Origin: a virus
Taxonomy: Duplodnaviria > Heunggongvirae > Uroviricota > Caudoviricetes
IMG/VR virus record: IMGVR_UViG_2974594660_000001
Span: 1 to 64,000 of that record
Direction: 5' to 3' (one strand)
DNA length: 64,000 nucleotides
In this document: positions 1 to 64,000 of the stretch, piece after piece
Layout of the letters: each line of letters begins with the position of its first letter
Numbering within the stretch: position 1 is the stretch's first letter
Made by a program: the position numbers and the translations under genes
The notes under the pieces: model-generated
What the model was told of the DNA's origin: nothing
The model's input: only the letters and a program-made list of their open reading frames with translations
Databases searched by the model: none

Positions 1-192
1 TAAATCAGGATCAAATTCAACGTCTGGTCTATGGAAAGGTACATTAGCAGATTTACCAGCAATATTTTTTAATGTATTACCAGTGGTTTCTTCTAACATA
101 AACACACCAACTTTCTGGTGATATTTATTAATTAACCAAGCTGTTAGCTCATGTGCTAAGAGTGTCTTACCCTTGATGTTCAACAGTGGTCG
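1..192 (-). CDS. DnaB/T7 gp4-like replicative helicase domain, partial 3' exon of the primase-helicase; continues past the left edge of the window
   Basis: Reverse-strand translation reads ...RPLLNIKGKTLLAHELTAWLINKYHQKVGVFMLEETTGNTLKNIAGK.... This includes a Walker A GKT and the T7 gp4 helicase-like block KVGxxMLEE. The frame opens directly after an in-frame TAA with no start codon or RBS. Confidence 0.6.
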
Positions 193-990
193 TTAATCAC
201 TGCCCGTTCTCTTATGAACTGCTGCATATCCCTATGCAGAACAGACTATCTCTTCACCCTAATATTAGGGGTTGTGCGCTTCCATTTAAGTCTATGTTAA
301 AGACACCACTTGGCTGTACTTCGAGTTTTTATTAAACTCACCCTAGTCGTTACACCTTATCTTAATACTTGAAAATTATACATGTTTCCAAGCTCTACCA
401 ATCCTAACATCCTTAACAAAGGAGATTGTTACATTTGCAATCTCTGCGCATTCTTTTCTTGAAAATCCACGCTTTGTTAAATCTCTGACTAGTAAAACTG
501 TTTCTTCATTATATTTTGCATTGCCGTGTCTTTCTCCTTTAGGATTAAGATTATTATATTCACAATGCTTTCTGTTATCTTCACCAGTTGTCCATTCTAA
601 ATTATCAACATTATTATTTGTCCTGTCTCCATCTAAATGATTTACTTCAGGTAGATTTAGAGGATTATCAATAAAATGTTCTGCTACTAACCTGTGTATA
701 GCAAATTTCTTTGTATACTTACCAAAACTCAAAGTAACACGATAATATGGATTCTTACTGTCTGGTTTTGAATTGTCAAATTTTAAAACTCTTCCTGTTT
801 TCTTATTTCTAACAAAACCTTCAGAGCTTACTTCATAATTTTCATTTATGTTTATACTTTTATACATAGGTCTCTCCCATATGAATCAAGTATTAAGATC
901 TTGGCTCGGTATTATCTGTTCTAGACTTCCACCGAATTCACACAATTTATTTTGAGAGGATTACTCCTCAAAGGTAGCTGGTAAAAATCA
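191..990 (-). mobile_element. putative group I intron (about 0.8 kb) carrying an HNH homing endonuclease ORF and interrupting the primase-helicase gene in the helicase P-loop codons
   Basis: On the minus strand, the helicase N-terminus (which ends in a Gly-rich P-loop start) is separated from the Walker A GKT exon by 800 nt. That segment has P-like TTCGGTGG (rc of 929-936), Q-like ACCGAGCC (rc of 903-910), R-like ACGACTAGG (rc of 341-349) and S-like GATAGTCTG (rc of 241-249), in the correct P-Q-ORF-R-S order. There is also a P9-like hairpin with a GGGA tetraloop (rc of 222-239). Confidence 0.5.
376..867 (-). CDS. HNH homing endonuclease (HNH_3-type with a C-terminal helix-turn-helix-like region), intron-encoded
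   Basis: Motif EVNHLDGDRTNNNVDNLEWTTGEDNRKH (H-N-N/H core). A GGGAGAG RBS precedes the ATG. The ORF lies between the two halves of the helicase P-loop. Confidence 0.75.
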   Translation of the reverse strand: MYKSININENYEVSSEGFVRNKKTGRVLKFDNSKPDSKNPYYRVTLSFGKYTKKFAIHRLVAEHFIDNPLNLPEVNHLDGDRTNNNVDNLEWTTGEDNRKHCEYNNLNPKGERHGNAKYNEETVLLVRDLTKRGFSRKECAEIANVTISFVKDVRIGRAWKHV

Positions 991-2022
991 ACCACCCACA
1001 CCACCACCAACTGCTATCATCTCTCCATATCTAATACCATAAGTTAACTCTGTCAATCCTTTCCAAGGGTAATCCATACCCCATTCAGGTTTCTTCAGAG
1101 CATCCTCTAAACATTCAGACACTGTTGCAGATCCAGCTGGAGATTCTTTAGCTGCATTGAATCTTAAAAGATTATTAAGTTCAATACCACGTCCCTCCAT
1201 CAGCATATCATTTGCATCTTTCATAGGACTGCCGTCTTTCTTTTTACCCTTCGGTATTCTGGCAATCTTAATTCCTGGATACATTGCACGAGCTGCTGTT
1301 ACTGCTTCCTCACCTGCTTCATCATTATCCATACAGATAACAATTTCATCAAATGAATCTAAATATTTCCTACGTCTTGAAAAGGTTGTAGCAATAGATT
1401 TTGAACCATTAGGAAGAGCAACACAAGCTGGTTTGTATGTTGTTTTACCACTACTCACCAATACCTGAAAACCAGACATAGCAGATAATTCATCTTCAAA
1501 GATGAACAGTTTTCGACTGTATACATCACCTAAGATTGATTGGCTTTCACCAAAGAAGTCACATTCCCTACCATTTCCGATAGAGTAGAAATCTTTTGGA
1601 TCTAGGTTTCTAATCTTATATGCAGTGATTACACCATCTTTCTCTTTAGGATAAAAGTGTGAGATTACTTCTCTGTTTGTTGCAGATAAACCAACCCTAA
1701 CACCATACCTCTCTGCTACAGATTTACTAATACCCCTAGAGGTTAACTCCATTATTGGGAGTTCCTCTACCTCTGAAAGAACCTCTTTAAGTTCTTCAGG
1801 GGATAATTCAACCTGAACCTTTCTGATCTTTTCGTACTCTTCCTTGTTAGATTCAGTGATTTCCTCATAGTGACCACATCTATTACATGTAGCCCACTCT
1901 TCACCATTCTCTTCATTTCTCATGTGAATCAAATGGTTGCCCGTCTTATCATGCCCTCTTGAACGGCAAGTAGGACAGGCACTATCACCTAAAATTATTT
2001 TATTTCCATATGGTTTTGACAT
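988..2022 (-). CDS. DNA primase (zinc ribbon plus TOPRIM) fused to the N-terminal part of the helicase; exon 1 of a T7 gp4-like primase-helicase
   Basis: N-terminal CPTCRSRGH...CNRCGH zinc ribbon and an acidic TOPRIM-like core (FIFEDELSAMSG, CMDNDEAGEE). The C-terminus ...EMIAVGGGVGG is the beta-strand and start of a P-loop, followed by TGA. Confidence 0.75.
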   Translation of the reverse strand: MSKPYGNKIILGDSACPTCRSRGHDKTGNHLIHMRNEENGEEWATCNRCGHYEEITESNKEEYEKIRKVQVELSPEELKEVLSEVEELPIMELTSRGISKSVAERYGVRVGLSATNREVISHFYPKEKDGVITAYKIRNLDPKDFYSIGNGRECDFFGESQSILGDVYSRKLFIFEDELSAMSGFQVLVSSGKTTYKPACVALPNGSKSIATTFSRRRKYLDSFDEIVICMDNDEAGEEAVTAARAMYPGIKIARIPKGKKKDGSPMKDANDMLMEGRGIELNNLLRFNAAKESPAGSATVSECLEDALKKPEWGMDYPWKGLTELTYGIRYGEMIAVGGGVGG

Positions 2023-2043
2023 TATTTCTTCCCTGAGATTTAT

Positions 2044-2409
2044 TTAGAGGGTGAAAGGCACCCCACCACCTGTGTAGATTTCTTCTTCTTCGATATCAAA
2101 ACCTAAGTCTAATCCTAAGTCTTTGGTATATTCATATCGATTGATAATTTCTTGGGCTTCTTCTTTAGTATCAAAGAGTCCAGTTTTTGATCGAACTCCA
2201 CTTAAAATAAATACTGGAGAATATTTGATTACGAGTTCTATTTTTGATAAATTGTCTTCCTTGATCCGAAGTGGCGGAGCTCCATCCAGCCATGACACTA
2301 AAACTATCCCTTTTTTGTCAAGTGTTTTTAATACAACACCCTTCGTGCAATAACTTAGTAGATTATTATTTGAAACAACTACTGAATCACCGTTTTTAAA
2401 TAAAGACAT
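2044..2409 (-). CDS. hypothetical protein
   Basis: 121 aa ORF, co-oriented and tightly packed. Confidence 0.4.
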   Translation of the reverse strand: MSLFKNGDSVVVSNNNLLSYCTKGVVLKTLDKKGIVLVSWLDGAPPLRIKEDNLSKIELVIKYSPVFILSGVRSKTGLFDTKEEAQEIINRYEYTKDLGLDLGFDIEEEEIYTGGGVPFTL

Positions 2410-2440
2410 TTTTCACCCTCTGTATTATATTCTCAGTTTA

Positions 2441-2884
2441 TTACTTACGTTTGTACTCAACCCAATCACCAGACTCTACCAGTGTAGGTTGTTCTTCATC
2501 AATATGATAAATCCAAGCATCTAATCGATCACCGTTATCTAATTCAATTTCAATAATTGATCGATTATAGAAGTTTTGGGGACTATCTTTTTCATAGAAA
2601 CCCTCTAATGCATCGTAAGCACCCTCCATACCACTAATAGGTGCCTCGAATACATCAACAACAACTTGTTTATCATTATCATTATGGACTAATGACACAC
2701 TCGGGAAGTATGAACTTGCATAAGCATACAGGTTGAATTTATCAACAGTCTTACCAGTTCCTACATGAACCCCTTCACCACGTGCATTTACTCGGAAGTT
2801 TTCCATTCCTAATCGTAATGAACCGTAAGTTGCGATGAATACGTTGCCTTCTTGTGGAGCTAATTTTGCATTACTTTTTGACAT
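2441..2884 (-). CDS. gamma-glutamyl cyclotransferase-like (AIG2/GGCT fold) protein
   Basis: N-terminal FIATYGSLRLG matches the YGSL motif of GGCT/AIG2-like enzymes. The size is about right for the family. Confidence 0.45.
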   Translation of the reverse strand: MSKSNAKLAPQEGNVFIATYGSLRLGMENFRVNARGEGVHVGTGKTVDKFNLYAYASSYFPSVSLVHNDNDKQVVVDVFEAPISGMEGAYDALEGFYEKDSPQNFYNRSIIEIELDNGDRLDAWIYHIDEEQPTLVESGDWVEYKRK

Positions 2885-2901
2885 AATTTATTACCTTAAA
2901 A

Positions 2902-3474
2902 TTAAAAATCGTAATTAAAGAATCTGTGTTTATCTTTAAGTTTTTCTAAAAGAGTGTTGAAGCTGTTTTCATTCAAGATTAAACGATTTGGGTTATTTGG
3001 AATATAATTTGCTTCAAATATATCCTCACGTGGAGCTGTTACAGTTCTAAAACCAATAACTTGTCGTGATTGTGTTGATAAATCTGAACTATAAAGTCTC
3101 AATTCATTTCCATGATTTTCTTTTATAAATTTGAGATGATCCTCCATATAGCTTTTTTCATAATGGCCATGATAACCTAAGTGATCAGCTTTTAACGAGT
3201 AATAAGAACCATCATCTTTTATATTGCATCCAAAAATGTTTGTCACTTCTTTATTCACGGATGTGTCAAAAACAGTGACTGAACACCTCAAAGATTTTGC
3301 AATAAGCTCTTTCGTTATTGGGTAGTGTTTAAACATATCTTCATAACAAGAAACAAAAGATAAACACGTGCTTAGGTTATTAATTACCAAGTCAAAGTAT
3401 ATACTTGTTAGTTCATTAATATCAAGACTATCTACCCAAACATAATCTCGATTTATACCTCTTAACTGGTACAT
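2902..3474 (-). CDS. hypothetical protein
   Basis: 190 aa ORF. Confidence 0.4.
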   Translation of the reverse strand: MYQLRGINRDYVWVDSLDINELTSIYFDLVINNLSTCLSFVSCYEDMFKHYPITKELIAKSLRCSVTVFDTSVNKEVTNIFGCNIKDDGSYYSLKADHLGYHGHYEKSYMEDHLKFIKENHGNELRLYSSDLSTQSRQVIGFRTVTAPREDIFEANYIPNNPNRLILNENSFNTLLEKLKDKHRFFNYDF

Positions 3475-4019
3475 TTACCTCTACCCTCCAAGTTCAATCT
3501 TTGTGTTCTTGGGTGTTTATAAATACCCTTAAATATCCTACTCATTTGTTCTTCATTAAAGAAAACCATAATACCACCAGTACTAGATCCGCCTTTTACT
3601 GCATCACCATATTCGATAGACTCTACCTTAAAATCTACATGAGTTTTAATAACATCCTCTTGTGTTTGATCAATGTAATATGTTGGTATTCTTACAAACA
3701 GACACCTGTCCCCATCATCTTCCTTAACCAAGAATACATCTTTATATAACCCTTGTTTATACTCTGCTATCGTCAGGAATTCACTTGTTACATCTTTTTT
3801 ATTTAATGTGATTTTTCTAAATTTGGATTTGGATTCAATTATCAGTCGTGTTATATATTTTTTACTTATTAATATATTTGATCTGCTTCTTGTAAAAACT
3901 GAGCTCATGTTATATGTTATATCATCAACAATTTCTGATATTAAAAAATCTTCAACCTCTTTAGGTGAATTTGATTTCATTTTTAAAACACCAAATAAGG
4001 AATGTTCTACTCTATACAT
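3462..4019 (-). CDS. hypothetical protein, paralog of the adjacent gene
   Basis: Shares the KEVEDxxIxxIxDDxxY N-terminal motif with ORF 4021..4581. Confidence 0.45.
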   Translation of the reverse strand: MYRVEHSLFGVLKMKSNSPKEVEDFLISEIVDDITYNMSSVFTRSRSNILISKKYITRLIIESKSKFRKITLNKKDVTSEFLTIAEYKQGLYKDVFLVKEDDGDRCLFVRIPTYYIDQTQEDVIKTHVDFKVESIEYGDAVKGGSSTGGIMVFFNEEQMSRIFKGIYKHPRTQRLNLEGRGKCTS

Positions 4020-4020
4020 A

Positions 4021-4581
4021 TCAACCTCTACTGTTTATAACTTTGTAGATTAAACTATTCTTTATTGTATAAAGAAGTTTATCCAATGTCTCTTTATTTG
4101 GAAATGATAAGTTCAGACTCATGCTACCATTAATCCCAGATACAGATACATCTTCCACACCACCCAGATTGGGGTTTCTTTCATCAAAAATCAGTTTTAT
4201 TCTTTCTAAGAAGTGTTTATCTATAAAGCACTCATGCCAGTTACCATGTGGTATAACTGAGTCATCTTTAAATAAAATACTAACACCTCTATATGCCATA
4301 TTTTTAAAAACAACCCTTTTAGAGTAATTTCCAGTTAGATCCACCATCTTGCCATTATCATCAATGCTGACAATATATCTGCTAACTATTCTGGATCTTA
4401 TAATCATTTTTAAAAGATGTTCATCCGTCACTTTCAGAGTTACCCCTCTATAGGCGTATGAAAGATCATCTAAAACTCCATCACAGATATCTTTTATATA
4501 CCTATCTTCAACTTCTTTTAGATTTTCACTTCTAAAGATACCATTGCTTTCAACAGACGGGTTGGCTGTATATACGAACAT
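4021..4581 (-). CDS. hypothetical protein, paralog of 3462..4019
   Basis: ENLKEVEDRYIKDICDGVLDDLSYAY compared with NSPKEVEDFLISEIVDDITYNM in the neighbouring ORF. Confidence 0.45.
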   Translation of the reverse strand: MFVYTANPSVESNGIFRSENLKEVEDRYIKDICDGVLDDLSYAYRGVTLKVTDEHLLKMIIRSRIVSRYIVSIDDNGKMVDLTGNYSKRVVFKNMAYRGVSILFKDDSVIPHGNWHECFIDKHFLERIKLIFDERNPNLGGVEDVSVSGINGSMSLNLSFPNKETLDKLLYTIKNSLIYKVINSRG

Positions 4582-4604
4582 TTAATATTCCTCTATTTGA
4601 TATG

Positions 4605-4637
4605 TTTATAATATAAAATAGCCCCCGTTAGGAGGCT
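4605..4637 (-). terminator. rho-independent terminator downstream of nrdB
   Basis: Minus strand AGCCTCC-TAAC-GGGGGCT hairpin followed by ATTTTATATTAT. Confidence 0.45.
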
Positions 4638-4642
4638 CGGAA

Positions 4643-5782
4643 CTATAATTCAAAATCTAGTAATGTTGATGTGTCAACTTTAGAATCAATTTGACCAACT
4701 AAATAAGAACTCACTTCAACTTCTTGTGGAGCAACTTGAACATTATCTGACACCAACCAAGAGTTAATCCAAGGGATTGGGTTTGATTTAGATTCGAACA
4801 ATACTGGCAAACCAATAGCCCTCATTCGAATATTTGTGATATACTCTACATATGCAGATAGGATATCATAATTCAAACCAATCATTGAACCTTTAGAGAA
4901 TAAGTATTTAGCCCATTCTTTTTCTTGATTTGCAGAATCCAGGAACATTTTGATACACTCTTCTTGACACTCAGCGGCAATGGATGCCATATCTTCATCA
5001 TCTTTTCCAGATGCTAGAATGTTTAAAGTGTGTTGAGTTCCAGTTAGGTGAAGAGCTTCATCTCGTGCTATAAGTTTAATAATCTTAGCGTTACCTTCCA
5101 TCAACTCACGTTCTGCGAAAGCAAAAGAGCATGCAAAGCTTACATAGAATCGGATTGCTTCTAAAATATTAATACTCATTAAGCATAAGTAAATTAACTT
5201 CTTATGTTCACGTAAAGATAAAGTCTTAACAAGACCCTCTTTATCTTTGTAGTTACCATAACCATGTATACTTACTAAGTTGTTATAATTGATTAACTCA
5301 TCATAATACTTAGAAACACTTGTAGCTCTCTTTTTAATCTCTTCATTCTCGACAATGTCATCAAAGATGATAGATGGATCATTTACAATATTACGAATAA
5401 TATGCGTATAAGAACGAGAGTGAATAGTTTCAGAGAATGACCAAGTCTCAATCCATGTTTCTAACTCTGGAATAGATACAATTGGAAGTAATGCAACGTT
5501 TGGAGATCGACCCTGAACAGAATCCAACAGTGTTTGATATTTAAGGTTACTAATGAAGATATGTTTTTCATGCTCTGGGAGTTTCATGTAATCAATTCGA
5601 TCTTGGCTTACATCAACTTCCTCTGGTCTCCAAAAGAAAGATAACTGTTTCTCTATTAGTTTCTCAAAGATTGGATACTTCTGCTGATCATACCGAGATA
5701 CATTAACATTTTGACCTAAGAACATTGGCTCTTCAAGTTGATTGTTTTTCACTTGTGAGAATGTTGTATATTTTTTAGACAT
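4643..5782 (-). CDS. nrdB: ribonucleoside-diphosphate reductase beta subunit (class Ia R2)
   Basis: [25 protein letters not shown] and other R2 iron and tyrosyl-radical motifs. By my memory it is close to collinear with E. coli NrdB. The probable start is the ATG at 5782, which has a GAGGT RBS; the longest ORF starts at 5812. Confidence 0.95.
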
Positions 5783-5823
5783 TATTACCTCATAATAAAG
5801 AGGGGAATTCACCCCTCTATAAA

Positions 5824-8097
5824 TTAAATCTTACAAGCACCACTTTCACAATCTGAGTCTAAATCTTCTTGAGAATCTTCAGCCCCATCTCGTGTATTTT
5901 GGTAGTACAGAGTTTTGAGTCCAAATTTATAAGCCATTAACAAATCTTTTAATAACTGATTCATTGGAACTTTGTCATCTTGGAATCTCTTAGGATCATA
6001 ATTTGTATTAGCTGAAATTGCTTGGTCAACGAACTTCTGCATAATACCAACAAGTTGTAAATAACCACTATTATTAGGAATACTCCATAATAATTCATAG
6101 TTATCTTTAAGTTTATCAAACTCTGGGACAACTTGTTTTAAGATCCCATCCTTAGAGGTTTTAACACTTACAAAACCCCTAGGAGGCTCAATACCATTAG
6201 TGGCATTTGAAATCTGAGAAGATGTTTCTGATGGCATCAACGCTGTTAAGGTTGAGTTTCTCAAGCCACTTTCAACAATTTCCTTCCTCAAGGTTTCCCA
6301 ATCCATGTGAAGTTTTTCAGTCACAATTGAATCAATATCTTTTTTATAAGTATCGATTGGTAGAACTCCTTTAGAGTAAGTAGTCTCATTGAATAACCCA
6401 CAAGCACCAAACTCTTTTGCCAATTTATTAGAAGCTTTCAATAGGTAGTATTGGATTGCTTCAAAGGTTCGGTGAGTCAGGTTGTTTGCACTACCATCAG
6501 AGTACTTAACACCATTCTTAGCCAAGTAATATGCAAAGTTAATAACACCTACACCTAAAGTTCTTCGTCTCTTAGATGATAACTCAGCTGCAATAATTGG
6601 GTAGTTTTGATAGTCTAAAAGAGAATCAAGCCCACGAACAATTAATTCAGATAAGTATTCTAACTCATCAAGATTGTCAATTTTACCAAGATTAAAAGCA
6701 GACAGAGTACATAATGCAATTTCACCGTCTTCATCTTTTAAATCTTTCATTGGTTTCGTTGGAAGTGCAATCTCTAAACATAAGTTTGATTGCTTAATAG
6801 GTGCTACCTCTGAATCAAACGGACTGTGGGTGTTGCAATGGTCTACGTTCTGGATGTAAATACGACCAGTTGACGCCCGTTCTTGCATTAAGGTTGAGAA
6901 TAAATCCACAGCCCTGACAACTTTCTTCCTAATACTATCATCATTTTCATATTGATGGTACAAGGCTTCAAATTGATTCTGATTACTGAAGAAAGACTCA
7001 TAAAGTCCAGGTACATCAGATGGACTGAACAGTGTAATATTCCCATTCTGGATTAAACGATTATAAAGTGTCTTATTAATTTGAACACCATAATCTAAAT
7101 GTCTAACCCTGTTCTCCTCAACACCCCTATTGTTTCGTAACACAAGTAAGCTCTCAGCTTCTAAATGCCAGAGTGGATAGAACAATGTAGCAGCACCACC
7201 ACGAACACCGCCTTGAGAACAAGATTTTACTGCTGTTTGGAAGTGTTTATAGAAAGGGATTACTCCGGTATGGAAAGCTTCTCCACCTCGAATACGGCTT
7301 CCTAAAGCACGAATTGCTCCAGCATTAATACCTATACCAGCCCTCTGTGATACATACTTAATAATAGCGTTAGATGCAGAGTTAATCTCATCTAAACTAT
7401 CACCAGCTTCAATCAGTACACAAGAACTAAACTGTCGTGTTGGAGTTCTCACACCAGCCATAATAGGCGTCGGTAGTGATAATTTAAAAGTGGATGTTGC
7501 ATCATAGAAATCTCGGATAAACTTCATCCTTTTTTCTCCACTGTATTTAGAGAATAGGCAAGCTGCAACTAACATGTACAAGAACTGAGCGCTCTCATAA
7601 ATCTCACCACTAACACGATCCTGAACAAGATATTTACCCTCTAACTGTTTAACAGCTGCATAGGCAAAATCTAAATCTCGATCATGATCAATGAAATCAT
7701 CCATCATATTAATCTCATTCTCAGAGTAATCCTCAAGAATGTGACTATCATATTTACCCATGTCTACTAATTTTTTAATATGATCATAAAGTTTAGGTGG
7801 TTTATAACCTCCATAAGCTTTCTTTCTCAAATTAAATATAGATAGACGGGCTGCCAAATATTGGTAATCAGGAGACTCTTCACTGATTAAATCCGCCGCA
7901 CTTTTGATAAGTGTTTCATGGATATCTGAAGTCTTCATGTTTGGTGCAAACTGAATCTGCGCCCTTAATTCTACCTGAGACACAGATACATTATTTAAAC
8001 CCTCTGAAGCCCATGTTACTACTTTGTGAATCTTTTCCAGATCCAAAGGCTCTTGACTTCCATCACGTTTAGTAACTAACATTCCTTGTTGTTCCAT
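5824..8097 (-). CDS. nrdA: ribonucleoside-diphosphate reductase alpha subunit (class Ia R1) with N-terminal ATP cone
   Basis: VTKRDGSxE ATP cone, active-site region [10 protein letters not shown], and C-terminal CESGACKI redox tail. Very similar to E. coli NrdA from memory. Confidence 0.95.
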
Positions 8098-8119
8098 TAA
8101 TAATCTCCCTGACTATTTC

Positions 8120-8560
8120 TTACTTGCTTTCTTTGGTGATGTATAAAATTTCAGATGATCGAAAAGCTGCCACGAAATTCTTTTCTTCGTGTCGGTTCTC
8201 ACCATTATAAAAATGAGTCCAAGTTGAATCAGAGATAGATCGTTCTGCTTTTACTGTAAGCAAATCTCCACCTTTTAAACCCACTTTGTATTTATTTAAG
8301 ATTGGCATGTCTTCTCCTAATGGAATACTGATAATATCATTAATTGCGAAGTCTCTAGTTTCATTTTTATCTAAATCTAGAGCTGTTACAAAATACTGCT
8401 CACCTTTGTGGTATTCAGTTTCCCCTTTCCAAATAGATTTTATTTCTATATTCCTAAAGGAAACTACACCTTTCCAGTTCTTGTATAGTATTTTTAATTT
8501 CTTGTTAATAAAAGCAATTAGGACTACTCTTTTAATCCTTTGTTCTAAAATGTTTTTCAT
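8120..8560 (-). CDS. hypothetical protein
   Basis: 146 aa ORF. Confidence 0.4.
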   Translation of the reverse strand: MKNILEQRIKRVVLIAFINKKLKILYKNWKGVVSFRNIEIKSIWKGETEYHKGEQYFVTALDLDKNETRDFAINDIISIPLGEDMPILNKYKVGLKGGDLLTVKAERSISDSTWTHFYNGENRHEEKNFVAAFRSSEILYITKESK

Positions 8561-9102
8561 AATTCTAAATCCTTAGAAAGATGCTTAACAGCATAAGCTA
8601 ATGGGGATTCAATTAAGATTTTTGAATTTTGACAACATGTTTCTAGATTAGAGAGTGTTTTACCAAGTGTGTTAATACTTGATAAGTCATTACCCTCTAA
8701 GTGGACGATAAACACATAGGTTATTGTTGGGACTAAATCTGTATTTATTACCAACTTTCCAATTAATTCAGTGTTTCCGTTGATTTGTAAAGATTTCATA
8801 AGATCCTCTGCTACTTCATAAGGATCTTCTTTATCTTTAGTTTTTGAGTGGGAAGAAAGGATAGGGATATCTAATAGTGCATTCTTCCCCTCTTTTATTA
8901 CAACAAAATTATTTTTTGGATTATCTTGTTGCATAACAGGTATGATAGCTACTTGATCTTTTATAAGTGCAACATCTTGATCTTTATCGGATGTTCTCAC
9001 ATTTACAAGCTCAATGTTTTCTGTTTTTTCAATAATGCTGTATGATATCATCTTTTCCTCAGAATGGAATATCGTCATTAATCCATGCGTTACCAAAAGC
9101 AT
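8557..9102 (-). CDS. hypothetical protein
   Basis: 181 aa ORF. Confidence 0.4.
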   Translation of the reverse strand: MLLVTHGLMTIFHSEEKMISYSIIEKTENIELVNVRTSDKDQDVALIKDQVAIIPVMQQDNPKNNFVVIKEGKNALLDIPILSSHSKTKDKEDPYEVAEDLMKSLQINGNTELIGKLVINTDLVPTITYVFIVHLEGNDLSSINTLGKTLSNLETCCQNSKILIESPLAYAVKHLSKDLEL

Positions 9103-9340
9103 CTTCTTGCTCTTGTAAATACATAGCCACTAGACGTTCATTTTGTTCAGATTTTTGTTTATTTTTATATAAACGTTTCTGAACTTTAATTATGTGCTCA
9201 ACATCAGGTGTTACAGTTATCTTTGGAACTTTACCCTCAAAAGAAAGCCCCTTAAAAGGGGCAATCAGGTAACAAAAAATGGCTGCTTCACTATTAGTTG
9301 ACAACTGTACATCTTCGCCGTTAGTTAGTTTGTAATTCAC
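9059..9340 (-). CDS. hypothetical protein
   Basis: 93 aa ORF overlapping its neighbours. Confidence 0.3.
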   Translation of the reverse strand: MNYKLTNGEDVQLSTNSEAAIFCYLIAPFKGLSFEGKVPKITVTPDVEHIIKVQKRLYKNKQKSEQNERLVAMYLQEQEDAFGNAWINDDIPF

Positions 9341-11186
9341 CTAAAAGATCTCCAACTGTACAATCAGTTAAATCAACAGGGATTTCCCAAGCTACGATTT
9401 CAAAGTGTCTGAACTCTGATTTATAAACACCGACAGAGTTTTCTCCATTGACTGACAATAAGTAAATACCATTATTGGTTAATCCAGAAGATAATCGTTC
9501 AGCCTCAGCTAATTGTCTAGCTCTTTCAGCCTCAGCCTCTAATCGAATACGCTCTTCTTCTGCACGTAATCTTTCTGCTTCAGCCCTTGCTTCTTCTGCG
9601 AAAGTATTGATATTACTTTCGGTTACTCCGACTATTAAATCTGAGACATAGCTGTACATATCAGAGCCATGAACCAGATTATATAAACCTCTACCATTTA
9701 TGGTACTAATCTTCATGATGGTTCCGGAGTTTGCCATTTCAGACATTGCAAATGTTAAACCAATTCTTCTCTGGCTTTCGCTTCGGTTAAGACTATTAGG
9801 ACTAATGAAAACATTACTTCCAACTATTGGTACTGATAAATCTAGTAAACCTGAATCATAAACACTAGTTGGATCAATAATACCTAGATCATGCTCAACT
9901 CCAGAACTCACCCAACCTGTTGCTGGAAGTCTGGTTGATGAAATTTTATCATTTCGTAGTGGCTTGTTGACAATATACTTAACACCATTAACTTCGTATA
10001 CTGATCCTATTCGTAAACCATAAACATTAACTTGTTCTTGTGTTAATGTCCTTGGTGCAACAAAAGATTCGACATCATTTTTATTTATAAGGACGCGATG
10101 CATACTATGTACTACATCACCTCTATGGTTGTATACACAAATAACCAAGTGTTCATTGTCACTTACACCCATTACTAAACCAATGTTTTGGCATAAAGGC
10201 CTAGCATCTACTTCACCATAAGTGTGTGGTTTTATTCGTACGAAACGTCCTGACCAGTTTTCATCTGTTAATGGTAAGTTTTCTGGAGTTTCAGCTTCTG
10301 TCTCGTTGATTTCATCAACTAGCTCTTGCAAATCAACAGAAACACCCTCTGGGCTATCACCGTTCTTTACACGAATAATGTTGTTACAGAATGTTTCCAG
10401 ATTTGTTCCTGTCATTCCGGGGGCTGTATTGACTTCTAAGACCCAGCAATTATCCATTCTGGTGATAACATCAACAGCTCCGTAATCAAGCCCTAAAGCA
10501 CTTACAGACTGAACTGCTGCAACCTTTGCACTATCGATTACATCAGCGTTTTGGGTAGCATAAATCCAACCTGTGTGATAGTTTCGTACAACATTGCTGT
10601 ACTCTTCCATCTCACGATACCCATCACGGCGGCGTTTTTGTTGTACATAAGTAACAACACCATTCATGACATGGATTCGGAATTCACGACGTTGTTCTGT
10701 TAAACCTTTTGTGTACAGGTTTGCATTAACCAAAGATGTGCTTGTTTCAACAGAAGATCCAATATCAGCCAATTGTGATAAAAGATTTTCGTTAGCACAT
10801 ACAACAATACCAGCACCAGAGTGACCTTGCAATTGAGTACGAGCATAAACAACTGAGCCATTATCCATCCATTGTTGTGCTTCTTCACGATCAGTTGTAC
10901 TTTCAACAATTGGAATATTGTTTTCACGGAGAATATTCATTGCTGTTCGTTTGTTTGAAGCGTTAGAAATGGCTTGAGGGTGGTTTAAAATTCTTGCACT
11001 ACCAATAATACTTTCTGGCAAAGAAGAAGAACCATAGTTAACAATCAAATCACCTCTGCGACCTCGGAAAGTTGATCCAGTTGATCGTATTTTAATAATA
11101 CGCTGATCTTCCATTCCATTGATTTGTTCACGGATTAAGTTTACTGTATCGGATGGTGCATGAGAGAAAATTGCTAATCTTGACAT
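9321..11186 (-). CDS. ATP-grasp amidoligase (RimK-like N-terminal half) fused to an uncharacterised C-terminal domain with an Ala/Glu/Arg-rich coiled coil
   Basis: Motifs GHSGAGIVVC, REFRIHVMNGVV and WVLEVNTAPGM (the ATP-grasp E-x-N...PG signature). The C-terminal 300 aa includes AEEARAEAERLRAEEERIRLEAEAERARQLAEAERL. Confidence 0.6.
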   Translation of the reverse strand: MSRLAIFSHAPSDTVNLIREQINGMEDQRIIKIRSTGSTFRGRRGDLIVNYGSSSLPESIIGSARILNHPQAISNASNKRTAMNILRENNIPIVESTTDREEAQQWMDNGSVVYARTQLQGHSGAGIVVCANENLLSQLADIGSSVETSTSLVNANLYTKGLTEQRREFRIHVMNGVVTYVQQKRRRDGYREMEEYSNVVRNYHTGWIYATQNADVIDSAKVAAVQSVSALGLDYGAVDVITRMDNCWVLEVNTAPGMTGTNLETFCNNIIRVKNGDSPEGVSVDLQELVDEINETEAETPENLPLTDENWSGRFVRIKPHTYGEVDARPLCQNIGLVMGVSDNEHLVICVYNHRGDVVHSMHRVLINKNDVESFVAPRTLTQEQVNVYGLRIGSVYEVNGVKYIVNKPLRNDKISSTRLPATGWVSSGVEHDLGIIDPTSVYDSGLLDLSVPIVGSNVFISPNSLNRSESQRRIGLTFAMSEMANSGTIMKISTINGRGLYNLVHGSDMYSYVSDLIVGVTESNINTFAEEARAEAERLRAEEERIRLEAEAERARQLAEAERLSSGLTNNGIYLLSVNGENSVGVYKSEFRHFEIVAWEIPVDLTDCTVGDLLGELQTN

Positions 11187-11187
11187 T

Positions 11188-11421
11188 TTATTTACCTTTA
11201 GTTTGGAGTTTTAGTTCGCTTTCTTTTCTTGATAATCGAATTGTGATCTTGTTAATACTTTCCTCTAGATTTACATACCGATTCATTGCGGCTTCAAATT
11301 CAAGAGGTGTTTTTGCATTTATAACTTCTTTGTACACATAGAATTGGGAGAATAATCTCCCTTCTAATAAACGCTTTAAAGTATTAATATCTCGTTTTAA
11401 CAACTTGCTTTGAGAAACCAT
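11188..11421 (-). CDS. hypothetical small protein
   Basis: 77 aa ORF. Confidence 0.3.
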   Translation of the reverse strand: MVSQSKLLKRDINTLKRLLEGRLFSQFYVYKEVINAKTPLEFEAAMNRYVNLEESINKITIRLSRKESELKLQTKGK

Positions 11422-11642
11422 TATGGTTTAATACCTTTTAAATGACAGTACTCGTTAAGCATCATGTAGATACTAACAGGGAAAGGAATAATTACATCCT
11501 CTCCTTTCTTTTCTTTATACACCTTAACTTGGTATTCACGCACAGCCCTGAGGAGATCACTCCCGTGATCCGTCATTGGCATTTTACGGACTACGACTGG
11601 CTTGTCAAGACGCAATACTTTTGCTTCTTTCATTTCTTCCAT
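11421..11642 (-). CDS. hypothetical small protein
   Basis: 73 aa ORF. Confidence 0.3.
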   Translation of the reverse strand: MEEMKEAKVLRLDKPVVVRKMPMTDHGSDLLRAVREYQVKVYKEKKGEDVIIPFPVSIYMMLNEYCHLKGIKP

Positions 11643-11643
11643 T

Positions 11644-13446
11644 TTAAACTACTCCTTGACAATTAGGACAAATTGGCTTCTGACCTTGGAACGATGTTAG
11701 TGGTGCTTCACTCCAAGGGATCCTGTGAAAACAAGAGCTACACTCATTCATCTTTTCCCAATTACTTTTAGAAACCTTGAAACCATTTCTAAGGGTTTTA
11801 CGAAAAGCTGTGTCACCACCTGTTTGGTTTGATTTGAAGACTTTTTCACACTCTTTGCAACAGGATACATCTGTTGTTGACATTTCTGATGGCTCAAATT
11901 CTTTTGCACAAAATCGGCAAACTTCTTTCTCGACCACCTTATTATCTAAATGTGTACCCATAACTTCAGTATAACACTCATCACAACAGAAAGCAACATC
12001 ATGTACAATAATTGTTTCTGGTACGTCTTCAAAATCAATAGGTGAACTACAATTTGCACAAGTCTGCATATCACCCTTACGAATCCACTGCTGTTCCGTG
12101 AAAGTCTCACCTGTCACAGTAGTAAGCTCCTGTGTTGGTGTATCTTCAGATAGACTATCAATGACTTCTTCAATTGTGTCATCCACGTACTCTGGGATAC
12201 TTGTTAATTTTTTATTTAAATCAACTAGAATTGCAGAAGCATCCATTCGGACTACATCATTAGGATTTTTTAAATCCTTAACCATGATATGAACACAGTG
12301 GTTCATAAAGTAAGCAGATGTGATTTCAGCAGAGTAAGATTTCTCTCTCTCAACTTCTTCAGGACGAATACCGTGGCATTGAATTTCGATATACTCATCT
12401 TCATTATTGATCCAACCAATTAATTGTGCTCTGTCAGAATTTCTTCCGTATGGTCGGATGTCTAATGCTTCGAAGATAATACGATCACCAATCTTCTTGT
12501 TAGGAAGTACAGATTTGATAATCGCATTTACACCAGCATGTGGGTCTTTATTATTTACTTTGTTCGGAAAAGATTTTTTACTATAGTTGCCATAGTTATA
12601 AAGGTTGTCATCATCATAACTCCGGTTCCAGTATGAGTACTTGGGAAAGGTAGGAAGCGTATGCTTCTTTTCCTCCTTTAATGTCATGTTAGTGGCATCA
12701 AAGATATACTGAACACCAACTTCACATTCAAAGTGGCGTTTTACTGTTGGAGAATACTTCTTGCGATTAAGAATCCACATCAACATTTCTTCTTCAGAGG
12801 CACCATACCATTCACCAGTATTAGTCTCTGCTAAATGGAAAGGGCGTTCTTCATTTCGTAGAATGTTTAATGTTTTTTCATTATCATCAAACCACACTAA
12901 TGTGAACGCACCATCCAATTTCTGAACTGTTTCATCGATTCCAATTTTTGCAATAGAGTGACAGATGTTTTCACTATCTACTTCAAAATCTTTACTATCT
13001 GGCAATAAACCTTGGTCAATTAATGTTCCATTATGAACAAGAGTGATATGCCCATGTGTAAATGGATGAGCATTTTTTGCATTAATAGCACCTTGTGTTG
13101 CATAACGGTTATGACCAACCATAATGCTTGGGCGTACTGTTGATTTAGTATATGTTTTACCAGTTGAAGTTACAGTGTACTCTTCACGTTCACTGACCTC
13201 TTTGAACAATGGGGAGCGGGAGAATTGATCACCTGGGATTGCTTCTTTAGCCCAGATTAAATCCATCTCTTTTCCATCTTTAAAGACAGAATAAACACCA
13301 GTAGAATGTTCTCCTCGGAAAGTATCACAGAATAATAATTTCTGGAATACTCCAACTTCATTTGCAGTTAAAGTAGTTTTTGTCCCAGCTAGTACAATAC
13401 CACACATATTTAATAATCCTTGTTTTACATTTAATTTTAAACACAA
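11644..13446 (-). CDS. class-II (Ntn) glutamine amidotransferase fused to a C-terminal multi-CxxC zinc-ribbon region
   Basis: Starts MCGIV, with the catalytic Cys directly after Met as in Ntn GATases. The C-terminal about 170 aa carries six or more CxxC pairs (CANCSS, CCDECY, CRFCAKEF, CCKECEK, CSSCFH, CPNC). Confidence 0.7.
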   Translation of the reverse strand: MCLKLNVKQGLLNMCGIVLAGTKTTLTANEVGVFQKLLFCDTFRGEHSTGVYSVFKDGKEMDLIWAKEAIPGDQFSRSPLFKEVSEREEYTVTSTGKTYTKSTVRPSIMVGHNRYATQGAINAKNAHPFTHGHITLVHNGTLIDQGLLPDSKDFEVDSENICHSIAKIGIDETVQKLDGAFTLVWFDDNEKTLNILRNEERPFHLAETNTGEWYGASEEEMLMWILNRKKYSPTVKRHFECEVGVQYIFDATNMTLKEEKKHTLPTFPKYSYWNRSYDDDNLYNYGNYSKKSFPNKVNNKDPHAGVNAIIKSVLPNKKIGDRIIFEALDIRPYGRNSDRAQLIGWINNEDEYIEIQCHGIRPEEVEREKSYSAEITSAYFMNHCVHIMVKDLKNPNDVVRMDASAILVDLNKKLTSIPEYVDDTIEEVIDSLSEDTPTQELTTVTGETFTEQQWIRKGDMQTCANCSSPIDFEDVPETIIVHDVAFCCDECYTEVMGTHLDNKVVEKEVCRFCAKEFEPSEMSTTDVSCCKECEKVFKSNQTGGDTAFRKTLRNGFKVSKSNWEKMNECSSCFHRIPWSEAPLTSFQGQKPICPNCQGVV

Positions 13447-13477
13447 TTTAAGCCCCTGTTTCTAGGGGGCTTTTACT
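13447..13477. terminator. GC hairpin between two genes; possible terminator of ambiguous strand
   Basis: AGCCCCT-GTTTCT-AGGGGGCT with T-rich flanks. Confidence 0.3.
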
Positions 13478-15052
13478 TTAAATAGTACGTCGCCAGTTTA
13501 GATATTCTTGTAGAACATCCGGATCTCGGAAGAACCAACCAGGCTCAAACGTAGACTCTAATGAGTTCATAACAGTCTGGATTTTATTTACCCAAGAGAA
13601 AGTAGGCAATAATGGCTTACTATCAGGTAGTCGATACTCGGTTCTGGTAGAAAGGACGTTACGTGTATGATCCCAACCAGCTGTGTGATAGGAGCCACGT
13701 GTCATGTTATAAACTCTATCCCCTTGGACTGATGTTTCTTCTGGGATTAAAGTTGTAATAGTTCTGCGTCGAATTTTACTACGAGACAGAATATCATTAC
13801 ATAACTTATAACCAATGCTAAGGTCTTTCGAGAAATCTGGACACTTCTTAGGTAAACCTTTACGGATTACTTTCTCAATAGGTGTACTATTAAGCATTTC
13901 TAAGAACTCTTCGTCAGTCCCCTCAAAACCCTTAGCAACCTCTTTAAGAGATAAGAATCTATTTACCAGTCGAATAAGACGACCTTTACGCCATTTGGCT
14001 TCAGAGATACGGAATTCAATTGAACCAAAAGAAGACATTGGACAAAGGTTCATTGCTGTATACTTATTCCAGTTAACAACAATGTGTGATAAGAAGTTTT
14101 CTTTATTCCAATTATCAGATAAGATATCAATATATTCCTGAGCAAAACCTAAAGCCACACAGAAGTTATTACGATATCGGTGGAAACCAGAGCAACGGAA
14201 TAAAGGACGTTCATAGAATAAATAAGCCAGAATCATCTTCTTGACTTCTTCTTCTGTCATATCACGTACATCGACATGAACATGAGTTGAACAACGCCAT
14301 GTTTCATCTGGTGTGTTATTGAAAAGGAATGAATCGATTTCAATAGCAGCGTTATATAAATCTCGACCTCCCCAAGGAGATGAGCAAACATATTCGATAC
14401 CACCATTACGGAGTGAACCATCTTCTTTCGAAGACCAATACTGGAATCGTGGATGAGAAACTTCACCTAGGTTTTCTAGTTCAATTTCTACACCCGCTAA
14501 ATTAGTACCTACAATCAAAGGATGACTTTCAATTGTTGGATAACTAGCTCTCATTCCAAAAGTGCTAGCAACTGTTGGCATTGTTATAACCTCTGTGTTT
14601 CCTGAAATTGGTTGATTTGGAATTGTTCTTCTTGCTCTTGGTATATTAAAACCAAAAAGACCACTTTGATAATGTTCTGATCTGAATGAATCAGGTTCTT
14701 CATTCTCTTGATCTTCAGGTGTCCCATACCACTCATCAACAATAGCCTCATCTTGTGATGATTCTTCTACTGGAACCTCAATATCGATAGAGTCTTCAAT
14801 AACCTGAGAACTCACATCCTCAACAGATCGTGTTGTCATTCTGCTGACCAACTCATCCCAGTTTATAGGACTTGGAGAAGCATAAATCATAGATGAAATA
14901 TCATGATCAGTTGTTCTCTGATTACTGGAGGTTGGTTCAGGGTGAGGTTCAGTTCTTCTTTGGGTATAAGAAGGGGCAGTGCTCCTGTTTGTCATTGCCC
15001 GTGTTGATGAGTTATTATTAGACCACCTTATTCCTCGATAACTACCTGGCAT
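13478..15052 (-). CDS. GCS2/YbdK-like carboxylate-amine ligase domain with a long acidic, Ser/Thr-rich N-terminal extension
   Basis: GVEIELENL and CSTHVHVDV resemble the GIELE and HVHVG motifs of gamma-glutamyl-cysteine-ligase-2 family amidoligases. The N-terminal 200 aa is low-complexity. Confidence 0.5.
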   Translation of the reverse strand: MPGSYRGIRWSNNNSSTRAMTNRSTAPSYTQRRTEPHPEPTSSNQRTTDHDISSMIYASPSPINWDELVSRMTTRSVEDVSSQVIEDSIDIEVPVEESSQDEAIVDEWYGTPEDQENEEPDSFRSEHYQSGLFGFNIPRARRTIPNQPISGNTEVITMPTVASTFGMRASYPTIESHPLIVGTNLAGVEIELENLGEVSHPRFQYWSSKEDGSLRNGGIEYVCSSPWGGRDLYNAAIEIDSFLFNNTPDETWRCSTHVHVDVRDMTEEEVKKMILAYLFYERPLFRCSGFHRYRNNFCVALGFAQEYIDILSDNWNKENFLSHIVVNWNKYTAMNLCPMSSFGSIEFRISEAKWRKGRLIRLVNRFLSLKEVAKGFEGTDEEFLEMLNSTPIEKVIRKGLPKKCPDFSKDLSIGYKLCNDILSRSKIRRRTITTLIPEETSVQGDRVYNMTRGSYHTAGWDHTRNVLSTRTEYRLPDSKPLLPTFSWVNKIQTVMNSLESTFEPGWFFRDPDVLQEYLNWRRTI

Positions 15053-15627
15053 TCTGGAAATCCTTCATTTAAATAAGGGATAAGATATCTTGCTTCGCTG
15101 AAGATTGTGATGGTTTCACCATCTTTTGTTCCAATCTTAGCACCTTTATAATCGATATCACCATTATCACGTTTAAAGAATACCTCATTGACGATTCTCT
15201 CATCTGTCTGAGGTTGATAAAAAGCATACATAAATCGATGACTAAAAGTAGGATAACCTCTTAGTTTACGATCATTGATACCTTTCTTGGTTGAACGGCA
15301 TGATGAATAAGTAATCCAATATGGCGTGTTATTATAAACCGTGTAATGTGAATCAGGTGGATCAAGAACAAGGTTTTCCGAAGTCATCGGGACTTGTGTA
15401 GAATGTTGTCGCCCATCAGATGTTATACGATATCCAGTGAACACTAAAGCATTTTCTGCTTCAACACTGAATTCCATATCACGTCGTTCAGATCTTGACA
15501 TGTTGTCAAAATCAAGAATGGAATCATCATTGTAGACACTTTCAACATAAAAGGGGACTAGCCCCTCATCTGTTTTTAGTCCAACGTATGTTCCACTATA
15601 ATACATATTGAAATCATCGGCTAACAT
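15028..15627 (-). CDS. hypothetical protein
   Basis: 199 aa ORF inside the amidoligase cluster. Confidence 0.4.
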   Translation of the reverse strand: MLADDFNMYYSGTYVGLKTDEGLVPFYVESVYNDDSILDFDNMSRSERRDMEFSVEAENALVFTGYRITSDGRQHSTQVPMTSENLVLDPPDSHYTVYNNTPYWITYSSCRSTKKGINDRKLRGYPTFSHRFMYAFYQPQTDERIVNEVFFKRDNGDIDYKGAKIGTKDGETITIFSEARYLIPYLNEGFPECQVVIEE

Positions 15628-15630
15628 GTT

Positions 15631-16437
15631 TTACATTACCTTTAATAATTTAATCAATGCTTCTGCTGAACGTTTATCATTTTCATTAATGACACGCTGG
15701 ATTTCTTTTGGGTCAACCTTTGCCACTAGCTCTTTAAATGAGCCCTCTTTAAGGGCACCAAAAGCTTTATGAGATTGATCCCAAGCCCATTTTCGATTCT
15801 CTTCTTTAGCAATCCAGAAGTTCGACAATGTGCGGTATTCGATACCATATGTTTTATAGCGACATGCACCAGCTTTACCATATAGTTCACGACGACGATC
15901 ATCGTTATCTAATAACAAGGATGGTACACCTAAGAAGAAGTCACACATAACACCCAGAATGCTCTGATTCATTTGTGTTACATCTAATTCACCCTCAAAA
16001 CCAATGTGGATATGCCCACCAGCTGTACGAAGACCTGGATCAGCTGCTTTAGGTTTTGGGTTTCGTGTACCAGTTAAGGCATTATAATCTGGCTCACAAC
16101 CAAAGATAAATGCGCTTTTATGGAAACTAGTCAGTTCTGCTTGAGAGAAGATATGAGAACTCACGCCCTCGGCAATTGACATGCCAATTTTATTTGCTTC
16201 CGTGTAACAAGCAGAAATGCCACGAGCCATGTTATCATTGAAACCAGCCCATGTTTCATGTGGGTTGATATCATATTCAATTAGCACGTTATCTTCCTGA
16301 ATACGCACATCTTCAGACAAATGCTTTTTCTCTTCTTTACTGGCACCAAGTCGTCCAGCGAAAGATCCGATTAAACCTGTTTTAATATCAAAACCTAGTA
16401 ACTCTGGATCAGAACCGATAGTTAATTTAAAGCTCAT
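15631..16437 (-). CDS. putative amidoligase (carboxylate-amine ligase-like)
   Basis: IGSDPELLGFD and GGHIHIGFEGE resemble amidoligase and GCS2-type motifs. It is co-clustered with ATP-grasp and GAT-II genes. Confidence 0.45.
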   Translation of the reverse strand: MSFKLTIGSDPELLGFDIKTGLIGSFAGRLGASKEEKKHLSEDVRIQEDNVLIEYDINPHETWAGFNDNMARGISACYTEANKIGMSIAEGVSSHIFSQAELTSFHKSAFIFGCEPDYNALTGTRNPKPKAADPGLRTAGGHIHIGFEGELDVTQMNQSILGVMCDFFLGVPSLLLDNDDRRRELYGKAGACRYKTYGIEYRTLSNFWIAKEENRKWAWDQSHKAFGALKEGSFKELVAKVDPKEIQRVINENDKRSAEALIKLLKVM

Positions 16438-16449
16438 TTTATTTACCTT

Positions 16450-17382
16450 TTAAGCGAATGGGTTAATATTGTTTTCAACCAGAAATGTTTCCATTTCAAC
16501 AACCAGTTTAGGGATTTGGAACCCTCTGTGATTTACGGTAACAACTTCTTCCGTTCCATCACGTCTATGATCCCCAGTAACACTTGGATCAGAGAGGAAA
16601 TGTGTATCGTTCTCAACACTTAGACAATCGATTAACTTTCTTCCACGACCATTGAAACGCGATAATCGTCTACCAAATCCATCATCTCTACGATAATATC
16701 CTTGGTTTTTCCATTCTTCCTGTACGAAACAGTCATCTTGGAAATCACCTGACATCATTCTTATTAAAGATCTTTTACCAAATGAGGCAGGACTTACCCA
16801 GTTCGTTTCACCTACCCATTGTACTGAGTAAGATCTTGAAAAAGCACCAACATTGCTGTGGAGTAGATGGGCAACGATAGCAGAAAAAGATGGTCTATAA
16901 CCCCAACCAATCATGTCGGTGTACATTCTGGATATAGTACTACCAGTGGTTAGGTTTCTTGCCAAGAATAAACCAGTTATGATCTTATCTGCTTTGTTAT
17001 CTTTAATGTGGGCACGAACAACTTTCAAGATAGGGTGTACCGAAATGCACCCATTGTATATTTTAAGATCATCGAAAATAGCTTGAAGATGTTTTATAAC
17101 ACTCTTTTCAGCTCTTTCCCTTTTATTTAAAGAAGTCATTTCTTCTTCTGTTATGAAGTTGAAATTACCAACATTGTTCTCCCAAATACTTGGGTTATTA
17201 ATGTTAGCACTTATAGAAAATTCAATAAAAGAATGAAGATTCTTATTATCATTTCCTACAATAACTCCTGGGTGACGTTGATCTCTTACACCACCCCATC
17301 CAGATGATGCCATTTTACCAAAGCATGGGGCACTTGGTACATGCCCCTTTACCCCAGTCTTCAATGCTACGCTATATTCCAT
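16450..17382 (-). CDS. hypothetical protein
   Basis: 310 aa ORF. Confidence 0.4.
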   Translation of the reverse strand: MEYSVALKTGVKGHVPSAPCFGKMASSGWGGVRDQRHPGVIVGNDNKNLHSFIEFSISANINNPSIWENNVGNFNFITEEEMTSLNKRERAEKSVIKHLQAIFDDLKIYNGCISVHPILKVVRAHIKDNKADKIITGLFLARNLTTGSTISRMYTDMIGWGYRPSFSAIVAHLLHSNVGAFSRSYSVQWVGETNWVSPASFGKRSLIRMMSGDFQDDCFVQEEWKNQGYYRRDDGFGRRLSRFNGRGRKLIDCLSVENDTHFLSDPSVTGDHRRDGTEEVVTVNHRGFQIPKLVVEMETFLVENNINPFA

Positions 17383-18311
17383 TTTTTATACTCCTCGTAA
17401 ATGGTTTTAGCTAAGTCTAAGAAGATTTCAATGGTGATTTGTTTTGATGAGATCTCATTTGGAATTAATAAGTCCCCATTCATTTCATCACTGAGGAATG
17501 TGTGAGTTAATGTTAAACTCTCTTTGTTTCGATCAAATTGACCTGCATCACCGCCATCATAGTGACCAAATCGACCATAACCGTTTTCAGTATCGCCCCA
17601 ATCGCCCTGATAGATTTGTTTAAAATCACCAGTACACATGTTCTTGAAATCTTCCAAAGTGGCATCGTAGTGTGGAAGAATAGTTGAGTCGTAATCAACA
17701 ATATTCAAGTATGTGTTGCCAGAGTAATCTGTACACATATAAAACATCTGAGATATCATGAATGAGAAGTGCCAATCAAACCCTTCATCAGTTAACATTT
17801 TAAACACCCGACCAATGTCAGTATCATTTAAAATATTTCGGATCATCATAGCTGGCAATAATGTCTTCTGCATATTCAAACCTTTAGTTTTTATTTCAAA
17901 ACCATAGACTTTCATCATTGCAGATTCATTATCGATATGATACTCTTCTTCTTCATAATCAGGGACAACATATTCACCAAAGGTGATATGATCAAACATC
18001 CCATTACTCATTGGATTTTTAAGAACCTTATCAGTTAACTGTTTAAGGAATTCTTCTGAATCCATATCCCCACGAACTTGTTTGAATATGTATTTTTCTG
18101 ATGAGAATCGATCACTTGGGTAGTAAATAACGCTTTCAAGATTGCTTGAAGAGATATTATCAAGTGGTACATCTTCCCAGTCTTCATTTTCAACAACACA
18201 GTCTAAATCAGACAGCATACCAAAGCATGGGACGTCTTCTCGGAACATCCAGCCGTTCTCACCTACTAATGTTAGATACATCTTATTCCTCTGTTTCTTC
18301 ACCAATACCAC
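17367..18311 (-). CDS. hypothetical acidic protein
   Basis: 314 aa ORF. Confidence 0.4.
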   Translation of the reverse strand: MVLVKKQRNKMYLTLVGENGWMFREDVPCFGMLSDLDCVVENEDWEDVPLDNISSSNLESVIYYPSDRFSSEKYIFKQVRGDMDSEEFLKQLTDKVLKNPMSNGMFDHITFGEYVVPDYEEEEYHIDNESAMMKVYGFEIKTKGLNMQKTLLPAMMIRNILNDTDIGRVFKMLTDEGFDWHFSFMISQMFYMCTDYSGNTYLNIVDYDSTILPHYDATLEDFKNMCTGDFKQIYQGDWGDTENGYGRFGHYDGGDAGQFDRNKESLTLTHTFLSDEMNGDLLIPNEISSKQITIEIFLDLAKTIYEEYKKWNIA

Positions 18312-18552
18312 GAAGTTGATTTACATACACTTGCTTACCATCTTTTCCAGTAACAGTGCATTGTCCAGTTAAAACTCGGAAAGTTGTATCTCGGCTTAGG
18401 TCGTATTGGGCCAGAACACAGTCTTTAAACTGTATGCCTCTGAAGTAACCGAGAGTAATAACTAGTACCAAGAAAATAAGAAGCGCTAGATAACGCTTCT
18501 TGAAATATTTCTTTGATATTTGATTGTACTTGTCTTTAACAGTAATAATCAT
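18283..18552 (-). CDS. small membrane protein
   Basis: One predicted TM helix (LALLIFLVLVITLGYF). Confidence 0.35.
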   Translation of the reverse strand: MIITVKDKYNQISKKYFKKRYLALLIFLVLVITLGYFRGIQFKDCVLAQYDLSRDTTFRVLTGQCTVTGKDGKQVYVNQLRGIGEETEE

Positions 18553-18941
18553 TTTTGTTCAGCCTTTAATTCTTCAAACATTTTATCCAGATTGCGAACA
18601 TGCTCTTCTGTTTCATGGATAAACTGCTTGATTTGAGCTTGACGGAATTTAATTTCACCTAAAGCTAATAATGATTCACCATAGGAATCAGCAAACATGC
18701 GACGTGAGTACTCAAGAGCGCGGTTGCAACCTTTACCCTTATTATCAATTTGATTTTGTCGAATCTGACTTTTAAGATCAGTCAATACTGATGATAATTG
18801 AATTCGGACGATACGAGCTGCTGCCATTTCACGATTAGTGTTCTTTAAATCTTTTCGGGCTTGGTCTAAATTAGCACCAATTGCTTTCAGAGAAAATTCG
18901 ATAGAAGATAATGTAGTTGTTTTAGCAGTTGCTTTAGTCAT
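18549..18941 (-). CDS. hypothetical protein
   Basis: 130 aa ORF. Confidence 0.35.
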   Translation of the reverse strand: MTKATAKTTTLSSIEFSLKAIGANLDQARKDLKNTNREMAAARIVRIQLSSVLTDLKSQIRQNQIDNKGKGCNRALEYSRRMFADSYGESLLALGEIKFRQAQIKQFIHETEEHVRNLDKMFEELKAEQK

Positions 18942-19006
18942 GATTAAATACCTTTTAATAAACGATTAATTAAGTTAAATTTTTCTTTCAAAGAAGTTTA
19001 CAAATA

Positions 19007-19216
19007 TTACTTGGAGGAGATAATTTCTTCACCAGTGATAGCTTTTACTGCTGTAAGTGCTTTCTCAGCACCTGCCTGTTCCTGCTTCATTGTTTTCAAC
19101 TCTTTTTCAGCAGTTGTGATGTTTTCTTTATTTTCAGATAAGAACAAAACAAGGTCATCACGAACTTTGGTAAAAGAAGAAAGGATAGAAGACAATGATT
19201 TTTTAGATGAGAACAT
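19007..19216 (-). CDS. hypothetical small coiled-coil protein
   Basis: 69 aa ORF. Confidence 0.3.
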   Translation of the reverse strand: MFSSKKSLSSILSSFTKVRDDLVLFLSENKENITTAEKELKTMKQEQAGAEKALTAVKAITGEEIISSK

Positions 19217-19227
19217 TTTGATACCTC

Positions 19228-19650
19228 TTATTTAATGAAATAATGATCTTTATATTTATGAATATCCTTTCCTTGTGCCCAGTAGGGTTTTATGTTCCCA
19301 CTGTAAAAGAATTTATATTCGTACTTTGGTTTATATCCAGGTTTTAGAGTCATTAGTGCAACTCTTCCTGCTGTTTGGAAGTTTTCTAGCTCACCGTAGT
19401 GCTTCAATCTTCCTCTCTCAAGAGTTTTATAATACTCCAAGAATCCTTTCTCGTCTCGGGTCTTTAATACTGTTGACCATGAAAACTGATTCTTTTGAAG
19501 TAGTACACCCATTACGTCATCTGGGAATCTTGGATCTTCAACCCTGTTATGAACTACATCAGCAACTCTGTGCATTCCATCAAAACCTTGATTTCCTGCT
19601 TCCATGTAGGTGTTCATTGTTAGTGCTAACCAGCATACTAAGAATTTCAA
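19228..19650 (-). CDS. SleB-like cell-wall hydrolase (possible secreted endolysin)
   Basis: N-terminal signal-like segment MKFLVCWLALTMN, then the Hydrolase_2/SleB-like block GMHRVADVVHNRVEDPRFPDDVMGVLLQKNQFSW. Confidence 0.5.
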   Translation of the reverse strand: MKFLVCWLALTMNTYMEAGNQGFDGMHRVADVVHNRVEDPRFPDDVMGVLLQKNQFSWSTVLKTRDEKGFLEYYKTLERGRLKHYGELENFQTAGRVALMTLKPGYKPKYEYKFFYSGNIKPYWAQGKDIHKYKDHYFIK

Positions 19651-19710
19651 AACATATAACTCCTTTTAATTAATATCACAAGAAGCCCATAAGACTTCTT
19701 AGGTTATTAA

Positions 19711-20004
19711 TTAACCCATCTTTATGTGGACAAAAATGGTCAACAGAGTACTTATTACTAATCCTGATATGGAGATCATTAACTCTGCTTCCCACAGTTT
19801 GCTACCAATTATTTCTCTCCACTTATATTCAGGTAACATTATTAGTGCTAATAGTGCGAACATCAATGTTGAAAATAAATACATAAATATTAAAAGATTA
19901 TCCCATCTATTTTTAATAGTATCTATGATATATGGAAAACATGTTAATATTAATAAGAATTCTGCTATTGGTATGAAAAGGATCGGTCTTTTAAATATAG
20001 ACAT
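19711..20004 (-). CDS. small multi-pass membrane protein (holin-like candidate)
   Basis: Three hydrophobic segments in 97 aa, adjacent to the hydrolase. Confidence 0.4.
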   Translation of the reverse strand: MSIFKRPILFIPIAEFLLILTCFPYIIDTIKNRWDNLLIFMYLFSTLMFALLALIMLPEYKWREIIGSKLWEAELMISISGLVISTLLTIFVHIKMG

Positions 20005-20375
20005 TAATATCTCCTAAGAATTACATCCACATTATACTTATCTTTAAATGAATCTTTGGCAGAGTACATATAATCAACAGCCGAAGAGTTATGTGAGTGT
20101 ATATAAATTGTTTTCAGATTATTAAGATTGTTAGAATATAAAAGGGCTTCAATTATCAGGAAAGCATCTTTCCCTTCAAAATCTTTTATACCTAAATCAT
20201 TATCTAAGGAGACTTCTTTTATTTCTTTCATGTGATTGTTGATACATTTCATGAAAGTGTCTCGATCATGTGCCCAGTATGTCTTGCCCGTAGATATTAC
20301 ATACTCAGGCGGTTTTCTATTATCATCAAGCCAAAGAAACATAAAAACCTCCAGTAAATTTAAGATAAGGTACAC
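20004..20375 (-). CDS. hypothetical protein
   Basis: 123 aa ORF. Confidence 0.35.
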   Translation of the reverse strand: MYLILNLLEVFMFLWLDDNRKPPEYVISTGKTYWAHDRDTFMKCINNHMKEIKEVSLDNDLGIKDFEGKDAFLIIEALLYSNNLNNLKTIYIHSHNSSAVDYMYSAKDSFKDKYNVDVILRRY

Positions 20376-20398
20376 ACTAGGTATACCTTAGGTTTAAA

Positions 20399-20614
20399 TC
20401 AACTGATAATTTTATACTTAGTGTTTCTTGTTTTAAGTATTAAATCACCATCTTCATCAGTCATTAAAGATTCAACTCTTGATGTAAGAACAGGGGTTCC
20501 ATCTTTGAATGGATGATTCCCGTGTGTTGATGTATCATTCTTAATTAATCCAGACACAACCCTTTCTTCAATAAAGAATGCTTCAATTTTTAATTCAGCA
20601 TTATACTTACTCAT
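20399..20614 (-). CDS. hypothetical small protein
   Basis: 71 aa ORF. Confidence 0.3.
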   Translation of the reverse strand: MSKYNAELKIEAFFIEERVVSGLIKNDTSTHGNHPFKDGTPVLTSRVESLMTDEDGDLILKTRNTKYKIIS

Positions 20615-20624
20615 AAGTACCTAC

Positions 20625-21563
20625 TTAGTTTTTACTTCGCATATCCATGATCATTTGACCATCATAGGTTGCACCAACAACTGTTTGTGGTACATCACCT
20701 TTATATGCCTTAGCACGTAACATATCAACATCTAATTGCTTCCATTTAAGCATCTCAGGTGTGATTGTTTGTTGTAAAGCTTTATTGGCTTCAGCCTCTT
20801 TCTGTGCTGCATATAACCGAGCATCTGCATCACGCTCATTAGCTTGGGCTTCATTATTACGAGCTTCACGTTCAGCTTCTGCCTGCTTAACTTTCTGTTG
20901 TGCAACGGCTTCTGCCTTTTTAAGGTTTGCAAGTTCGGCATTGACTTGTTCTTCACGAACCTTAGTATTAGTTACCTGTGTCATAATCACTTCGGGAAGT
21001 GTGATATCTTGCAGAAATACCTGCTTAACAGTGTAACCGTAAGGACGTGCATATTCCTCTACTTCCTGCTGGATTGCAATCTGCAACTCATTCTGAATTT
21101 TGGAATCAAACAAATCCTGTGCTTTAGGAACAGATTTACCGAATTCTCGGATTGTACTTAACAGCTTCTCTGTTACATAACGATCAAGCGCTTGGTCTTG
21201 ATTACCAGCATTGACTTTGTTTACAGGGGCTTTGTTACCATCAAACTGTAGCATTACAGTAATATCAACAGTAGATTTAAACTTATCTTGGGATGGGACT
21301 TGAAGTGCTTCAAACTTCATTGCAATATCTTTTGTACTAAAAGTATCATAGCTTGCAATTGGATTAACAAAATGAAAACCTGGGGTAATAATGTTTGGAT
21401 TGACCTTACCCAAGAATGTTTGAGTAACGACAGACCCATCTTGAACGACAATGTAAGAATTAAGACCAACGATAAGAATACCTAATCCAATGGCTAATTG
21501 AGTTAGGTATTTCTTTGGCTTTTCCATAACTTTTTCAATAAAATTCATATTTTCTTTTTTCAA
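20625..21563 (-). CDS. SPFH/band-7 (prohibitin/HflK-like) membrane protein
   Basis: N-terminal TM anchor, SPFH-like core (VVTQTFLGKVNPNIITPGFHFVNP...VDITVMLQFDG) and a C-terminal Ala/Glu/Gln-rich coiled coil. Confidence 0.6.
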   Translation of the reverse strand: MKKENMNFIEKVMEKPKKYLTQLAIGLGILIVGLNSYIVVQDGSVVTQTFLGKVNPNIITPGFHFVNPIASYDTFSTKDIAMKFEALQVPSQDKFKSTVDITVMLQFDGNKAPVNKVNAGNQDQALDRYVTEKLLSTIREFGKSVPKAQDLFDSKIQNELQIAIQQEVEEYARPYGYTVKQVFLQDITLPEVIMTQVTNTKVREEQVNAELANLKKAEAVAQQKVKQAEAEREARNNEAQANERDADARLYAAQKEAEANKALQQTITPEMLKWKQLDVDMLRAKAYKGDVPQTVVGATYDGQMIMDMRSKN

Positions 21564-21606
21564 AATTAAACCTTACTTTTAAGGGGAGGTAACTCCCCAT
21601 TGTTTT

Positions 21607-22851
21607 TTAGGAGAAGATTACATCAATCAGATCAATTTCTTTGGCTTGATCTAATCGTGCATATAAAGGCTGTCCAAACAATTCTAAATGAACTTCAATT
21701 GTATCCTTTTTAACTGATACAAAAGCTGGATCATCACTTCCAACATGGAAGGATAAAGAAAAGTGTTCCTTTTCATTTCCTTCATAATCCTTGTATCGAC
21801 GGTAATCCATTCCATTGTTTCTTACACATGGGATATCATCTAAATGATTTTCGATATCTGAATAAACCTTATAAGACTCTTCCCCATCTTTCAGTTCAAA
21901 AAACTCAGGATGGTTTTGTTTTGCAATTTTCAGGAGTGCTTCATTGTCAAAAGCAATATAGATTTGTTGTTTTCCTTTAGATACAACATGTGGAATCAGG
22001 TTATACTCACGATCATAACCTTTGACATTAATTCCACCAAGCGTTAGCTCTGTCATTTTATATTTCTTTTCAACACTGTCTAGTCGAATAGACAAACCCA
22101 TCATTTTAACAGAGTCAACAAAAGGTCGATCTGGGAAACGATTAACTTCTGCTGTTAGGTTTTGCAGAATATCAAAGTTCATGTTTGAGTTTTCAGACAT
22201 GATTTTAAAGTATTCAGCTTTTGTTTTATCATCCAATTTATCATTTAGATAATCTTGGATAATATCCCAACCTAAGTGGTCATATTTAAATGTATAGTGG
22301 ATACGATTAGGGCGATCAATCATATATTCACTTACACTTTTAACATTCGCTGATAATAAGAACACATTACCAGTGTTAATGCCACCATCCATGATTGTTA
22401 GTAAATCATTTTGCTGATCTTTATGTTGGTATTTCTTTTCAAATTCATCGATAAAGAATACCAAAGGTCGTCCAGCTAATTCAATCATGCTTGTGATTGT
22501 TGCTGCATCATAAGGTGCATCAAAGTGAATAACTGGGAACCCCATTTTACTTGCTAATTCATTATTTAAAATGTTTAGCATCATAGTTTTACCAGAGCCT
22601 TTCTCTCCAACAGCCAATACACCTGTGTTGTTTTGTGGAGAACGATCATGGATTGTTTTCATAACATCCATAACTTTAGCCGATGGATCACCGTAAATCT
22701 TGCTAGGAACACTTGGCTCAGACACCTTTTTAAAATAAGGAGGTGTTGTCATTGTCGCTGGAGAGTATGTGTAATGACCGCCCTCTAGTACTTCAAAACG
22801 TTTATCTGCATTCGAAGCTCTTGATACGATTCCATCTTTTTCTTGTAACAT
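21607..22851 (-). CDS. P-loop NTPase of unknown function
   Basis: Walker A GEKGSGKTMM and Walker B-like VFFIDEFE. Confidence 0.5.
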   Translation of the reverse strand: MLQEKDGIVSRASNADKRFEVLEGGHYTYSPATMTTPPYFKKVSEPSVPSKIYGDPSAKVMDVMKTIHDRSPQNNTGVLAVGEKGSGKTMMLNILNNELASKMGFPVIHFDAPYDAATITSMIELAGRPLVFFIDEFEKKYQHKDQQNDLLTIMDGGINTGNVFLLSANVKSVSEYMIDRPNRIHYTFKYDHLGWDIIQDYLNDKLDDKTKAEYFKIMSENSNMNFDILQNLTAEVNRFPDRPFVDSVKMMGLSIRLDSVEKKYKMTELTLGGINVKGYDREYNLIPHVVSKGKQQIYIAFDNEALLKIAKQNHPEFFELKDGEESYKVYSDIENHLDDIPCVRNNGMDYRRYKDYEGNEKEHFSLSFHVGSDDPAFVSVKKDTIEVHLELFGQPLYARLDQAKEIDLIDVIFS

Positions 22852-22855
22852 TTTG

Positions 22856-23983
22856 TTATCCTTTTACATTAACAACAGGTTTAATATAGTGTAAAACTTC
22901 TACAAGATCTTCTTGAAGTCTCATAACATCAAAAATATCTTTGTAGGCAAAAGGTGATTCATCTATCGTTGATTCACCAACAGTAGCACCTGGGATATCT
23001 TTCATAGACTCTTTAAAGGATTCTAGTGTTACCTCTTTCTTAGCCTTAGAACGACTCATAACACGACCAGCACCATGAGAGGAGCTGTTCATGCTTTCTG
23101 GATTACCTTTACCACGAACAATGAAACAACCATCACGCATATTTCCAGGAATAACTCCCATCATTCCTTCATCAGCATGTGTTGCTCCTTTTCGGTGAAT
23201 CCATAAATTATCTTTGAATTCAGCATGGTTATGGTTCCTATTAATAATAGAATTACCATCCATAGTGAACCCATTAACAGAGCATACACGCTGTGCAATA
23301 TATTCACGATTCGCCAGTGCAAACTGAAGACCATATTCTAAATCTAGGATATAATCTCTGCCCTCTTCAGAAGTCTCTAATAGATGGCATGCACTTTCAG
23401 CTTTCCCATCATCTCCAGAAGCCATTTTCATATAGAGAGATGCAATTCCATGACCAATAGAACGACTACCAGAGTGGATAGTCAACCAAACTTGATCTTC
23501 TTCATCATATCCAATTTCAATGAAATGATTTCCTCCACCAAGAGTTCCAATACAATTTGGAGCATGACCAAGGATATCATTAATTCTGCTGGAGTGCTTA
23601 GGTAGTAATTTTTGAGATAACCACTTACTTGCTTCTTGAAGATTTTCATTTTTAGAGAAACCTACAGGAACCACTGAAAATATTTTATCTCTGATAGTTT
23701 CAGCATTATTAATTAATTCTTCTTTTGTTACACCAAGAAGTTTTACAGAGAACATACCACATCCAATATCGTATCCAACAAATGATGGGTATATTGTCCC
23801 AGCTGTTGAGACAACTGCACCAATTGGAAGTACATATCCAGAGTGGGCGTCAGGCATTAATGCACCTTGGACTACATCAGGAAGTGACATAACATTAACA
23901 AATTGATCTATTGCACCTGATTCTAAATACTCTGCATAAATTTTATAAGGTTTATTTAATTCTTCTAGTTTTTTAAGTTTCAT
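22856..23983 (-). CDS. rtcB: RtcB-family RNA 3'-phosphate ligase
   Basis: MPDAHSGYVLPIG, GGGNHFIEIG, HSGSRSIGH and NHNHAEF match the conserved RtcB metal-binding and active-site motifs. Confidence 0.8.
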   Translation of the reverse strand: MKLKKLEELNKPYKIYAEYLESGAIDQFVNVMSLPDVVQGALMPDAHSGYVLPIGAVVSTAGTIYPSFVGYDIGCGMFSVKLLGVTKEELINNAETIRDKIFSVVPVGFSKNENLQEASKWLSQKLLPKHSSRINDILGHAPNCIGTLGGGNHFIEIGYDEEDQVWLTIHSGSRSIGHGIASLYMKMASGDDGKAESACHLLETSEEGRDYILDLEYGLQFALANREYIAQRVCSVNGFTMDGNSIINRNHNHAEFKDNLWIHRKGATHADEGMMGVIPGNMRDGCFIVRGKGNPESMNSSSHGAGRVMSRSKAKKEVTLESFKESMKDIPGATVGESTIDESPFAYKDIFDVMRLQEDLVEVLHYIKPVVNVKG

Positions 23984-24195
23984 TATAAATCTTTTATGAT
24001 TAGTTCTGAAGATTTCAGTTCTACACGATCTTCTGGGTGAAAATAAGCAGGTTTCATATCTGTAATTGATATAGCATTTATTGTATGGTTTATAGTAATT
24101 TTCAAATAAACTTTATCTTTGAATAGGAAGACATCACCATATCTTAATACAGTGAATTCTTTTAATTGTTTATCTTTGTCAAATTTAATTTTCAT
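23983..24195 (-). CDS. hypothetical small protein, tandem paralog
   Basis: Shares the FGDxFxFKxxxYLKI...MFHP pattern with ORF 24192..24425. Confidence 0.35.
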   Translation of the reverse strand: MKIKFDKDKQLKEFTVLRYGDVFLFKDKVYLKITINHTINAISITDMKPAYFHPEDRVELKSSELIIKDL

Positions 24196-24425
24196 CTTAT
24201 CACCAGTACTGTTGTCTTCACTTTTTCTACATGTGTATTCGTTGGGTGGAACATTGCTAATCTATTTTCAGATAAGTTAACTGAATTGATATTATCTTCT
24301 ACAACGTCCTTTATTTTTAAATAAATATTACCTTTAAACTGAAAAGTATCACCAAAATTTAAATCACAAAACTTTACAAACTTCCGACCTTTCTCAGTTA
24401 TTTCAATATTCATTTTAGACCTCAT
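24192..24425 (-). CDS. hypothetical small protein, tandem paralog
   Basis: See 23983..24195. Confidence 0.35.
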   Translation of the reverse strand: MRSKMNIEITEKGRKFVKFCDLNFGDTFQFKGNIYLKIKDVVEDNINSVNLSENRLAMFHPTNTHVEKVKTTVLVIR

Positions 24426-24699
24426 AAAAAGAGTTTGAGATTATAATTTCAACAGATTCTAATCTTTGGAAATAATCATGGCTCCAGAAGTTTGCTACTG
24501 GTTGAACCGAGCCATCATCTAATTCAACATCAATAGTACTATCCCTATGGCTTGAATTAACAACAGCGTCAAAAGCTTTCTTAGCTTTACTGAAATCTGA
24601 CCACACATAAGGTAGTGTATCATAGTCTTTATATGTGTTGAAAGAGTTTCCATCTTCGTAACACACTTTTACTTCAAACTTTGGTATTATGTCACTCAT
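24415..24699 (-). CDS. hypothetical protein
   Basis: 94 aa ORF. Confidence 0.35.
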   Translation of the reverse strand: MSDIIPKFEVKVCYEDGNSFNTYKDYDTLPYVWSDFSKAKKAFDAVVNSSHRDSTIDVELDDGSVQPVANFWSHDYFQRLESVEIIISNSFYEV

Positions 24700-24967
24700 A
24701 GCATTTTAACTCAACAATATTATCTTTATTAACCCATCCACCAACAATTTTTAAGTTCATATTATTGTGTGCATACCTGTATGTAGTTTTGTAAGAGGTT
24801 TCTCTCATTTTATCAAACTTTACATACACATATTTTGGTTTTCCTGTGTATGGAAGATCATAAACAACAAACTGTCCATCACAATTAACACTTCTAGAAT
24901 TATCTAGGTTTGGAAAAGAGTTGCAACCACAAAGAACCATTGTCAATACTAATAGTAGTTTCTTCAT
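24692..24967 (-). CDS. putative lipoprotein
   Basis: MKKLLLVLTMVLCGCNS is a signal peptidase II lipobox. Confidence 0.45.
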   Translation of the reverse strand: MKKLLLVLTMVLCGCNSFPNLDNSRSVNCDGQFVVYDLPYTGKPKYVYVKFDKMRETSYKTTYRYAHNNMNLKIVGGWVNKDNIVELKCYE

Positions 24968-25093
24968 AATAACTCACTTTGTTTGTGGAGAATGGTGGAT
25001 TCCAACCACCCACCCCACCTTGGGTAGCGAACTATCGGATGTTTGATAGACATACGCCCAAGGTAGAGTTGCCGCATGCATCCCCATAGAATT

Positions 25094-25168
25094 GGCACCC
25101 TGTACAGGATTCGAACCTGTGACCTACGATTTAGAAGATCGTTGCTCTCTCCACTGAGCTAACAAGGT
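25094..25168 (-). tRNA. tRNA-Arg (anticodon TCT)
   Basis: Cloverleaf read off the minus strand: acceptor ACCTTGT/ACAGGGT, T-arm ACAGGTTCGAATCCTGT, anticodon loop CTTCTAA, and encoded CCA. Confidence 0.75.
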
Positions 25169-25175
25169 TAATTGG

Positions 25176-25249
25176 TGGCCCTTGCTGGACTTGAACCAGC
25201 GACCAATCAGTTATGAGCTGATCGCTCTAACCATCTGAGCTAAAGGGCC
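25176..25249 (-). tRNA. tRNA-Met or tRNA-Ile2 (anticodon CAT)
   Basis: GGCCCTTTAGCTCAGATGG... with anticodon loop CTCATAA, T-arm TGGTTCAAGTCCAGC, and encoded CCA. Confidence 0.75.
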
Positions 25250-25255
25250 ATTTTA

Positions 25256-25486
25256 TTAACAGGATTCATCACAAGGTGCATCACCGCATGTTTCACAAAC
25301 TACTTTTGAATAGAAACACCCCTCTACTGAATCCCCGTCTAAAGTATCTACACCACAATCAGGGCAAACACCATTAGGTTTACTTCCATCACTTAAAAGG
25401 TTCCAACCATCACAACAAGCCATACTATATACCTTATGAAAAATAAACAACACACTTACAATATGGACATTTCTTTTCCATAACAT
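25256..25486 (-). CDS. small Cys-rich protein
   Basis: 76 aa with ten Cys, including CPDCG and CETCG pairs. Confidence 0.35.
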   Translation of the reverse strand: MLWKRNVHIVSVLFIFHKVYSMACCDGWNLLSDGSKPNGVCPDCGVDTLDGDSVEGCFYSKVVCETCGDAPCDESC

Positions 25487-25558
25487 CTTTGTGTCTTTTG
25501 TTCCTTGTTAATTCAATTTTATTGATATCATAAACTTTCAAGCATCTATAACATAGTT

Positions 25559-26089
25559 TCATAATAACCAGCCATATCTATCATCTGGTGATTTATTATA
25601 ATCCCGTTTCAAAATATCCACAGACTCATCATCAATAGAATATGTTTTATTTTTACCATTTATAAAACATATCTGAATAAGCTTCTGTATTTCTGAATAA
25701 TTAATAACTATGCCATATTCATTCTCGATGTGTACAGAGTCGCCTAATAATAAATCTTTGAAGCTTTTTACTTTAGAATATAGACTTATATAATCTGAAC
25801 ATACATCTGACTCTAAATGCTCTGGTATATTTATTTTTAGTCCATCTTCATTTTTATTAATGGAGTTATTAATATAGTGAAACATTTCTAGTGTTGCACC
25901 ATTTTTAATTGATTTTGAAGTCAATTCTTCTGGTGAAACATAATCTAAAACACCATCAATTTTACTTTCTACGAGAAGACAATGTGCAATATCTGATTCA
26001 TTATGTTCAAATATTAACTTCTGTAACAATTCAACGTTTCTCATTGAGATCTCCTTTTTCTTCACACTCATCAGATAATATTGTACCAC
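25559..26089 (-). CDS. hypothetical protein
   Basis: 176 aa ORF. Confidence 0.4.
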   Translation of the reverse strand: MVQYYLMSVKKKEISMRNVELLQKLIFEHNESDIAHCLLVESKIDGVLDYVSPEELTSKSIKNGATLEMFHYINNSINKNEDGLKINIPEHLESDVCSDYISLYSKVKSFKDLLLGDSVHIENEYGIVINYSEIQKLIQICFINGKNKTYSIDDESVDILKRDYNKSPDDRYGWLL

Positions 26090-26261
26090 CAGAAATTACA
26101 ATTAAAACAAATGCTAAGAAACCCCAAATAATACCACCTATTGGGTATACCAAATATAGTTGCTCTCCTCTAAAACCAATATCATACCTTAGTTTTACAA
26201 AGAATGTGCAAATAATAATTGTTAATATCATAGATAAGATAATCCATGTTCTTTTTTTCAT
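26031..26261 (-). CDS. small membrane protein
   Basis: Two hydrophobic helices in 76 aa. Confidence 0.3.
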   Translation of the reverse strand: MKKRTWIILSMILTIIICTFFVKLRYDIGFRGEQLYLVYPIGGIIWGFLAFVLIVISGGTILSDECEEKGDLNEKR

Positions 26262-26276
26262 ATTATACCTTTTATC

Positions 26277-26348
26277 GCTCCGTGTAGGAATCGAACCTAC
26301 AACTATCTCTTAGGAGGAGATTATTATATCCATTTAACTAACAGAGCA
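26277..26348 (-). tRNA. tRNA-Arg (anticodon CCT), no encoded CCA
   Basis: GCTCTGT acceptor, anticodon arm ATCTC-CTCCTAA-GAGAT, T-arm GTAGGTTCGATTCCTAC. Confidence 0.6.
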
Positions 26349-26352
26349 TCGA

Positions 26353-26568
26353 TTATTTTTTAAAAAATGGATGTGCAACTGCAATAGTCCAACCAATCGT
26401 CACAGTAGTCATAACTATATAAAACAATGTTGCCTCATTGTCACCAATTTGAGTATAACGACCTAAGTTATATGACTGAACCGCTGTGATTAAAACAGCT
26501 ACAAATGTTTTAAACATAATTAACTCCAGTAAAAAGGTAGCACCTAAGTGCCACCTATCACTTATCAA
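26353..26568 (-). CDS. small membrane protein
   Basis: 71 aa with two TM helices. Confidence 0.3.
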   Translation of the reverse strand: MISDRWHLGATFLLELIMFKTFVAVLITAVQSYNLGRYTQIGDNEATLFYIVMTTVTIGWTIAVAHPFFKK

Positions 26569-27221
26569 TAATTACGGAGAACTGTTCGGGTTAAGTCGGT
26601 TAATGTTTTATCAGTAGTATTTTCACCAATAACAGTAACTTCCCAACCAGAACCAGTTCGATCAAGTCGAGCAAGAATAGCGCATTCTTTTCCTGCGAAC
26701 TTCTTGTCATTTTCCATGTTAAACTCAGCAATCTTCATACCTTTTCCGTCTTTAACAAGACCATCATAGATGTTAATTCCAATATATGGAATCTCATCAA
26801 ACTTCTGATGTGAGTATGAATTCAGAACTGCATACATATGCTTAACATTACTTGGAACTTTCAGACCTTTGATAGTGATGATTTCATTATCCATTCCATC
26901 ATCTTCATCATCGCCTGAACGATCATCGCCAGTGTGAGTTACAGAGCCACACGAGGAACGTAACTTGCCAAAGTAAACAATGTCAACTTTCTTTTTATCA
27001 CCATCAGCTAAGATTAATGATAAGTCCAAATCAACATCTTCTAAGATAGCTTTCTCTGCACCAACAAAAGATAAAGCTTTACCTAATAAACCAGAAGCTT
27101 TTGATGTTCCAGCACGATTGATTTTACCCCAGTTAACACCAAAGGAGATATCAATAACTGGTGTACCTTTCTCGTTTAAAAGGCGAGTTGTTTCATTTTT
27201 ATTTAATACTAAAGTTGACAT
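26565..27221 (-). CDS. TerD-domain protein
   Basis: GVNWGK, DLDLSLIL and GDDRSGDDEDDGMDNEIITI resemble TerD calcium-binding motifs. Confidence 0.6.
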   Translation of the reverse strand: MSTLVLNKNETTRLLNEKGTPVIDISFGVNWGKINRAGTSKASGLLGKALSFVGAEKAILEDVDLDLSLILADGDKKKVDIVYFGKLRSSCGSVTHTGDDRSGDDEDDGMDNEIITIKGLKVPSNVKHMYAVLNSYSHQKFDEIPYIGINIYDGLVKDGKGMKIAEFNMENDKKFAGKECAILARLDRTGSGWEVTVIGENTTDKTLTDLTRTVLRNY

Positions 27222-27230
27222 TATTTATCC

Positions 27231-28880
27231 TTAAATATAGAGCTTTAAATTATTTTTAATACGAGATTCAATCTCAGACCAATCAGTTGTTGTTACTTCA
27301 CCATCCTTAAAAATGGTTAACAGTGAAGTGTTCTCTTCTTCTTCAACTGTTGCTTTGTCCTTGAATTTCAGGACTCCATCTTCATAGTAATGGTAAATGA
27401 GACCAGTTAATGATTTCTTACCAGGATCAGTAATTGGATCTTTCATTACTTCACGTGCTTCACCATTAACAACACCGTATGTTGCTTTGATTGCAAAACC
27501 AAAGGTATCACGGGTAATGTACTGATATGTGAATGCACCTACACCAAATACTACCGCAGACGATGCATATCCTTTATCATGTAAACGTTCCATGATTTCA
27601 TTAGCACGCTGTTTAGTGATTGAATCACCATAAAGAACGCCAACATGTGGATCAAGAACTTTGAAACCTTTTGAGTTTACAGAGTGACCAAAGATTTCAT
27701 CAAGTAACTGAACAACACCCTTCATTTCTGGAGTTAGTTTATCAATTTGAGACCATTTGAAATCAAATCCAACATCTTTATCTTCTAAATAAGATGCAAT
27801 ATATTTCTTCCCATTGATGGTTTCAATAATGAAATCGGTAATTTCTCGATCATAACGCTGACATAAAATATCATGAACATCATCAACAGTGTGATAATCA
27901 AGTTTTGTAACGTTACAGCAAATAACTGGCAAACCGCAAAGAATATCAGCTGGATCACCTGAATCAGGACGTGTTACCACTTTACCATCTCTGGAAAGAA
28001 TGACATCTTTTAACTCACGTAAGATATTATCAACATGGTTCCATGTATCCCAAGTATCATTTACGATTGATACAATACCTGTTGGCGTTGTTTCTGTGAT
28101 AAGACGACGAACAGTATCAAGTTCACCATCTTTCATCCCCATGCACATTACAGAGTGTTCTGTTGCATCTACCGAACCACCACGTTCTGTTTTGTAAACG
28201 TGCTCAAACATCTCACGACCAAAAACAGAATCAGTACCTTGGAACACAGATAAATGAGCCATGCCAGCAATTGCTGATGCATAGATACCATAGTCACCAC
28301 GACTACTGAAATCATGACCTTGCCAATCAACATGTGAGTTATCATCACAATTTCGAATTGCCCATTGTTCACAGAGTAATCGGAAATGGAATGCTGTTGT
28401 TGCAGAAGTGATGATAGGCCACATCTCTGCACTGATTAAGGTTTCAAGATAATTAACAAGCCAGAAGAAATCTGGATGAGTATTCTTGATGGTTAACATT
28501 GGTGTTCCAACATCAACAACCTCACCCTCTGGAACAACTTTAATTTCCAGTGGCAGATACCCAAGTTTATGAAGCGCCTTAATTCGACTTATATCGTAAT
28601 CTTTACCTAAGTAACGATCAACAGAACGTTTCATTTCTTCGCAGATGCTTTCATCTTTTTGGAAGAATTCAGAATCAAATTCTTCTTTAATCCAATTAAC
28701 AACAAAAGCTTGGAAGCCAAAGCTGAGGATTTTTGGATCATCAGTTACTTGTCTTTCTGAAAAACGTCTTGCATTACGTGGAACAAAGTTGCCATAAATA
28801 AGGCTTGTACCCTCTGGGTATTGATTTGCATGGGCTAGTTTATAACCATCAATTGCAAAAATAGGAGAAAGTCTTTTCAT
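27231..28880 (-). CDS. nadV: nicotinamide phosphoribosyltransferase (NAMPT/NadV)
   Basis: 549 aa. N-terminal AIDGYKLAHANQYPEGT and the overall length and motif pattern are typical of NAMPT-family type II PRTases. Confidence 0.8.
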   Translation of the reverse strand: MKRLSPIFAIDGYKLAHANQYPEGTSLIYGNFVPRNARRFSERQVTDDPKILSFGFQAFVVNWIKEEFDSEFFQKDESICEEMKRSVDRYLGKDYDISRIKALHKLGYLPLEIKVVPEGEVVDVGTPMLTIKNTHPDFFWLVNYLETLISAEMWPIITSATTAFHFRLLCEQWAIRNCDDNSHVDWQGHDFSSRGDYGIYASAIAGMAHLSVFQGTDSVFGREMFEHVYKTERGGSVDATEHSVMCMGMKDGELDTVRRLITETTPTGIVSIVNDTWDTWNHVDNILRELKDVILSRDGKVVTRPDSGDPADILCGLPVICCNVTKLDYHTVDDVHDILCQRYDREITDFIIETINGKKYIASYLEDKDVGFDFKWSQIDKLTPEMKGVVQLLDEIFGHSVNSKGFKVLDPHVGVLYGDSITKQRANEIMERLHDKGYASSAVVFGVGAFTYQYITRDTFGFAIKATYGVVNGEAREVMKDPITDPGKKSLTGLIYHYYEDGVLKFKDKATVEEEENTSLLTIFKDGEVTTTDWSEIESRIKNNLKLYI

Positions 28881-29173
28881 TATTCGTCCAGTTCTATTTC
28901 GATTGTTTTAATTTTACCGATAACTCTAACGTTTGATCCTGGCTTGACTATAACTGTCATGGCATCTTCAAGTCTTAGATACATATTATCCCCAAGAGAG
29001 AAAGATGCTACTCTAATAAAACTTGCTTTATCCCAACTAGCCAGTTCATACACAAGACCATCATTGGGTTTGGTCATACGTGATAGAATATAAGGCTTTT
29101 TTCTATCAGATGTTATTTTCTTTAGGAATTCAGGTGTTTTCAATTGTAACCTCAATTTTGTCAATTTTACCAA
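28880..29173 (-). CDS. hypothetical protein, member of a tandem paralog trio
   Basis: About 95 aa. Shares the GSELLxK...L..LE...L pattern with the next two ORFs. Confidence 0.35.
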   Translation of the reverse strand: MVKLTKLRLQLKTPEFLKKITSDRKKPYILSRMTKPNDGLVYELASWDKASFIRVASFSLGDNMYLRLEDAMTVIVKPGSNVRVIGKIKTIEIELDE

Positions 29174-29408
29174 TACTTTTCAATAAAATCCCGTATGGTA
29201 AGTGTACACTTTCGAGGTTCCTGAGATTTAAAAAAGAGATATGGTTATTATCTTCAATTTTATCTTGAGTTTTAATTAGCAACTCACTACCATCAAAAAT
29301 TGTTGATGATCCATATAGTTTATAAACAATAGATCCATCAAACTTAACTTCACCAGATTGTATTGGTTTTTCAGACTCTATGTTTACCTTTAGAACTGAT
29401 GTTTTCAA
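29130..29408 (-). CDS. hypothetical protein, member of a tandem paralog trio
   Basis: See 28880..29173. Confidence 0.35.
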   Translation of the reverse strand: MKTSVLKVNIESEKPIQSGEVKFDGSIVYKLYGSSTIFDGSELLIKTQDKIEDNNHISFLNLRNLESVHLPYGILLKSIGKIDKIEVTIENT

Positions 29409-29670
29409 GAACCACCTCCACTTTATCTAAATAACCAACTTCTTCTAGTTTGAAGTCATTTTGTATATATACAAATTCCATGTTTGATAAATCAATGAAA
29501 GATGATGATCCAAGTTTCTCTCTATGATTTTTCGCTCTTAATAGTAATTCACTTCCATTAAAAGCTGGAGAATCATTATAAGACTTGTAGACTGTTTTAT
29601 AATCAAGCTTTACGTCGCAAGCCCTTGTTGATTTATTTTTGTTTTCTTTTACTACTAAATAACCACTCAT
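29371..29670 (-). CDS. hypothetical protein, member of a tandem paralog trio
   Basis: See 28880..29173. Confidence 0.35.
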   Translation of the reverse strand: MSGYLVVKENKNKSTRACDVKLDYKTVYKSYNDSPAFNGSELLLRAKNHREKLGSSSFIDLSNMEFVYIQNDFKLEEVGYLDKVEVVLENISSKGKHRV

Positions 29671-29672
29671 TG

Positions 29673-30473
29673 CTACTTACTCCAATCATAAACAGCATGA
29701 ACATGATCAATAACACCATCAAAAACTTCTTTACCTTTTGAAAAGATACCGTTTGTAACAAACAGTGATATTGACTCAGGATTACCTTTTTCTCTTAAAG
29801 CTTTGGCGACTTCAATAAAGGTTCGACCGCCATCACAGATATCATCAACAATGATTAAATTAGCGTCACAGTAGTCAAGAGAAGTATTAACCTCTACGCC
29901 TGTAATCTCACCAGTTGATGTATCACGAATCTTGCTTGCATGTATTACAGGCTTATTATAGATTTTTGATAACTCATGAATCTTTTTATCAGCCCCTGCA
30001 TCGGGTGATACAAAAATTGTTTTACCTTTAAACATCTCGCCGATTGGAAGAGCGTGTCTGTGTTGCATAAATACTTGAGATTGCGTAATTACACTGGATT
30101 TATTAATAAGTGCAGGGGCAACATCAGAGTGTGGATCAATTAGTATAACTTCATCTGCATTCATTGAGTTCACAATGTTTGCAAACACTTTTAAAGAGAA
30201 ACACTCTTTCTTAGATGTTACTCGATCTTGTCTGGCAAATGGCAAGTATTCAAAGATAATTCTTAGGCTACCATTTCTAACCTGCATTCGACTGACAACA
30301 TCATGAATTAATAGCATATCAATTACTTCATCAGAGGATCGCAAGGAGCAAATGATTTCTACATCAATTACAGATACAGGAGGTGTAGATAAGAGTTTAG
30401 CGTGACGTTCACCACCATTGAATGAGAATAAATCAAACTCTTGAGGTATACCATTCATTGTTACATGAATCAT
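29673..30473 (-). CDS. prs: ribose-phosphate pyrophosphokinase (PRPP synthetase)-like
   Basis: PRPP-binding loop LIIVDDICDGGRTF. It lies beside NAMPT, whose substrate is PRPP. Confidence 0.7.
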   Translation of the reverse strand: MIHVTMNGIPQEFDLFSFNGGERHAKLLSTPPVSVIDVEIICSLRSSDEVIDMLLIHDVVSRMQVRNGSLRIIFEYLPFARQDRVTSKKECFSLKVFANIVNSMNADEVILIDPHSDVAPALINKSSVITQSQVFMQHRHALPIGEMFKGKTIFVSPDAGADKKIHELSKIYNKPVIHASKIRDTSTGEITGVEVNTSLDYCDANLIIVDDICDGGRTFIEVAKALREKGNPESISLFVTNGIFSKGKEVFDGVIDHVHAVYDWSK

Positions 30474-30787
30474 TCTAAATCCTCCACATATTTTTTATAC
30501 CACTTATCAACCTTTTTACTGATTGAATCTTCCAGTAAAGAGATGAAGTTTTCTTTAGTAATGAACCCTTTGCTACGAGCATAAAGAAAAGCGCAATCAA
30601 CAGAAGAAATAATAATGTCAGCAGTTTCATTGGCTACATTCTCCATTGGTTCACTGTATAAAACAGCAGATTGAAGTTCTCCTGATTCTTCTCCAACCTT
30701 TAATGCTACATCTTTTGGATCTCTTGCCAGACCAGCAACAAATGATGTATCTAATATTTTATTTAGAGATTCCATACTTATCTTCAT
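30470..30787 (-). CDS. MazG-like nucleoside triphosphate pyrophosphohydrolase
   Basis: VGEESGELQSAV is an EExxE metal-binding helix. Size is about 100 aa. Confidence 0.5.
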   Translation of the reverse strand: MKISMESLNKILDTSFVAGLARDPKDVALKVGEESGELQSAVLYSEPMENVANETADIIISSVDCAFLYARSKGFITKENFISLLEDSISKKVDKWYKKYVEDLE

Positions 30788-31019
30788 CCCCTTTATGGAA
30801 ACTATTATTCACAGAATATGTTTCATCAATTTCTGATTGAATCAATGTTTCGACTACAACATTATCTAATTTCTTAGCCTCAGAATTTTTATCTGACTTA
30901 TTTGCCATATAGATAAATATAAAAGTAATGACAAAGATTAAAATAACACCACCTATCATTTGACCACTACTTCCACTTCCAGTGATTCTTGGATCACCTA
31001 GGTTGTCATCATCAATCAT
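30759..31019 (-). CDS. small membrane protein
   Basis: One TM segment (GGVILIFVITFIFIYMA). Confidence 0.3.
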   Translation of the reverse strand: MIDDDNLGDPRITGSGSSGQMIGGVILIFVITFIFIYMANKSDKNSEAKKLDNVVVETLIQSEIDETYSVNNSFHKGDEDKYGISK

Positions 31020-31111
31020 TAGCTTTCATACCAGTGTATTATTAAAATGATAAGGTATATAACTAAGAAAAAATGATACATCATATACCTCCTTATATTA
31101 TGTGCAATAAC

Positions 31112-31678
31112 TTATCGACCAATTTTTGTGCAATTTGGCATATCTTTTAATCCAATCTTAACCTCTGGGATTAAATCAACTGCCAGTTTTAAGAAGCTTA
31201 CTGGTACTCTATCACATGATGGTCGATCTCTGTTTATCTTAACCAATTCATCAAACTGTTTTTCAAATAGTTTGTAGCAGAACTGCATACCATAGTAATC
31301 AGCTAGAATTTTCCACTCACTGATCGTTTTGAGGTTAAAGTTAGTATTACAGATAATGATTTCTTTTATCTGTTTTTGTTTGGACAAGGAGATGACTTGT
31401 GCTTCCATCATACTCTTCATAAGAGCTAATGTTTCTTTGTCATTTAATTTGGAAAAGAATTCTTTCTTATCCATATCACCAAACAAAGTAGTACGCAAAT
31501 TATCTAAACTAACAACTGCAACTTTTCCAATGTTATCTTTACAACGCTTATTAGTCCAAGTTGTTTTACCTGCACCAGCAGATCCAATTGTTAAAATAAG
31601 TTTAATCATTTTTAATATCCCAATAACAGTAAACTGCACTGCCAATAATACATACAGATAAGAATAAGACATGACCAA
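31112..31678 (-). CDS. P-loop kinase (AAA_33/polynucleotide-kinase-like or nucleotide kinase)
   Basis: Walker A GSAGAGKTTW near the N-terminus. Confidence 0.45.
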   Translation of the reverse strand: MVMSYSYLYVLLAVQFTVIGILKMIKLILTIGSAGAGKTTWTNKRCKDNIGKVAVVSLDNLRTTLFGDMDKKEFFSKLNDKETLALMKSMMEAQVISLSKQKQIKEIIICNTNFNLKTISEWKILADYYGMQFCYKLFEKQFDELVKINRDRPSCDRVPVSFLKLAVDLIPEVKIGLKDMPNCTKIGR

Positions 31679-31717
31679 TTATTAGGTAGATTAATTTAGT
31701 TACTTGATAATCCATAA

Positions 31718-31990
31718 TTACCTCAACTGAGAGTCTTTAGAACCTCTTCTGTTGTAACCAGAGAATGTCTTGACATCTTTTAATGATTGACACTCTATGC
31801 AGAACTTAACACCTTTTAAAGCTTTTCTACGAGCTTCTGGTATAGGTTCACCACACTCTAAGCAGAACATTTCACTCTCACCTTTTGGTAAGTTTGCTCT
31901 TGCTCTTAAAATGCCATCATCAATAGTGGCTTTAATAGTATCTTGGAAATTGTCTATATTTCCGAAGCCAACTGCCATATTACACCTCAA
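31718..31990 (-). CDS. DksA/TraR-family C4 zinc-finger protein
   Basis: CLECGEPIPEARRKALKGVKFCIECQ. Confidence 0.55.
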   Translation of the reverse strand: MRCNMAVGFGNIDNFQDTIKATIDDGILRARANLPKGESEMFCLECGEPIPEARRKALKGVKFCIECQSLKDVKTFSGYNRRGSKDSQLR

Positions 31991-32362
31991 TAAAAATTGC
32001 CTACTTGTGATACCAGCCCAGACCTATCATTTGGTAACATACTAACCATTAAAGTTGAACCCAGGGTTTAATAATGGTTACTGTTTATTGAATATTTTAT
32101 AAAGCATATTAAAACTATTATATAAGCTTTATTATCTAACTTTTAATTTTTAAACTCTTATGTTAAATAAGATGATTCCTGTGTGGGAGGTACATCGCCC
32201 TCTCCACTATGGAGTCGAACCATATCATCTCATTATTTTTTGAATTTTCAAATTATCAGTTTGATACAACATTTATTTATTCTACCAGTTCAAAATGTTG
32301 TCAAAACTATAGGAGTATGTTTTATATAATATCGGTACTACAAGTAGGACTTTTAATTTATA

Positions 32363-32992
32363 TTACAAAGTAATCATTGTCACGGAATTGATTTCATTGA
32401 TTGCAACATCAACTTCCATTGCAAAATCATTCAAATCTGTTTCCATTTCCTTAAGCTTGGTACTTACTTTCAACGGATCAATCAATGATGCATATCCAGA
32501 CTTCTCTTCTGAAACACGAACTGCTTCAACCATTTCTGCTGTAGCACTTGTAAGGTTTTTAGTTTTCTCAGCAATACTATCAGAGAGTTTGGTATTGATG
32601 AGATTAACACGAGAAGACTCAGTTAATACATTAGCTTTCCAGTGAGCGATCATATTTAACTGATGACTACACATGTTTTTCAAATCTATCGCTTCTGCAA
32701 TTGTATAGTTTTTACCTGAAATAGTAACAACAGTTGTTGCATTAGATAAGTTTACAAGTTGCTTAAGGTGTGAACGTTCTTTAATCAAATCAATAATAGA
32801 TTGGAAATTAGATGTTACAGCTTTTTCAGCATCTTCAATTGTTTTGTAAACTGGATTACGTGGCTTGGCTTGTTGATCTTTACCAATGGCAACTTCAACA
32901 ATATTACCATCAGCGCCTTTACTTAAACGATCAGTTATAGTTTTAATCCGAACAAGAGCACGAGCAATTGAGATTTTAACTTCTTCTGACAT
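32363..32992 (-). CDS. hypothetical protein
   Basis: 209 aa ORF. Confidence 0.4.
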   Translation of the reverse strand: MSEEVKISIARALVRIKTITDRLSKGADGNIVEVAIGKDQQAKPRNPVYKTIEDAEKAVTSNFQSIIDLIKERSHLKQLVNLSNATTVVTISGKNYTIAEAIDLKNMCSHQLNMIAHWKANVLTESSRVNLINTKLSDSIAEKTKNLTSATAEMVEAVRVSEEKSGYASLIDPLKVSTKLKEMETDLNDFAMEVDVAINEINSVTMITL

Positions 32993-33060
32993 TTTGATTA
33001 CCTTTTAATTTTTAAAGTTTAATAAAGTGGCAACTTTGTGTTACCACTTATGATAAATAC

Positions 33061-33276
33061 TTAAACGTTCTTCCATTCAGTAATACCTGATAGGATTTCA
33101 ACCCCATCAAGTTTACGGTCTTTGTGGTTTTTAAGCTCACGAGTGAACACTGGGTTTTTAACATCTGAACCCTCTACCACTTCTTCAGAGTAAACAGCCT
33201 TGGTGAAAGCACCTTTATTTTTAACAATAACAACAGCACCAACTTCAGGACGTTTTTCTGAGATATTTAAGAACAT
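33061..33276 (-). CDS. hypothetical small protein
   Basis: 71 aa ORF. Confidence 0.3.
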   Translation of the reverse strand: MFLNISEKRPEVGAVVIVKNKGAFTKAVYSEEVVEGSDVKNPVFTRELKNHKDRKLDGVEILSGITEWKNV

Positions 33277-33355
33277 ATTAATTTTACCTTTAATTTAAAT
33301 TAAGATTAGGAGTCGCTCAAGCTCCCTCAAGCGACTTATTACTAATGGTAGATAC

Positions 33356-33940
33356 TTATGCTTTACGTGACTCTAAAATGTCAGCCAGACCGTTCTTAGA
33401 GCTTTCACCAACTGGTTCTGCTAGGTTGGTAACTTGCCACTCACCATTAGCATCTTTTTCAAGCATTACGAATTCAACAGCAGTAGAGAATGCCGCATTT
33501 TCATCAAGTTTAGCTTCAAATAAAACCTTATCATCATCACCATATAAACGGGCAACTGGATTTGTTGAAGCTGCAAAAGGAATCGCATCACCTGCACTGT
33601 AAGATGTAACAGCGATTAGTAATTTATTAGCTTGTACTTTTGTTAAGTCAATTTCGATTGTTTCATCGTCACCATCAGCTGCACCATCACGAGCGTCACC
33701 GTAGTGAACAACACCAGCAACAGGGTTTTCTTTGTTGCCATGCTCATTGCCAGTACAATTACCATAATAGGCAATGTTGTCTGTATCAGGCTGTTTGATT
33801 TTACCGTTATCATCTAACGCAACAAGTACAGCATCTAAGTCTGCACTCTCATCCCAAGCTAAACCAAAGCGTAACTTTGTTAGAGATTTTGCTGCTTTTG
33901 ACATGTTGATAGTTTGGTTTTTGCTTAATACGATAGACAT
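33356..33940 (-). CDS. terD: TerD-family stress protein
   Basis: Canonical TerD blocks: GLAWDE, DLDAVLVALDDNGK, GDARDGAADGDDETIEIDL. Confidence 0.8.
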   Translation of the reverse strand: MSIVLSKNQTINMSKAAKSLTKLRFGLAWDESADLDAVLVALDDNGKIKQPDTDNIAYYGNCTGNEHGNKENPVAGVVHYGDARDGAADGDDETIEIDLTKVQANKLLIAVTSYSAGDAIPFAASTNPVARLYGDDDKVLFEAKLDENAAFSTAVEFVMLEKDANGEWQVTNLAEPVGESSKNGLADILESRKA

Positions 33941-34043
33941 ATATTAACTTCCTTATGAACGTTAAGGCATTATTGCCAGACATAATATTTACTACACAAT
34001 AAAATATGTTAGGGGTCTTGAACTAACAACCCCTAAAGGTATT

Positions 34044-34352
34044 TTATCGGATTTGCATGCTTGTGATATCAATGCTACCAATAACAATCAAACGTGGTTT
34101 TGCTTGAGGGTTATGCATTTTATTTGAACGATAACCACTACAACCAGTGCGAAGATTAGATACATATAACCCACGACTAGTTTTTCCAGTAACAGCGTAT
34201 AAATCACCGTTGTTACCTTTATAAACATCACCATTAATTAACATTGACGCTGATTTAATTTGTGACTTCTTGAATTTCTTAACTTGATATTTTAAAGTTG
34301 CCATCTGTCTGTACCTTTTACAGTTGTTTGATTTTAATGGATAGTTAAACAT
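34044..34352 (-). CDS. hypothetical basic protein
   Basis: 102 aa ORF. Confidence 0.35.
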   Translation of the reverse strand: MFNYPLKSNNCKRYRQMATLKYQVKKFKKSQIKSASMLINGDVYKGNNGDLYAVTGKTSRGLYVSNLRTGCSGYRSNKMHNPQAKPRLIVIGSIDITSMQIR

Positions 34353-34405
34353 TAATATAAATGCTTAATAATAGAGCTACAATAAGTAGCCCTATGGTTA
34401 AGAAC

Positions 34406-35317
34406 TTATTTCTTGTTCAATGATTTAATAACACCCATACCAAGTAGTGATAGGACTATAATCAAAGATAAGACTGGATTTACATGTAAACCAATTGTTG
34501 ATGCAATTAATTTTAGACCAACAAAAATTAACACATAACCAACATATGTTTCCAGCTCACTTAGCTTCTTAATCAAAGTATCTAGTATAAAGAACAACGC
34601 CCTTAATCCAAGAATTGCCATGATTATAGCTGCATACACTAAGGTTGGTTCCTCAGTGATTGAAATGACAGCAGGTACACTATCGAACGAGAACATGATA
34701 TCACTGAACTCGATAGCCACCATACAAAGGAAAACAGGAGTAACATATTTAATACCATTAACGAAATGGAAGAAACGATCACCAGATGAAGTACCTGTGT
34801 AAACAGGGTAAAACTTCTTGACCATCTTGATGAACCATTTGTCATCATAATTGACAACTTCTTCTTCATCACCGCCACCTTTTAAAATTGCGTAAGCAGA
34901 CCATAGAACAATAAGTCCGAATACAACCTGAACTAATGGGTGTAGGTTAAACAACGATGTACCAAGGCTAACAAAGATTCCACGGAAAATTAATGCACCT
35001 GCAATACCCCATAAGAGTATTCGATGTTTTGTATGTGCATCTTTAATACCGAAGTAAGAAAAGATTGCAATGAATACAACCAAGTTATCAATTGATAAAA
35101 CCTTTTCCATAACATAGCCACTATAATAGTGAACCATACTTGTTGTGCCCATTAACATCCACACAATAATACCAAAGGCAATACCAATACCAACCCAGAA
35201 TACAGACCACATACAACTTTCACGGAAAGTCATTTCTTTCTTGTTTCCATGACCAATAAAATCAAAGAAAATAGAAACTGAAATGACCATAGCCATTGCA
35301 ATGTAAATACCAATCAT
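34406..35317 (-). CDS. terC: TerC-family integral membrane protein
   Basis: Multi-pass membrane protein of about 300 aa with TerC-like helices and repeated SxDNxxV-type segments. Confidence 0.65.
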   Translation of the reverse strand: MIGIYIAMAMVISVSIFFDFIGHGNKKEMTFRESCMWSVFWVGIGIAFGIIVWMLMGTTSMVHYYSGYVMEKVLSIDNLVVFIAIFSYFGIKDAHTKHRILLWGIAGALIFRGIFVSLGTSLFNLHPLVQVVFGLIVLWSAYAILKGGGDEEEVVNYDDKWFIKMVKKFYPVYTGTSSGDRFFHFVNGIKYVTPVFLCMVAIEFSDIMFSFDSVPAVISITEEPTLVYAAIIMAILGLRALFFILDTLIKKLSELETYVGYVLIFVGLKLIASTIGLHVNPVLSLIIVLSLLGMGVIKSLNKK

Positions 35318-35511
35318 TAGATAACCTTTTTAATCATTTTAACTTCTGAGCAAGGGAATTCAGCAACAATTTCATCGCCTACAAGGAACACATATACACC
35401 CATCATTCGATGGTTGTGTGGGTTATCTCTCTTAATTGAAAGATATAAATCTGCTTCAACTTCAACACCTGAGTTATCATTGTAACCCAATCTAACTTCA
35501 TACTTATTCAT
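35317..35511 (-). CDS. hypothetical small protein
   Basis: 64 aa ORF. Confidence 0.3.
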   Translation of the reverse strand: MNKYEVRLGYNDNSGVEVEADLYLSIKRDNPHNHRMMGVYVFLVGDEIVAEFPCSEVKMIKKVI

Positions 35512-35572
35512 TTTATAACCTCTAATAAGTAGTCTCGGTTTTAAAGAGATCCGAAAACTCCATCGATGGGTA

Positions 35573-36157
35573 TTAGAACCCTACCGCAAAGCCAGCACCA
35601 ATCGCATGATCTTGTTCTGAGTTATGGCTAAATGATAACCGAACAGCAGTTGACCGTGTAGGTTTAATTTGAGCACCAACCGCTACTGCATTTTCGCCAT
35701 TATACCAACCGCCACCAACACCAACACTGAATGTATCTCCGTCAACATAAGGGATATTAGACATAGCTGCTACGCCAGAGATACCAGCAGACATTTTCTT
35801 TTCGCTTGTACGCATCCACTTCTGAACATCACCACGCAAGGCACCAACCTGATTGTCGGTGTAAGCAACACCACTTGATGAGGTAGCGACTAATTGATCA
35901 CCAAAATATTGTTCTGTTTGGTGTAATTTGTCGTCAGTGTACTTGTTAGAAACCTTAATGGCTTCACTTTTACGAACATCAGTGTAATCATTAGAGCGTT
36001 GCTCTGCATCTAATGTTTCTTGATGACTTGTTAGGTACAACTCATAAGCATGTGCCTGCTCATAGGAAAGATCAGGATACTTCTCTTCCAATGTTTGGGC
36101 AAACGCAGTAGAGGCAAGCAATAAGCCAGATACTAAGGCAATGATTTGTTTTTTCAT
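35573..36157 (-). CDS. outer-membrane beta-barrel protein (Ail/Lom/OmpX-like)
   Basis: Signal peptide MKKQIIALVSGLLLASTAFA, alternating aromatic/Gly strands, and a C-terminal ...GFAVGF with terminal Phe. Confidence 0.5.
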   Translation of the reverse strand: MKKQIIALVSGLLLASTAFAQTLEEKYPDLSYEQAHAYELYLTSHQETLDAEQRSNDYTDVRKSEAIKVSNKYTDDKLHQTEQYFGDQLVATSSSGVAYTDNQVGALRGDVQKWMRTSEKKMSAGISGVAAMSNIPYVDGDTFSVGVGGGWYNGENAVAVGAQIKPTRSTAVRLSFSHNSEQDHAIGAGFAVGF

Positions 36158-36245
36158 GATTCATCTCTTAGAACAATGTGAATTAAAACGAACGATAGTA
36201 AAATAAAAGCTAAATCAGGACTCATAGCCCCTCCCTAGCACGACG

Positions 36246-36542
36246 TCACAGTAGTAAGTTTGATTTCTCACCACTATGTAACTTGATTTGCATACCTTTT
36301 AAGTTTTCAAAAGTATGTCGGATTGCACCATACAATTTGTGCATGTTATTGTTTTTGGAATCAAAGCGGAAGTTTTCAAGATACTTAACTTCTTTTTGTT
36401 TACCGTAAAGTTTGACAGTTACTTGCAGGCAATTACGCTTTGCTTTACGTTTAACATAAATTTTACCTACTACTTCAGGTAATTTTATAGATGTTGCCTT
36501 ATCAAAATAAACATTGTTTACATTCAACACGACCATTGACAT
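36246..36542 (-). CDS. hypothetical protein
   Basis: 98 aa ORF. Confidence 0.35.
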   Translation of the reverse strand: MSMVVLNVNNVYFDKATSIKLPEVVGKIYVKRKAKRNCLQVTVKLYGKQKEVKYLENFRFDSKNNNMHKLYGAIRHTFENLKGMQIKLHSGEKSNLLL

Positions 36543-36612
36543 TTTGATAACCTCTTATGGTTGAATAAATATTAACTAGTCCTCAATATTGAAGACTAGG
36601 TGATATCTACTT

Positions 36613-37161
36613 TTATTTTAATCCCCGCATTGCCTTGGTCATTTCAGCTAATCTTGAAGTTCGAGTTGCATCATTCTCGACTCTTCTCTCTTCTTCAATA
36701 GCTTTATCTTTTATTTCCTGTCTGACCATTTTAAGGGAGAGTTTTAATATCTTTTCTTTAGTTTCTAAATCAACTAAATCTGAGTGCATTAATGTATCAA
36801 CATGAGCCTTAGCACAATTGGCATTAGCTTTAACTAGACACACATTACCGCGCACATATCCTTTTAAAGGGTTGATACGTTCAATGGTTATATCTGGGGC
36901 ATTTTTAAATTCTTCCCCAGAGTAGGCGCAAAGACCATTACCTTTATTAAAAAGATCATGTACATCTTTTAATGTCAAGTCAAACTCAACACCCTTAGAG
37001 CTAGCATTGTTAATTTTATCTAGCATTTTTCTTAGAATAATATAAGGGCTTAGGCTTGTATATTTCATCGAAGATCCTTTAACTTCCTTGATTGTCGTAG
37101 AATTTACTGAACATTGCAGTGATAGGGTGTACTTTTTCAGACTCTTTTCTTTTTCTATCAC
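36613..37161 (-). CDS. hypothetical protein, possibly a degenerate HNH-like nuclease
   Basis: CAYSGEEF...ITIERINPLKGYVRGNVCLVKANANCAKAH is HNH-like, but the first His is missing. Confidence 0.3.
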   Translation of the reverse strand: MIEKEKSLKKYTLSLQCSVNSTTIKEVKGSSMKYTSLSPYIILRKMLDKINNASSKGVEFDLTLKDVHDLFNKGNGLCAYSGEEFKNAPDITIERINPLKGYVRGNVCLVKANANCAKAHVDTLMHSDLVDLETKEKILKLSLKMVRQEIKDKAIEEERRVENDATRTSRLAEMTKAMRGLK

Positions 37162-37242
37162 GCTCCTCTTTCTCTGCTATTAATCTTTCACGTCTATCTA
37201 ATGCAGATTCAGACAAACCAATTGTTACAACTTCTGGCGCAC

Positions 37243-37677
37243 TCATAGTGATGATAACTCGCTAACTGAATAACCAATACCAAAATAAACAGCCTGATTC
37301 AGAGAATGATCAGCGCATATTTTATCTTTTCCACATTTGTTTTCTTTAATGAAAAAATCGTAAGCCTTTTTAACATCAGGTCGAACACCAAAAACTTCTT
37401 GATAATCCATACCTAACATAAGAGAATCAACATAATCCTCTGCCACTGTATTAATGCAATCATTCATTGTTTGATTAGATGGCATTGGTTTATTCTTTGC
37501 AAATCTTTTGCAAATATTCGTTGCATCTTTTTCAATAGCATTAAAAGTTTGCTGGGTTTCTGGTAAATACTTAGAGCGATCTAAATCTAAAAACTTATCA
37601 GAAGCTAATACTGGATGACATGCGGAAAGTGTCACCGTAGTGACAATTGCAATTGCTACTGCTTTTAAAGGTTTCAT
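37243..37677 (-). CDS. putative lipoprotein
   Basis: MKPLKAVAIAIVTTVTLSAC lipobox. Confidence 0.45.
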   Translation of the reverse strand: MKPLKAVAIAIVTTVTLSACHPVLASDKFLDLDRSKYLPETQQTFNAIEKDATNICKRFAKNKPMPSNQTMNDCINTVAEDYVDSLMLGMDYQEVFGVRPDVKKAYDFFIKENKCGKDKICADHSLNQAVYFGIGYSVSELSSL

Positions 37678-37899
37678 CTTTTACCCCATTTATTTTCATT
37701 AGCTTTGTTTGTTACCAACTTTTTATAAATAGTTGGCTCTCTATCTGGGTGACGTTTGGTGTTCTCATACAAGTAAGATTGTTCAAAAGCTTTCTTTCTC
37801 ACTTTCATGATAGCCTTTTTTAAGGCTTGTCCTCTCAACCGTTCCATTTTTCACCTTATGATAATACATTAATAAACCATCAGCTTATTAATATACAAT

Positions 37900-37930
37900 C
37901 AGGAAAACCCCTGTGACTACGACAGGGGGC
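37900..37930 (-). terminator. rho-independent terminator
   Basis: Minus strand CCCCCTGT-CGTAGTC-ACAGGGG followed by TTTTCCTGATT. Confidence 0.5.
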
Positions 37931-38133
37931 TTTCTAAACTAACTCCGACTCACATTATCATATTCTCAAATTAAAGATTATATCTAGTAATATTTACTAC
38001 CCATCTAATCACCTCGAAAGGTGTTCTTTGTATTAGATGCCTAACAAAGGTTTATTTGTCTACTTTGTTTCTTCGGTGTTGATAGTCGTCGAGATTACCA
38101 GTCTCTAACCACCACAAGGGGTTAACCTCCTGA

Positions 38134-38415
38134 TTAACAAGTTAATCTTTTATTCAAAGATTCCTCAAGTCTCTCAATATAATAGAGAGCTGGGCTAAAC
38201 TGTTTAGTAACTAAGGTTTCTTTAGCCAGTTTAACATCATGCAAGATTTCATCTTTGAGGTAAGATATAATAGTTTCTCGTAAACTATCCATCTCATTCT
38301 CAAGACGCAATCTTAAACTTTTCTCAAACTTAGACAGTGCATCTTTCGACTCTTTTAGAGATTTAATCTCATCTCTAAGTTGATCTATTTCATAGGATTC
38401 TTTAATTGTTTTCAC
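38134..38415 (-). CDS. hypothetical coiled-coil protein
   Basis: 93 aa ORF. Confidence 0.35.
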   Translation of the reverse strand: MKTIKESYEIDQLRDEIKSLKESKDALSKFEKSLRLRLENEMDSLRETIISYLKDEILHDVKLAKETLVTKQFSPALYYIERLEESLNKRLTC

Positions 38416-38798
38416 AGAACCACCTTATAATTAATCAGATTAAGATTAACATCAATCGCAATTTGTTTACCATCTTCAAAGATGGCAACACCATTACAAT
38501 CAATTTTAGCAGTGTAAACGTGACCTAAACGTAACCCCTTGTAAGACCAAATAGGATTAACAGCAGTGAGTTTAAAGTCGAAAGATCCGCCAGCATTGAT
38601 GCCAGTTTCTTTTAACCAATTCAAGACGGATTTAACGCTATCATTAAGGCTGTAAGACTGACCAGAACGACACAGTAGTGTACACGTTCCATTCTTAGCG
38701 ATAGAGATGTAGTCAACCTTTGAGGTCATGAAAGAAACGCTACCATTTTTTAACTCGATAGCTTTATTTGTTACATCAATTGCGGTTATCTTATTCAC
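38412..38798 (-). CDS. hypothetical protein
   Basis: 128 aa ORF. Confidence 0.35.
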   Translation of the reverse strand: MNKITAIDVTNKAIELKNGSVSFMTSKVDYISIAKNGTCTLLCRSGQSYSLNDSVKSVLNWLKETGINAGGSFDFKLTAVNPIWSYKGLRLGHVYTAKIDCNGVAIFEDGKQIAIDVNLNLINYKVVL

Positions 38799-38965
38799 TG
38801 CATATTCCTTAATATGGTGTATGAATTATAATGATAGGATTCTTTTGTGAATGGGAGTAGACAGGGAATCCTATGGTTATAATCACACTGGAAAGGCTTA
38901 AGAGGTAAACCCGTATGACTATTAAGAGGCACTCATTGAATGCCCCTCTGTTAGTTACACGGCTG

Positions 38966-39565
38966 TTATGCTTCTTGTGTATACTTAGCTTCAAGTGCTT
39001 TGATAGCTTCAGCTTTCTCGGCTTCAAGTGCTTCTGTTCGTGCTACTTCTAACACTAGGTTGATTGCATCACGCATTTCTTGAGATAGTGAAGCATTTTC
39101 TTTCTCTAACTTTTTAGATAAAGTTGAAGTTAAAGTATTGTTCAACCATACAGCAGGGATGAACGCTTTCTTGGCTGTCTCTTCTTTTTCTGGTACAAAA
39201 TCCATGAATTCAGTTGAGAGGCACTCACGACCTAAATCACTATCTAAGAAGTTAACATCTGGTTTATTCTTAGCCACTTTTACAGTGAAGTTGATAACCT
39301 TGCCAACTTTTTCCTGATTAACTTTTACAGGAGCGAATTTCTTTAAGAAAGCCAGCATTGCTTTTTGTTCCGTGCCCCCATCTTTAGCCATTTTTAAGAT
39401 TGGCTCGATGAAAGTGCAGTCACCGTGTTGGTGAGTGTGAACGATAGCAGACACTAACAGTAAATTTGTTTGCGCTTGCGCTTCTTTACGTGATGCAGAA
39501 AGAGTTGCGATAGCGTTTTGAATGTTAGATTGACCAAAGATTAAGTTAGTTACTTGAATAGCCAT
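38966..39565 (-). CDS. hypothetical protein
   Basis: 199 aa ORF. Confidence 0.4.
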   Translation of the reverse strand: MAIQVTNLIFGQSNIQNAIATLSASRKEAQAQTNLLLVSAIVHTHQHGDCTFIEPILKMAKDGGTEQKAMLAFLKKFAPVKVNQEKVGKVINFTVKVAKNKPDVNFLDSDLGRECLSTEFMDFVPEKEETAKKAFIPAVWLNNTLTSTLSKKLEKENASLSQEMRDAINLVLEVARTEALEAEKAEAIKALEAKYTQEA

Positions 39566-39602
39566 GATATTTCACCTTTTATATACATTTAAGAAATTAG
39601 AA

Positions 39603-40001
39603 TTAACGTGCTGGATTGAATGACTTGCCTTTCTTAGACTCACGCCAATCATTCTTGTTCATCGTTGTTGCCCCGCCAGTTGTGGCGAAAGTTCTAGCGT
39701 AGATTTTACGCAAGTGGTTTTTAGCTTGGTTAACTTGTAAAGTAGTGAATGGCTTTTCCCATTCCCCAGTTAACTCATTTAAGCTAGGTTTATTGTCGAT
39801 AACCTCGTTTAAGTTTTTAACAACCTCATGACGACGTAAAGCAATATCATTCATGAAATCAGGTTGTTCCTTTTGTAGTCTTGCTCTTCTGGCTATCATT
39901 TTGTTTAGCCTTTTAAAGTTTCTAGACATTACATTTACACCTTTGTTAAATGACCTTTGACGGGCTAGGGATTCGATAGTATAAGTTAAATTAATAACCA
40001 C
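39603..40001 (-). CDS. hypothetical basic protein
   Basis: 132 aa ORF. Confidence 0.4.
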   Translation of the reverse strand: MVINLTYTIESLARQRSFNKGVNVMSRNFKRLNKMIARRARLQKEQPDFMNDIALRRHEVVKNLNEVIDNKPSLNELTGEWEKPFTTLQVNQAKNHLRKIYARTFATTGGATTMNKNDWRESKKGKSFNPAR

Positions 40002-40690
40002 TCTAACTAAATCCCCAGCTCAAAGCGTCACTTGCGCAGTGCTTGCAAGTTTAGCTTGGTAGCGGGAAATCATGTATACGGATTCCCAAACCCTATATTT
40101 ATAGCTACCTTGTTTTTATAACCGCCCTATAATCTGCGGTTTCAGAACGTTGCATTGTCGCCAATGTTATCAACTAAACTGATTTAGGCTTTTTCCCCCG
40201 TTTACGGCTGGGGACGCTTTCACCTGATACGCTCGATCCGATTTGGCACGCTTTGGATCTCAACCTGCGTTATGTTTTTATGGTCATTCATTACTCGCCA
40301 TTTATAAACCGACTCCATTTATAAACGCTTTCACGGTTGCCAGACCCGACAAACGGTGCTTTGTTTGTCATAGCTTTTAACATTCCTTTACTCACCTACT
40401 CAAAAACGCTTAGCATCTACTTGAGAGCTATAAAACCGATTTACAATGAGAGCTTTCGAGTGCAATCAGGGCGCTATCGAATCCCTTACTACTTGCCGAT
40501 TATCTTATATTAAGTTAATCAGCTTGTCAATCCCTTTTATTATCGTCTACTTTTTAAGCAGATTGTACAATAAAACTACAAATCATTATTGCACATAATA
40601 TATATAGGGGTTAACTCTAATCACTGTTACCTATGATAAACTAACCAATTATGAAAGTCAATCTTTATAACTGATTAATCTATCTAGTTG

Positions 40691-40978
40691 CTACACTAAC
40701 AACTTAATGGAAATTCTAAACCCATCTTGTTTAAAGGGAATCACTATCTTTTTCCCTTGCTTACCATTGTATAACTTTTTAACCTTGCCTGTCAATAGCT
40801 GATTTAATCTTGTACCGCCAGCCATTAATGACAAAGGATAGTTTATATTGATATACGCTTGTAAATGATTTAAAGATTTAAACTTCTTATTGAGATAATT
40901 GCCGTTCTCATTAAGAACTCTTTCATCTAATAAACGATATTCAATAACGTCTACTCTTTTTGGCTTGTCTTTTCTCAT
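40691..40978 (-). CDS. hypothetical basic protein, first gene of the leftward arm
   Basis: 95 aa ORF next to the control region. Confidence 0.35.
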   Translation of the reverse strand: MRKDKPKRVDVIEYRLLDERVLNENGNYLNKKFKSLNHLQAYININYPLSLMAGGTRLNQLLTGKVKKLYNGKQGKKIVIPFKQDGFRISIKLLV

Positions 40979-41787
40979 GATAGTTACCTTTTTAATTTAC
41001 ACTTTTAACAGTGCTATAAAATGATTAGTTTATCATAAGCAACAATGATTAGATTTTTAAAGAGCAATATATCTTGTAACTATGCTCACTATACAGATAA
41101 CCTTTTAAGTTGTCAATAACTATCTTTCGCTTTTCTTAATAATCTTCTCACTAAACACTTTACAGTGTAGACTAAACGCTTGCCCGATTATTCTTACTAA
41201 CTACTTGCTAGTAACTAACTAGGTTATCCATATTGTTAAAGAGCATTACTTCTTATTGCTTGGGATACATAATATAACACTTGTATCACCTTGTAAAGCG
41301 TTAATTTGCATTAACCAATACAATCTATCTACTTGCTTTCTTGCTTTCGATATGGTGCATTACATACTATTTTAATTTATCTGTCAAACATATTTTTAAA
41401 CTATTTTACTATTATCTTATAACTTATTGATTTATATACTAATTTACTTGATCTATTAATATATCTAATCTATTCTTTCTTTTACTATATATCACACGAT
41501 TAACATACATTAATAATATTGTAAAGTTATTATCACGGATATAGTAACTTGTGACAAGTCATTGAAACCGTGTATTGTTATCCTATCAAATACTATAATA
41601 CTCTATACACTGAAAGAAAAAGAAAAGAAAATGCTATGTTTATCAATACATAATTATCAAGATAATAACTCTTATGTAAGCGTGCCAGATTGATAGCTTA
41701 TGAATAAGCCTGCAATCTATCAACCAACGATTGAGTGAGCAAGAATAACGGATATATGCCTTGCCATACATATCCTAATGACTACCC

Positions 41788-42326
41788 ACTATGGAACTAT
41801 TAACACGGTAAACAATGACTATGGAATGAATATCTATGCACTGTTACGTGAATGTTTATGCACACTGATATGATATGGCATACAAGGAACGTGAGAACGT
41901 GAACACTATCTACTATGGAATATTATATTAATCAATGGGTTACGTGAATGATACACTAGTTTACTATGGGATGTGATTATGATTAATGAGATGGCATGAT
42001 TATTTATACAGTGTGATAAATTAATTAGATAAATCAATGACTTACTATGGAATAATATATTGTCTACTATTTAGGATAATTCCTATTTACTATTGGATTG
42101 TGAAGTGATACAATGTTAACCCCTTTCCCCCTTTTACGAAAACGAGAGAGCGTGCTAGCATCCCGTACCACGAAAAGGAAGTATAATAATGAGGATATCC
42201 CTATATTAATAGTGACTATGAAACTATTTACTATGTTATTAATGACTATGAGGGAATGACCTGACATCAAGGACTATGAGGTGGCATCAACCATTTTATC
42301 AGAGTTATATGACATGGCATCAACCT
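41788..42326. repeat. iteron-like array of at least 9 ACTATG(G/A)(A/G)(A/G) direct repeats plus two CATGGCATCAACC copies in an AT-rich ORF-free control region
   Basis: ACTATGGAA at 41788, 41818, 41912 and 42045; ACTATGGGA at 41963; ACTATTGGA at 42089; ACTATGAAA at 42215; ACTATGAGG at 42245 and 42273; GGCATCAACC at 42283 and 42317. Confidence 0.6.
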
Positions 42327-42709
42327 TGTTTCAACTATTTATTTTATTTCCAGTGTAAGGCGTAAGCTTTTAAGAAAAAGTGTACTAACGTACATGTGAC
42401 TATAAGAAATAACCTCTTAGGAATAATACTCTTATAATCTTTCTCTGAATTAAGAGAGATTAGAAATTTATTAACCTCTTAATTCTTTTTCTATTAACTC
42501 TTCCTTACTTTCATTGCTTCCTTTATGACCTCCCATCTAGCAGTGTCTATATGACATCCCATCAATCTTTACCTTCCTTTCTTCAGAGTAAAATAAATTT
42601 ATTTGTAATGATTTCTTTTATCAGAGACTAGAATAGGTTGAAGAGCTTCCAAGGTTTGTATCAGAGGGAAGTAGCGGAGGTGGAGGGAAATGTTTTAAGG
42701 AGTGATGTA

Positions 42710-43078
42710 ATGACAGACAATGTAAATGAAAATGGTCGTAACATCCAAACTGGTAAGTTCTTAAAAGGTAACAGTTTTGGTAAAGGTCGTCCTAAAGGTT
42801 CTCGGAATAAAATGACACAACGAATGCTTGATAGAGTTTGTGAACGAAGTGAAGATGGTTTGTCCATGGAAGAGATTATGATGGATATTGCACAAGATCC
42901 TAATATGCCTGCTGAGTTAAGATTCAAAGCTGCTGCCAAGGTTGCAGATATTGTTTATCCTAAAGCTTCTTCAGTTGAAGTTAAGATGGATGATAAAGAG
43001 CAAATGACTAAGACACAGATTGATGACCGACTGAAGATGTTACTAGCTGAAACAGTTAAACGAGATAAAAAAGAATAA
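42710..43078 (+). CDS. small basic protein upstream of terL; candidate small terminase subunit or DNA-binding protein
   Basis: ATG at 42710 preceded by an AAGGAG RBS. The TTG-extended ORF from 42638 is less likely. Basic GKGRPKGSRNK segment. Confidence 0.3.
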   Translation: MTDNVNENGRNIQTGKFLKGNSFGKGRPKGSRNKMTQRMLDRVCERSEDGLSMEEIMMDIAQDPNMPAELRFKAAAKVADIVYPKASSVEVKMDDKEQMTKTQIDDRLKMLLAETVKRDKKE

Positions 43079-43133
43079 CCCCGACATGGAGAGCGAAGTC
43101 CCCGCTCTTTAAATTATAGGGACTCTTATCTAT

Positions 43134-43207
43134 AGGGGATTAGTATATTGGTATTATAATTGCCTCCAAAGCTAGAGAAGAGGGTTCGATTCCTTCATCC
43201 CCTGCCA
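43134..43207 (+). tRNA. tRNA-like gene (possibly tRNA-Trp, anticodon CCA) with an imperfect anticodon stem
   Basis: Acceptor AGGGGAT/ATCCCCT plus discriminator G and encoded CCA. T-arm GAGGGTTCGATTCCTTC. Candidate anticodon loop CTCCAAA; the anticodon stem has two mismatches. Confidence 0.5.
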
Positions 43208-43270
43208 ATTAGTCATGCTTACTGGGGCGGACGTTAAACTAAGAATCCAGTCTTAATAAGGTAAGGAGAA

Positions 43271-43303
43271 GGCCTCGCAGGAGGCCGTTTCTTTTTTGTT
43301 TGT
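43271..43303 (+). terminator. rho-independent terminator
   Basis: GGCCTC-GCAG-GAGGCC followed by GTTTCTTTTTTGTTTG. Confidence 0.6.
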
Positions 43304-43351
43304 AAAATTTTTCGTCGATAGACGTATTCAATGAGGATATCCGGAGGAACT

Positions 43352-44842
43352 ATGGATTTCGATTTAGATAATATTGACATCGATAGTCTCCCAGAATCTG
43401 TGAAATGGGAAATAATTGATTTACTTGAAGAAAGAGAACGAGTAATAATGTATAATCAAGTAGATAAATTTAAACCATATCCATTTCAAAAAGAGTTTTA
43501 TGCTGCCAGTAAGAAGTATAAAAGGCGTTTCCTATGTGCGGCTAACCGTGTTGGTAAGTCGTTCTCGGAAGCAGTAGAGGTGTACTATCATTTGTCAGGA
43601 CTTTATCCAGATTGGTGGGAAGGCCATCGCTTTAACAAACCCATTCTTCTATGGGCTGTAGGTATTACAGGTGATTCAACAAGGAAGGTACTACAAAAGG
43701 AACTATTTGGAACACCGATGGGGAAAGATAAGGATGCATTGGGAACAGGCGCAATCCCTAGAGAACTGATTGACATTGAGAGCTTAGAAAAAGACGGGAA
43801 CATCATCAAGATTGCTAAGATCAAGCATTTTGACTCGAATGGTGATTTCGACGGTTGGTCTACGCTGGAATTCCGCTCAACGCAACAGGGCGAGCACGTC
43901 CTTATGGGAGCCACGGTTGATTACATTTGGCTAGATGAAGAAGACCCGTTTAAGTCCATGCAAATTTATGCTCAGTGTGTTACTCGTACAGCTACTACAG
44001 GTGGTTTGATTACGATTACTGCAACACCTGAGAATGGACTTACATCGCTTGTTGATCTATTTATGAAGAATGACAAAGGTTATTTATATTTTCAGAATGC
44101 TACTTGGGACGATGCACCGCACTTAGATGAAGAAACTAAAAAAGAGTTGCTTGCAAGTATTCCAGAATGGCAACATGAAATGAGGAGCAGAGGTATTCCT
44201 ATGATGGGTGAAGGTTTAATTTATGACGTAAATGAGGCTGAAATTACTGTACCACCGTTTGAAATTCCTTCACATTGGAAGAGAGTTTGTGCAGTGGATA
44301 TTGGTATTAGTCACGATACAGCAGCAGTTTGGTCGGCATATGATGCCGCAGCTGATACAGTTTATATCTATGACTGTTATCATGCACAAGCAGGTGTACC
44401 ATCATTACATGCAACAGCAATAAATTCTAGAGGAACGTGGATACCTGTTATTTTACCACACGATGCTGACAATACTGAAAGAGGTTCAGGACGTTCAGTT
44501 GCTTCATACTATAGAGAAGCTTCTGTAAATGTTATGCCAGAAACATTCTATAATCCAATTGACTGGGATGGAAACAAGAATAACTTTGTTGAACCAGGGA
44601 TTATGAATATTTTACAAAGAATGAAGACTGGACGTTTAAAAGTGTTTAGCACATGTGGTCGGTTCTTCGAAGAGATGAGAAGATACCATAGAAAAGATGG
44701 TAAGATAGTTAAGAAGTTTGATGACACCATGGACGCAGCTAGATACTCTGTCTTATCAGTGGTTCATCGTGGTGTAAGTGAAGGTGAAGCTAACGCTGGA
44801 TACAAAGCATCCTTTAATGATGGATGGAATTGGAACTACTAA
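43352..44842 (+). CDS. terL: terminase large subunit
   Basis: Walker A-like CAANRVGKS, an ATPase coupling region, and a C-terminal RNaseH-like nuclease motif (VCAVDIGISHDTAA). The start is set at ATG 43352, which has a GGAGGA RBS. Confidence 0.85.
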   Translation: MDFDLDNIDIDSLPESVKWEIIDLLEERERVIMYNQVDKFKPYPFQKEFYAASKKYKRRFLCAANRVGKSFSEAVEVYYHLSGLYPDWWEGHRFNKPILLWAVGITGDSTRKVLQKELFGTPMGKDKDALGTGAIPRELIDIESLEKDGNIIKIAKIKHFDSNGDFDGWSTLEFRSTQQGEHVLMGATVDYIWLDEEDPFKSMQIYAQCVTRTATTGGLITITATPENGLTSLVDLFMKNDKGYLYFQNATWDDAPHLDEETKKELLASIPEWQHEMRSRGIPMMGEGLIYDVNEAEITVPPFEIPSHWKRVCAVDIGISHDTAAVWSAYDAAADTVYIYDCYHAQAGVPSLHATAINSRGTWIPVILPHDADNTERGSGRSVASYYREASVNVMPETFYNPIDWDGNKNNFVEPGIMNILQRMKTGRLKVFSTCGRFFEEMRRYHRKDGKIVKKFDDTMDAARYSVLSVVHRGVSEGEANAGYKASFNDGWNWNY

Positions 44843-44859
44843 AGATAAGGGGTTTACTT

Positions 44860-47040
44860 ATGACTTATGATGTCATCACAGGAAATGTGCAATTAGACGA
44901 AGATACGTTGTCAACACTACAGGCACAGCTTTCTATATACTTTAATTCCGCTATAGGATATCACGAAGGAGAATTAGGTGTTAGGGCTCGTACTGGGTGG
45001 GAATATTATTATGGTAATCTACCAGAGCCAGTAACCATTGGCTCTTCTAAATGGGTAGATCGTAGTGTATGGGAGAGTTGTAACGGGGTACTACAAGAAT
45101 TAATTAGTGTTTTCACTAGTTCAGAAAATGCTGTACGCTTCTCTCCTATGTATGCTAAAGATGCTGTTCATGCTATGGCATCTACAAAGATGGTTAATCA
45201 AATTTTGTTACGAGATAACGAAGGTTATAACGTTCTCCACGACGCTTTTAAAGAGTGTCTAGTTACTCGTAACTCTTTTATTAAAAGATATTGGAAAACT
45301 ACAAAACATATGTTCACTGAAGAATTTGAAGGTATGACTAAGGATGAATTAGATACATACTTAGCAGGTTTGGATGGCGACATTATAGAATTCTCTTCTG
45401 AAGTAGTCAAAGATGTAAAAATAAAAGAAGATGGATCAGAACAAGAAGTCGAAGACTCTGAAGAGGGTGAATTCGAAGAAGAGCAGGATTATTTTAAAGG
45501 TTATGTAGTTTATGAAAAAACTAAAGAGGGTGTTTGTGTAGAGTACGTTCCTTTTGAGCAGATTCTTATTGAACCAACTGCTAAATCTCTGCACGATGCT
45601 AACTTTATTGCACATCGTGTTCGTAAAACTAAAGATGAATTGTTAATTATGGGTTTCGATGAAGATGTTGTAGAAGAAATTACTTCTGCTTCTTCTGATA
45701 TTGATGCTGGTGTTATTGCTAACTCACGTGTTAATAATATGAACCCAATTAACGTAAGTGATGTCGTAATGACTGGTGATAGCAAGGCTGATAAGCTTTG
45801 GTTACATGAGAATTACATTAAGACATCATTAAGTGATAATAGATTACAAATTTTACAAGTGTTTACTTTGAATGGTCAGATTTTAGAAGTCAATAGGGTT
45901 AATGAGTTCCCATTTGACACATTTACACCATTCCCTGTACCTGGTTCTATTTGGGGTGAGTCTGTTTTTGATATCACTAAAGATATTCAAGATTTAAACA
46001 CTTCACTTATCCGTGGTATGATTGATAACATTATGAATGCCAACTTCCGTAGGTATGAAGCAGTTAAAGGTCAGTATGATCGTGAATCTTTACTTAACAA
46101 CAGACCTGGTGCTGTTATTGAAGTAATGACACAAGGTGCAGTAACACCTTTTCAACACCACCAATTACCGAATGGTATTGAGGGCTTACTAGAGTATGTT
46201 AATTCTAAGAAAGAAGAAAGAACAGGTGTTAGTAGGGTTGGTCAAGGTTTAGATCCTAATGTATTTAAGAATGACAACTCAACAGCCACTGTTAATATGG
46301 TTATGTCTGCTGCTCAAAATAGATTGAGAATGGTTGCTAGGAATATCGCGCAACGTGGTATGATGTCTTTAATGATGTCAATCTATAACCTTGTTCGTAT
46401 GAATGGTACAGAATCTATCTATATTGAAACTGCAACTGGCCCTGTAGAATTAGACCCTAGAAAACTTCCAGTTCGTAATGAAATGATTGTTAGTGTTGCT
46501 GTTGGTGATGGTGAGAGAAAAGAAAGAGCTGCTGCTTTACAGAGTGTCCTTATGGCAATGACTTCAGTTCCACAACTTTCACAATTCATGCAACCACAGA
46601 ATGCTTATTATCTTGCAACCCAGTTGTTTGAGTCTATGGGTATTTATGATACAGAGAATTATATAACACCTCTGGATCAGATCCCACCTCCACAACCTGA
46701 CCCAATTCAAGAGTTAACAATTGACCAGATGAAGAAATCAAATGAACAGATTGCTGTACAGACTCAGAAGATTCTTACTGAGGTTACTGAAGGTTTGAAA
46801 CGTTTAGAGTTTGAACAGATGAAGACTGCTGATGAAATCTCAATTCGTAAAGAGGAATCTAGATCTAATCAAGATGCTCAAGCGGATAAGATGGATCTGG
46901 AAGCGCAGAAGGTTTCATTAGAACGTGCTAAGATTGAACTTGAAAGGGAGAGGTTAGAGTTAGAAAAACAAAGACTTCTACTTGAGGCTCAGATGGAAGC
47001 AAGACAAGAAAGAGCTGTTGCTCTAGATAGGAGACACTAA
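44860..47040 (+). CDS. portal protein
   Basis: About 726 aa protein immediately after terL, with a C-terminal coiled coil. The start at ATG 44860 has an AAGGGG RBS. Confidence 0.6.
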   Translation: MTYDVITGNVQLDEDTLSTLQAQLSIYFNSAIGYHEGELGVRARTGWEYYYGNLPEPVTIGSSKWVDRSVWESCNGVLQELISVFTSSENAVRFSPMYAKDAVHAMASTKMVNQILLRDNEGYNVLHDAFKECLVTRNSFIKRYWKTTKHMFTEEFEGMTKDELDTYLAGLDGDIIEFSSEVVKDVKIKEDGSEQEVEDSEEGEFEEEQDYFKGYVVYEKTKEGVCVEYVPFEQILIEPTAKSLHDANFIAHRVRKTKDELLIMGFDEDVVEEITSASSDIDAGVIANSRVNNMNPINVSDVVMTGDSKADKLWLHENYIKTSLSDNRLQILQVFTLNGQILEVNRVNEFPFDTFTPFPVPGSIWGESVFDITKDIQDLNTSLIRGMIDNIMNANFRRYEAVKGQYDRESLLNNRPGAVIEVMTQGAVTPFQHHQLPNGIEGLLEYVNSKKEERTGVSRVGQGLDPNVFKNDNSTATVNMVMSAAQNRLRMVARNIAQRGMMSLMMSIYNLVRMNGTESIYIETATGPVELDPRKLPVRNEMIVSVAVGDGERKERAAALQSVLMAMTSVPQLSQFMQPQNAYYLATQLFESMGIYDTENYITPLDQIPPPQPDPIQELTIDQMKKSNEQIAVQTQKILTEVTEGLKRLEFEQMKTADEISIRKEESRSNQDAQADKMDLEAQKVSLERAKIELERERLELEKQRLLLEAQMEARQERAVALDRRH

Positions 47041-47276
47041 TGAGTAAGGAAATTAACATTGGTCTACTAAAACAATTACATGGGGGAGGACATCTCTCCC
47101 AAATTATTGAAGATATAAAAACTGATATAATTAAACAGATGATGGCTACTAGAGTTGAAGATACTAATAAAAGAGAGGAACTCTATCAATTAAACCGTGC
47201 TATGGATAAAGTTGAAGCCCAAGTTATCAGTTATATAAATGATGAAATTAGGAAGCAGGAGAACGTTAATGGATAA
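47040..47276 (+). CDS. hypothetical small protein
   Basis: 78 aa ORF. Confidence 0.35.
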   Translation: MSKEINIGLLKQLHGGGHLSQIIEDIKTDIIKQMMATRVEDTNKREELYQLNRAMDKVEAQVISYINDEIRKQENVNG

Positions 47277-48333
47277 TGTAGAACAAGTAGCACAAACAGA
47301 AGATATGTTTATTGACACTGAGAATTTTGATTTTACTCAACTGGATGATATTGTTTCTGATTCTAATGAATTAGGTTACAACACAAAGCAGACTGGTAAA
47401 GATTTAATGAGTAAAGAAGAAATCTCTGACTTAGAATCTGAGGGTGAAGAAGAGGTTGATGACTTACCTGATTATGAAGATGATGAAGGTGAAGAAGATA
47501 CTGATGATTTACCACCTGAAGATGAAGACGAAGATGAAAGTGATGAATCAGATGAAGATGAACAAGATGAAAGCGAAGGTGAATCTGAAGAGCAAACTGA
47601 TGAAGAAGTTGATTATGAAAATTATGAATTAACACTTCCAACAGGTGAAACAGTTGTCCTTAGTGAACTTGTTACTGGTTATAAAGATCGAAAAGCTTTG
47701 GAAGAAGAACGTGCTCAGTTTGAACAAGTTCGAGAAGAGTTTACAGCTAAGTCAGCTGATATTACTTCCAAGCTTGAGTTATCAATTCTAGAAGCTGATA
47801 AAGTAATTGAAGATTATAAAGATTTTGATTGGGAAGACTATCGTAAGAATGACCCAGTTGGTTATGTTGAAAACCGTGAATTCTTAGACCGTTATATCAA
47901 ACGTCGTGAAGAGATTGTTAATGAGTATAATGAAACTAAGAAAGCTGAAGAAGAACGAGCTACTGCTGAGTTCCAAGCTAAAGCTAAAGAAGCAAACACG
48001 ATTCTAGCACGTGATATTCCAGGCTGGAGTAATGAACTCTATCAACAACTTATGATGTACGCTGTTGAGAATGGTGCAGAAGCCAGTGACATTGCTAATA
48101 CTGTTGATCCAATGGTATTTAAATTACTTCACAAAGCTATGCAGTTTGATAAAGGTAAGAGTGTGGTCAAGGCTAAGGTACGTAAACTTGGTGCTCCTAA
48201 GAAAGTTGTTAAGGCTGAAGGCAAGGCTACAACGTCTGTTAAACCTGGTAAAACTGCTTTAATTAAGAGATTAGACTCTGCGGACGTGTCAGAACGTGAT
48301 ATTTCTAATGCGTTTTCTTTCTTAGAAGACTAA
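47269..48333 (+). CDS. scaffolding protein (highly acidic)
   Basis: The Asp/Glu-rich low-complexity N-terminal half and its position between portal and capsid fit a scaffold. GGAGAA RBS before ATG 47269. Confidence 0.5.
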   Translation: MDNVEQVAQTEDMFIDTENFDFTQLDDIVSDSNELGYNTKQTGKDLMSKEEISDLESEGEEEVDDLPDYEDDEGEEDTDDLPPEDEDEDESDESDEDEQDESEGESEEQTDEEVDYENYELTLPTGETVVLSELVTGYKDRKALEEERAQFEQVREEFTAKSADITSKLELSILEADKVIEDYKDFDWEDYRKNDPVGYVENREFLDRYIKRREEIVNEYNETKKAEEERATAEFQAKAKEANTILARDIPGWSNELYQQLMMYAVENGAEASDIANTVDPMVFKLLHKAMQFDKGKSVVKAKVRKLGAPKKVVKAEGKATTSVKPGKTALIKRLDSADVSERDISNAFSFLED

Positions 48334-48468
48334 TAATGGTTAAATAGTGTAATGTAAATTAACACATTGCACTATAATAATATGTTGACACAAAATGATT
48401 GACCTTGAGATTACAAGGTCTTGGGGTCAATAAATAAAATATGTTTAATTACAGAGGGGAATTCTCTA

Positions 48469-49425
48469 ATGGCTGATAATACTTTAATTTCTTATGATTT
48501 GAATGGTAAAAAACTATCATTCGCTAACTGGATTTCTAACCTGTCTCCAACTGAAACACCTTTCGTTTCAATGACTGGTAAAGAAGCAATCAATCAGACT
48601 CTGTTCCAATGGCAGACTGATACGCTAGGTCAGGTAGACCTTGATAACGCAGTAGCAGAAGGCTCACCTGCTGAAGATAAAGAACGCAAATCAACAACTG
48701 TGTTAAGTAACATTACACAGATTCTTCGTAAGGTAGTAAAAGTTTCTGATACAGCTAACGCACTAGCTAACTATGGTCGTGGTAAAGAACTTCAATACCA
48801 AATGGAAAAAGCTGGTAAAGAAATCAAGCGTGACTTAGAAGCAATCTTTCTGAACAACGGTGCTCGTGTTGATGGTACTGGCCCAGGTTTAGGTGATGCA
48901 GGTACAGCTCGTAAGACTGCTGGTTTCAAAGCATTAGTTGCTGCTAAAGATGCTGCTGATACTGATACTGGTGCAGTGGTTCATAAAGAAGCTGAGTTAG
49001 GTGAAGAAGCATTGTTTGATTTAACTTATAACCTGTACTTATCTGGTTCTAATGCTAACATCATCATGTTCCACCCTAAACACGCTAGCTTCTTCGCTTC
49101 GTTGATGGAAACATCTGCTGCTGGTTCAAACCGTATGAAGATGTTTGATGGCCCAGAAACACGTTTCAAAAAATATGTTTCTAGTATTGTAGACCCATTA
49201 GGTCAGGAATATAAATTAATTCCTAACCGTTTCATGCCACAAGATGCGATTTACTTCTTCGCTCCAAGTGACTGGACTCAAATGGTGTTACGTGCTCCAC
49301 AACGTACTAAATTAGCTAAAGATGGTTCATATGAGAAATGGATGGTTGAGATGGAAGTTGGTCTTCGTCATCGTAACCCATATGCTTCTGGTATCTTAGC
49401 TGTTAAAGCTGGTGCGGGAAAGTAA
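48469..49425 (+). CDS. major capsid protein
   Basis: About 318 aa, with AGAGGGGA RBS. Its position before a strong terminator, its HK97-like size and the -1 frameshift extension (next feature) support the call. Confidence 0.65.
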   Translation: MADNTLISYDLNGKKLSFANWISNLSPTETPFVSMTGKEAINQTLFQWQTDTLGQVDLDNAVAEGSPAEDKERKSTTVLSNITQILRKVVKVSDTANALANYGRGKELQYQMEKAGKEIKRDLEAIFLNNGARVDGTGPGLGDAGTARKTAGFKALVAAKDAADTDTGAVVHKEAELGEEALFDLTYNLYLSGSNANIIMFHPKHASFFASLMETSAAGSNRMKMFDGPETRFKKYVSSIVDPLGQEYKLIPNRFMPQDAIYFFAPSDWTQMVLRAPQRTKLAKDGSYEKWMVEMEVGLRHRNPYASGILAVKAGAGK

Positions 49426-49931
49426 CAAGCCAGCCCAAGGACGTAACGATTGAGGTTGGTGACTCACTCACTCTGAGTGCAGACGCTGATAAGTATAACA
49501 GTGTTCAGTGGTTCAAGGATGACAAGGAAGTCTCCGGTGCCACTGGCACTACTTATACAAAAGAGAACGTTACTCTCGGTGACGCAGGTAAATACAAAGC
49601 TGTGTTTACAGGCTCCTATGGTAAGTTAGAAACCAATACTGCTACTGTAACGGTTAACGAAAAAACTGTAGAAGTTGAATCAGTTGAGTTAGATACGATT
49701 ACGGCTGAGGTTAAGATTGGTGAAACCATTGATTTAAAAGCAACTGTTAAACCAGATGGTGCAACTGATAAGAAACTTACTTGGAAGTCCTCTGACACTG
49801 AACTAGCTACTGTAACACAGACTGGTAAAGTTAAGGGCGTTTCTGAAGGCGAGGTTAAGATTACTGCTACAAGCTCAAACGGTAAATCCGCAGAAGCTAC
49901 TGTAACAGTTAGTAAACCAGATACAGAGTAA
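49416..49931 (+). CDS. C-terminal extension of the major capsid protein made by -1 programmed ribosomal frameshifting, adding two Ig-like domains (I-set-like and Big_2-like)
   Basis: The slippery heptamer G_GGA_AAG at 49416-49422 sits immediately before the capsid stop. The -1 frame is open from 49407 to 49931 with no start codon. It encodes QWFKDDKEVSGATGTTYTKENVTLGDAGKYKAVFT (Ig I-set signature) and a Big_2-like domain. Confidence 0.65.
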   Translation, partial: GKVTSQPKDVTIEVGDSLTLSADADKYNSVQWFKDDKEVSGATGTTYTKENVTLGDAGKYKAVFTGSYGKLETNTATVTVNEKTVEVESVELDTITAEVKIGETIDLKATVKPDGATDKKLTWKSSDTELATVTQTGKVKGVSEGEVKITATSSNGKSAEATVTVSKPDTE

Positions 49932-49956
49932 TTTGAAATACTCTTTCTGATAAATG

Positions 49957-49991
49957 CCGATAAGCTCGAAAGGGTTTATCGGTTTTTTTTT
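49957..49991 (+). terminator. rho-independent terminator after the capsid gene
   Basis: CCGATAA-GCTCGAAAGGGT-TTATCGG followed by TTTTTTTTT. Confidence 0.7.
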
Positions 49992-50014
49992 GATCAAAAT
50001 ATAAGGGGTATCTT

Positions 50015-50287
50015 ATGTTCAAACTAAACTACCCAATTGAGACAGAAGAGGCTCAAAAGTTTTGGGCTTCTAATCACAAATGCAATAGGGTAAAATCTAT
50101 AGTGGCTTTCTCATTAAATGAAAAGAACGCTAATGATAATCTTCGTAGGTTTGGTTATCCTAGGGCTTTTAGGAAAAGAGTTTTAGATAATTTTTCACAA
50201 TACATAAACCAACCAGATATGAAGAACATCCCAATGAGTGATATGAAAGATTTCTGGTGGGAGGAAATGCCTTATAAAGGAGAGTAG
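50015..50287 (+). CDS. hypothetical protein
   Basis: 90 aa ORF with an RBS. Confidence 0.35.
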   Translation: MFKLNYPIETEEAQKFWASNHKCNRVKSIVAFSLNEKNANDNLRRFGYPRAFRKRVLDNFSQYINQPDMKNIPMSDMKDFWWEEMPYKGE

Positions 50288-50289
50288 TT

Positions 50290-50481
50290 ATGTGGGGATT
50301 AATTATAAAAGGTATAACATTGTTCTTCTCTAATCTTATGATTGTTCTTTTTGGAGAACCTATGGTTAGGTGGATCTTCTTTAAGTTCATGAATTGGTTT
50401 GTTAATATAACACCAACAGATATTGATAACAAAATATTGAGTAAAATAGAAGAAGAATATAAAAAGAAACACGGAGAATAG
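50290..50481 (+). CDS. small membrane protein
   Basis: 63 aa, one TM helix. Confidence 0.3.
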   Translation: MWGLIIKGITLFFSNLMIVLFGEPMVRWIFFKFMNWFVNITPTDIDNKILSKIEEEYKKKHGE

Positions 50482-50505
50482 TGTAAATTAATCTCAGGAG
50501 GATTT

Positions 50506-51201
50506 ATGCAATTTATTAAGAATTATAAAGATTTGAAAGATTCTGTAAAGCTATGGCTTAATCGTAGGGATAATGCCACATTAGACAATATTCCAATGTT
50601 TATAAACTTTGCAGAAAAACAATTTACAAGATTAGTCCCTATGCCATATTATGAAGCTAATCTGGAATATAAAGTAGAAGAAGGTAATGGTACACTAATA
50701 ATTCCAAAGAATTTGTTAAAGATAAAACACATCATGGTGAACGGTCAACCCTATAACAGATCTGATGTTGAGACGTTTATGAGGATGACAAAAAGTGTTA
50801 GTTCCAAGAATTCTAAGAATGAGCACTCAGTTGATAAAGATGATGCTATAGCTCTTTCTAACCAATCAGGGTCAACTAGTACAAAGAGTTATTTCTTTAC
50901 TAGGATTGGAAGTATACTGCACTTTACACCAACCCCTGTTGATGGCGATATTATTCAACTTATCTATTATCAAGATATTCCAGAGATGAAAGATGATGAA
51001 GATCAACCTTATTCATTACTTATTGCACCTGATGTAATGTTATACTTATCCTTAAGACATGCTTCTATTTGGTTAAGAGATAATGAACAGGAACAATATT
51101 GGATGGCTAAAGCACAGGAAGCTTCTGATTCACTTAAATCACAACTTGATGATGCTGAGTGGTCTGGTTCTGCTCTTGTTGTACCTTACTTTGGAGAATA
51201 A
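50506..51201 (+). CDS. virion structural protein (head-tail adaptor or tail tube candidate)
   Basis: 231 aa with a GGAGGA RBS. Called from position in the structural module. Confidence 0.35.
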   Translation: MQFIKNYKDLKDSVKLWLNRRDNATLDNIPMFINFAEKQFTRLVPMPYYEANLEYKVEEGNGTLIIPKNLLKIKHIMVNGQPYNRSDVETFMRMTKSVSSKNSKNEHSVDKDDAIALSNQSGSTSTKSYFFTRIGSILHFTPTPVDGDIIQLIYYQDIPEMKDDEDQPYSLLIAPDVMLYLSLRHASIWLRDNEQEQYWMAKAQEASDSLKSQLDDAEWSGSALVVPYFGE

Positions 51202-51203
51202 TT

Positions 51204-51623
51204 ATGGATGAGTTACAAGATTATGAATTGAATAAATCAGGTATACCTAATGTTGGTCAGTTTGGATGGACTTCAACTGATTTAACTGGTGTTACCGATA
51301 TGATGGTATGGGTTCTTGAGTCACAAAAAGCCGCTAAATCAGCAAGTGACGATGCACAAGTTTGCCAAGATATTTCTAAAAACATATCTGATATTGAAAC
51401 TGTGTTTAATTCTAAGATAGATGAAGTTGATATGAAAATTGCGTTATTAAATCAAACCATATCTAATTTACAACCACAGTTAGATTCGTTCAGTAAAAAG
51501 TATGATGATTTTAATGTTAAGTATTCTGACTTCTTGTTTAAGTATGATCAGTTCCTACAGAAACTTCAGGAGTTCCTAGACAAATTGGATGAAGATTTTC
51601 CAGAGGGTTTTCCAGAACAATAA
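51204..51623 (+). CDS. hypothetical structural protein
   Basis: ATG at 51204 after a GGAGAA RBS; the ORF track's 51159 start is less likely. Confidence 0.35.
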   Translation: MDELQDYELNKSGIPNVGQFGWTSTDLTGVTDMMVWVLESQKAAKSASDDAQVCQDISKNISDIETVFNSKIDEVDMKIALLNQTISNLQPQLDSFSKKYDDFNVKYSDFLFKYDQFLQKLQEFLDKLDEDFPEGFPEQ

Positions 51624-51787
51624 ACTATTCCCCACTTAATGTGGGGTTTGTTTTTATACTTAACCACATTTTAAATGTAAACTATCCCTATAGTGTTAAT
51701 AGTTATGTATGATTACAATTCTTACGTAAGTTTTAAGTCTCTAGAGAACTATTATAAATTGTACTGTTATTTTAAAGGGGTATTAAA

Positions 51788-52024
51788 ATGGGGGAAATCG
51801 CAAGGAATGTTATTTCAACACTAGCTGGTACTATTTCCATGGCTGCTTTAGGTTTATGTATAAATACTTATGTTGACGTACAGATCCTAAAACAAAATCA
51901 AATAGAGCTATCTACTATAGTTAAGACTTCTCAGGACTTACTAACTAGGATAGATAAAACACAAGCGGTTCAGGAAGAGGTTGTTAAAACCTTATCTGAA
52001 ATAGTTAATGATTTAAGGAGGTAA
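51788..52024 (+). CDS. small membrane-associated protein
   Basis: 78 aa with one hydrophobic helix. Confidence 0.3.
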   Translation: MGEIARNVISTLAGTISMAALGLCINTYVDVQILKQNQIELSTIVKTSQDLLTRIDKTQAVQEEVVKTLSEIVNDLRR

Positions 52025-52026
52025 TA

Positions 52027-52920
52027 ATGGCTGTTGAGACAGTAGCACAATTTATAACACAGCTAGAACCTTCTTACCCTAGAAAGAATGACTTATTAAA
52101 AGAAGGTGATGATCACATTAGACTTATTAAACGTATTATTCAAAATACTTTTCCTAAGTTTAATAGTTTTCTGTCTATTACCTCTGATAAGTTAAACGAT
52201 TTAGATAAGAAGTTGGAGGTTGATGAAACTACACTGAAGGTGACTTCTAGTTTATCATTGACTGGTAAAAAGAAAACTATAAATTTTAATCCACAAGGTG
52301 TTTCAACAAATCAAAACATTGTAACCGGTATTCCAGATCCAAGAAAAGGAAGTGATGGTTTATATGACGCTGTTAATGTTAACTGGTTAACTACTTCTGG
52401 TGTCATACTTGATAAAGCTTATCCTGTAGATTCTATTTATATTACAGTTTCTGACTTGAATCCAAAAGATTCACTTGGTTTTGGTAAGTGGGAACCTTTT
52501 GGCGAAGGAAGAGTACTAATGGGAGTTGGTACTGGTAATGATGGAACTAATGTCCGTAAGTTTGATAAACCCCTTGTTAAAGGTGGTGAGTATATGCACA
52601 AACTTACAGAGAAAGAATTACCACCACATAACCATAAGACAGAGTTTTCAGTTGAAATGAAAGAAGCGGGTGATCACTATCACGGTTTTGGAGGGGATGA
52701 CCAGTTAGTCTGGGGTAATGAGTTATATAATGATGAACATTTTGGTTATGATGCTCAATCTAAACCGAATGGTAGATCTAATTATTATAAGACAACCTCA
52801 GATGGTAGACATAAGCATGAAATGAATATTAAGTATGAGATGGAAAAAACAGGAAGCGGAGAAGCTCATAATGTAATCCAACCTTATATAACTGTGTTCA
52901 TGTGGAGACGAATTTCATAA
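52027..52920 (+). CDS. tail collar domain protein (tail fiber or collar)
   Basis: C-terminal EAHNVIQPYITVFMW is the N-x-QPY signature of phage tail-collar domains. HxH-rich. Confidence 0.45.
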   Translation: MAVETVAQFITQLEPSYPRKNDLLKEGDDHIRLIKRIIQNTFPKFNSFLSITSDKLNDLDKKLEVDETTLKVTSSLSLTGKKKTINFNPQGVSTNQNIVTGIPDPRKGSDGLYDAVNVNWLTTSGVILDKAYPVDSIYITVSDLNPKDSLGFGKWEPFGEGRVLMGVGTGNDGTNVRKFDKPLVKGGEYMHKLTEKELPPHNHKTEFSVEMKEAGDHYHGFGGDDQLVWGNELYNDEHFGYDAQSKPNGRSNYYKTTSDGRHKHEMNIKYEMEKTGSGEAHNVIQPYITVFMWRRIS

Positions 52921-52926
52921 GGAGTA

Positions 52927-54693
52927 ATGATGGCTATTTTTCATTTAAGAGGGGTTGGTAATAAGGGGGTTATATCTGATATACCCCCATTTGACTTATC
53001 CCCTGATACTTGGTCTAATGCTAATAATGTTAGGTTCCAAGCTAATAGAGTCCAGAAGATAGGTGGTAACAACCCAACTATAATGGAAGGTATGCCTAAT
53101 GTTAAACCATTGGCTGTTGTTCAAAGACCTATGAAATCTGAAATGATTTATGGAACAGGGGATCCTTTTACTACAAAGGGCAAATTATACAGAACTGAGG
53201 GTGGTGTTCATGAAGATATAAGTAGGTGGATTGATCCAGATGATCATGACAAAGGTACAGTTGATTATAATAGTAGTCCAACTACCCCTTGGAGTTATTC
53301 TATTTTATCAAACACTATAGTTATGAGCACTAAGTTTGAAGATCCACAGGGGATAACACCATTTACTGACAGGTTTGATACAATTCCTGGGTGGGGTAAA
53401 CCAAAGAAAGATAGTGATGTTACTGTTAACTGGAAAACTAACAGGATTAGAGCTTATAAAAACTACTTAATTTGTTTAGGTATGATTGAGAATGGTGTTG
53501 AATATGCTCAACGTGTAAGATGGTCTGATATTGCATTCGTTGATGAGTTACCTCAGAACTGGTGGGAGGATAGTGAAGATCATGACGGTGGTTTTAACGA
53601 TTTATCTGATTCTCTTTCTTATATTATTGATGGTGCTCCTCTTCGAGATTCATTCGTAATATATACGAATAGGGACACATTCTTAATGGACTATGTTGGT
53701 GGTGCTTTGGTTTTCAATTTCAGAAAGATATTCTCTGATTCTGGTATTTTATCTGATGGTTGTTGCGTTGAGTTTGAAGGTAAGCATTTCGTTATCAGTG
53801 AAGACGATATTTTCGTACATAATGGCTCTACAAGAAAATCTATTGTTACTGGTAGGGTAAAAGATAAATTAATACAAGAGATATCTTCTGTAAATCCAAA
53901 TGCAACAAAGGTATATAGCTACCCAACTAGAAAAGAGATATGGGTAACATATGTCAGACCTGGTTCTACAAATCCAGATGGTTTAGATAACTATGCATGT
54001 AATAGAGCTGCAGTTTGGTCTTGGGAGTATGATACTTGGTCTTTCTATGATATACCAGACATCTATGATATAGGTCTTGGTGTCCCTCCTGATGTTGATA
54101 ATCGTAGATGGGACACAATGTGTGGTACAGAAGGTGAACCAGTTCCAGAGGGTTGTGATGACACTTGGGATGGTGAATCTCACTCTGAAGAAACTTGGGA
54201 ACCTTATTCTAAGACTTTTAATAAGTTATATATGTATGCGGCTTCTGATGATAATTGTTTCTATACACTTGATACTGGTTTCTTCTTCTATCGATGGAAT
54301 CATAAAAAATATTGGGAAGATTTTAAATCAGATGAAACAATAAAGAAAACAGATCCTAAATACTTAAGTAAGTATCCAGTAGTTTGTGAAGTTGAAAGAT
54401 TATCTTTAGATTTTGATGAACAAGAACAAGACATATCATTCTATAAATGGTGGAGATCTATCTATCCACAAATGACTGGTGAAGGAACAGCTAGGTTCTT
54501 TGTTGGTGGATCGGATAACCCATATAAAGCTCCTATTTGGACTGAGGTTCAGGATTTTGTTATTGGTGAGGATTGGAAAGTTGATTGCTTTAATAATTTT
54601 CGTTATCCTGCAATAAAGATACAGAATTTTTCTGAAGGAGAATGGGATTTCACTGGATTTGATATAGAGTACTTCAAGGAGGGTAATAGATAA
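52927..54693 (+). CDS. tail structural protein (tail tube B or nozzle candidate)
   Basis: 588 aa. Called from position. Confidence 0.35.
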   Translation: MMAIFHLRGVGNKGVISDIPPFDLSPDTWSNANNVRFQANRVQKIGGNNPTIMEGMPNVKPLAVVQRPMKSEMIYGTGDPFTTKGKLYRTEGGVHEDISRWIDPDDHDKGTVDYNSSPTTPWSYSILSNTIVMSTKFEDPQGITPFTDRFDTIPGWGKPKKDSDVTVNWKTNRIRAYKNYLICLGMIENGVEYAQRVRWSDIAFVDELPQNWWEDSEDHDGGFNDLSDSLSYIIDGAPLRDSFVIYTNRDTFLMDYVGGALVFNFRKIFSDSGILSDGCCVEFEGKHFVISEDDIFVHNGSTRKSIVTGRVKDKLIQEISSVNPNATKVYSYPTRKEIWVTYVRPGSTNPDGLDNYACNRAAVWSWEYDTWSFYDIPDIYDIGLGVPPDVDNRRWDTMCGTEGEPVPEGCDDTWDGESHSEETWEPYSKTFNKLYMYAASDDNCFYTLDTGFFFYRWNHKKYWEDFKSDETIKKTDPKYLSKYPVVCEVERLSLDFDEQEQDISFYKWWRSIYPQMTGEGTARFFVGGSDNPYKAPIWTEVQDFVIGEDWKVDCFNNFRYPAIKIQNFSEGEWDFTGFDIEYFKEGNR

Positions 54694-56201
54694 TGGCTAC
54701 TACTGATGCTAGGAACAGAATAAGACAACCTTATCGTTTCTATAAGCCTCAGTTTCTAGATGAAAACAGATTGAAGATGGATCTTGATAGGGAGTTTGAG
54801 GATATTTCTCAAGCTCTCTTGAAAGTATCAGAAAAGTTCAACATGATTGATCTTAATCTAGATTTTGATGCTGGTGAGGTTATGGATGAGTTGAATAAGA
54901 TTAAATCAACCATCGAAGTTACAATAAAAAGATTAGGTAATTTAGAAGAGGCTAACTCAGAGTTATCTTTTAAATTAACTGCCCAATATAATGAGATGCT
55001 TGGTTCATTAAGACACATTAACAGGGTTATCTCAAATGCACAAAGAGCCTTAGCAGAAGCTACATTACAATTAGATGCAGAAACAATCTCTATCCAGAAT
55101 GATAATGCAAGGATGTCTGCTCATATTTCCAGACAAGATATTGTTATCACTGATCATGAACAAGCTATTGCAAGAACTAATGAGAAGTTGGATGCAGCCG
55201 TTGAGACTATTAATAATGATATCATGGCATCTATCGAAACAACTAAAGAAGCAATAGCAACGTTAGAAGAGTCTGTAGCTAGTGTTGAAACTAACATGAA
55301 TAGTAAATATGACTCACTAAGTAAGGTGGTTGATGGTAACAAAAAAGATGCTGATGGTAAGTTAGCCGGACTAGATGGGCGTATGGTTACAGCAGAAGCT
55401 AATATCAAAACTGTACAGAAAACATCTGCTGATAACACTAAAGCCATTTCAGAAATGAGTACTGAAATGAGTTCTAAGTTTACATCAGTAAATAATAGTA
55501 TAAATTCTACCAATCAAACAGTATCATCAAACAAAAAAGATGCAGATGGAAAAATAAGTAATGTTAATGGCAGAGTAGACACTATAGAAGGTAGGGTCAA
55601 CACTGCTGAAGCTAATATTAAGACGAACGCAAAAACTGGTGCAGATAATAAACAAGCCATAGCTTCTATGGAAACAAAGATGAATGCAAAGTTCAATGAA
55701 CAGGAAGCTAAGATTAACACAAAAGCTGTTACACAGTTTGATCACTCAGGAACAGGTTCTGCTACATATGAAGTAAATGCTGGTATTAAATGGAATGGTA
55801 AAGTAACATCTGCTGGTATGAGAATTGAAGCTTCTGTGTCTGGTGGTGTTATGCATTCAGGTGTTATTTTTGACGCTGATAAGTTCAAAGTCAGAAACCC
55901 ATCCAATGGAACATTTCAAACAGCTTTTGAGATCAAAGGTGGTAAGACATATATAAGATCAGCATTAATAGATAGTGCTGAGGTTGTGACTGAGTTTAAA
56001 TCTCAAAATTTCGTTTCTGGTAAATCAGGGTTTAGGTTTGATGCCAAAACTGGTAATGCTGAAATGAATGATGCAACTTTTAGAGGTACACTTGATGTGA
56101 AGTCTGGTACTACTGGTGGCAGAATGTCAATATCAAATAATCAAATTTTAGTTTATGATGAAAATAACAGACTTGTTGTTAAAATAGGATACTTGGGGTG
56201 A
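54693..56201 (+). CDS. tail fiber or needle-like coiled-coil protein with an internal tandem duplication
   Basis: A repeated segment of about 65 aa: NKKDADGKxxxxxGRxxTxEANIKTxxKTxADN. Confidence 0.4.
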   Translation: MATTDARNRIRQPYRFYKPQFLDENRLKMDLDREFEDISQALLKVSEKFNMIDLNLDFDAGEVMDELNKIKSTIEVTIKRLGNLEEANSELSFKLTAQYNEMLGSLRHINRVISNAQRALAEATLQLDAETISIQNDNARMSAHISRQDIVITDHEQAIARTNEKLDAAVETINNDIMASIETTKEAIATLEESVASVETNMNSKYDSLSKVVDGNKKDADGKLAGLDGRMVTAEANIKTVQKTSADNTKAISEMSTEMSSKFTSVNNSINSTNQTVSSNKKDADGKISNVNGRVDTIEGRVNTAEANIKTNAKTGADNKQAIASMETKMNAKFNEQEAKINTKAVTQFDHSGTGSATYEVNAGIKWNGKVTSAGMRIEASVSGGVMHSGVIFDADKFKVRNPSNGTFQTAFEIKGGKTYIRSALIDSAEVVTEFKSQNFVSGKSGFRFDAKTGNAEMNDATFRGTLDVKSGTTGGRMSISNNQILVYDENNRLVVKIGYLG

Positions 56202-56204
56202 TTT

Positions 56205-56468
56205 ATGAAATGGGGATTACAAACTTTACAGAACGGCAAACTAGTGTCTTCAATAAATACTACTTATATTATCGACTATTTATATGTTGATAAGAAATTC
56301 TCAAAAACATATAGTGACATTGGTGATGATGTTACTATTTACCCATTTATAAATAACTCAAGATATGGATCATTGATATCTGTTAATGGGAGTGTTGTTA
56401 CCTTTGGGTATGATCAATGGTCTTCTCCATATAACGCAATAATCATGGGGATTTCTAAAAATGTCTAA
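56205..56468 (+). CDS. hypothetical protein
   Basis: 87 aa ORF. Confidence 0.3.
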   Translation: MKWGLQTLQNGKLVSSINTTYIIDYLYVDKKFSKTYSDIGDDVTIYPFINNSRYGSLISVNGSVVTFGYDQWSSPYNAIIMGISKNV

Positions 56469-57081
56469 ATACGGGATAATTTCTTTAGAAAGTGGAACAC
56501 CTGTTTCACTTCTCCAATATAGTACAATGTCTTTCTTTAAGAAAATAAGAGTTAGTGGAACCACTAATACTGGGTGGTCAGATAAAAATAATCCACCCCT
56601 TCTTTTTAATAGACATATATCTGGAGATCAATCTATGCCATTTTTGATATGGGAAAGTAATACTTGGAGAATTTCAGGTGTATCTAATAATAGTGTAGTA
56701 GATTGTTATTTGTTTTTAAAAAGTTCCCTAGTAAGTAAAGATAAGTGGGGTGTCGAAATCTATAATAATAAAGGTGAGGTTGTTCAGAGATCTGGTACTA
56801 GTTTATTAAATATAAAAACAATTGATAGAGAAGTAAGTGCAACAAATGGTTTAACCTCTGTTGATGTTGGTTTTCCTTGTGCTGTTTTAGAGAGAGTTAA
56901 TGGGATGCATGGTCGTCCTAATGGGAGTGTTGGTGGTATCGATATTTTCCAAGTTAAATCAATAGGTCATGGAAATGAAATAAGGTTATTCTTATTACAA
57001 GTATCTAGAAACCAGGGTCAGGCTTTTCAGGAAATTTACAATAGATTGCACCTATGTATAGATGTTCGTGATTATGATTAG
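56461..57081 (+). CDS. hypothetical tail-associated protein, paralog of the next ORF
   Basis: Shares the RPNGSVGGIDIFQ motif with ORF 57087..57569. Confidence 0.35.
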   Translation: MSKYGIISLESGTPVSLLQYSTMSFFKKIRVSGTTNTGWSDKNNPPLLFNRHISGDQSMPFLIWESNTWRISGVSNNSVVDCYLFLKSSLVSKDKWGVEIYNNKGEVVQRSGTSLLNIKTIDREVSATNGLTSVDVGFPCAVLERVNGMHGRPNGSVGGIDIFQVKSIGHGNEIRLFLLQVSRNQGQAFQEIYNRLHLCIDVRDYD

Positions 57082-57086
57082 GGGGT

Positions 57087-57569
57087 ATGGTTATGAAATT
57101 ATTAAAAGTCATAAATTTTGTTGGGTCTACTTCAATATCTACTGGTGTTTTTGGTAATAAACCAAAAGTTTATATGAAAGCTGACTTTTCTAGAGAAAAT
57201 ATGCCAAGGTTGGAGAAATCTGGAGACGAGTGGTTTTTAAAGGGTGTTCCAGGATCTGATATTTATTGTTATGTTTTTTCAGAATCTGGTACTGGTTTAA
57301 ATTTGATTGAATATGAAACCATAGGAACTATATCGCCATCAAGTCCTGAATTAAAAGTAGATTTTAATTGTGCAACAATTATAGAACCTATTGGTCTTTG
57401 GTACAGGCCAAATGGGAGTGTTGGTGGTGTTGATTTCTTACAACTAGCTACAGTCGGTGTTAAAGATAAAATACAATTAACTATACACCAAATGGGTAGA
57501 GGTTCTGGTGGCCCAAATCAAGTCATTTATACTACAAATCAGAAATATATTAAAATAAGTGATTATTAA
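57087..57569 (+). CDS. hypothetical tail-associated protein, paralog of the previous ORF
   Basis: RPNGSVGGVDFLQ. Confidence 0.35.
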   Translation: MVMKLLKVINFVGSTSISTGVFGNKPKVYMKADFSRENMPRLEKSGDEWFLKGVPGSDIYCYVFSESGTGLNLIEYETIGTISPSSPELKVDFNCATIIEPIGLWYRPNGSVGGVDFLQLATVGVKDKIQLTIHQMGRGSGGPNQVIYTTNQKYIKISDY

Positions 57570-57609
57570 TTTTATGAGGGACTTGTTCCCTCTTTTAAGG
57601 AGATATTAA

Positions 57610-60018
57610 ATGTCAATGATTTATAAAGAAGGTACAGCCTCTTTAACAAAAGGGTCACCTGTACTAAAAGGTAAGGATACTTATTTCCTTAATCCTATAT
57701 TTAATGTTGGTGTCGGTCAAATTGTTCAAGTTAAAACAGGTGATAATGTATATGTAAACTCTATTAAGGAAGTTGTAGATAATGAAACATTAATACTTTC
57801 TTTTGACTCTATCTCAGATGTTAAAGATGGTGAAATTGTTATTATGATCACAATGGTTGATTCTATCTCTGATACTGCTAATAAGTTATTGGGTATGACT
57901 AGGGGTTTAGTTCAGTTTGAAACAGAGATGACCAAATGGTTCACATCAATGGATAAGAAAATAATTATAACACTTCCTGATGGAACCAAAAAAGAAGTTT
58001 ATACTTTACAAGCTATCATGGAACAAGTAGCTCAGAATGAGAAAGAAATGCAAGAATTACTACAAAATTCTGAGAAGAAAGTAAATGACATGGTTGACAA
58101 AGCCCAAACAGATGTGAATAATGTTGTTACTGATGGTACTAATAAGATTAACCAAGCAGTTGACAAAGCTGATAAAGAAATCAATGAAGCAATCACATCT
58201 GGTACTGGTAAGATCGACACAATGCTTACTGAGAGTCAGAAAAAGATTGACAAAACAATCGAAGATACTGAAGTAAAGGTTGACACAGAACTCGGTAAGA
58301 TTGATGAGAAGATTGGTAACCGTATAGATGGTAAGGTTGATAAAACCGGTGACACTATGACTGGAAGTTTAATTACTAGTGGATATTTTAAAAGCACTGG
58401 TGGTGAGGTTAATGTAACTGGGGATGGAGCAACTGCAAGTTTGATGGTTCAGGACAAAATACCTCAGATAGTTAGCCGAATTGGTGACGGTAAATGGATA
58501 AGAAACCAATTACCTACAGATACTGGTAAATTAATGGTTCCTGGTGATTTTGGTTTAGGGGCATCACCTACATCTGCTGGTATAGCCCCTCCTTACCCAT
58601 TAAATGCTAATGAAGCAACTTTCAATGGTTTTTATTCAGGTGGAGGTACTAATGCTACAAATTATTATGACAAATACTCACCTTTATGGACTGGTGTAAG
58701 ACAAGGTGGGGATGGTAGTGGTACAGTTATCCAATATCAGTTTGGTGCAGATGCTAAATCTTTAGCTGCTAGGGTAAGGGATAGAAATACTTGGAGTCCT
58801 TGGTATAACTATATGGTTTTAAATGCTGGAGGTTTACAAAAACTTGATGGCAGTCTTGTTGCACAAAACCATAGAATAGGTGCAAACCCAATTTCAGCTA
58901 CAAAAGATGGGGTTGATTATCTAAACATGTATCCTCCAAAAGCAGGTGGTGGTAAGGATTTAGGTTTTTTCCAATATAGTTATTCCGGACAGTTTGATGG
59001 TCAGTTATATATACCAAGACCTGCGTCTGGAAGTAGAGATCACCTGATATCTAGTGGTATTAACCCATTAGCAAATAGATTAATGACATTTAAACCCACT
59101 CTTGATGGACAGGCAGCTTATATAGAAGTACAGAAGTATGACGGCTCTCAGAGGTGGAGAGTTGGGTCTATGGGGAATAATACTAACATAGCATTAACCA
59201 CTGGTGGTGGTGGTTCTCTTGTATTAGATTCTGATGGATGTATAGTTAATGGTGGGGAAGTTTTAACAAATATTACACCAAATACTGTTAGAAAGCAAAA
59301 TATTAATAGAAATGGTTTTTATCAGTCTCAAGATATTGAACCTTACAATGTGATGTTTATGGGTATGGCATCTACCCATGTATCAAATGATGATTATGTG
59401 TTTTCTATATGGGGTAGGGGGAATAGGTTCCTGTTCAGTACTAAAGATGCTGGTAACTGGTTTGGTACTTGGGAAGTGTGGACTACTGCAAATGCAAAAC
59501 CAGATACAAATGGTTTCCTGAAAAAAGCCTCTCCTATATTAGACATTTTCAGTGATGGATCTTTTTCCACTAATGAAGAGTCATATGGGGCTAAAGTTGA
59601 AAGAATTTCTACGGGTGTTTACAAGATATCTGAAGTACTTGGTTTAAACTCAGATAAATCATGGGGTGGGAGTAGTGGTGGTTTTGAAATCCCTATAGAT
59701 AATAATAAACTTCCAATGATCTGGATTGATTATGAAGTTGAACATGATGGATCTATAATATTAAAAACTTACCACAGAGAGCATAAGGATGTTCCTCCTT
59801 TCGCTCGTAACCTAAAACGTGGCTATAAAGATGGAGATCCTTGTGATATACCAAATGGAAGGTTTGTTTCAATTAGGGTTAATATGCCGGAATCATCTGT
59901 TTTTAATAAACTAGAAAAAGAGTCATCAGATTTAATAAAAGAAATGGAATCTAATCCTTTCTATAAAGAGGAAAGGGCTTTTCCAAATATAATCTTTAAT
60001 AAGAAAGGAGATTTGTAA
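57610..60018 (+). CDS. tail fiber or tailspike protein
   Basis: 802 aa with an N-terminal coiled-coil (Lys/Asp-rich heptads) and a Gly/Ser-rich beta-rich C-terminal domain. Confidence 0.45.
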   Translation: MSMIYKEGTASLTKGSPVLKGKDTYFLNPIFNVGVGQIVQVKTGDNVYVNSIKEVVDNETLILSFDSISDVKDGEIVIMITMVDSISDTANKLLGMTRGLVQFETEMTKWFTSMDKKIIITLPDGTKKEVYTLQAIMEQVAQNEKEMQELLQNSEKKVNDMVDKAQTDVNNVVTDGTNKINQAVDKADKEINEAITSGTGKIDTMLTESQKKIDKTIEDTEVKVDTELGKIDEKIGNRIDGKVDKTGDTMTGSLITSGYFKSTGGEVNVTGDGATASLMVQDKIPQIVSRIGDGKWIRNQLPTDTGKLMVPGDFGLGASPTSAGIAPPYPLNANEATFNGFYSGGGTNATNYYDKYSPLWTGVRQGGDGSGTVIQYQFGADAKSLAARVRDRNTWSPWYNYMVLNAGGLQKLDGSLVAQNHRIGANPISATKDGVDYLNMYPPKAGGGKDLGFFQYSYSGQFDGQLYIPRPASGSRDHLISSGINPLANRLMTFKPTLDGQAAYIEVQKYDGSQRWRVGSMGNNTNIALTTGGGGSLVLDSDGCIVNGGEVLTNITPNTVRKQNINRNGFYQSQDIEPYNVMFMGMASTHVSNDDYVFSIWGRGNRFLFSTKDAGNWFGTWEVWTTANAKPDTNGFLKKASPILDIFSDGSFSTNEESYGAKVERISTGVYKISEVLGLNSDKSWGGSSGGFEIPIDNNKLPMIWIDYEVEHDGSIILKTYHREHKDVPPFARNLKRGYKDGDPCDIPNGRFVSIRVNMPESSVFNKLEKESSDLIKEMESNPFYKEERAFPNIIFNKKGDL

Positions 60019-61247
60019 TGGGTAAGAATAAGAATGAAAGCAAAACTAATTCTACAACTGAATCTAGTCCTTGGGCTCCAGCCCAGGGGCAACTAAAAGA
60101 TATTTTAAAACTCGCTCAAGAGCAGTTTGAGAAGACTGGTGGGTTAGATGGGAATTGGTTTGATAGAGAGTTACCTGATTTGTCACAAGATATGCGAGAT
60201 GCATTGTCTAGCATGGCAGAGTCTGGTAAACTTGGTGATGTTGCTGGTAAACTGGATCAAATGACAGATTCTGGTATGAGAGACACAGATCAGGCATCCA
60301 AGAATTTAGGTCAACTAGCGCAAGGTGGTATCTCTGGTGAAGATATTACTGGACTTGCTTCACAGTTATATGATAATAAACTAGTTGATTCTCAGAAAGA
60401 TCAACTAGCTAAGGATATCAATAAGCAATATGAAGGACAAGTCCACGGATTAAACCAACAAGCTGGTGCTACTGGTAATATGGGATCTTCTAGGGCTGGT
60501 GTTACCCAAGGTGTTATGGCTGGTAAAGCAAATGAAGCAATGGCTAGAGGTGGTGCAGAGATTGAGAATGCAGCTCGTCAGAACGCATATAATCAATCCC
60601 TAGCCACTTTACAGGGTAATCAGGGTACTAACCTTTCTGCTTCACAAGGGCTTGGACAATTAGGTATGGGTCAATCTGGTCTTGGTGCAACCAGTGGTAA
60701 TCTATATCAACAAATGCTTGGTAATAAATTAAATGCAGCTGGTATTGATCAAAGTAGACAAGATCAACAAGCCGCTAATAATTGGTTTAACCAAATGGGT
60801 AATGCCAATGCTGGCTGGGATAATTTATCTAAATATTTAGGTATGACAGGTGCTATTGGTGGGATGGGTGGTACATCTCATACTCAAGGTACTGTTTCAC
60901 AAGGTGGTGGCGGTGGTATGATGGGTGGTTTAAATACTGCTCTAGGTATGGGTGCCACTATTGCTGGTATGGGTGGACAAGGTGGTTTTGGTTGGTGGTC
61001 TGATGCTTCTATGAAGAAAAAAGTCAAGAAGAAAGGTAAAACCAAAGGTGGTGTATCTAAGTACGATTGGGAGTGGAATGAGAAAGGTAAAGAGAGGGGT
61101 ATGAAAGGTAAAGCCTCTGGTGTACTAGCTCAACAAGTTGAAAAAGAGAAACCTGGAAGTTCTAAGACTGATTCTAAATCCGGAGCACTGATGGTTGATT
61201 ATGATAAAGCTGGTGTAAAACCAACTAACAGCAAGAAAAAGAAATAA
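60018..61247 (+). CDS. Gly/Gln/Met/Asn-rich low-complexity virion protein (internal or ejection protein candidate)
   Basis: GMGGTSHTQGTVSQGGGGGMMGGLNTALGMGATIAGMGGQGGFGWW and a Lys-rich tail. Confidence 0.35.
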   Translation: MGKNKNESKTNSTTESSPWAPAQGQLKDILKLAQEQFEKTGGLDGNWFDRELPDLSQDMRDALSSMAESGKLGDVAGKLDQMTDSGMRDTDQASKNLGQLAQGGISGEDITGLASQLYDNKLVDSQKDQLAKDINKQYEGQVHGLNQQAGATGNMGSSRAGVTQGVMAGKANEAMARGGAEIENAARQNAYNQSLATLQGNQGTNLSASQGLGQLGMGQSGLGATSGNLYQQMLGNKLNAAGIDQSRQDQQAANNWFNQMGNANAGWDNLSKYLGMTGAIGGMGGTSHTQGTVSQGGGGGMMGGLNTALGMGATIAGMGGQGGFGWWSDASMKKKVKKKGKTKGGVSKYDWEWNEKGKERGMKGKASGVLAQQVEKEKPGSSKTDSKSGALMVDYDKAGVKPTNSKKKK

Positions 61248-61256
61248 GGAGACACT

Positions 61257-61733
61257 ATGGCTGGTAATAGAGACACAACAAACTCAGGTTCAAGTTCTAT
61301 TACTGGAGCAGGTATTAGTACAGCGATTGCCCCCTCTTCTGTGGGGGTTAATCCTACATCTCGTGGTGAACTAATATTAAATGGTGCTCTTGGTAATGCA
61401 GCTATGGGTGGTATGAGTGGCCCAAATATGATTGGATCAACCGGTGCTGGATATAATGCCCCAAGTTTTGGAGGATCTGGTGGAGGTGGTATGCCATCTC
61501 AAAGAGATAGGATTCATGCATATATGGGCGGATCTTTATTTGATGAAAATGAAGATGAAGAAGAACTGATGAAAAAATTCAAACAAATGATGGAGATGAT
61601 GCAAGGTAAACTAGGTTCTATGCAACCTCAAGCCACTATTCAACTTCCAAATCAACAAAACATGTTTGGTTCTGTACAAAGTCCAAATCTTTTCAACCAA
61701 TCTGGTGTTTTAAATATGAATAAAACTTTATAA
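61257..61733 (+). CDS. Gly/Met-rich low-complexity protein
   Basis: 158 aa. Confidence 0.3.
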   Translation: MAGNRDTTNSGSSSITGAGISTAIAPSSVGVNPTSRGELILNGALGNAAMGGMSGPNMIGSTGAGYNAPSFGGSGGGGMPSQRDRIHAYMGGSLFDENEDEEELMKKFKQMMEMMQGKLGSMQPQATIQLPNQQNMFGSVQSPNLFNQSGVLNMNKTL

Positions 61734-61742
61734 GGGGTTACA

Positions 61743-62606
61743 ATGGCTAATTTTTTAGGAAGTCTATGGGATTCTGCTATGGTTCCCGTTAACAGTGCTG
61801 TAGATGCTACAAAGGATTTGTTTAAAGGGGACACCAAAGGTGCTTTAGGAAATATTAAACACCTTCCTGGTGATTCAGAAAGAGCTAATAGTAAGTTATT
61901 AAATAGTATGGGTGTTAGAGGTTGGGTTGGTGATCATCCTAATGAAACAGCGGCGGCTGTTATAGCAGCTACTTTAGGTGGGCCTGCTTTATTGGGTGGT
62001 TCGGCAGGGGCTGGAGGTACTGGTGCTTCTACAGTTGGTGGTACAGGAATGAGTGCCTACTTGGGGCCTAGTGTTGGCTCAGGAGCTCCTACAACAGCTT
62101 TTCCAGGTCTTTTGAATGCTGGTACAGCTTCTAGTACCCAAGCCGCCTCAATGGCTCCTGCGGCTTCTTTTGCCTCACCACAAGCAGCTTATGCAGCTGG
62201 TCAAAGTCAAGGTTTGGGTGCTACTAACGCTATTTTAAACGCTGGTAATGCTGGGGTTGGTAATCCTCTGAGTACTGGTGGGGCTTCCAAATTCACACCT
62301 GCTATGTTACAAAGATCTGGTGCAGAGGCAGCAGCTAATGCTGGGCCTGGTATGCAATCTGTTTCACCTGAAGGTTTTGGTAATCTTCCAAAAGAAGCTG
62401 AAGAGTCTGGTAAACCTTTTAATTATGAATTACTAATGAAAACACTACAATCTGTTGTACCGAATGAGCAGAAAGCACCCGCTGGTATGCCTGTTTCTGG
62501 TGGTGGGGTTAGAACTGGTTTTAACTTTGACCGTAAGATTTACGAAAATCCACTACTAACTAGAGCATATGGGGAGCTTTATATGAACCCTACTAGTTAT
62601 AAATAA
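61743..62606 (+). CDS. Gly/Ala/Ser-rich low-complexity protein
   Basis: 287 aa. Confidence 0.3.
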   Translation: MANFLGSLWDSAMVPVNSAVDATKDLFKGDTKGALGNIKHLPGDSERANSKLLNSMGVRGWVGDHPNETAAAVIAATLGGPALLGGSAGAGGTGASTVGGTGMSAYLGPSVGSGAPTTAFPGLLNAGTASSTQAASMAPAASFASPQAAYAAGQSQGLGATNAILNAGNAGVGNPLSTGGASKFTPAMLQRSGAEAAANAGPGMQSVSPEGFGNLPKEAEESGKPFNYELLMKTLQSVVPNEQKAPAGMPVSGGGVRTGFNFDRKIYENPLLTRAYGELYMNPTSYK

Positions 62607-62619
62607 CAAGGAGAATTAG

Positions 62620-63135
62620 ATGGCCACTAATACTTACTTGGAACGAATGAAAGAATTAGAAATGGAGAACAATCCAAATAGGGGAATCCAAGAATCCCCT
62701 TCTTTACCTCTTCATCGTCCTCAAGAAAATAAAGGAAACATACTGGCAAAAGGCCTTAATGAAGGTCAGCCAGAAGAAGATAATTCTTACCAAGATTCAT
62801 TCTTTTATCAGAATGTAAAAAACTTCCAAGATAATGATGAACATTTTGGTGGAATGTTTAATGAATTAGTTGATTTAGCTTCTGCACTAAGAGCACAGGT
62901 TGAACAAGGTTTTATGCCTCAACCAATCGCTGAACAAAGAATTAAGTCTTTTATAGAAGATAGCAATCAACAGTATATGAGAGAGTTGCCTAAGATTAAA
63001 AAACAAAAAGAACAACAAGAAACTGAACAACAGATGTTAGCACTTCTGGGAGCTTTAGGTCAAGAAGAACAAGCACCACAAGAAGGTCTTGATGTTCCAG
63101 AAGAAATGATGGGAGGTCAAGATGGCAGTTACTAA
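62620..63135 (+). CDS. hypothetical Gln/Glu-rich protein
   Basis: 171 aa. Confidence 0.3.
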   Translation: MATNTYLERMKELEMENNPNRGIQESPSLPLHRPQENKGNILAKGLNEGQPEEDNSYQDSFFYQNVKNFQDNDEHFGGMFNELVDLASALRAQVEQGFMPQPIAEQRIKSFIEDSNQQYMRELPKIKKQKEQQETEQQMLALLGALGQEEQAPQEGLDVPEEMMGGQDGSY

Positions 63136-64000
63136 GTTCCAACAAGATTACTGGGGTAATCAGTTTGATAATATACCAGCTCCTGCTGACAGTGATATTC
63201 CATATGGAACCGGTGTGGGTTTTAAATCTACCCCAGAATTTAAGCAGGGTATTGACAGAGATACTTACATAAGATTAATGGCTGAGAAAAATCCTAATGT
63301 TGATGCCAAGACACCACAAGCTAGGCAAATAGAAGGGGCTCTAATGAATAGGGGTGGTTCTTCTTCTGGTGATGATAGCTTCTTATCCTATGCTACAGCA
63401 CCTTTCTTAGCACCGATTAAGGGAGCAATTGGAATGGCTGCAGATGCTTACGTAGATAGCGAAGTTGAAGATCAATATTTTAGAGAGACAGGTGAGTATT
63501 TACCAGCTCAACAAATATATCAAATGATGGATAACAAAAACCCATCTATGGATACTAATCAGGCTTTAGGTCTCGAACGAACTGAAGAACAACTCAGAGA
63601 GGGTGCAGAACCAATTGGTGATCCATCAGTTTCCCCTTCTGGTACACTGGCTACCATGAATAAGAATATTATTTCTGGTGTTGGTACAAGTACTGGCTCT
63701 GTTAGTCAGCCAACTCTTCCTAAGCCACCTGATCCTAAACAAGTAGAGAAGAAAGCTTTTTCAGAATATGGTAAAGCAGTTTCTTTTGATCAGAATAAAA
63801 TACCTGAGTGGTATAACTCTCACTCTTTCAGTGCTGGATTAGTTTCTTTTGGTTTAAATCTACTAAGCGGTAATGATTTAGCAACTTCATTTAATGCTGC
63901 ATCTAACCTCTTTATGAACACTTATGGTGAAGAGAAAAGGGGTATCTGGGCTCAAGATTTAGCAGCTCAAGGTTTCGATGCCACTGAGATTGAGCAATGG
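63122..64000 (+). CDS. hypothetical virion protein, partial; runs off the right edge of the window
   Basis: ATG at 63122 (MAVTKFQQDYWGNQF...). The frame appears open to the window end. Confidence 0.3.
   Translation, partial: MAVTKFQQDYWGNQFDNIPAPADSDIPYGTGVGFKSTPEFKQGIDRDTYIRLMAEKNPNVDAKTPQARQIEGALMNRGGSSSGDDSFLSYATAPFLAPIKGAIGMAADAYVDSEVEDQYFRETGEYLPAQQIYQMMDNKNPSMDTNQALGLERTEEQLREGAEPIGDPSVSPSGTLATMNKNIISGVGTSTGSVSQPTLPKPPDPKQVEKKAFSEYGKAVSFDQNKIPEWYNSHSFSAGLVSFGLNLLSGNDLATSFNAASNLFMNTYGEEKRGIWAQDLAAQGFDATEIEQW

What the first reader, a model, noticed from the sequence alone, without database searches (positions are those of the whole stretch)
26565..35317. Ter-like stress module (two TerD, TerC) interleaved with an NAD-salvage and PRPP module (NAMPT, Prs, MazG-like, P-loop kinase)
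Two divergent TerD paralogs and a TerC membrane protein sit in the same leftward arm as nicotinamide phosphoribosyltransferase, a PRPP synthetase-like enzyme, a MazG-like pyrophosphohydrolase and a P-loop kinase. NAMPT and Prs together give a PRPP-fed route to nicotinamide mononucleotide; other large phages carry nadV, but with an NMNAT partner that I do not see here. Comparative-genomics work has predicted that TerD and TerC associate with phosphoribosyltransferases, ATP-grasp enzymes and C-N ligases to make a nucleoside-like metabolite. This phage appears to carry a compact version of that association next to the amidoligase cluster. The end product, whether NAD boosting against NAD-depleting defences or a novel ribosylated metabolite, is unknown.
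Basis: partly seen in the sequence, partly recalled or inferred. Interest (0 to 1): 0.7.

Follow-up and report, generated by a model that had tools for sequence, protein, structure and literature searches.

The report
Known NARP1 operon beside Ter cassette
This stretch of a Cronobacter phage holds the already described two-enzyme NARP1 pathway, which rebuilds NAD+ to defeat NAD-depleting bacterial defences, next to a separate TerC/TerD cassette that most likely handles calcium-type ions; it is not a new nucleoside-making pathway.

Summary
The window is Cronobacter phage vB_CsaP_009 (Privateervirus). All the gene calls in the finding are correct.

The 'NAMPT + Prs-like, no NMNAT' pair is NARP1, with Adps as gp46 and Namat as gp42. 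Both genes are already listed for this phage in the supplementary tables of the NARP1 discovery paper. The sequence tests agree:
- gp46 fails every Prs cut-off and is 37% identical to the validated Bas63 Adps.
- gp42 keeps the catalytic Arg and both aromatic residues of the Namat clamp helix.

NARP1 makes NAD+ directly from ADP-ribose and nicotinamide, so no NMNAT is needed.

TerC, TerD and a TerZ-like TerD form a separate cassette that moves between phage families.
- It occurs without adjacent NARP1 in Felix-O1-like phages.
- In other phages the same TerD pair sits beside a PMCA-type Ca2+ ATPase (48 of 58 IMG/VR loci) or a Na/Ca exchanger.
- This points to divalent-cation handling. It does not support a Ter-linked phosphoribosyltransferase pathway, because the PRTase families that define that pathway are absent here.

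The MazG-like gene and the Pnk kinase domain are lineage-specific neighbours.

Two loose ends remain:
- Three fast-evolving small paralogues are nested inside NARP1.
- A second, unrelated phage lineage also has the TerD pair abutting NARP1.

The parts
29673..30473 (-). gp46, Adps (ADP-ribose pyrophosphate synthetase), the first enzyme of NARP1; annotated as ribose-phosphate pyrophosphokinase
   Evidence: Listed as LC519601_00048 in the Adps table of Osterman et al., with Namat neighbour 'Yes'. It is 37% identical (E=1e-49) to the validated Bas63 Adps and 34% identical to the SPbetaL1 Adps. The best canonical Prs structure scores only E=3.5e-13. It falls below every NCBIfam Prs cut-off, for example 103 bits against 113 for TIGR01251. 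K181 aligns with the essential K162 of SPbetaL1, and the DDICDGGRTF loop is conserved.
27231..28880 (-). gp42, Namat (nicotinamide ADP-ribose transferase), the second enzyme of NARP1; annotated as NAMPT
   Evidence: Listed as LC519601_00044, 'Adps-associated'. The best solved structures are the SPbetaL1 Namat entries 9W5X and 9W5W (E=1.8e-125), against about 1e-61 for mammalian NAMPT. R304 aligns with the catalytic R306, and the ATEHSVMC histidine motif is kept. The clamp helix reads GAFTYQY, matching F392 and Y396 of Namat, whereas Xanthomonas Nampt has GGALLQK. It carries an insertion of about 67 aa (residues 319-385) relative to SPbetaL1 Namat.
28880..29670 (-). gp43 (28880-29143), gp44 (29130-29408) and gp45 (29371-29670): three divergent small paralogues nested between Adps and Namat
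26565..27221 (-). gp41, TerD-domain protein of the TerZ-like type (TerD2); last gene of the NARP1 transcription unit
   Evidence: Pfam TerD E=9.8e-20. The best plasmid matches are annotated TerZ or 'TerD family', at 31-38% identity. The DLD.S and HxGDD..G...DNE motifs are invariant in 7 phage orthologues. It starts 9 bp after the Namat stop codon.
26535..26556 (-). terminator-like hairpin directly after the TerD2 stop codon
   Evidence: A 9-bp stem with 5 G-C pairs, followed by a T run.
33356..33940 (-). gp54, TerD-domain protein of the canonical TerD type (TerD1)
   Evidence: Pfam TerD E=3.3e-24. Aligns end to end with Klebsiella TerD 2KXT (E=1e-14), including GDARDGAADGDDE against GDNRTGEGDGDDE. 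The best plasmid matches are annotated terD, at about 34% identity.
34406..35317 (-). gp56, TerC/Alx-family membrane protein
   Evidence: PF03741 E=2.5e-41. TIGR03718 'TerC/Alx family metal homeostasis membrane protein' scores 292.6 bits against a cut-off of 246.4.
30470..30775 (-). gp47, small MazG/HisE-like all-alpha NTP pyrophosphohydrolase; a neighbour, not part of NARP1
   Evidence: phrog_1247 E=2.3e-14; Pfam PRA-PH is below its cut-off. Orthologues in GAP52, BUCT695 and 7-11 lie about 30 kb from NARP1.
31112..31609 (-). gp49, polynucleotide 5'-kinase domain (T4 Pnk-like, no phosphatase domain); a neighbour, probably part of RNA repair
   Evidence: 1LY1 (T4 Pnk kinase domain) E=1.2e-11; phrog_505 E=1.3e-23. 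RtcB is annotated at 22856-23983.
31718..31978 (-). gp51, DksA/TraR-type zinc-finger protein; first gene of the unit that contains NARP1
   Evidence: PF01258 E=1.2e-11. A promoter-like site lies at 32146-32117. Privateer annotates a terminator just upstream of its orthologue.
32363..32992 (-). gp52, inserted gene of unknown function (phrog_1491, labelled 'tail fiber'), followed by 370 bp of non-coding DNA
   Evidence: Absent from Privateer and J3S at this position; present in one metagenomic relative. No Pfam hit.

Best explanation
The region holds two separable modules, plus unrelated early genes, in the leftward arm of a virulent C3-type podophage.

Module 1 is NARP1.
- gp46 (Adps) transfers pyrophosphate from ATP to the 1'' hydroxyl of ADP-ribose, giving ADPR-PP.
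- gp42 (Namat) then joins ADPR-PP to nicotinamide, giving NAD+ and PPi.
- The pathway therefore rebuilds NAD+ from the two products that NAD-depleting defences leave behind (SIR2-HerA, Thoeris, DSR1/2, SEFIR). It needs no NMNAT and no host salvage enzymes.
- The chemistry is taken from published work on homologues. That gp46 and gp42 belong to those families is shown here by sequence. Their activity is inferred.

Module 2 is a three-gene Ter cassette: an Alx-type TerC, a TerD and a TerZ-like TerD.
- It moves between phage families.
- I infer that it handles divalent cations. The two cytosolic TerD beta-sandwich proteins would bind Ca2+, and TerC would act as the membrane exporter.
- The reason is that in other phages the same TerD pair sits directly beside a PMCA-type Ca2+ ATPase or a Na/Ca exchanger instead of TerC.
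- Its benefit to the phage is not known. Possibilities are keeping the infected cell's ion balance stable, or excluding competing phages as bacterial ter operons do.

In Privateervirus a rearrangement placed NARP1 between TerD1 and TerD2, so TerD2 is co-transcribed with Namat.

The MazG-like gene, the Pnk kinase domain and the DksA-like gene are neighbours without a conserved link to either module.
For: NARP1:
- This phage's two genes are in the discovery paper's own tables.
- gp46 is much closer to validated Adps than to Prs, and fails all Prs cut-offs.
- The essential Lys and the DDICDGG loop are conserved.
- gp42's best structural match is the SPbetaL1 Namat. Its catalytic Arg and His and both clamp-helix aromatic residues are conserved.
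- 79 of 80 related Adps loci in IMG/VR have Namat adjacent.

The two modules are separable:
- GAP52 and BUCT695 have Adps-Namat-TerC-TerD1-TerD2.
- Phage 7-11 has NARP1 but no TerD.
- Arno18, Wc4 and P778 (Felix-O1-like) have TerC-TerD1-TerD2, while NARP1 lies elsewhere in Arno18 and Wc4 and is not seen within about 12 kb in P778.
- Only 1 of 80 NARP1 loci has TerD or TerC nearby.

Cation reading of the Ter cassette:
- 56 of 58 IMG/VR loci have a tandem TerD pair.
- In 48 of them a P-type ATPase follows directly. The two representatives tested pass the TIGR01517 PMCA-type Ca2+ ATPase cut-off, at 642 and 654 bits against 507.
- Vibrio phages 1.084.O and D93 have three TerD genes followed by a Na_Ca_ex exchanger.
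- gp56 passes the TerC/Alx model.
- TerC-family proteins export Mn2+ and metalate secreted enzymes (PMC10197570, PMC10550928).
- The acidic TerD motifs are conserved.

Neighbours: the MazG-like gene is far from NARP1 in sister genera, and gp49 is a T4 Pnk kinase domain.
Against: - No enzyme assay or phage knock-out exists for this phage.
- Namat homologues can still make NMN from PRPP in vitro (PMC12774641), so some NMN production is not excluded.
- The Namat selectivity loop is 6 residues longer than in the solved structure, so its stacking residue cannot be named with confidence.
- The cation role of the Ter cassette rests on gene neighbourhood and family knowledge only. TerC substrates shown so far are Mn2+ and possibly Zn2+, not Ca2+.
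- The TerD pair abuts NARP1 in a second, unrelated lineage of 149-249 kb contigs, in two different gene orders and with no transporter detected nearby. This argues against the two modules being fully independent.
Confidence: 0.8

Rival explanations
1. One reading: gp46 is a PRPP synthetase that feeds gp42, a true NAMPT. The phage would make NMN, and host NadR or PncC would convert it to NAD+.
For: - Pfam and NCBIfam name the proteins this way. gp42 passes the NF006629 cut-off at 495 bits against 405.
- Namat keeps about half of human NAMPT's NMN-forming activity in vitro (PMC12774641).
Against: - gp46 fails every Prs cut-off and groups with validated Adps.
- gp42 carries the Namat-specific clamp-helix aromatic residues.
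- For the homologous Bas63 operon, anti-defence activity did not need host pncC or nadR, and the predicted reactions were shown not to be the real ones.
Confidence: 0.06
2. A compact Ter-dependent biosynthetic system: TerD and TerC work with the phosphoribosyltransferases, and with the nearby ATP-grasp and amidoligase genes, to make a nucleoside-like metabolite, as predicted for bacterial Ter systems.
For: - The genes are physically close.
- The Ter-PRTase association does exist in phages. Phage phi92 has HAD, PRTase_3 (PF15610, E=6e-41), a Macro-domain protein and TerC in a row, with TelA and TerD a few kb further on. IMG/VR locus L075 has TerC, HAD and PRTase_3 near TerD.
Against: - gp46 and gp42 belong to other families (Prs-like Adps and type II NAMPT-like Namat), not PRTase_1/2/3.
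- No HAD protein was found among the ORFs scanned.
- According to the notes in the GAP52 record, the amidoligase cluster is shared with phage 7-11, which lacks TerD.
- The Ter trio occurs without adjacent NARP1 elsewhere.
Confidence: 0.03
3. The TerD pair is functionally coupled to NARP1. For example, the TerD proteins might bind ADPR-type or NAD-derived ligands, regulate Adps or Namat, or deal with ion fluxes caused by NADase-linked defence effectors.
For: - The adjacency is kept in three Grimontviridae genera despite a rearrangement, and TerD2 is co-transcribed with Namat here.
- An independent lineage (L021, L023, L032; its Namat is only 35-45% identical to the Grimontviridae Namats) also has the TerD pair directly beside NARP1, in two different orders.
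- At least five of roughly eleven TerD-positive isolate lineages carry NARP1 somewhere in the genome, against 4.3% of phages overall. The count of eleven lineages is my own rough grouping of the hits.
Against: - Among 80 NARP1 loci, none besides Privateer has TerD within 10 kb, whereas the known accessory Macro domain is found in 12.
- Most TerD pairs (52 of 58) sit beside, or within 10 kb of, a cation transporter rather than NARP1.
- Accessory genes of large virulent phages tend to cluster, which inflates chance adjacency.
Confidence: 0.12
4. The Ter cassette is mainly a superinfection-exclusion device. It would reproduce the phage-inhibition and colicin-resistance phenotype of bacterial and plasmid ter operons, protecting the infected cell from rival phages.
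For: - Bacterial ter clusters confer phage inhibition (Whelan et al. 1995, cited in PMC7881722).
- Iyer et al. 2021 proposed this role for Ter genes in jumbo and some smaller phages (PMC7824862).
- This reading is compatible with a cation-based mechanism.
Against: - The phage carries no TerA, TerB or TelA; I did not look for TerE or TerF specifically.
- No PADLOC model matched.
- No experiment has been done on any phage-encoded Ter gene.
Confidence: 0.3

Closest known systems
NARP1 (Adps + Namat) of phages Bas63, SPbetaL1 and Fado (Osterman et al. 2024)
   Same: - The same two protein families lie in the same operon.
- The catalytic Lys and DDICDGG loop of Adps are conserved.
- The catalytic Arg and His and the clamp-helix Phe and Tyr of Namat are conserved.
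- No NMNAT is present.
- This phage's genes appear in that paper's tables.
   Different: - Three small fast-evolving paralogues lie between the two genes.
- Namat has an insertion of about 67 aa, and Bas63 Namat also carries extra sequence at the same position.
- A TerD-domain gene is the last gene of the operon.
- Activity has not been tested for this phage.
NARP1-AP (with the Macro-domain ADPR-1''-phosphatase Adpp) and RyDEP-containing NARP1 operons
   Same: Extra genes are nested in or attached to the NARP1 operon. I recovered the Macro association in 12 of 80 IMG/VR NARP1 loci, which matches the published 15%.
   Different: No Macro or RyR domain is present here. The nested genes gp43-45 are SH3-like proteins with no homologues outside Privateervirus-like phages and no known function. 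This phage does not appear in the supplementary files of the aRES/NARP1-AP preprint that are held as text.
NARP2 / KVP40-type NadV + NatV salvage, and NARP3 (PnuC + NadR-like)
   Same: Both rebuild NAD+ during infection. NARP2 uses a NAMPT-family enzyme.
   Different: No NMNAT or NadR-like enzyme was seen. The phage does encode a PnuC-like protein, but at 75 kb, outside the window, and it is paired with a nucleoside 2-deoxyribosyltransferase-like gene rather than NadR.
Bacterial and plasmid terZABCDE(F) tellurite-resistance / phage-inhibition operon (e.g. IncHI2 R478)
   Same: TerC, TerD and TerZ-like proteins are present, and the acidic TerD motifs are conserved.
   Different: - Only three of the genes are present; no TerA, TerB or TelA.
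- Identity to plasmid genes is 31-38%, so this is not a recent capture.
- By the NCBIfam model, TerC is of the Alx type.
Ter-associated PRTase/HAD system (Anantharaman, Iyer and Aravind 2012), as seen in phage phi92 and Acinetobacter phage ME3
   Same: TerC and TerD lie in one phage region together with enzymes of phosphoribosyl chemistry.
   Different: The defining PRTase_3-type PRTase and HAD phosphatase are present in phi92 but absent here. The phosphoribosyl-type enzymes here are Adps and Namat.
Phage-encoded Ca2+-translocating P-type ATPases (Jug phages, Sci Adv 2026, PMC12880540)
   Same: Phages carry a Ca2+ exporter, and the same genomes carry TerD genes.
   Different: In the passages I read, that paper treats TerD and the ATPase separately and notes only a small unknown gene upstream of the ATPase. 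In 48 of 58 IMG/VR loci I found the TerD pair directly upstream of the ATPase. The phage studied here has TerC at that position, not an ATPase.

Membership tests
NARP1: Adps | Belongs to the Adps clade rather than to canonical Prs | tested here: met
   37% identical (E=1e-49) to Bas63 Adps and 34% identical to SPbetaL1 Adps. The best canonical Prs structure scores E=3.5e-13. Listed in the published Adps table.
NARP1: Adps | The catalytic Lys (SPbetaL1 K162, Lys185 in the solved Adps) and the acceptor and donor residues (RQDR, DPHSD, PDAGA, DDICDGG) are conserved | tested here: met
   K181 aligns with K162. The motifs are invariant in an 8-sequence Adps alignment. Residue roles are taken from PMC13586617.
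Canonical ribose-phosphate pyrophosphokinase (Prs) | Reaches the curated NCBIfam or Pfam thresholds for Prs | tested here: not met
   TIGR01251 scores 103 bits against a cut-off of 113. All equivalog models are far below their cut-offs, for example 89.7 against 296. Pfam Pribosyltran_N scores 23.6 against 25, and Pribosyl_synth 18.2 against 27.
NARP1: Namat | A NAMPT-like gene lies in the immediate vicinity of adps | tested here: met
   The two genes are 793 bp apart in the same tightly packed operon. 79 of 80 related Adps loci also have Namat adjacent.
NARP1: Namat | The Nampt-like catalytic core is conserved (Arg306, catalytic His) | tested here: met
   R304 in KVVTRPDS aligns with R306. ATEHSVMC is identical to SPbetaL1. 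Mutant data are in PMC12774641.
NARP1: Namat | The selectivity-clamp helix carries two aromatic residues (F392 and Y396 in SPbetaL1) | tested here: met
   The query reads VGAFTYQY and SPbetaL1 reads IGSFTYQY, whereas Xanthomonas Nampt reads MGGALLQK.
NARP1: Namat | The selectivity-clamp loop supplies a stacking residue (R40 in SPbetaL1) | tested here: inconclusive
   R38 aligns with R40, but the loop is 6 residues longer. The paper describes this loop as variable.
NARP1 | Makes NAD+ from ADPR, ATP and nicotinamide, and rescues the phage from NAD-depleting defence | not testable with these tools
   Needs enzyme assays and phage genetics.
NARP1-AP / RyDEP-extended NARP1 | A Macro-domain ADPR-1''-phosphatase or a RyR-domain glycosidase lies in the operon | tested here: not met
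   No Macro or RyR hit in any ORF from 26.3 to 36.5 kb. Not listed in the supplement of the aRES paper.
NARP2 | An NMNAT partner is present (NatV-like, HIGH nucleotidyltransferase) | tested here: not met
   None among the ORFs scanned in the region and none annotated in the record at 1-47 kb or 71-79 kb. The rest of the genome was not read.
Ter-associated nucleoside-metabolite system (Anantharaman et al. 2012) | A PRTase of the Ter-linked families (e.g. PF15610 PRTase_3) and a HAD phosphatase lie beside the Ter genes | tested here: not met
   There are no such hits here. The same search finds PRTase_3 (E=6e-41) and HAD in phi92.
TerD family | The TerD domain scores above the Pfam threshold and the acidic metal-binding motifs are present | tested here: met
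   71.2 and 85.8 bits against a cut-off of 25.3. GD.R.G...GDDE aligns with Klebsiella TerD 2KXT. The motifs are invariant among orthologues. That these motifs bind Ca2+ is from my own knowledge of the TerD structure work.
TerC/Alx family | Reaches the curated subfamily threshold | tested here: met
   TIGR03718 scores 292.6 bits against a cut-off of 246.4.
Complete bacterial ter operon | TerA, TerB and TelA are present alongside TerC, TerD and TerZ | tested here: not met
   No TerB or TelA domains in the region. The small ORFs between the Ter genes are not conserved between lineages. TerE and TerF were not looked for specifically.
MazG/HisE-like NTP pyrophosphohydrolase | Reaches the family threshold | tested here: inconclusive
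   Pfam PRA-PH scores 18.6 bits against 21.3. TIGR03188 scores 23.9 against 42.7. PHROG MazG-like E=2.3e-14. There is no solved-structure hit by sequence. The Privateer record cites HHpred probability 98.5% to 5IE9.
T4 polynucleotide kinase/phosphatase | Both the kinase domain and the 3'-phosphatase domain are present | tested here: not met
   Only the kinase domain is present. The 165-aa protein aligns to residues 1-138 of T4 Pnk.

The most novel reading that the evidence does not exclude
Phage TerD pairs may be Ca2+-binding partners of interchangeable Ca2+ exporters (TerC, CaCA exchanger, PMCA-type ATPase). In two unrelated phage lineages this ion module has been built into the NARP1 operon. 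That would mean ion handling and NAD+ reconstitution act together against the same defences, for example NADase systems whose effectors or ADPR-derived signals disturb ion balance. The three fast-evolving SH3-like proteins nested in NARP1 (gp43-45) would then be a new class of NARP1-attached anti-defence factors.
Probability: 0.12. Interest if true: 0.7.

Novelty: already known. Interest (0 to 1): 0.3.

Why it matters
The main point is a correction. A 'NAMPT + Prs without NMNAT' pair in a phage should be read as NARP1, a published counter-defence pathway. Standard profile libraries still name both enzymes wrongly: gp42 passes an NCBIfam 'nicotinate phosphoribosyltransferase' equivalog.

The useful residue is about the Ter genes, whose role in phages has never been tested. 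Across phages, the TerD pair is almost always beside a cation exporter of one of three unrelated kinds. This gives a concrete hypothesis that can be tested: Ca2+-type ion handling.

The repeated joining of TerD to NARP1, and the hypervariable small genes inside the operon, are leads for new counter-defence functions.

Tried and rejected
- **PADLOC scan.** The Ter, MazG, kinase and small ORFs gave no hit.
- **gp43-45 against known NARP1 add-ons.** They have no Macro or RyR domain. The one aRad1 sequence I could read (aRad1a) shows no obvious resemblance; this was by eye, no alignment was run.
- **MazG-like gene as a NARP1 accessory.** Rejected, because its orthologues are about 30 kb from NARP1 in GAP52, BUCT695 and 7-11.
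- **P-loop kinase as a nicotinamide-riboside kinase.** Rejected, because it is a T4 Pnk kinase domain.
- **Privateer's 'second nicotinate ribosyltransferase'.** It is a PnuC-like transporter outside the window. Pfam scans of candidate ORFs at 2-9 kb found nothing related to NAD.
- **Small ORFs between the Ter genes as conserved cassette parts.** Rejected, because they are not conserved between lineages.
- **blastn of the L032 TerD region against isolate phages.** No match, so that lineage remains unidentified.
- **Genome-wide TerD x NARP1 co-occurrence in isolates.** This could not be completed, because hit lists are capped at 60 rows.

Full report
**Identity of the window and check of the observation**

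The 8.75-kb region is 100% identical to Cronobacter phage vB_CsaP_009 (LC519601 / NC_048664; 92,122 bp; Grimontviridae, Privateervirus). Window coordinates equal record coordinates. It is 90-96% identical to the Proteus phages Privateer, J3S and 3H10_20.

- TerD, 26565-27221
- NAMPT-like, 27231-28880
- Prs-like, 29673-30473
- MazG-like, 30470-30775 (weak in Pfam, clear in PHROGs)
- P-loop kinase, 31112-31609
- TerD, 33356-33940
- TerC, 34406-35317

The two TerD proteins are 29% identical.

**The NAMPT/Prs pair is NARP1**

Osterman et al. (bioRxiv 10.1101/2024.02.11.579819) started from exactly this Pfam picture: Prs plus Nampt, with no NMNAT. They showed that the predicted reactions are not the real ones.
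- The Prs-like enzyme, Adps, makes ADPR-pyrophosphate from ADP-ribose and ATP.
- The Nampt-like enzyme, Namat, joins ADPR-PP to nicotinamide and gives NAD+.
- The pathway works without host PncC or NadR.

Their supplementary tables list LC519601_00048 (gp46) as an Adps with a Namat neighbour, and LC519601_00044 (gp42) as 'Adps-associated'. The Privateer orthologues are listed too.

I tested membership independently.

For gp46:
- It is 37% identical (E=1e-49) to the genetically validated Bas63 Adps and 34% identical to the biochemically characterised SPbetaL1 Adps.
- The best canonical Prs structure reaches only E=3.5e-13, and every NCBIfam Prs model is below its cut-off.
- K181 aligns with the Lys whose K162A mutant the authors list as inactive in SPbetaL1. 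The RQDR, DPHSD, PDAGA and DDICDGGRTF motifs named in the Adps structure paper are conserved.

For gp42:
- Its best solved relatives are the SPbetaL1 Namat entries 9W5X and 9W5W (E=1.8e-125), against about 1e-61 for mammalian NAMPT.
- R304 aligns with the catalytic R306.
- The 'selectivity clamp helix' carries both Namat-specific aromatic residues (GAFTYQY). Xanthomonas Nampt has GGALLQK at that position.
- The variable clamp loop is 6 residues longer, so that single feature is inconclusive.

The missing NMNAT is therefore expected, not puzzling.

**The other genes in the operon**

The genes from gp48 to gp41 overlap or are separated by fewer than 10 bp, and a strong hairpin terminator follows the TerD2 stop codon.

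The MazG-like gene overlaps the Adps start codon. However, its orthologues in the sister genera (GAP52, BUCT695, 7-11) lie about 30 kb away from NARP1, so the adjacency is a Privateervirus rearrangement.

The kinase is a T4 Pnk kinase domain without the phosphatase half. It fits with the RtcB ligase annotated 8 kb downstream rather than with NAD metabolism.

No Macro domain (NARP1-AP) or RyR domain (RyDEP) is present.

**The Ter genes are a separate, mobile cassette**

In GAP52 (Crifsvirus) and BUCT695 (Libingvirus) the order is Adps-Namat-x-TerC-x-TerD1-x-TerD2. In Privateervirus, NARP1 sits between TerD1 and TerD2.

Two observations show that the modules are separable:
- Salmonella phage 7-11 has the NARP1 pair but no TerD.
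- The same TerC-TerD1-TerD2 trio is contiguous in the Felix-O1-like phages Arno18 and P778. NARP1 lies elsewhere in the Arno18 and Wc4 genomes and is not seen within about 12 kb in P778.

Other phages carry other Ter combinations:
- An N4-like Vibrio phage has TerD-TerB-TerC-TerB.
- Phage phi92 has HAD, PRTase_3 and a Macro-domain protein directly upstream of TerC, with TelA and TerD further along. This is the genuine Ter-PRTase association predicted by Anantharaman et al. and discussed for phages by Iyer et al. 2021.

None of those PRTase or HAD families is present in this window, so the 'compact version of that association' is not supported.

TerD1 resembles plasmid TerD and TerD2 resembles TerZ, each at about 31-38% identity. 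gp56 passes the TerC/Alx model.

**What the Ter cassette most likely does**

I scanned IMG/VR with an alignment of TerD2-type proteins and obtained 58 loci, of which 56 have a tandem TerD pair.
- In 48 loci the next gene is a P-type ATPase. These ATPases are 48-100% identical to the two query ATPases.
- The two representatives tested pass the NCBIfam equivalog cut-off for PMCA-type Ca2+-translocating ATPases, at 642 and 654 bits against 507.
- Three more loci have TerC and one has a Na/Ca exchanger.
- The isolate Vibrio phages 1.084.O and D93 have three TerD genes followed by a Na_Ca_ex exchanger.

So the TerD pair is linked to a membrane cation exporter of one of three unrelated kinds. This is classic non-homologous replacement and points to Ca2+-type ion handling.

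It agrees with two pieces of background:
- TerD is a Ca2+-binding fold (my own knowledge of the Klebsiella TerD structure work). The acidic motifs are conserved here.
- TerC proteins act as Mn2+ exporters and metal chaperones (PMC10197570, PMC10550928).

A 2026 paper on gut jumbo phages reports phage Ca2+ ATPases and TerD genes. In the passages I read, it treats them separately.

The benefit to the phage is not established. Stabilising the infected cell and excluding rival phages, as bacterial ter operons do, are both possible.

**Is TerD coupled to NARP1?**

The reverse test argues against a general link. Among the 80 IMG/VR loci most similar to gp46, 79 have Namat and 12 have a Macro-domain gene, which matches the published 15%. 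Only Privateer itself has TerD or TerC within 10 kb.

The forward test found one more lineage with the link. Three contigs of 149-249 kb (L021, L023, L032) have the TerD pair directly beside Adps and Namat, in two different orders. Their NARP1 proteins are no closer to the Grimontviridae ones than to those of other phage groups (a crAss-like Namat, a Stephanstirmvirinae Adps).

Several other TerD-positive isolates carry NARP1 elsewhere in the genome.

I take this as a weak but real hint of coupling and give it about 0.12.

**Unexpected detail inside NARP1**

Three small ORFs (gp43, gp44, gp45) lie between Adps and Namat. They are divergent paralogues.
- Privateer has one copy. J3S, 009 and a metagenomic relative have three.
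- The copy next to Namat is only 51-53% identical between 009 and Privateer, while the flanking proteins are 90-99% identical.
- The family has 5 clusters among 5.8 billion proteins, all from Privateervirus-like contigs.
- The model is an SH3-like beta barrel with no informative structural match.

Known accessory genes also nest at this position in other NARP1 operons, so an anti-defence role is a reasonable guess. It remains only a guess.

**Verdict**

The gene identifications are correct. The central pathway is already known and already catalogued for this very phage. The Ter link to a nucleoside-like metabolite is not supported. The Ter cassette is best read as an ion-handling module that happens to sit beside NARP1 in this phage family, and may interact with it.

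Interest is modest (0.3). It comes from the TerD-exporter pattern and from the nested hypervariable genes, not from the finding as it was written.

Noticed in passing
window 28880-29670 (-): Three divergent paralogous small ORFs (gp43-45, 87-99 aa, predicted SH3-like beta barrels) are nested between Adps and Namat. Copy number varies (1 or 3) between near-identical phages. The copy next to Namat is only about 52% identical between 009 and Privateer, while the flanking proteins are 90-99% identical. No homologues exist outside Privateervirus-like contigs.
   Followed up: yes
IMG/VR loci L019-L073 (e.g. L039 9277-13108; L019 9356-13516): In 48 of 58 viral contigs found with a TerD2-type query, the tandem TerD pair is directly followed by a P-type ATPase. 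The two representatives tested pass the PMCA-type Ca2+ ATPase cut-off (TIGR01517). In the passages I read, the 2026 paper on phage Ca2+ ATPases does not mention this adjacency.
   Followed up: yes
L007 9221-13521 (Vibrio phage 1.084.O); L010 11272-14867 (Vibrio phage D93): Three tandem TerD genes are followed by a Na_Ca_ex (CaCA) exchanger. In 1.084.O a K+-channel-like protein also follows. These take the place of TerC.
   Followed up: partly
L023 9800-15586; L032 5012-11121 (IMG/VR contigs of 149 and 249 kb): In a second, unrelated phage lineage the TerD pair directly abuts Adps and Namat, in two different gene orders, upstream of a Dda-like helicase. In L023 a 313-aa ORF on the opposite strand interrupts the NARP1 operon. 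There is no nucleotide match to any isolate phage.
   Followed up: partly
L004 5172-14531 (phage phi92): HAD hydrolase, PRTase_3 (PF15610), a Macro-domain protein, TerC, TelA and TerD lie in one block. This is a real Ter-PRTase system in a phage. The Macro-domain protein is reminiscent of the ADPR-1''-phosphatase Adpp.
   Followed up: partly
NC_048664 record 75049-76246 (outside the window): The phage also encodes a PnuC-like nicotinamide-riboside transporter next to a nucleoside 2-deoxyribosyltransferase-like gene. The Privateer paper called the former a second 'nicotinate ribosyltransferase'. The pair could supply nicotinamide to Namat, or could be half of a NARP3-like route.
   Followed up: partly
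window 32363-32992 (-) and 31990-32363: gp52 (209 aa, phrog_1491 labelled 'tail fiber', no Pfam hit) plus 370 bp of non-coding DNA with a promoter-like site is an insertion. It is absent from Privateer and J3S at this position.
   Followed up: partly
window 27231-28880, residues 319-385 of gp42: Namat carries an insertion of about 67 aa after the RPDSGDP motif, relative to the solved SPbetaL1 Namat. Bas63 Namat also has extra sequence at the same place. Its function is unknown.
   Followed up: no
window 25093-25249 and 26275-26348 (-): tRNA-Arg(TCT), tRNA-Met(CAT) and tRNA-Arg(CCT) lie just downstream of the NARP1/TerD2 terminator.
   Followed up: no
window 35573-36157 (-): gp58 has a YadA-like trimeric-autotransporter membrane anchor (PF03895, E=4.6e-10) and a signal-peptide-like N-terminus. 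It sits in the early arm just upstream of TerC and is annotated 'tail protein'.
   Followed up: no
window 27231-28880: gp42 passes the NCBIfam equivalog NF006629 'nicotinate phosphoribosyltransferase' (495 bits against a cut-off of 405). Automatic annotation will therefore keep misnaming Namat enzymes.
   Followed up: yes

Follow-up and report, generated by a model that had tools for sequence, protein, structure and literature searches.

A candidate concatemer junction and DNA-packaging site in the divergent intergenic region of Cronobacter phage vB_CsaP_009

Results

The divergent gap and its flanking genes

The window analyzed here is a 64,000-nucleotide stretch of a Caudoviricetes record in IMG/VR, and its sequence is that of Cronobacter phage vB_CsaP_009 (Grimontviridae, Privateervirus; LC519601.1; genome 92,122 bp), with the same coordinates. 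At the strand switch, a gap in the annotated coding sequences contains only ORFs of 67 amino acids or fewer, bearing out the original prediction of a region without ORFs (Table 1). The array-containing parts of the gap are read as noncoding because relatives carry non-triplet insertions and deletions there, such as a 28-bp deletion in YP1. An Rfam scan of positions 40500 to 43400 returned only tRNA-Trp and one sub-threshold chance match; we therefore find no known RNA family in that interval.

The leftward neighbor, ORF68, is an early ORF of 95 amino acids that gave no match in a family search. The rightward neighbor, ORF69, resembles small terminases of the PaP3/NV1 type. When its profile was compared with the PDB, TerS chains were the only matches (7joq, 4e-4; 6w7t, 0.011), and it also matches phrog_8771 and DUF5681. 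The AlphaFold model of ORF69 is of low confidence (pLDDT 69), and Foldseek ranked PaP3 TerS at the top with an E value (0.39) that is not significant. Scanning IMG/VR with ORF69 recovered Privateer, 7-11, and one 5.9-kb contig, and nothing else. By tblastn, TerL is 85% identical to its 7-11 counterpart and about 61% identical to TerL of the phiEco32 group (ECBP2, SU7, KBNP1711), with 111 Pseudomonas phage records at lower identity. Elsewhere in the genome, ORF113 encodes an ECF sigma factor, and the polymerase and primase-helicase genes lie at 83 to 92 kb, which places the replication genes at least 40 kb from the gap.

Table 1. Features of the divergent gap and the adjoining terminase genes (coordinates of the window; an arrow within a sequence marks a predicted cut)
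Feature	Position	Strand	Basis or remark
Divergent intergenic region, 1,731 bp	40979..42709	.	Leftward early ORF68 on one side, rightward TerS-like ORF69 on the other
Sigma70-like early promoter, TTGACA-17-TATAGT, 11/12 consensus positions	41088..41116	-	Consensus scan; conserved in relatives
Sigma70-like promoter, TTTACA-17-TATTAT	41269..41297	-	Consensus scan only
AT-rich tract, 78.8% AT, most AT-rich 260 bp of the window	41366..41625	.	
Sigma70-like promoter, TTGTCA-17-GATAAT, within the AT-rich tract	41529..41557	-	Consensus scan
T-tract and TCAGTGTA box	41606..41631	-	Mirror partner of the box at 42338..42357
Imperfect palindrome GGATATATGCC..CATACATATCC, speculative candidate for the left repeat boundary	41750..41775	.	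80% complementary
Left array, ACTATGG x5 (41788, 41818, 41912, 41963, 42044) and ACTATT variants (42066, 42089)	41788..42097	+	
Conserved core, proposed terminase recognition and cleavage site	42100..42205	+	Between left and right arrays
Box 1, CCCCTTTCCCCCTTTT	42120..42135	+	Matches in phiEco32, SU10, and PaP3
GCT↓AGC palindrome, about 20 nt 3' of box 1	42154..42159	.	Cut predicted from phiEco32, between 42156 and 42157
Box 2, AATAATGAGGATATCCC (GAGGAT↓ATCCCT)	42185..42201	+	Cut predicted from tf/LUZ24 (GGAT↓ATCCC), between 42196 and 42197
Right array, ACTATG x4 (42215, 42230, 42245, 42273)	42215..42281	+	
Second repeat family, ATGAnnTGrCATCAA x3	42256..42325	+	Related copies at 41870 and 41986
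T-tract and CCAGTGTA box, facing right	42338..42357	+	TTTATTTTATTTC common to 7-11
TATGAC(C/A)TCCCATC x2, kept across genera	42524..42563	+	14-16-mer common to 7-11 and GAP52
TGTAATGATTTC, phiEco32-type (tAATGTAtA) element, candidate phage-sigma late promoter for terS-terL	42604..42615	+	
ORF69, small terminase (TerS) homologue, PaP3/NV1 type	42710..43078	+	Profile search
TerL (large terminase)	43352..44842	+	

An AT-rich block of leftward promoters and other conserved elements

In the left part of the gap, the promoter at 41088 to 41116 shares its hexamers with the predicted early promoter that scores highest in phage 7-11, and the block from 41361 to 41640 is 80% invariant among six relatives. 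The original prediction had placed an AT tract above 80% at 41380 to 41640; the interval is 77.8% AT, with 82% in its best 100-bp window, but the tract is indeed the most AT-rich segment of about 260 bp in the window. It lies 160 bp from the first repeat and itself carries a promoter. Because three leftward sigma70-like promoters lie at 41088 to 41557, one of them conserved in 7-11, we consider the AT tract better explained as a leftward early-promoter block than as an unwinding element. The left third of the gap (41000 to 41640, including the tract) would form a unit separate from what lies to its right.

Two T-tract boxes, at 41606 to 41631 and 42338 to 42357, bracket the segment that holds the repeats and the core. 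Within the first of them, TCTATACACTGAAA is common to 7-11, and a similar box is found in GAP52, LAh_6, and L027. Closer to terS, the TATGAC(C/A)TCCCATC element is present in three to four copies in 7-11, GAP52, and APT65, and the candidate late promoter at 42604 to 42615 has a counterpart, GTAATGTTTT, in 7-11, SE131, and L027.

Same-strand ACTATG arrays

Between 41788 and 42280, ACTATG occurs nine times on the plus strand and never on the minus strand, against an expectation of about 0.15 per strand for a stretch of this size (Poisson P of about 1e-13 for nine copies). Genome-wide (92,122 bp) there are 23 plus-strand and 17 minus-strand copies; outside the locus the counts are 14 and 17, respectively, with no strand bias. 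When the rest of the genome was searched for the motif, its density at the locus was not matched anywhere else, and all four genomic copies of ACTATGGAA fall within the array region. Spacings between successive repeats are 30, 94, 51, 81, 22, 23, 126, 15, 15, and 28 bp, and helical phasing of the repeats is absent (Rayleigh p 0.49 to 0.81). At least nine irregularly spaced copies of ACTATG(G/A)RR had been reported here; the clustering and the irregular spacing stand, but eight copies fit that pattern. The ninth ACTATG copy, ACTATGTTA, departs from it, and another four to five sites are ACTATT variants.

Other short repeats are interspersed in the left array, namely GTTACGTGAATG, GAACGTGA, and ATGAnATGGCAT, each in two copies. 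The two copies of GTTACGTGAATG (41843, 41939) and the GAACGTGAGAACGTGAAC element (41887 to 41904) are as first described. Of the two motifs said to be duplicated, TGGCATCAACC does occur twice, whereas CATGGCATCAACC has a single exact copy (42313).

All five Proteus relatives carry 9 to 12 plus-strand copies of ACTATG and none on the minus strand. Among relatives, orientation and the core-proximal positions are kept while the copy number of the distal repeats drifts. The distal part of the left array (41781 to 41950) is hypervariable, with 25% invariant and 53% gap columns, and the block containing the right array (42206 to 42310) has 46% invariant and 33% gap columns; the left-array copies closest to the core, at -164 and -83, are fixed.

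A conserved core resembling mapped genome ends

The core of about 100 bp between the two arrays is 91% invariant among six relatives and can be aligned across Privateervirus, Moazamivirus, Crifsvirus, Lahexavirus, and Aquaneticvirus, as well as one metagenome contig. It contains two boxes that recall mapped genome ends in other phages. Within box 1, CCCCCTTTT occurs once in the 92-kb genome. Box 1 resembles the CCCTTTTTTA boxes of SU10, located 21 nt from the repeat end, and shares a 9-mer, CCCCTTTCC, with the PaP3 cos 20-mer, for which we estimate a chance expectation of roughly 1%. In GAP52, the counterpart of the box 1 module reads CCCCTTTT, 17 nt, and CAGCT↓AGC. With a profile of the Grimontviridae core, the best nhmmer match was phiEco32 DTR nucleotides 160 to 181, a short match with an E value of 0.05 in an 11-kb database. 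The 16-mer of box 2 is identical in 7-11. The two predicted cut sites are 40 nt apart. Because the matches are short, the boundary resemblances at 42120 to 42159 and 42193 to 42201 have modest statistical support.

Folding of the core as DNA gave no significant hairpin (z = -0.93). A single palindromic cut without a repeat was considered and dismissed as unsupported, the CCTTTT/AAAAGG arms around GCTAGC being unconserved in Privateer and other genera. Upstream of the core we looked for an inverted left-boundary box module of the phiEco32 type and found none. In the speculative left-boundary palindrome at 41750 to 41775, which is moderately conserved in relatives, the ATATCC arm repeats, in inverted orientation, the GGATAT box found 399 nt away in the core; another candidate for the left boundary is a TACAGTG-like site near 42010.

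The phages with mapped ends provide the frame for these comparisons. The 193-bp terminal repeats of phiEco32 have been mapped to the divergent gap equivalent to 40979 to 42709. At the right repeat end, a box is followed by 21 nt and GGCT↓, and the left end has an inverted copy. According to published work on Kuravirus repeats, nucleotides 130 to 170 are the most conserved part, with CCCTTTTTTA boxes 21 nt from the end. The mapped right boundary of tf is GAGAT↓ATCCCTTGA, with GATATCcc as the proposed core site and a repeat of 186 bp, and that of LUZ24 is GGGAAT↓ATCCCTTGA, with a repeat of 184 bp. PaP3 TerS, which is about 22% identical to SF6 TerS, has been shown to bind the cos 20-mer specifically in a gel-shift assay; this oligonucleotide corresponds to the core and not to any of the repeats.

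Short same-strand repeats recur at these junctions. Inside the mapped repeats lie three same-strand copies of ACGGGGA in phiEco32, two of CCACTGGATGMAT in tf (with one more outside), and four AGGGTAT-type repeats in LUZ24. The short-repeat arrays of T7 are not annotated in its RefSeq record, so we counted them directly and found 13 one-strand copies of CCTAAAG left of, inside, and right of the 160-bp repeat. The T7 junction arrays were reportedly named SRL and SRR by Dunn and Studier in 1983. A lineage-specific one-strand hexamer is over-represented around the core in six of seven other lineages (GAP52, LAh_6, 7-11, SE131, APT65, and, more weakly, the L027 contig), lying on both sides of the core in most of those six; the same test detected no one-strand hexamer enrichment in the window of phiEco32 itself.

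For Privateer, PhageTerm has returned the call "novel ends type." The records of the relatives were circularized or opened arbitrarily. We tried record and contig breaks as proxies for genome ends, namely that of J3S near 42260, that of SE131, whose record contains no repeat, about 55 nt left of box 1, the raw-contig primers of Privateer (which map to about 65.7 kb), and the N-runs in 3H10_20 and L030. Because these breaks disagree with one another, they are uninformative on the ends.

Discussion

Packaging as the favored reading of the gap

Of the three readings originally offered for this region (an iteron-type origin, binding sites for a transcription factor, and a pac region), only packaging gained positive evidence. 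On balance, sequence comparison leads us to read positions 41750 to 42330 as probably the concatemer junction, at which a phage with short direct terminal repeats would package its DNA. The repeat-filled gap is most likely the site at which replicated DNA is recognized and cut, and not a replication origin. Several lines of evidence support this reading. The arrays bracket a core that matches the boundaries of phiEco32, tf, and LUZ24 and the PaP3 cos oligonucleotide; the gene next to the region is a PaP3-type small terminase; and TerL shares 61% identity with the enzyme of the phiEco32 group, whose mapped repeats sit in the same divergent gap. In addition, the mapped repeats of phiEco32, tf, and LUZ24 contain lineage-specific same-strand repeats, T7 has its 13 one-strand CCTAAAG copies around and in its repeat, and the motif in vB_CsaP_009 is confined to the locus with its orientation and core-proximal positions conserved. 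Several findings point the other way: no left boundary was found, the two boundary types predict different cuts, the PhageTerm call for Privateer is anomalous, tf has its repeats in the opposite orientation with respect to terS, and GAP52 carries an 18-mer in inverted form.

We propose that the terminase would recognize and cut replicated DNA at the core, setting the terminase-proximal genome end somewhere within 42150 to 42200. The flanking same-strand ACTATG(G) copies would act as accessory sites, bound most likely by the oligomeric TerS encoded by ORF69, which would wrap or loop the DNA and place TerL at the core. If phiEco32, tf, and LUZ24 are a guide, the terminal repeat probably includes at least those left copies that are closest to the core. 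In this proposal we infer the location of the ends, the binding of ACTATGG by TerS, and the length of the repeat.

Alternative explanations

A different role for the repeats, especially AATGACTATGG, would be as tandem promoters or regulator sites for the phage ECF sigma factor, -10-like or activator elements driving late transcription of terS-terL, possibly with transcription coupled to packaging as at the T7 junction. Such a factor is encoded by the phage, every repeat copy faces the late genes, and the homologous gap of 7-11 has a four-copy tgtGATGTTATA array directly left of the same core that has been published as sigma-dependent "late promoters." Allowing a 1-nt gap, AATGACTAT is also loosely like tAATGTAtA and TGATGTTATA. 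A loose TGATGTWDTA search, based on the 7-11 and phiEco32 sigma-promoter motifs, was uninformative. Neither ACTATGG nor AATGACTAT is found upstream of any other middle or late operon, however, and AATGACTAT is confined to the locus; sigma promoters of phiEco32 are dispersed, lying upstream of genes 6, 13, 26, 40, 58, and 68. Nine to 12 copies spaced 15 to 126 bp apart, the outermost of them over 900 bp away from the first gene, are unlike a promoter layout, a better TAATG-type element that is conserved across genera lies at 42604 to 42615, and the analogous repeats of phiEco32, tf, and LUZ24 sit inside mapped terminal repeats. We regard the promoter explanation as fairly unlikely.

We consider it quite unlikely that the repeats are iterons for a phage initiator, with the AT tract as an unwinding element and the leftward early promoters perhaps providing the priming, as they do at the primary origin of T7. 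This arrangement would agree with one-strand direct repeats clustered at a distance of 150 to 400 bp from where the window is most AT-rich and with three promoters reading through or into the tract. The cumulative GC skew also has its minimum at 42584, but this is not independent evidence because it coincides with the switch in transcription strand. Like lambda ori and plasmid oriV, the locus pairs direct repeats with an AT-rich segment, yet most of the features that define an iteron origin with a DNA-unwinding element, as originally suggested, fail here. Repeat units are 7 to 9 bp rather than the 17 to 22 bp of iterons, their spacing ranges from 15 to 126 bp and is neither regular nor helically phased, and phages about 90% identical to one another differ in both copy number and spacing. 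The adjacent genes, ORF68 and TerS, do not include an initiator, and the core matches genome ends and no known origin. Least probable, in our view, is that the repeats form a cluster near the genome end at which single strands are nicked site-specifically, as at the related TACT/RTGMC sites of tf and the TACTATGAC sites of PaP3/LUZ24. Such a cluster could also account for the unusual PhageTerm call in Privateer; TACTATG, in four copies, agrees with the tf consensus at seven of nine positions, a single strand carries all copies, and phages of the vB_CsaP_009 type share terminase ancestry with the LUZ24 group. Against this, no copy matches the 9-mer TACTRTGMC, and single-substitution variants are not nicked in tf; sites of the tf type are scattered and confined strictly to one strand, whereas ACTATG outside the locus occurs on both strands; and the PaP3 junction lacks a TACTRTGMC site.

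A broader form of the packaging reading holds that the arrays, far from being passive accessory sites, are what makes the ends of this group unusual. Several ACTATGG copies would be cut or nicked, either by the terminase or by a nickase related to the TACT/RTG enzyme of tf, and the resulting heterogeneous or staggered ends, or a repeat of variable length, would explain the "novel ends type" of Privateer. More generally, short-repeat packaging would mechanistically require lineage-specific one-strand arrays through the concatemer junction, and T7-like phages and the phiEco32/7-11/LUZ24 supergroup, which is unrelated to them, would have arrived at such arrays by convergence. We hold this extension to be doubtful at best.

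Comparison with known packaging sites

The closest parallels are with phiEco32, SU10, and YF01 (Kuravirus group), in which a divergent gap likewise separates leftward early genes from rightward terS/terL. In the phiEco32 group, as here, a C-run/T-run box lies about 20 nt before a GCT↓ cut, a predicted one in vB_CsaP_009, and same-strand repeats lie 65 to 130 nt upstream of it. The motif differs (ACGGGGA versus ACTATGG), as does the size of the gap (0.84 kb versus 1.7 kb), and vB_CsaP_009 has, unlike phiEco32, another array on the right-hand side of the core, many more copies, and no detected inverted left-boundary module. The LUZ24 group shares the AT↓ATCCCT boundary with box 2, a homologous TerS, and direct repeats inside the terminal repeat, and the PaP3 cos oligonucleotide shares its 9-mer with box 1. 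A 17-mer, ACTGGATGAATTAACAG, is common to tf and the 7-11-like phage SE131. In tf, however, the gene modules at the junction are reversed, with convergent instead of divergent arms, repeat sequences and copy numbers differ, and dispersed one-strand nicks are present that are not indicated in vB_CsaP_009.

The T7 concatemer junction is similar in its irregular one-strand heptamers (13 CCTAAAG plus variants) on both sides of and within a short repeat. It differs in its unrelated terminase and lineage and shows no sequence similarity, and T7 couples packaging to its own RNA polymerase, whereas vB_CsaP_009 uses the host RNA polymerase with a phage sigma factor. In SPP1 pac (pacL-pacC-pacR) and lambda cosB, where the R sites lie beside cosN, TerS-binding repeats are found near the cut site. 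There, as proposed here, short boxes flank or adjoin a conserved cleavage segment directly upstream of terS, and the TerS is oligomeric and of the helix-turn-helix type. A short exact repeat is expected in vB_CsaP_009, in contrast to the headful packaging of SPP1 and the cohesive ends of lambda; the box sequences are unrelated, and repeat binding is a prediction in our case.

Implications

In Grimontviridae, which comprise Privateer, 7-11, GAP52, and relatives and have several members proposed for therapy, neither the ends of the genome nor the packaging signal had been mapped; the present analysis predicts them with a precision of about 50 bp on one side. The repeats arrayed in tandem in the homologous gap of 7-11, which were published as "late promoters," may instead form part of the packaging site. 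The locus is hypervariable and prone to assembly problems, with N-runs within or near it in two relatives, and we suggest it as an opening point for genome annotation. Besides T7 and its kin, this group would represent another, independent supergroup whose junction carries short-repeat arrays of the T7 kind, and its TerS is of the structurally characterized PaP3/NV1 type.

Results

With 100% identity and unchanged coordinates, the window covers the opening 64 kb of the 92,122-bp genome of Cronobacter phage vB_CsaP_009 (Csa009; LC519601.1; Grimontviridae, Privateervirus). The repeat feature sits within a 1,731-bp gap (40979-42709) between small early-type genes that read leftward, among them an Srd-like anti-sigma gene farther left than ORF68, and a rightward late block in which portal, scaffold, and head genes follow TerL. 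The region is common to five Proteus phages (Privateer, 3H10_20, P59, YP1, and J3S) at 87-93% identity. The gap had been described as free of ORFs; small ORFs of ≤67 aa overlap it, some of them annotated in two relatives, but its array portions are not coding because they carry non-triplet indels. When a profile of 31 ORF69 homologues was matched against PDB, it hit small-terminase (TerS) structures only (NV1 7joq, E=4e-4; PaP3 6w7t, 0.011). The AlphaFold model of ORF69 is weak (pLDDT 69), and its top Foldseek match, PaP3 TerS, is not significant.

Features of the gap and its surroundings; invariant and gap columns refer to the alignment of six relatives (Csa009 and the five Proteus phages)
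Feature	Position	Strand or direction	Invariant columns	Gap columns	Remarks
ORF68	40691-40978	leftward			last of the small early-type gene block left of the gap
Early-promoter block, first part	40979-41360		46%	38%	
Sigma70-like promoter	41116-41088	leftward			TTGACA-17-TATAGT
Sigma70-like promoter	41297-41269	leftward			early-promoter block
Sigma70-like promoter	41557-41529	leftward			early-promoter block
Early-promoter block, second part	41361-41640		80%	5%	
T-tract + (T/C)CAGTGTA box	41606-41631	-			mirror partner of 42338-42357
Distal left array, hypervariable	41781-41950		25%	53%	
Core-proximal left copies	41951-42099		72%	1%	
Conserved core	42100-42205		91%	1%	
Second core element	42191-42202				GAGGAT|ATCCCT
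Right array, variable	42206-42310		46%	33%	
Non-coding leader	42311-42709		94%	2%	400 bp, upstream of ORF69
T-tract + (T/C)CAGTGTA box	42338-42357	+			mirror partner of 41606-41631
Leader hairpin	42447-42485				10-bp stem, then TTTTTCT
Leader element	42604				TGTAATGATTTC
ORF69	42710-43078	rightward			first gene of the late block right of the gap
tRNA-Trp	43134-43207	rightward			late block, between terS and terL
G+C-rich hairpin	43271-43286				next to tRNA-Trp; scores as terminator on both strands
TerL	43352-44842	rightward			late block

In the relatives, the terS-terL interval holds one to five tRNAs. TerL is uninterrupted in Csa009 but matches in two pieces in two relatives: the pieces are separated in 3H10_20 by a gene annotated as an HNH endonuclease and in YP1 by one for a hypothetical protein. 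The gap locus seems hard to assemble: 3H10_20 has an N run equivalent to window ~41020-41070 and a duplicated early-promoter block, and another relative (L030) has an N run about 200 bp upstream of its core.

The repeat feature is non-random. Within 41788-42280, the + strand carries nine ACTATG copies and the - strand has none, against 23 + and 17 - copies genome-wide (expected ~0.15 per strand in a stretch of this size; Poisson P~1e-13), and all four genomic copies of ACTATGGAA lie within this locus; the motif does not reach a similar density elsewhere. The original prediction of at least nine ACTATG(G/A)RR copies holds for eight, the ninth being ACTATGTTA, and four to five ACTATT variants come in addition. 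Spacing is irregular, as had been proposed (15-126 bp, without helical phase). Among the motifs thought to be duplicated, GTTACGTGAATG occurs twice and GAACGTGA in tandem, while CATGGCATCAACC is exact just once. The AT tract reaches 77.8% AT rather than the claimed >80%; it is the window's most AT-rich 260 bp and belongs to the early-promoter block, whose TTGACA-17-TATAGT recurs in phage 7-11, in the early promoter that is predicted to be the strongest there.

ACTATG is present in 9 to 12 copies in all six relatives, always on the + strand. Gain, loss, and reshuffling of units, ACTATGG among them, mark the distal left array, and the core-proximal copies are fixed at -164 and -83 from box 1 of the core (42120-42135). 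Mirror-image T-tract + CAGTGTA boxes enclose the repeats and core; similar boxes are found in 7-11, GAP52, LAh_6, APT65, and a metagenome contig (L027), and such boxes may act as promoters or pause sites. The leader is the most conserved part of the gap and contains two copies of TATGAC(C/A)TCCCATC, kept across genera.

We compared the core with experimentally mapped phage ends (bars mark boundaries). Csa009 TerL is about 61% identical to TerL of the Kuravirus-group relatives of phiEco32, a phage with mapped ends. The phiEco32 record has a 193-bp repeat at both ends, located in the equivalent divergent gap. This repeat terminates in ...CTCCCCCTTTTTAGGAAACGCGCGGCGAGCGGCT|AGG, where the Csa009 core reads AACCCCTTTCCCCCTTTTACGAAAACGAGAGAGCGTGCT|AGC and its GAP52 counterpart CCCCTTTTCTGAGTTCGAGACTGCCAGCT|AGC. 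The first 28 nt of the repeat, reverse-complemented, read TTCCCCTTTAAAGAGTGAGAGAAAGGCT; therefore, one box-spacer-GCT| module stands at both boundaries, inverted. A profile of eight Grimontviridae-type cores gave its best nhmmer match at nt 160-181 of the phiEco32 repeat (E=0.05, 11-kb database). According to published work, conservation across 30 Kuravirus repeats peaks at nt 130-170, and CCCTTTTTTA boxes in this group lie 21 nt from the repeat end. In phiEco32 itself, nt 1-28 and 160-193 are inverted copies of a C4-5T3-5 box, a 17-21 nt purine-rich spacer, and GGCT|, a sequence arrangement implying that terminase recognizes the two boundaries symmetrically.

The second core element matches the tf right boundary GAGAT|ATCCCTTGA, mapped by primer extension, and the LUZ24 boundary GGGAAT|ATCCCTTGA; GATATCcc is the proposed terminase core site of tf. 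The 16-mer of this Csa009 core element, AATAATGAGGATATCC, has an identical copy in 7-11. Box 1 has CCCCTTTCC in common with the cos 20-mer GCCGGCCCCTTTCCGCGTTA, which begins the PaP3 record and is bound specifically by PaP3 TerS in gel-shift assays. The core was also found in 7-11, SE131, GAP52, LAh_6, APT65, a 5.9-kb IMG/VR contig, and two roughly 90-kb metagenome or Logan contigs; the cross-family sequence matches are short.

Short repeats accompany the core elsewhere. In six of seven other lineages, a lineage's own one-strand hexamer is over-represented around the core, mostly on both sides. Counting how many of 300 shuffles reached the observed number, we obtained 0 for ACTATG in Csa009 (9 copies), 0 for ATTGAG in GAP52 (7), 0 for GGCATG in LAh_6 (7), 2 and 0 for CGTGTG in 7-11 and SE131 (6 each), 7 for GCATGG in APT65 (5), and 24 for ATGATA in L027 (5). 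The phiEco32 test window had no enriched hexamer (top count 3, 280/300 shuffles); its ACGGGGA repeats were located by direct inspection. In three end-mapped phages, the terminal repeat itself contains short repeats of this sort, 40-130 nt ahead of its right boundary: three ACGGGGA copies in phiEco32 (two more upstream), two of CCACTGGATGMAT..ACAG in tf (one more 65 nt outside; orientation relative to terS reversed), and four AGGGTAT-type copies in LUZ24. Phage T7, though unrelated, has the same design: CCTAAAG occurs 13 times, on one strand only, within its 160-bp repeat and to either side of it.

Array units also recur between phages. The 17-mer ACTGGATGAATTAACAG is identical in arrays adjoining the junction cores of the Salmonella 7-11-like phage SE131 (reverse-complement position 411-427) and the Pseudomonas putida phage tf (253-272), in opposite orientation relative to terS; we estimate ~2e-4 matches by chance. 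The 18-mer GGAATGAATATCTATGCA (41823-41840) is inverted in the GAP52 junction (near 1701-1718, opposite strand), so array units seem to change place and orientation from one genus to another.

Discussion

At this locus we observed clustering and conservation of repeats, matches to mapped ends, and TerS homology of the neighboring gene. We considered whether the repeats are tandem phage-sigma promoters, the published reading of an array of four tgtGATGTTATA copies in the homologous 7-11 gap. However, the repeat motif occurs nowhere else in the Csa009 genome, and 42604-42615 offers a better TAATG-type element. In 7-11, the four published copies (positions 844-1102) are found 110-370 bp to the left of the conserved core, and these "late promoters" could be part of the junction repeat arrays instead. 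An iteron origin would call for another unit size and spacing, a stable copy number, and a neighboring initiator gene, none of which is seen here; the AT tract is accounted for by the promoter block and the GC-skew minimum by the strand switch. TACTATG is present in four copies, as a cluster of tf-like nick sites might have, but none fits the 9-mer and genome-wide strand bias is absent.

The most fitting classification of the feature is a packaging junction with a short terminal repeat, flanked by arrays of short repeats. We infer that physical ends lie here: 41750-42330 would be the concatemer junction, recognized and cut by terminase within the core, with the right boundary predicted at 42156|42157 (phiEco32 rule) or 42196|42197 (tf and LUZ24 rule). 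The terminal repeat, presumably short, probably includes the core-proximal left copies. Several points weigh against this reading: a search for the left boundary of the repeat found none, database-record breaks of relatives have no shared position, PhageTerm on Privateer returned a "novel ends type", the matches across families are short, and orientation is not constant, given the reversed repeats of tf and the inverted 18-mer of GAP52. The ACTATGG arrays would form a multi-site platform, most plausibly for oligomeric TerS, and the bound protein may bend or loop DNA and position TerL. Drift of the array, alongside a motif, orientation, and proximal copies that stay constant, would fit a platform co-evolving with its protein.

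This gap has so far been without an assigned function in Grimontviridae. The packaging-junction reading provides a precise, cheaply testable prediction of the family's unmapped genome ends and a second system for asking what role junction repeat arrays play.

Follow-up and report, generated by a model that had tools for sequence, protein, structure and literature searches.

A minor capsid protein with two Ig-like domains is very probably produced by -1 frameshifting in Cronobacter phage vB_CsaP_009

The window analyzed here, a stretch of 64,000 nucleotides, corresponds to Cronobacter phage vB_CsaP_009 (Privateervirus; record NC_048664), and the locus of interest comprises the major capsid protein gene, an overlapping open frame at its 3' end, and a terminator (Table 1). 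An SD-like GAGGGG lies 9 nt 5' of the capsid ATG. The encoded protein matched the Pfam family SU10_MCP (E 7.2e-83), with a PF17236 score of 278.9 bits vs. a cut-off of 24.1 over profile positions 6–289 of 292, as well as the SU10 major head protein (gp9) in the PDB (7z45_A, E 3.2e-110). Judged by this full-length family match, the predicted product is an SU10/phiEco32-type HK97-fold major capsid protein.

Table 1 Features of the capsid locus of vB_CsaP_009 (positions in the window).
Feature	Position	Strand	Details
Major capsid protein gene	48469..49425	+	318 aa, 34.9 kDa; ATG 48469, TAA 49423-49425; ORF74 in NC_048664
Slippery heptamer G_GGA_AAG	49416..49422	+	X_XXY_YYZ phase with ATG 48469; spans the final two sense codons of the gene
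-1 extension	49422..49931	+	169 codons plus TAA; fused CDS join(48469..49422,49422..49931)
Zero-frame UAA stop	49423..49425	+	Directly 3' of the heptamer; ends unshifted translation; kept in 6/6 Privateervirus genomes
I-set-type Ig domain	49425..49655	+	Extension residues 2-78; Pfam I-set E 2.7e-10, Ig_3 5.1e-9
Candidate hairpin	49429..49460	+	10 bp, one bulge, -11.4 kcal/mol; starts 6 nt after the heptamer; first element of 49423-49605
ORF75 as annotated	49602..49931	+	GTG start, 109 aa
Big_2 bacterial Ig-like domain	49674..49904	+	Extension residues 85-161; Pfam E 1.4e-18
Intrinsic terminator	49956..49991	+	12-bp stem then T8; a terminator is also annotated at this position in Privateer

Read directly, the capsid ORF ends in GCT GGT GCG GGA AAG TAA, as the initial annotation had stated in describing an in-phase G_GGA_AAG heptamer followed by TAA. 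A slip of one base on this heptamer exchanges GGA for GGG and AAG for AAA. tRNA-Gly(UCC) and tRNA-Lys(UUU) each decode both codons of their pair, and the four tRNAs encoded by the phage itself (Arg ×2, Met, and Trp) decode neither pair. As a bare string, GGGAAAG is not over-represented in the window (9 copies vs. 5.8 ± 2.4 expected), and only one of these copies, that of the capsid gene, stands in G_GGA_AAG phase within an ORF of ≥100 aa. ORFs of this size contain 74 in-phase X_XXY_YYZ heptamers, among which the capsid heptamer alone is followed by a long -1 ORF (169 codons, the next longest being 33). A G_GGT_TTT at 51605, in phase three codons before the ORF79 stop and with a 33-codon -1 extension, was rejected as a second site because this extension crosses a terminator-like hairpin into intergenic sequence. 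Within the capsid gene, a single one of the 25 Gly codons is GGA, and this sole GGA is the one in the slip site.

Right after a TAA at 49404–49406, the -1 frame opens at 49407 and continues to the TAA at 49929–49931, including 174 sense codons, 169 of which follow the shift. It had been described as lacking an initiator, and indeed ATG, GTG, and TTG are all missing from it over 49407–49601, while ATG is absent from the whole extension frame. The fusion product was computed at 487 aa and 52.7 kDa, which together with the 34.9 kDa of the unextended protein agrees with the forms of ~35 and ~53 kDa predicted earlier. Its junction reads ...KAGAGK/VTSQPKDVTIEV (slash at the junction), and the junction-spanning stretch of the fusion protein reads ...ILAVKAGAGKVTSQPKDVTIE. 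Both Ig-like domains previously proposed for the -1 product scored above their Pfam cut-offs, at 40.6 bits vs. 23.7 for I-set and 67 bits vs. 22.8 for Big_2. Additional matches linked the I-set region to an Ig-like domain protein in the PDB (9ncf_S, E 1e-45) and the Big_2 part to PHROG 215 (‘structural protein with Ig domain’), while the PDB sequences matched by the extension were Ig-like, decoration, and tail proteins of phages, and PHROG ‘Hoc-like head decoration’ matches were also found. The I-set stretch has a GC3 of 0.47 vs. 0.27 for the capsid gene, and a DNA search for a donor of this GC-rich module returned matches within the same genus only. Finally, the terminator is located after the extension and not after the capsid stop, and the capsid gene and extension would therefore be carried on one transcript.

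We next consider variation across the genus. G_GGA_AAG followed by TAA is identical in 6/6 Privateervirus genomes, while the flanks vary: the codon before the heptamer is either GCG or GAG, and phage 3H10_20 carries a two-codon insertion. In Privateer and 3H10_20, a -1-frame TGA directly abuts the GGG, so that the -1 ORF opens at the GGG of the heptamer itself and, in these two genomes, a shift is possible only on the heptamer. Substitutions in the extension were distributed 30/8/5 over -1-frame codon positions 3/1/2, and the extension is evolving under purifying selection. At the vB_CsaP_009 locus, the stretch just 3' of the slip site displays the lowest divergence in the genus.

Taken together, the conservation of the heptamer, the coding yet start-less -1 ORF, the two domains, and the published orthologues support the original proposal, i.e., that a capsid-Ig fusion is produced in vB_CsaP_009 by programmed -1 ribosomal frameshifting on the last codons of the capsid gene, and we consider this reading of the sequence very probable. 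Most ribosomes would read GGA AAG, encounter the UAA, and release the 318-aa capsid protein. A minority would slip back by one base on G_GGA_AAG, with tRNA-Gly moving from GGA to GGG and tRNA-Lys from AAG to AAA, both pairings being cognate, and would then continue with GUA to yield a 487-aa capsid protein bearing C-terminal I-set and Big_2 domains. Through its capsid portion, this long form would co-assemble as a minor component of the prolate head, with the Ig domains presumably displayed on the outside of the head. We infer the efficiency of shifting, as well as any help that the adjacent stop and the structured downstream mRNA would provide.

The same product could also arise by another type of slip, in which the P-site tRNA-Lys alone moves on A_AAG while the UAA occupies the A site. 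The UAA adjoining the heptamer may act as such a ‘shifty stop’, the notion of stimulation being drawn from established knowledge, and UAA directly follows AAG in 6/6 Privateervirus genomes and in TacPo2. Likewise, TacPo2, KSP100, LAh_6, and L024-26 display only GUA_AAG despite a homologous junction, and since the P-site codon of GUA_AAG could not fully re-pair, this suggests that A_AAG is the essential part. However, the full G_GGA_AAG is strictly kept in both Privateervirus and Kuravirus, the stop of phiEco32 and SU10 is three codons away and would thus not be in the A site, and the avoidance of GGA elsewhere in the capsid gene points to selection for this Gly codon as a component of the slip site. 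We view a single-tRNA slip as rather unlikely, and favor the tandem slip on the complete heptamer.

Alternatively, the record annotation may be right, and ORF75 may represent a separate 109-aa Big_2 protein of about 11.5 kDa, initiated at GTG 49602 and decorating the capsid by binding to it, with the 180 nt in between left untranslated. The ORF is annotated in this way in the vB_CsaP_009, J3S, P59, YP1, and 3H10_20 records, and gp10 of SU10 is handled as a separate protein in the cryo-EM study of that phage (PMC9509320). The initial annotation was in error in giving this ORF an ATG start, the start codon being GTG, but correctly placed it mid-domain: the GTG corresponds to Val61 of the extension and would cut the I-set match (residues 2–78) at residue 61 of 78, while the 60 codons upstream encode most of this Pfam-significant domain. 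Moreover, the supposedly untranslated stretch is free of stops, 4 of its 5 variable sites fall at -1-frame third positions, and the SD-like bases before the GTG are limited to AGGT about 13 nt away, which is not adequate. Further against a separate protein, the I-set domain begins at the junction in four other lineages, and the long form is reported in both the Privateer record and the associated paper (PMC7881722). A free-standing ORF75 thus appears very improbable, and this annotation is most likely an artefact that captures the 3' part of the frameshift extension.

Two explanations without ribosomal frameshifting seem more improbable still. Productive transcriptional slippage needs homopolymers of ~7 or more A or T, whereas the runs at this site are merely G3 and A3. 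Slippage of the RNA polymerase on GGGAAAG, leading to a minority of -1 mRNAs, would yield the same fusion protein and is exploited by certain phages and IS elements (PMC5009743), but the conserved X_XXY_YYZ phase matters for ribosomes only, and we regard this possibility as scarcely credible. Similarly implausible is that a sequencing or assembly indel, or decay into a pseudogene, has split a once-continuous capsid-Ig gene: although continuous capsid-Ig ORFs exist in related genera and the SU10 record (KM044272) seems to carry a local 1-nt discrepancy with phiEco32 around position 8430, the arrangement is identical in six independently sequenced genomes (from Iran, USA, China, and Egypt) and in phiEco32, the phage could not do without the short form as its main capsid protein, and the extension is under purifying selection.

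Returning to the favored frameshift, we evaluated the mRNA around the slip site for possible stimulators. Such elements, either an mRNA structure 5–9 nt past the heptamer or an SD-like sequence ahead of it, are common at tandem-slip sites of the lambda G-T/dnaX type without being obligatory. No SD-like run at the right distance upstream of the heptamer was seen when reading the sequence, and an Rfam scan of 49200–50050 at E ≤ 1 yielded no match. Short-range folding (41–121 nt) around and after the site was not better than that of shuffled sequence, and the candidate hairpin at 49429–49460 alone was no better than shuffles either (z -0.9). The longer 183-nt stretch at 49423–49605 displayed z-scores of -2.5 to -3.4, and ranked first in stability among 247 sampled segments. 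The segment immediately following the slip site also had the lowest z of six offsets in 7/7 loci, with a mean z over the seven loci of -4.07 vs. -0.4 to -1.2 at other offsets; these seven loci represent five groups, namely Privateervirus, Kuravirus, KSP100 with PJNS034, LAh_6, and two closely related metagenomic contigs. Covariation was sought in the KSP100/TacPo2 hairpin, where neither of the two differences is compensatory. Within Privateervirus, whose sequences are too alike for covariation, the structured stretch includes five variable sites, of which two are unpaired, two keep a wobble pair, and one breaks a pair. Overall, we tentatively suggest that the ~180 nt encoding the first Ig domain may double as an unusually long structured frameshift stimulator, a candidate role that we consider possible but less than even in likelihood. 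If true, the SU10-type capsid group would provide a natural series for the evolution of frameshift sites and their stimulators.

Frameshifting that generates a capsid-Ig fusion is already known, as it has been published for the sister phage Privateer and for phiEco32 and SU10, and our analysis confirms this type of fusion as conserved across prolate (C3) podophages. Only two aspects are mildly new: the lineage-wide structured mRNA past the slip site, and the alternation of frameshifting with gene duplication. In practice, the records of vB_CsaP_009, J3S, P59, YP1, and 3H10_20 should carry the capsid join as a minor capsid protein, i.e., join(48469..49422,49422..49931) for vB_CsaP_009, and ORF75 should no longer be listed independently as a ‘structural protein with Ig domain’. 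Prolate podophages are studied for therapy against Proteus and Cronobacter, and their adherence and pharmacokinetics could be influenced by Ig domains on the head surface.

The closest known system is that of Privateer, the type species of the same genus, in which QIN94799 (CPT_Privateer_006) is the orthologue in a syntenic gene order. The region is 96% identical at the DNA level and the extension 98.8% identical at the protein level, and the two phages share GGGAAAG then TAA as well as the 487-aa join product. Privateer differs by its preceding codon, GAG instead of GCG, which creates the -1 TGA abutting the heptamer, and by its host, Proteus, while the vB_CsaP_009 record lacks the join found in Privateer and calls ORF75 separately. 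The GenBank note for the Privateer protein reads ‘minor capsid protein; frameshift from major capsid protein; verified via mass spectrometry’. The corresponding paper (Corban & Ramsey 2021) names GGGAAAG as the slip sequence, and reports two capsid bands on SDS-PAGE along with detection of the long form by MS; it terms the frameshift ‘apparent’, used whole virions, and documents no junction peptide (PMC7881722). Trypsin cleavage falls exactly at the junction residue, Lys318. In the predicted fusion, the sequence encoded ahead of GTG 49602 includes DVTIEVGDSLTLSADADK, YNSVQWFK, and EVSGATGTTYTK. Peptides of the I-set part were sought in two short Privateer supplement files, with no match.

Among more distant relatives, the Kuravirus pairs phiEco32 gp11/gp12 and SU10 gp9/gp10 also belong to PF17236, with capsid proteins 55% identical to that of vB_CsaP_009, G_GGA_AAG at the homologous C-terminal ...AGK, and a -1 ORF encoding Ig-like (Big_2) domains. 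In contrast to vB_CsaP_009, their extension starts with Big_2 and not I-set, and their stop lies three codons after the heptamer rather than adjoining it. SU10 proteomics identified forms of 38.5 and 55.4 kDa (PMC4281155), and neither an Ig-like nor a minor capsid protein is visible as density in the symmetrized cryo-EM map of the SU10 head (PMC9509320). TacPo2, KSP100, PJNS034, and LAh_6 have a homologous junction at which the Ig domain starts without a start codon; a search for relatives of the PJNS034 capsid protein in IMG/VR found none. Across lineages, the slip motifs appear to be interchangeable: G_GGA_AAG, C_CCA_AAA, and A_AAA_AAG all occur, as does GUA_AAG, which is non-canonical. Salmonella phage 7-11, Aeromonas phage BUCT695, and Cronobacter phage GAP52 instead encode a second capsid paralogue with an SU10_MCP body and a C-terminal Big_2, and contiguous SU10_MCP and Big_2 domains form single ORFs in the sister genera of 7-11 and BUCT695. 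In these three phages, the fusion is a duplicated gene directly following the major capsid gene, with its own start and after a terminator, and neither a slip site nor a long -1 ORF was found at the capsid locus. Some genera appear to have replaced recoding by capsid gene duplication.

Beyond this capsid family, lambda G/G-T uses the identical heptamer G_GGA_AAG, but the product is a tail assembly chaperone, an unrelated and non-virion protein, and the site does not adjoin the stop. According to Levin, Hendrix & Casjens, the lambda shift was reportedly described in 1993 as a -1 tandem slip of a few per cent that needs no elaborate stimulator. The T7 10A/10B, T3 capsid, and Lactobacillus phage A2 gp5A/5B systems similarly combine a -1 shift late in the major capsid gene with a minor, C-terminally extended form; they differ from vB_CsaP_009 in belonging to other capsid families and using other heptamers, and the T7 extension is not Ig-like. 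The heptamers are located in the G_GUU_UUC region for T7 and correspond to C_CCA_AAA for A2. The T3 and A2 extensions are Ig-like, and frameshift-made Ig extensions on phage virion proteins have been reviewed (PMC5009743). With a predicted C-terminal extension of the Ig-like family on a major structural protein, vB_CsaP_009 would fit the class defined by Fraser et al. Weak adhesion to surfaces or mucus has reportedly been proposed for Hoc and Ig-like capsid decorations (by Fraser in 2006 and Barr in 2013), and the Ig domains of vB_CsaP_009 may have a comparable role in adherence. T4 Hoc likewise places I-set-like Ig domains on the capsid, but does so as an independent protein attaching to the capsid after its assembly and not as a covalent extension.

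The codons that close the major capsid protein ORF (GCG GGA AAG TAA) place the heptamer G_GGA_AAG (49416–49422) in X_XXY_YYZ phase next to the stop codon (49423–49425), as the initial annotation had noted. In three-frame translation, the zero and +1 frames past the capsid gene contained many stops, and the −1 frame was stop-free from 49407 up to a TAA at 49929–49931. A shift at the heptamer would add 169 residues (...KAGAGK-VTSQPKDVTIEV...), giving, alongside the 318-aa capsid protein (34.9 kDa), a fusion of 487 aa with a computed size of 52.7 kDa. The capsid body and both Ig-like domains originally proposed for the extension, I-set and Big_2, were matched by Pfam above curated cut-offs. The bare GGGAAAG string is uninformative, since it occurs 9 times in the window versus 5.8 ± 2.4 expected. 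When both strands of the window were counted, however, ORFs of 100 aa or longer contained 74 in-phase X_XXY_YYZ heptamers, and of these only the capsid slip site was followed by a long −1 ORF (169 codons; next longest, 33), and it was also the sole in-phase GGGAAAG. Within the capsid gene, GGA is used for one of 25 glycine codons, the one at the slip site, and AAG for 5 of 25 lysine codons. A second slippery-type heptamer, G_GGT_TTT, lies in phase three codons upstream of the ORF79 stop; it was rejected as a slip site and probably arose by chance, because its 33-codon −1 extension crosses a terminator-like hairpin (about 51631–51655) into intergenic DNA.

Features of the capsid–Ig junction in the window and at compared loci (L-numbers)
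Feature	Genome or locus	Position	Strand	Details
Major capsid ORF	vB_CsaP_009	ATG 48469 to TAA 49423–49425	+	3′ end GCT GGT GCG GGA AAG TAA
Capsid body (SU10_MCP)	vB_CsaP_009			E 7e-83
Slip site	vB_CsaP_009	49416–49422	+	G_GGA_AAG
I-set	vB_CsaP_009	extension residues 2–78		E 2.7e-10
Big_2	vB_CsaP_009	extension residues 85–161		E 1.4e-18
10-bp bulged hairpin	vB_CsaP_009	49429–49460	+	6 nt after heptamer; −11.4 kcal/mol; z −0.9
Intrinsic terminator	vB_CsaP_009	49956–49991		3′ of extension
ORF79 heptamer	vB_CsaP_009	51605–51611		G_GGT_TTT
Four tRNA genes	vB_CsaP_009	25093–25249, 26275–26348, 43134–43207		Arg-TCT, Met/Ile-CAT, Arg-CCT, Trp-CCA
Junction	Escherichia phage PJNS034 (L018)			C_CCA_AAA; start-less −1 Ig ORF
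Junction	Metagenomic contig L028			A_AAA_AAG; short 41-codon non-Ig extension
Junction	Serratia phage KSP100 (L017)	1495–1507		GUA_AAG, sole candidate slip motif
Junction	Pantoea phage TacPo2 (L032)	1797–1806		GUA_AAG, sole candidate slip motif
Junction	Aeromonas phage LAh_6 and LAh_8-like (L011/L022)	3415–3427		GUA_AAG, sole candidate slip motif
Junction	Three metagenomic contigs (L024–L026)	3415–3427		GUA_AAG, sole candidate slip motif
No frameshift	Sister genera: L005/L016 (7-11), L006 (GAP52), L007 (A24), L008, L009, L012 (BUCT695), L027

Several lines of evidence bear on translation of the extension as a fusion. From 49407 to 49601 the −1 frame contains no ATG, GTG or TTG, as previously claimed for initiators, and the whole extension frame lacks ATG. 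The start of ORF75 (49602..49931) does fall in mid-domain, at extension Val61 within the I-set match, but is a GTG, not the ATG it had been taken for. Its only Shine–Dalgarno-like bases are AGGT, ~13 nt upstream, unlike the capsid gene and the next gene, which carry GAGGGG and AAGGGG 7–9 nt before their starts. Across six Privateervirus genomes (vB_CsaP_009, J3S, YP1, P59, Privateer and 3H10_20), variable sites in the extension were distributed 30/8/5 on positions 3/1/2 of the −1 frame, with third positions representing four of the five sites upstream of the GTG. The heptamer and TAA were unchanged in all six, while the preceding codons varied (GCG or GAG, and two additional codons in 3H10_20). 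In two of the genomes, Privateer and 3H10_20, GGT GAG GGA AAG creates a −1-frame TGA directly 5′ of GGG, so that the two frames overlap on the heptamer alone and the shift site is pinned. The sole intrinsic terminator lies 3′ of the extension, with none after the capsid stop. The observation is thus confirmed in the sequence, and the conserved heptamer, the start-less, coding-type extension and a published orthologue supported by mass spectrometry (MS) make a −1 frameshift capsid–Ig fusion very likely.

Mechanistically, when GGA occupies the P site and AAG the A site, the two tRNAs would each slip back by a base, to GGG and AAA, re-pairing that is cognate for tRNA-Gly UCC and tRNA-Lys UUU; decoding would then restart at GUA, and unshifted ribosomes would terminate at the neighbouring UAA. 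Slippage of tRNA-Lys alone, while the stop codon occupies the A site, would yield the same protein, and is a live alternative to this tandem slip because several relatives retain A_AAG alone. None of the phage's own tRNAs (Arg ×2, Met, Trp) reads the slip-site codons, and these tRNAs are irrelevant to the slip site. T7 10B offers an analogy, since its C-terminus serves for surface display; on that basis the Ig domains would be expected to protrude from the capsid, where they may have a weak adhesion role. The SU10 cryo-EM map contains no density for such Ig domains (PMC9509320), which fits low occupancy or flexibility, yet is a caveat.

Downstream RNA structure provided the one new lead of this analysis. 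Short folds around the slip site were unremarkable. The 183 nt 3′ of it folded at −58.5 kcal/mol (z −2.5 to −3.4), the most stable among 247 windows sampled over 64 kb (background mean z −0.55, sd 1.18; −3 reached by 2.4%). When seven loci (vB_CsaP_009, phiEco32, KSP100, PJNS034, LAh_6 and two metagenomic contigs) were evaluated at six offsets each, from −732 to +183, the segment that begins at the slip site had the lowest z in all seven (mean −4.07 versus −0.4 to −1.2 at other offsets). No covariation was obtained for the downstream structure and the region had no Rfam match, and we regard a structured frameshift stimulator as a lead rather than a result. In vB_CsaP_009 this same stretch, the I-set-coding segment (49422–49601), had a GC3 of 0.47, versus 0.27 for the capsid gene and 0.26 for the Big_2 part, and was the least diverged in the genus among the six genomes (differences to 3H10_20 of 3/186, versus 48/947, Fisher p 0.03, and 35/327, p 7e-5, for the compared segments). 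Constraint at the RNA level, as a structured stimulator would impose, fits such a pattern, but a module that was acquired or swept recently is also a possible cause, and a recent recombinational sweep would account for the GC3 and the low divergence equally well; a search for a DNA donor of this segment outside the genus returned no match.

Among relatives, phiEco32 and SU10 (capsid proteins 55% identical to that of vB_CsaP_009) share the G_GGA_AAG heptamer, which in both lies at the homologous ...AGK position and three codons upstream of the stop; in phiEco32 it is followed by a 200-codon −1 ORF that ends at the stop of an 'Ig domain containing protein'. In SU10 (L013, KM044272; about 3425–3440), a 1-nt insertion and two substitutions relative to phiEco32 (L010; about 2570–2585), ~15–25 nt 3′ of the capsid stop, close the −1 ORF ~12 codons past the slip site (33 codons open in all) and shift the Ig ORF into frame 0, downstream of two stops. 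This 1-nt discrepancy is probably a sequence error, and may be the reason why the cryo-EM paper handles gp10 as a separate protein (PMC9509320). Other relatives have a long, start-less −1 Ig ORF starting at the junction itself with different motifs; where the motif is the non-canonical GUA_AAG, UAA comes either directly after it or one codon later. The TacPo2 junction (G GTA AAG TAA CAA CCC) looks visibly homologous to that of vB_CsaP_009 (G GGA AAG TAA CAA GCC). No frameshift annotation was present at the KSP100, TacPo2, LAh_6/LAh_8-like, L024–L026, PJNS034 and L028 loci. The capsid loci of 7-11, pSal-SNUABM-01, PKM.Hi.22.6, GAP52, A24 and BUCT695 lack the slip site and instead have a terminator directly 3′ of the capsid stop, then a second capsid paralogue; in 7-11, where this paralogue is 585 aa long, and in BUCT695, where it is 410 aa, it carries Big_2 in frame. 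Duplication is an alternative route to the same minor capsid–Ig protein in these sister genera; a covalent capsid–Ig protein is therefore conserved, while its production route depends on lineage.

The region 48300–50100 matched Cronobacter phage vB_CsaP_009 (LC519601 / NC_048664; Grimontviridae, Privateervirus) with 100% identity and unchanged coordinates, and was 92.7–98.9% identical to the five Proteus phages J3S, YP1, P59, Privateer and 3H10_20. The locus is ordered portal (SU10_portal), small ORF, scaffold, major capsid protein, Ig ORF and tail genes. The small ORF, ORF72, is recorded as 47139..47276; Privateer, J3S, P59 and YP1 annotate the whole 237-nt ORF (47040..47276 in the window), in which the ATG and the stop of the portal gene overlap; the ORF72 start is probably under-called. 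The recorded host is Cronobacter sakazakii, yet the capsid region is 98–99% identical to Proteus mirabilis phages J3S, YP1 and P59, which are nearer to vB_CsaP_009 than to Privateer or 3H10_20; the recorded host, or the breadth of the host range, is worth checking. The four tRNA genes match the set reported for Privateer (PMC7881722).

The Privateer GenBank record already holds a two-piece CDS, 'minor capsid protein; frameshift from major capsid protein; Virion protein verified via mass spectrometry', and the accompanying paper names the GGGAAAG signal, reports two capsid bands with the long form detected by MS, describes the feature as conserved among phiEco32-like phages, and identifies vB_CsaP_009 as the closest relative (PMC7881722). 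The sole gap is that the records of vB_CsaP_009 and four relatives list ORF75 as a separate gene. For SU10, a fusion of gp9 with the Ig-like gp10 at the same heptamer has been described 'as in phiEco32', the two forms being 38.5 and 55.4 kDa (PMC4281155), and the review by Atkins et al. treats frameshift-made Ig-like C-terminal extensions in T3, A2 and Listeria phages as a recognised class (PMC5009743). The finding is thus right but not new. The frameshift is orthologous to one that has been published with MS support, and is a member of a well-known class.
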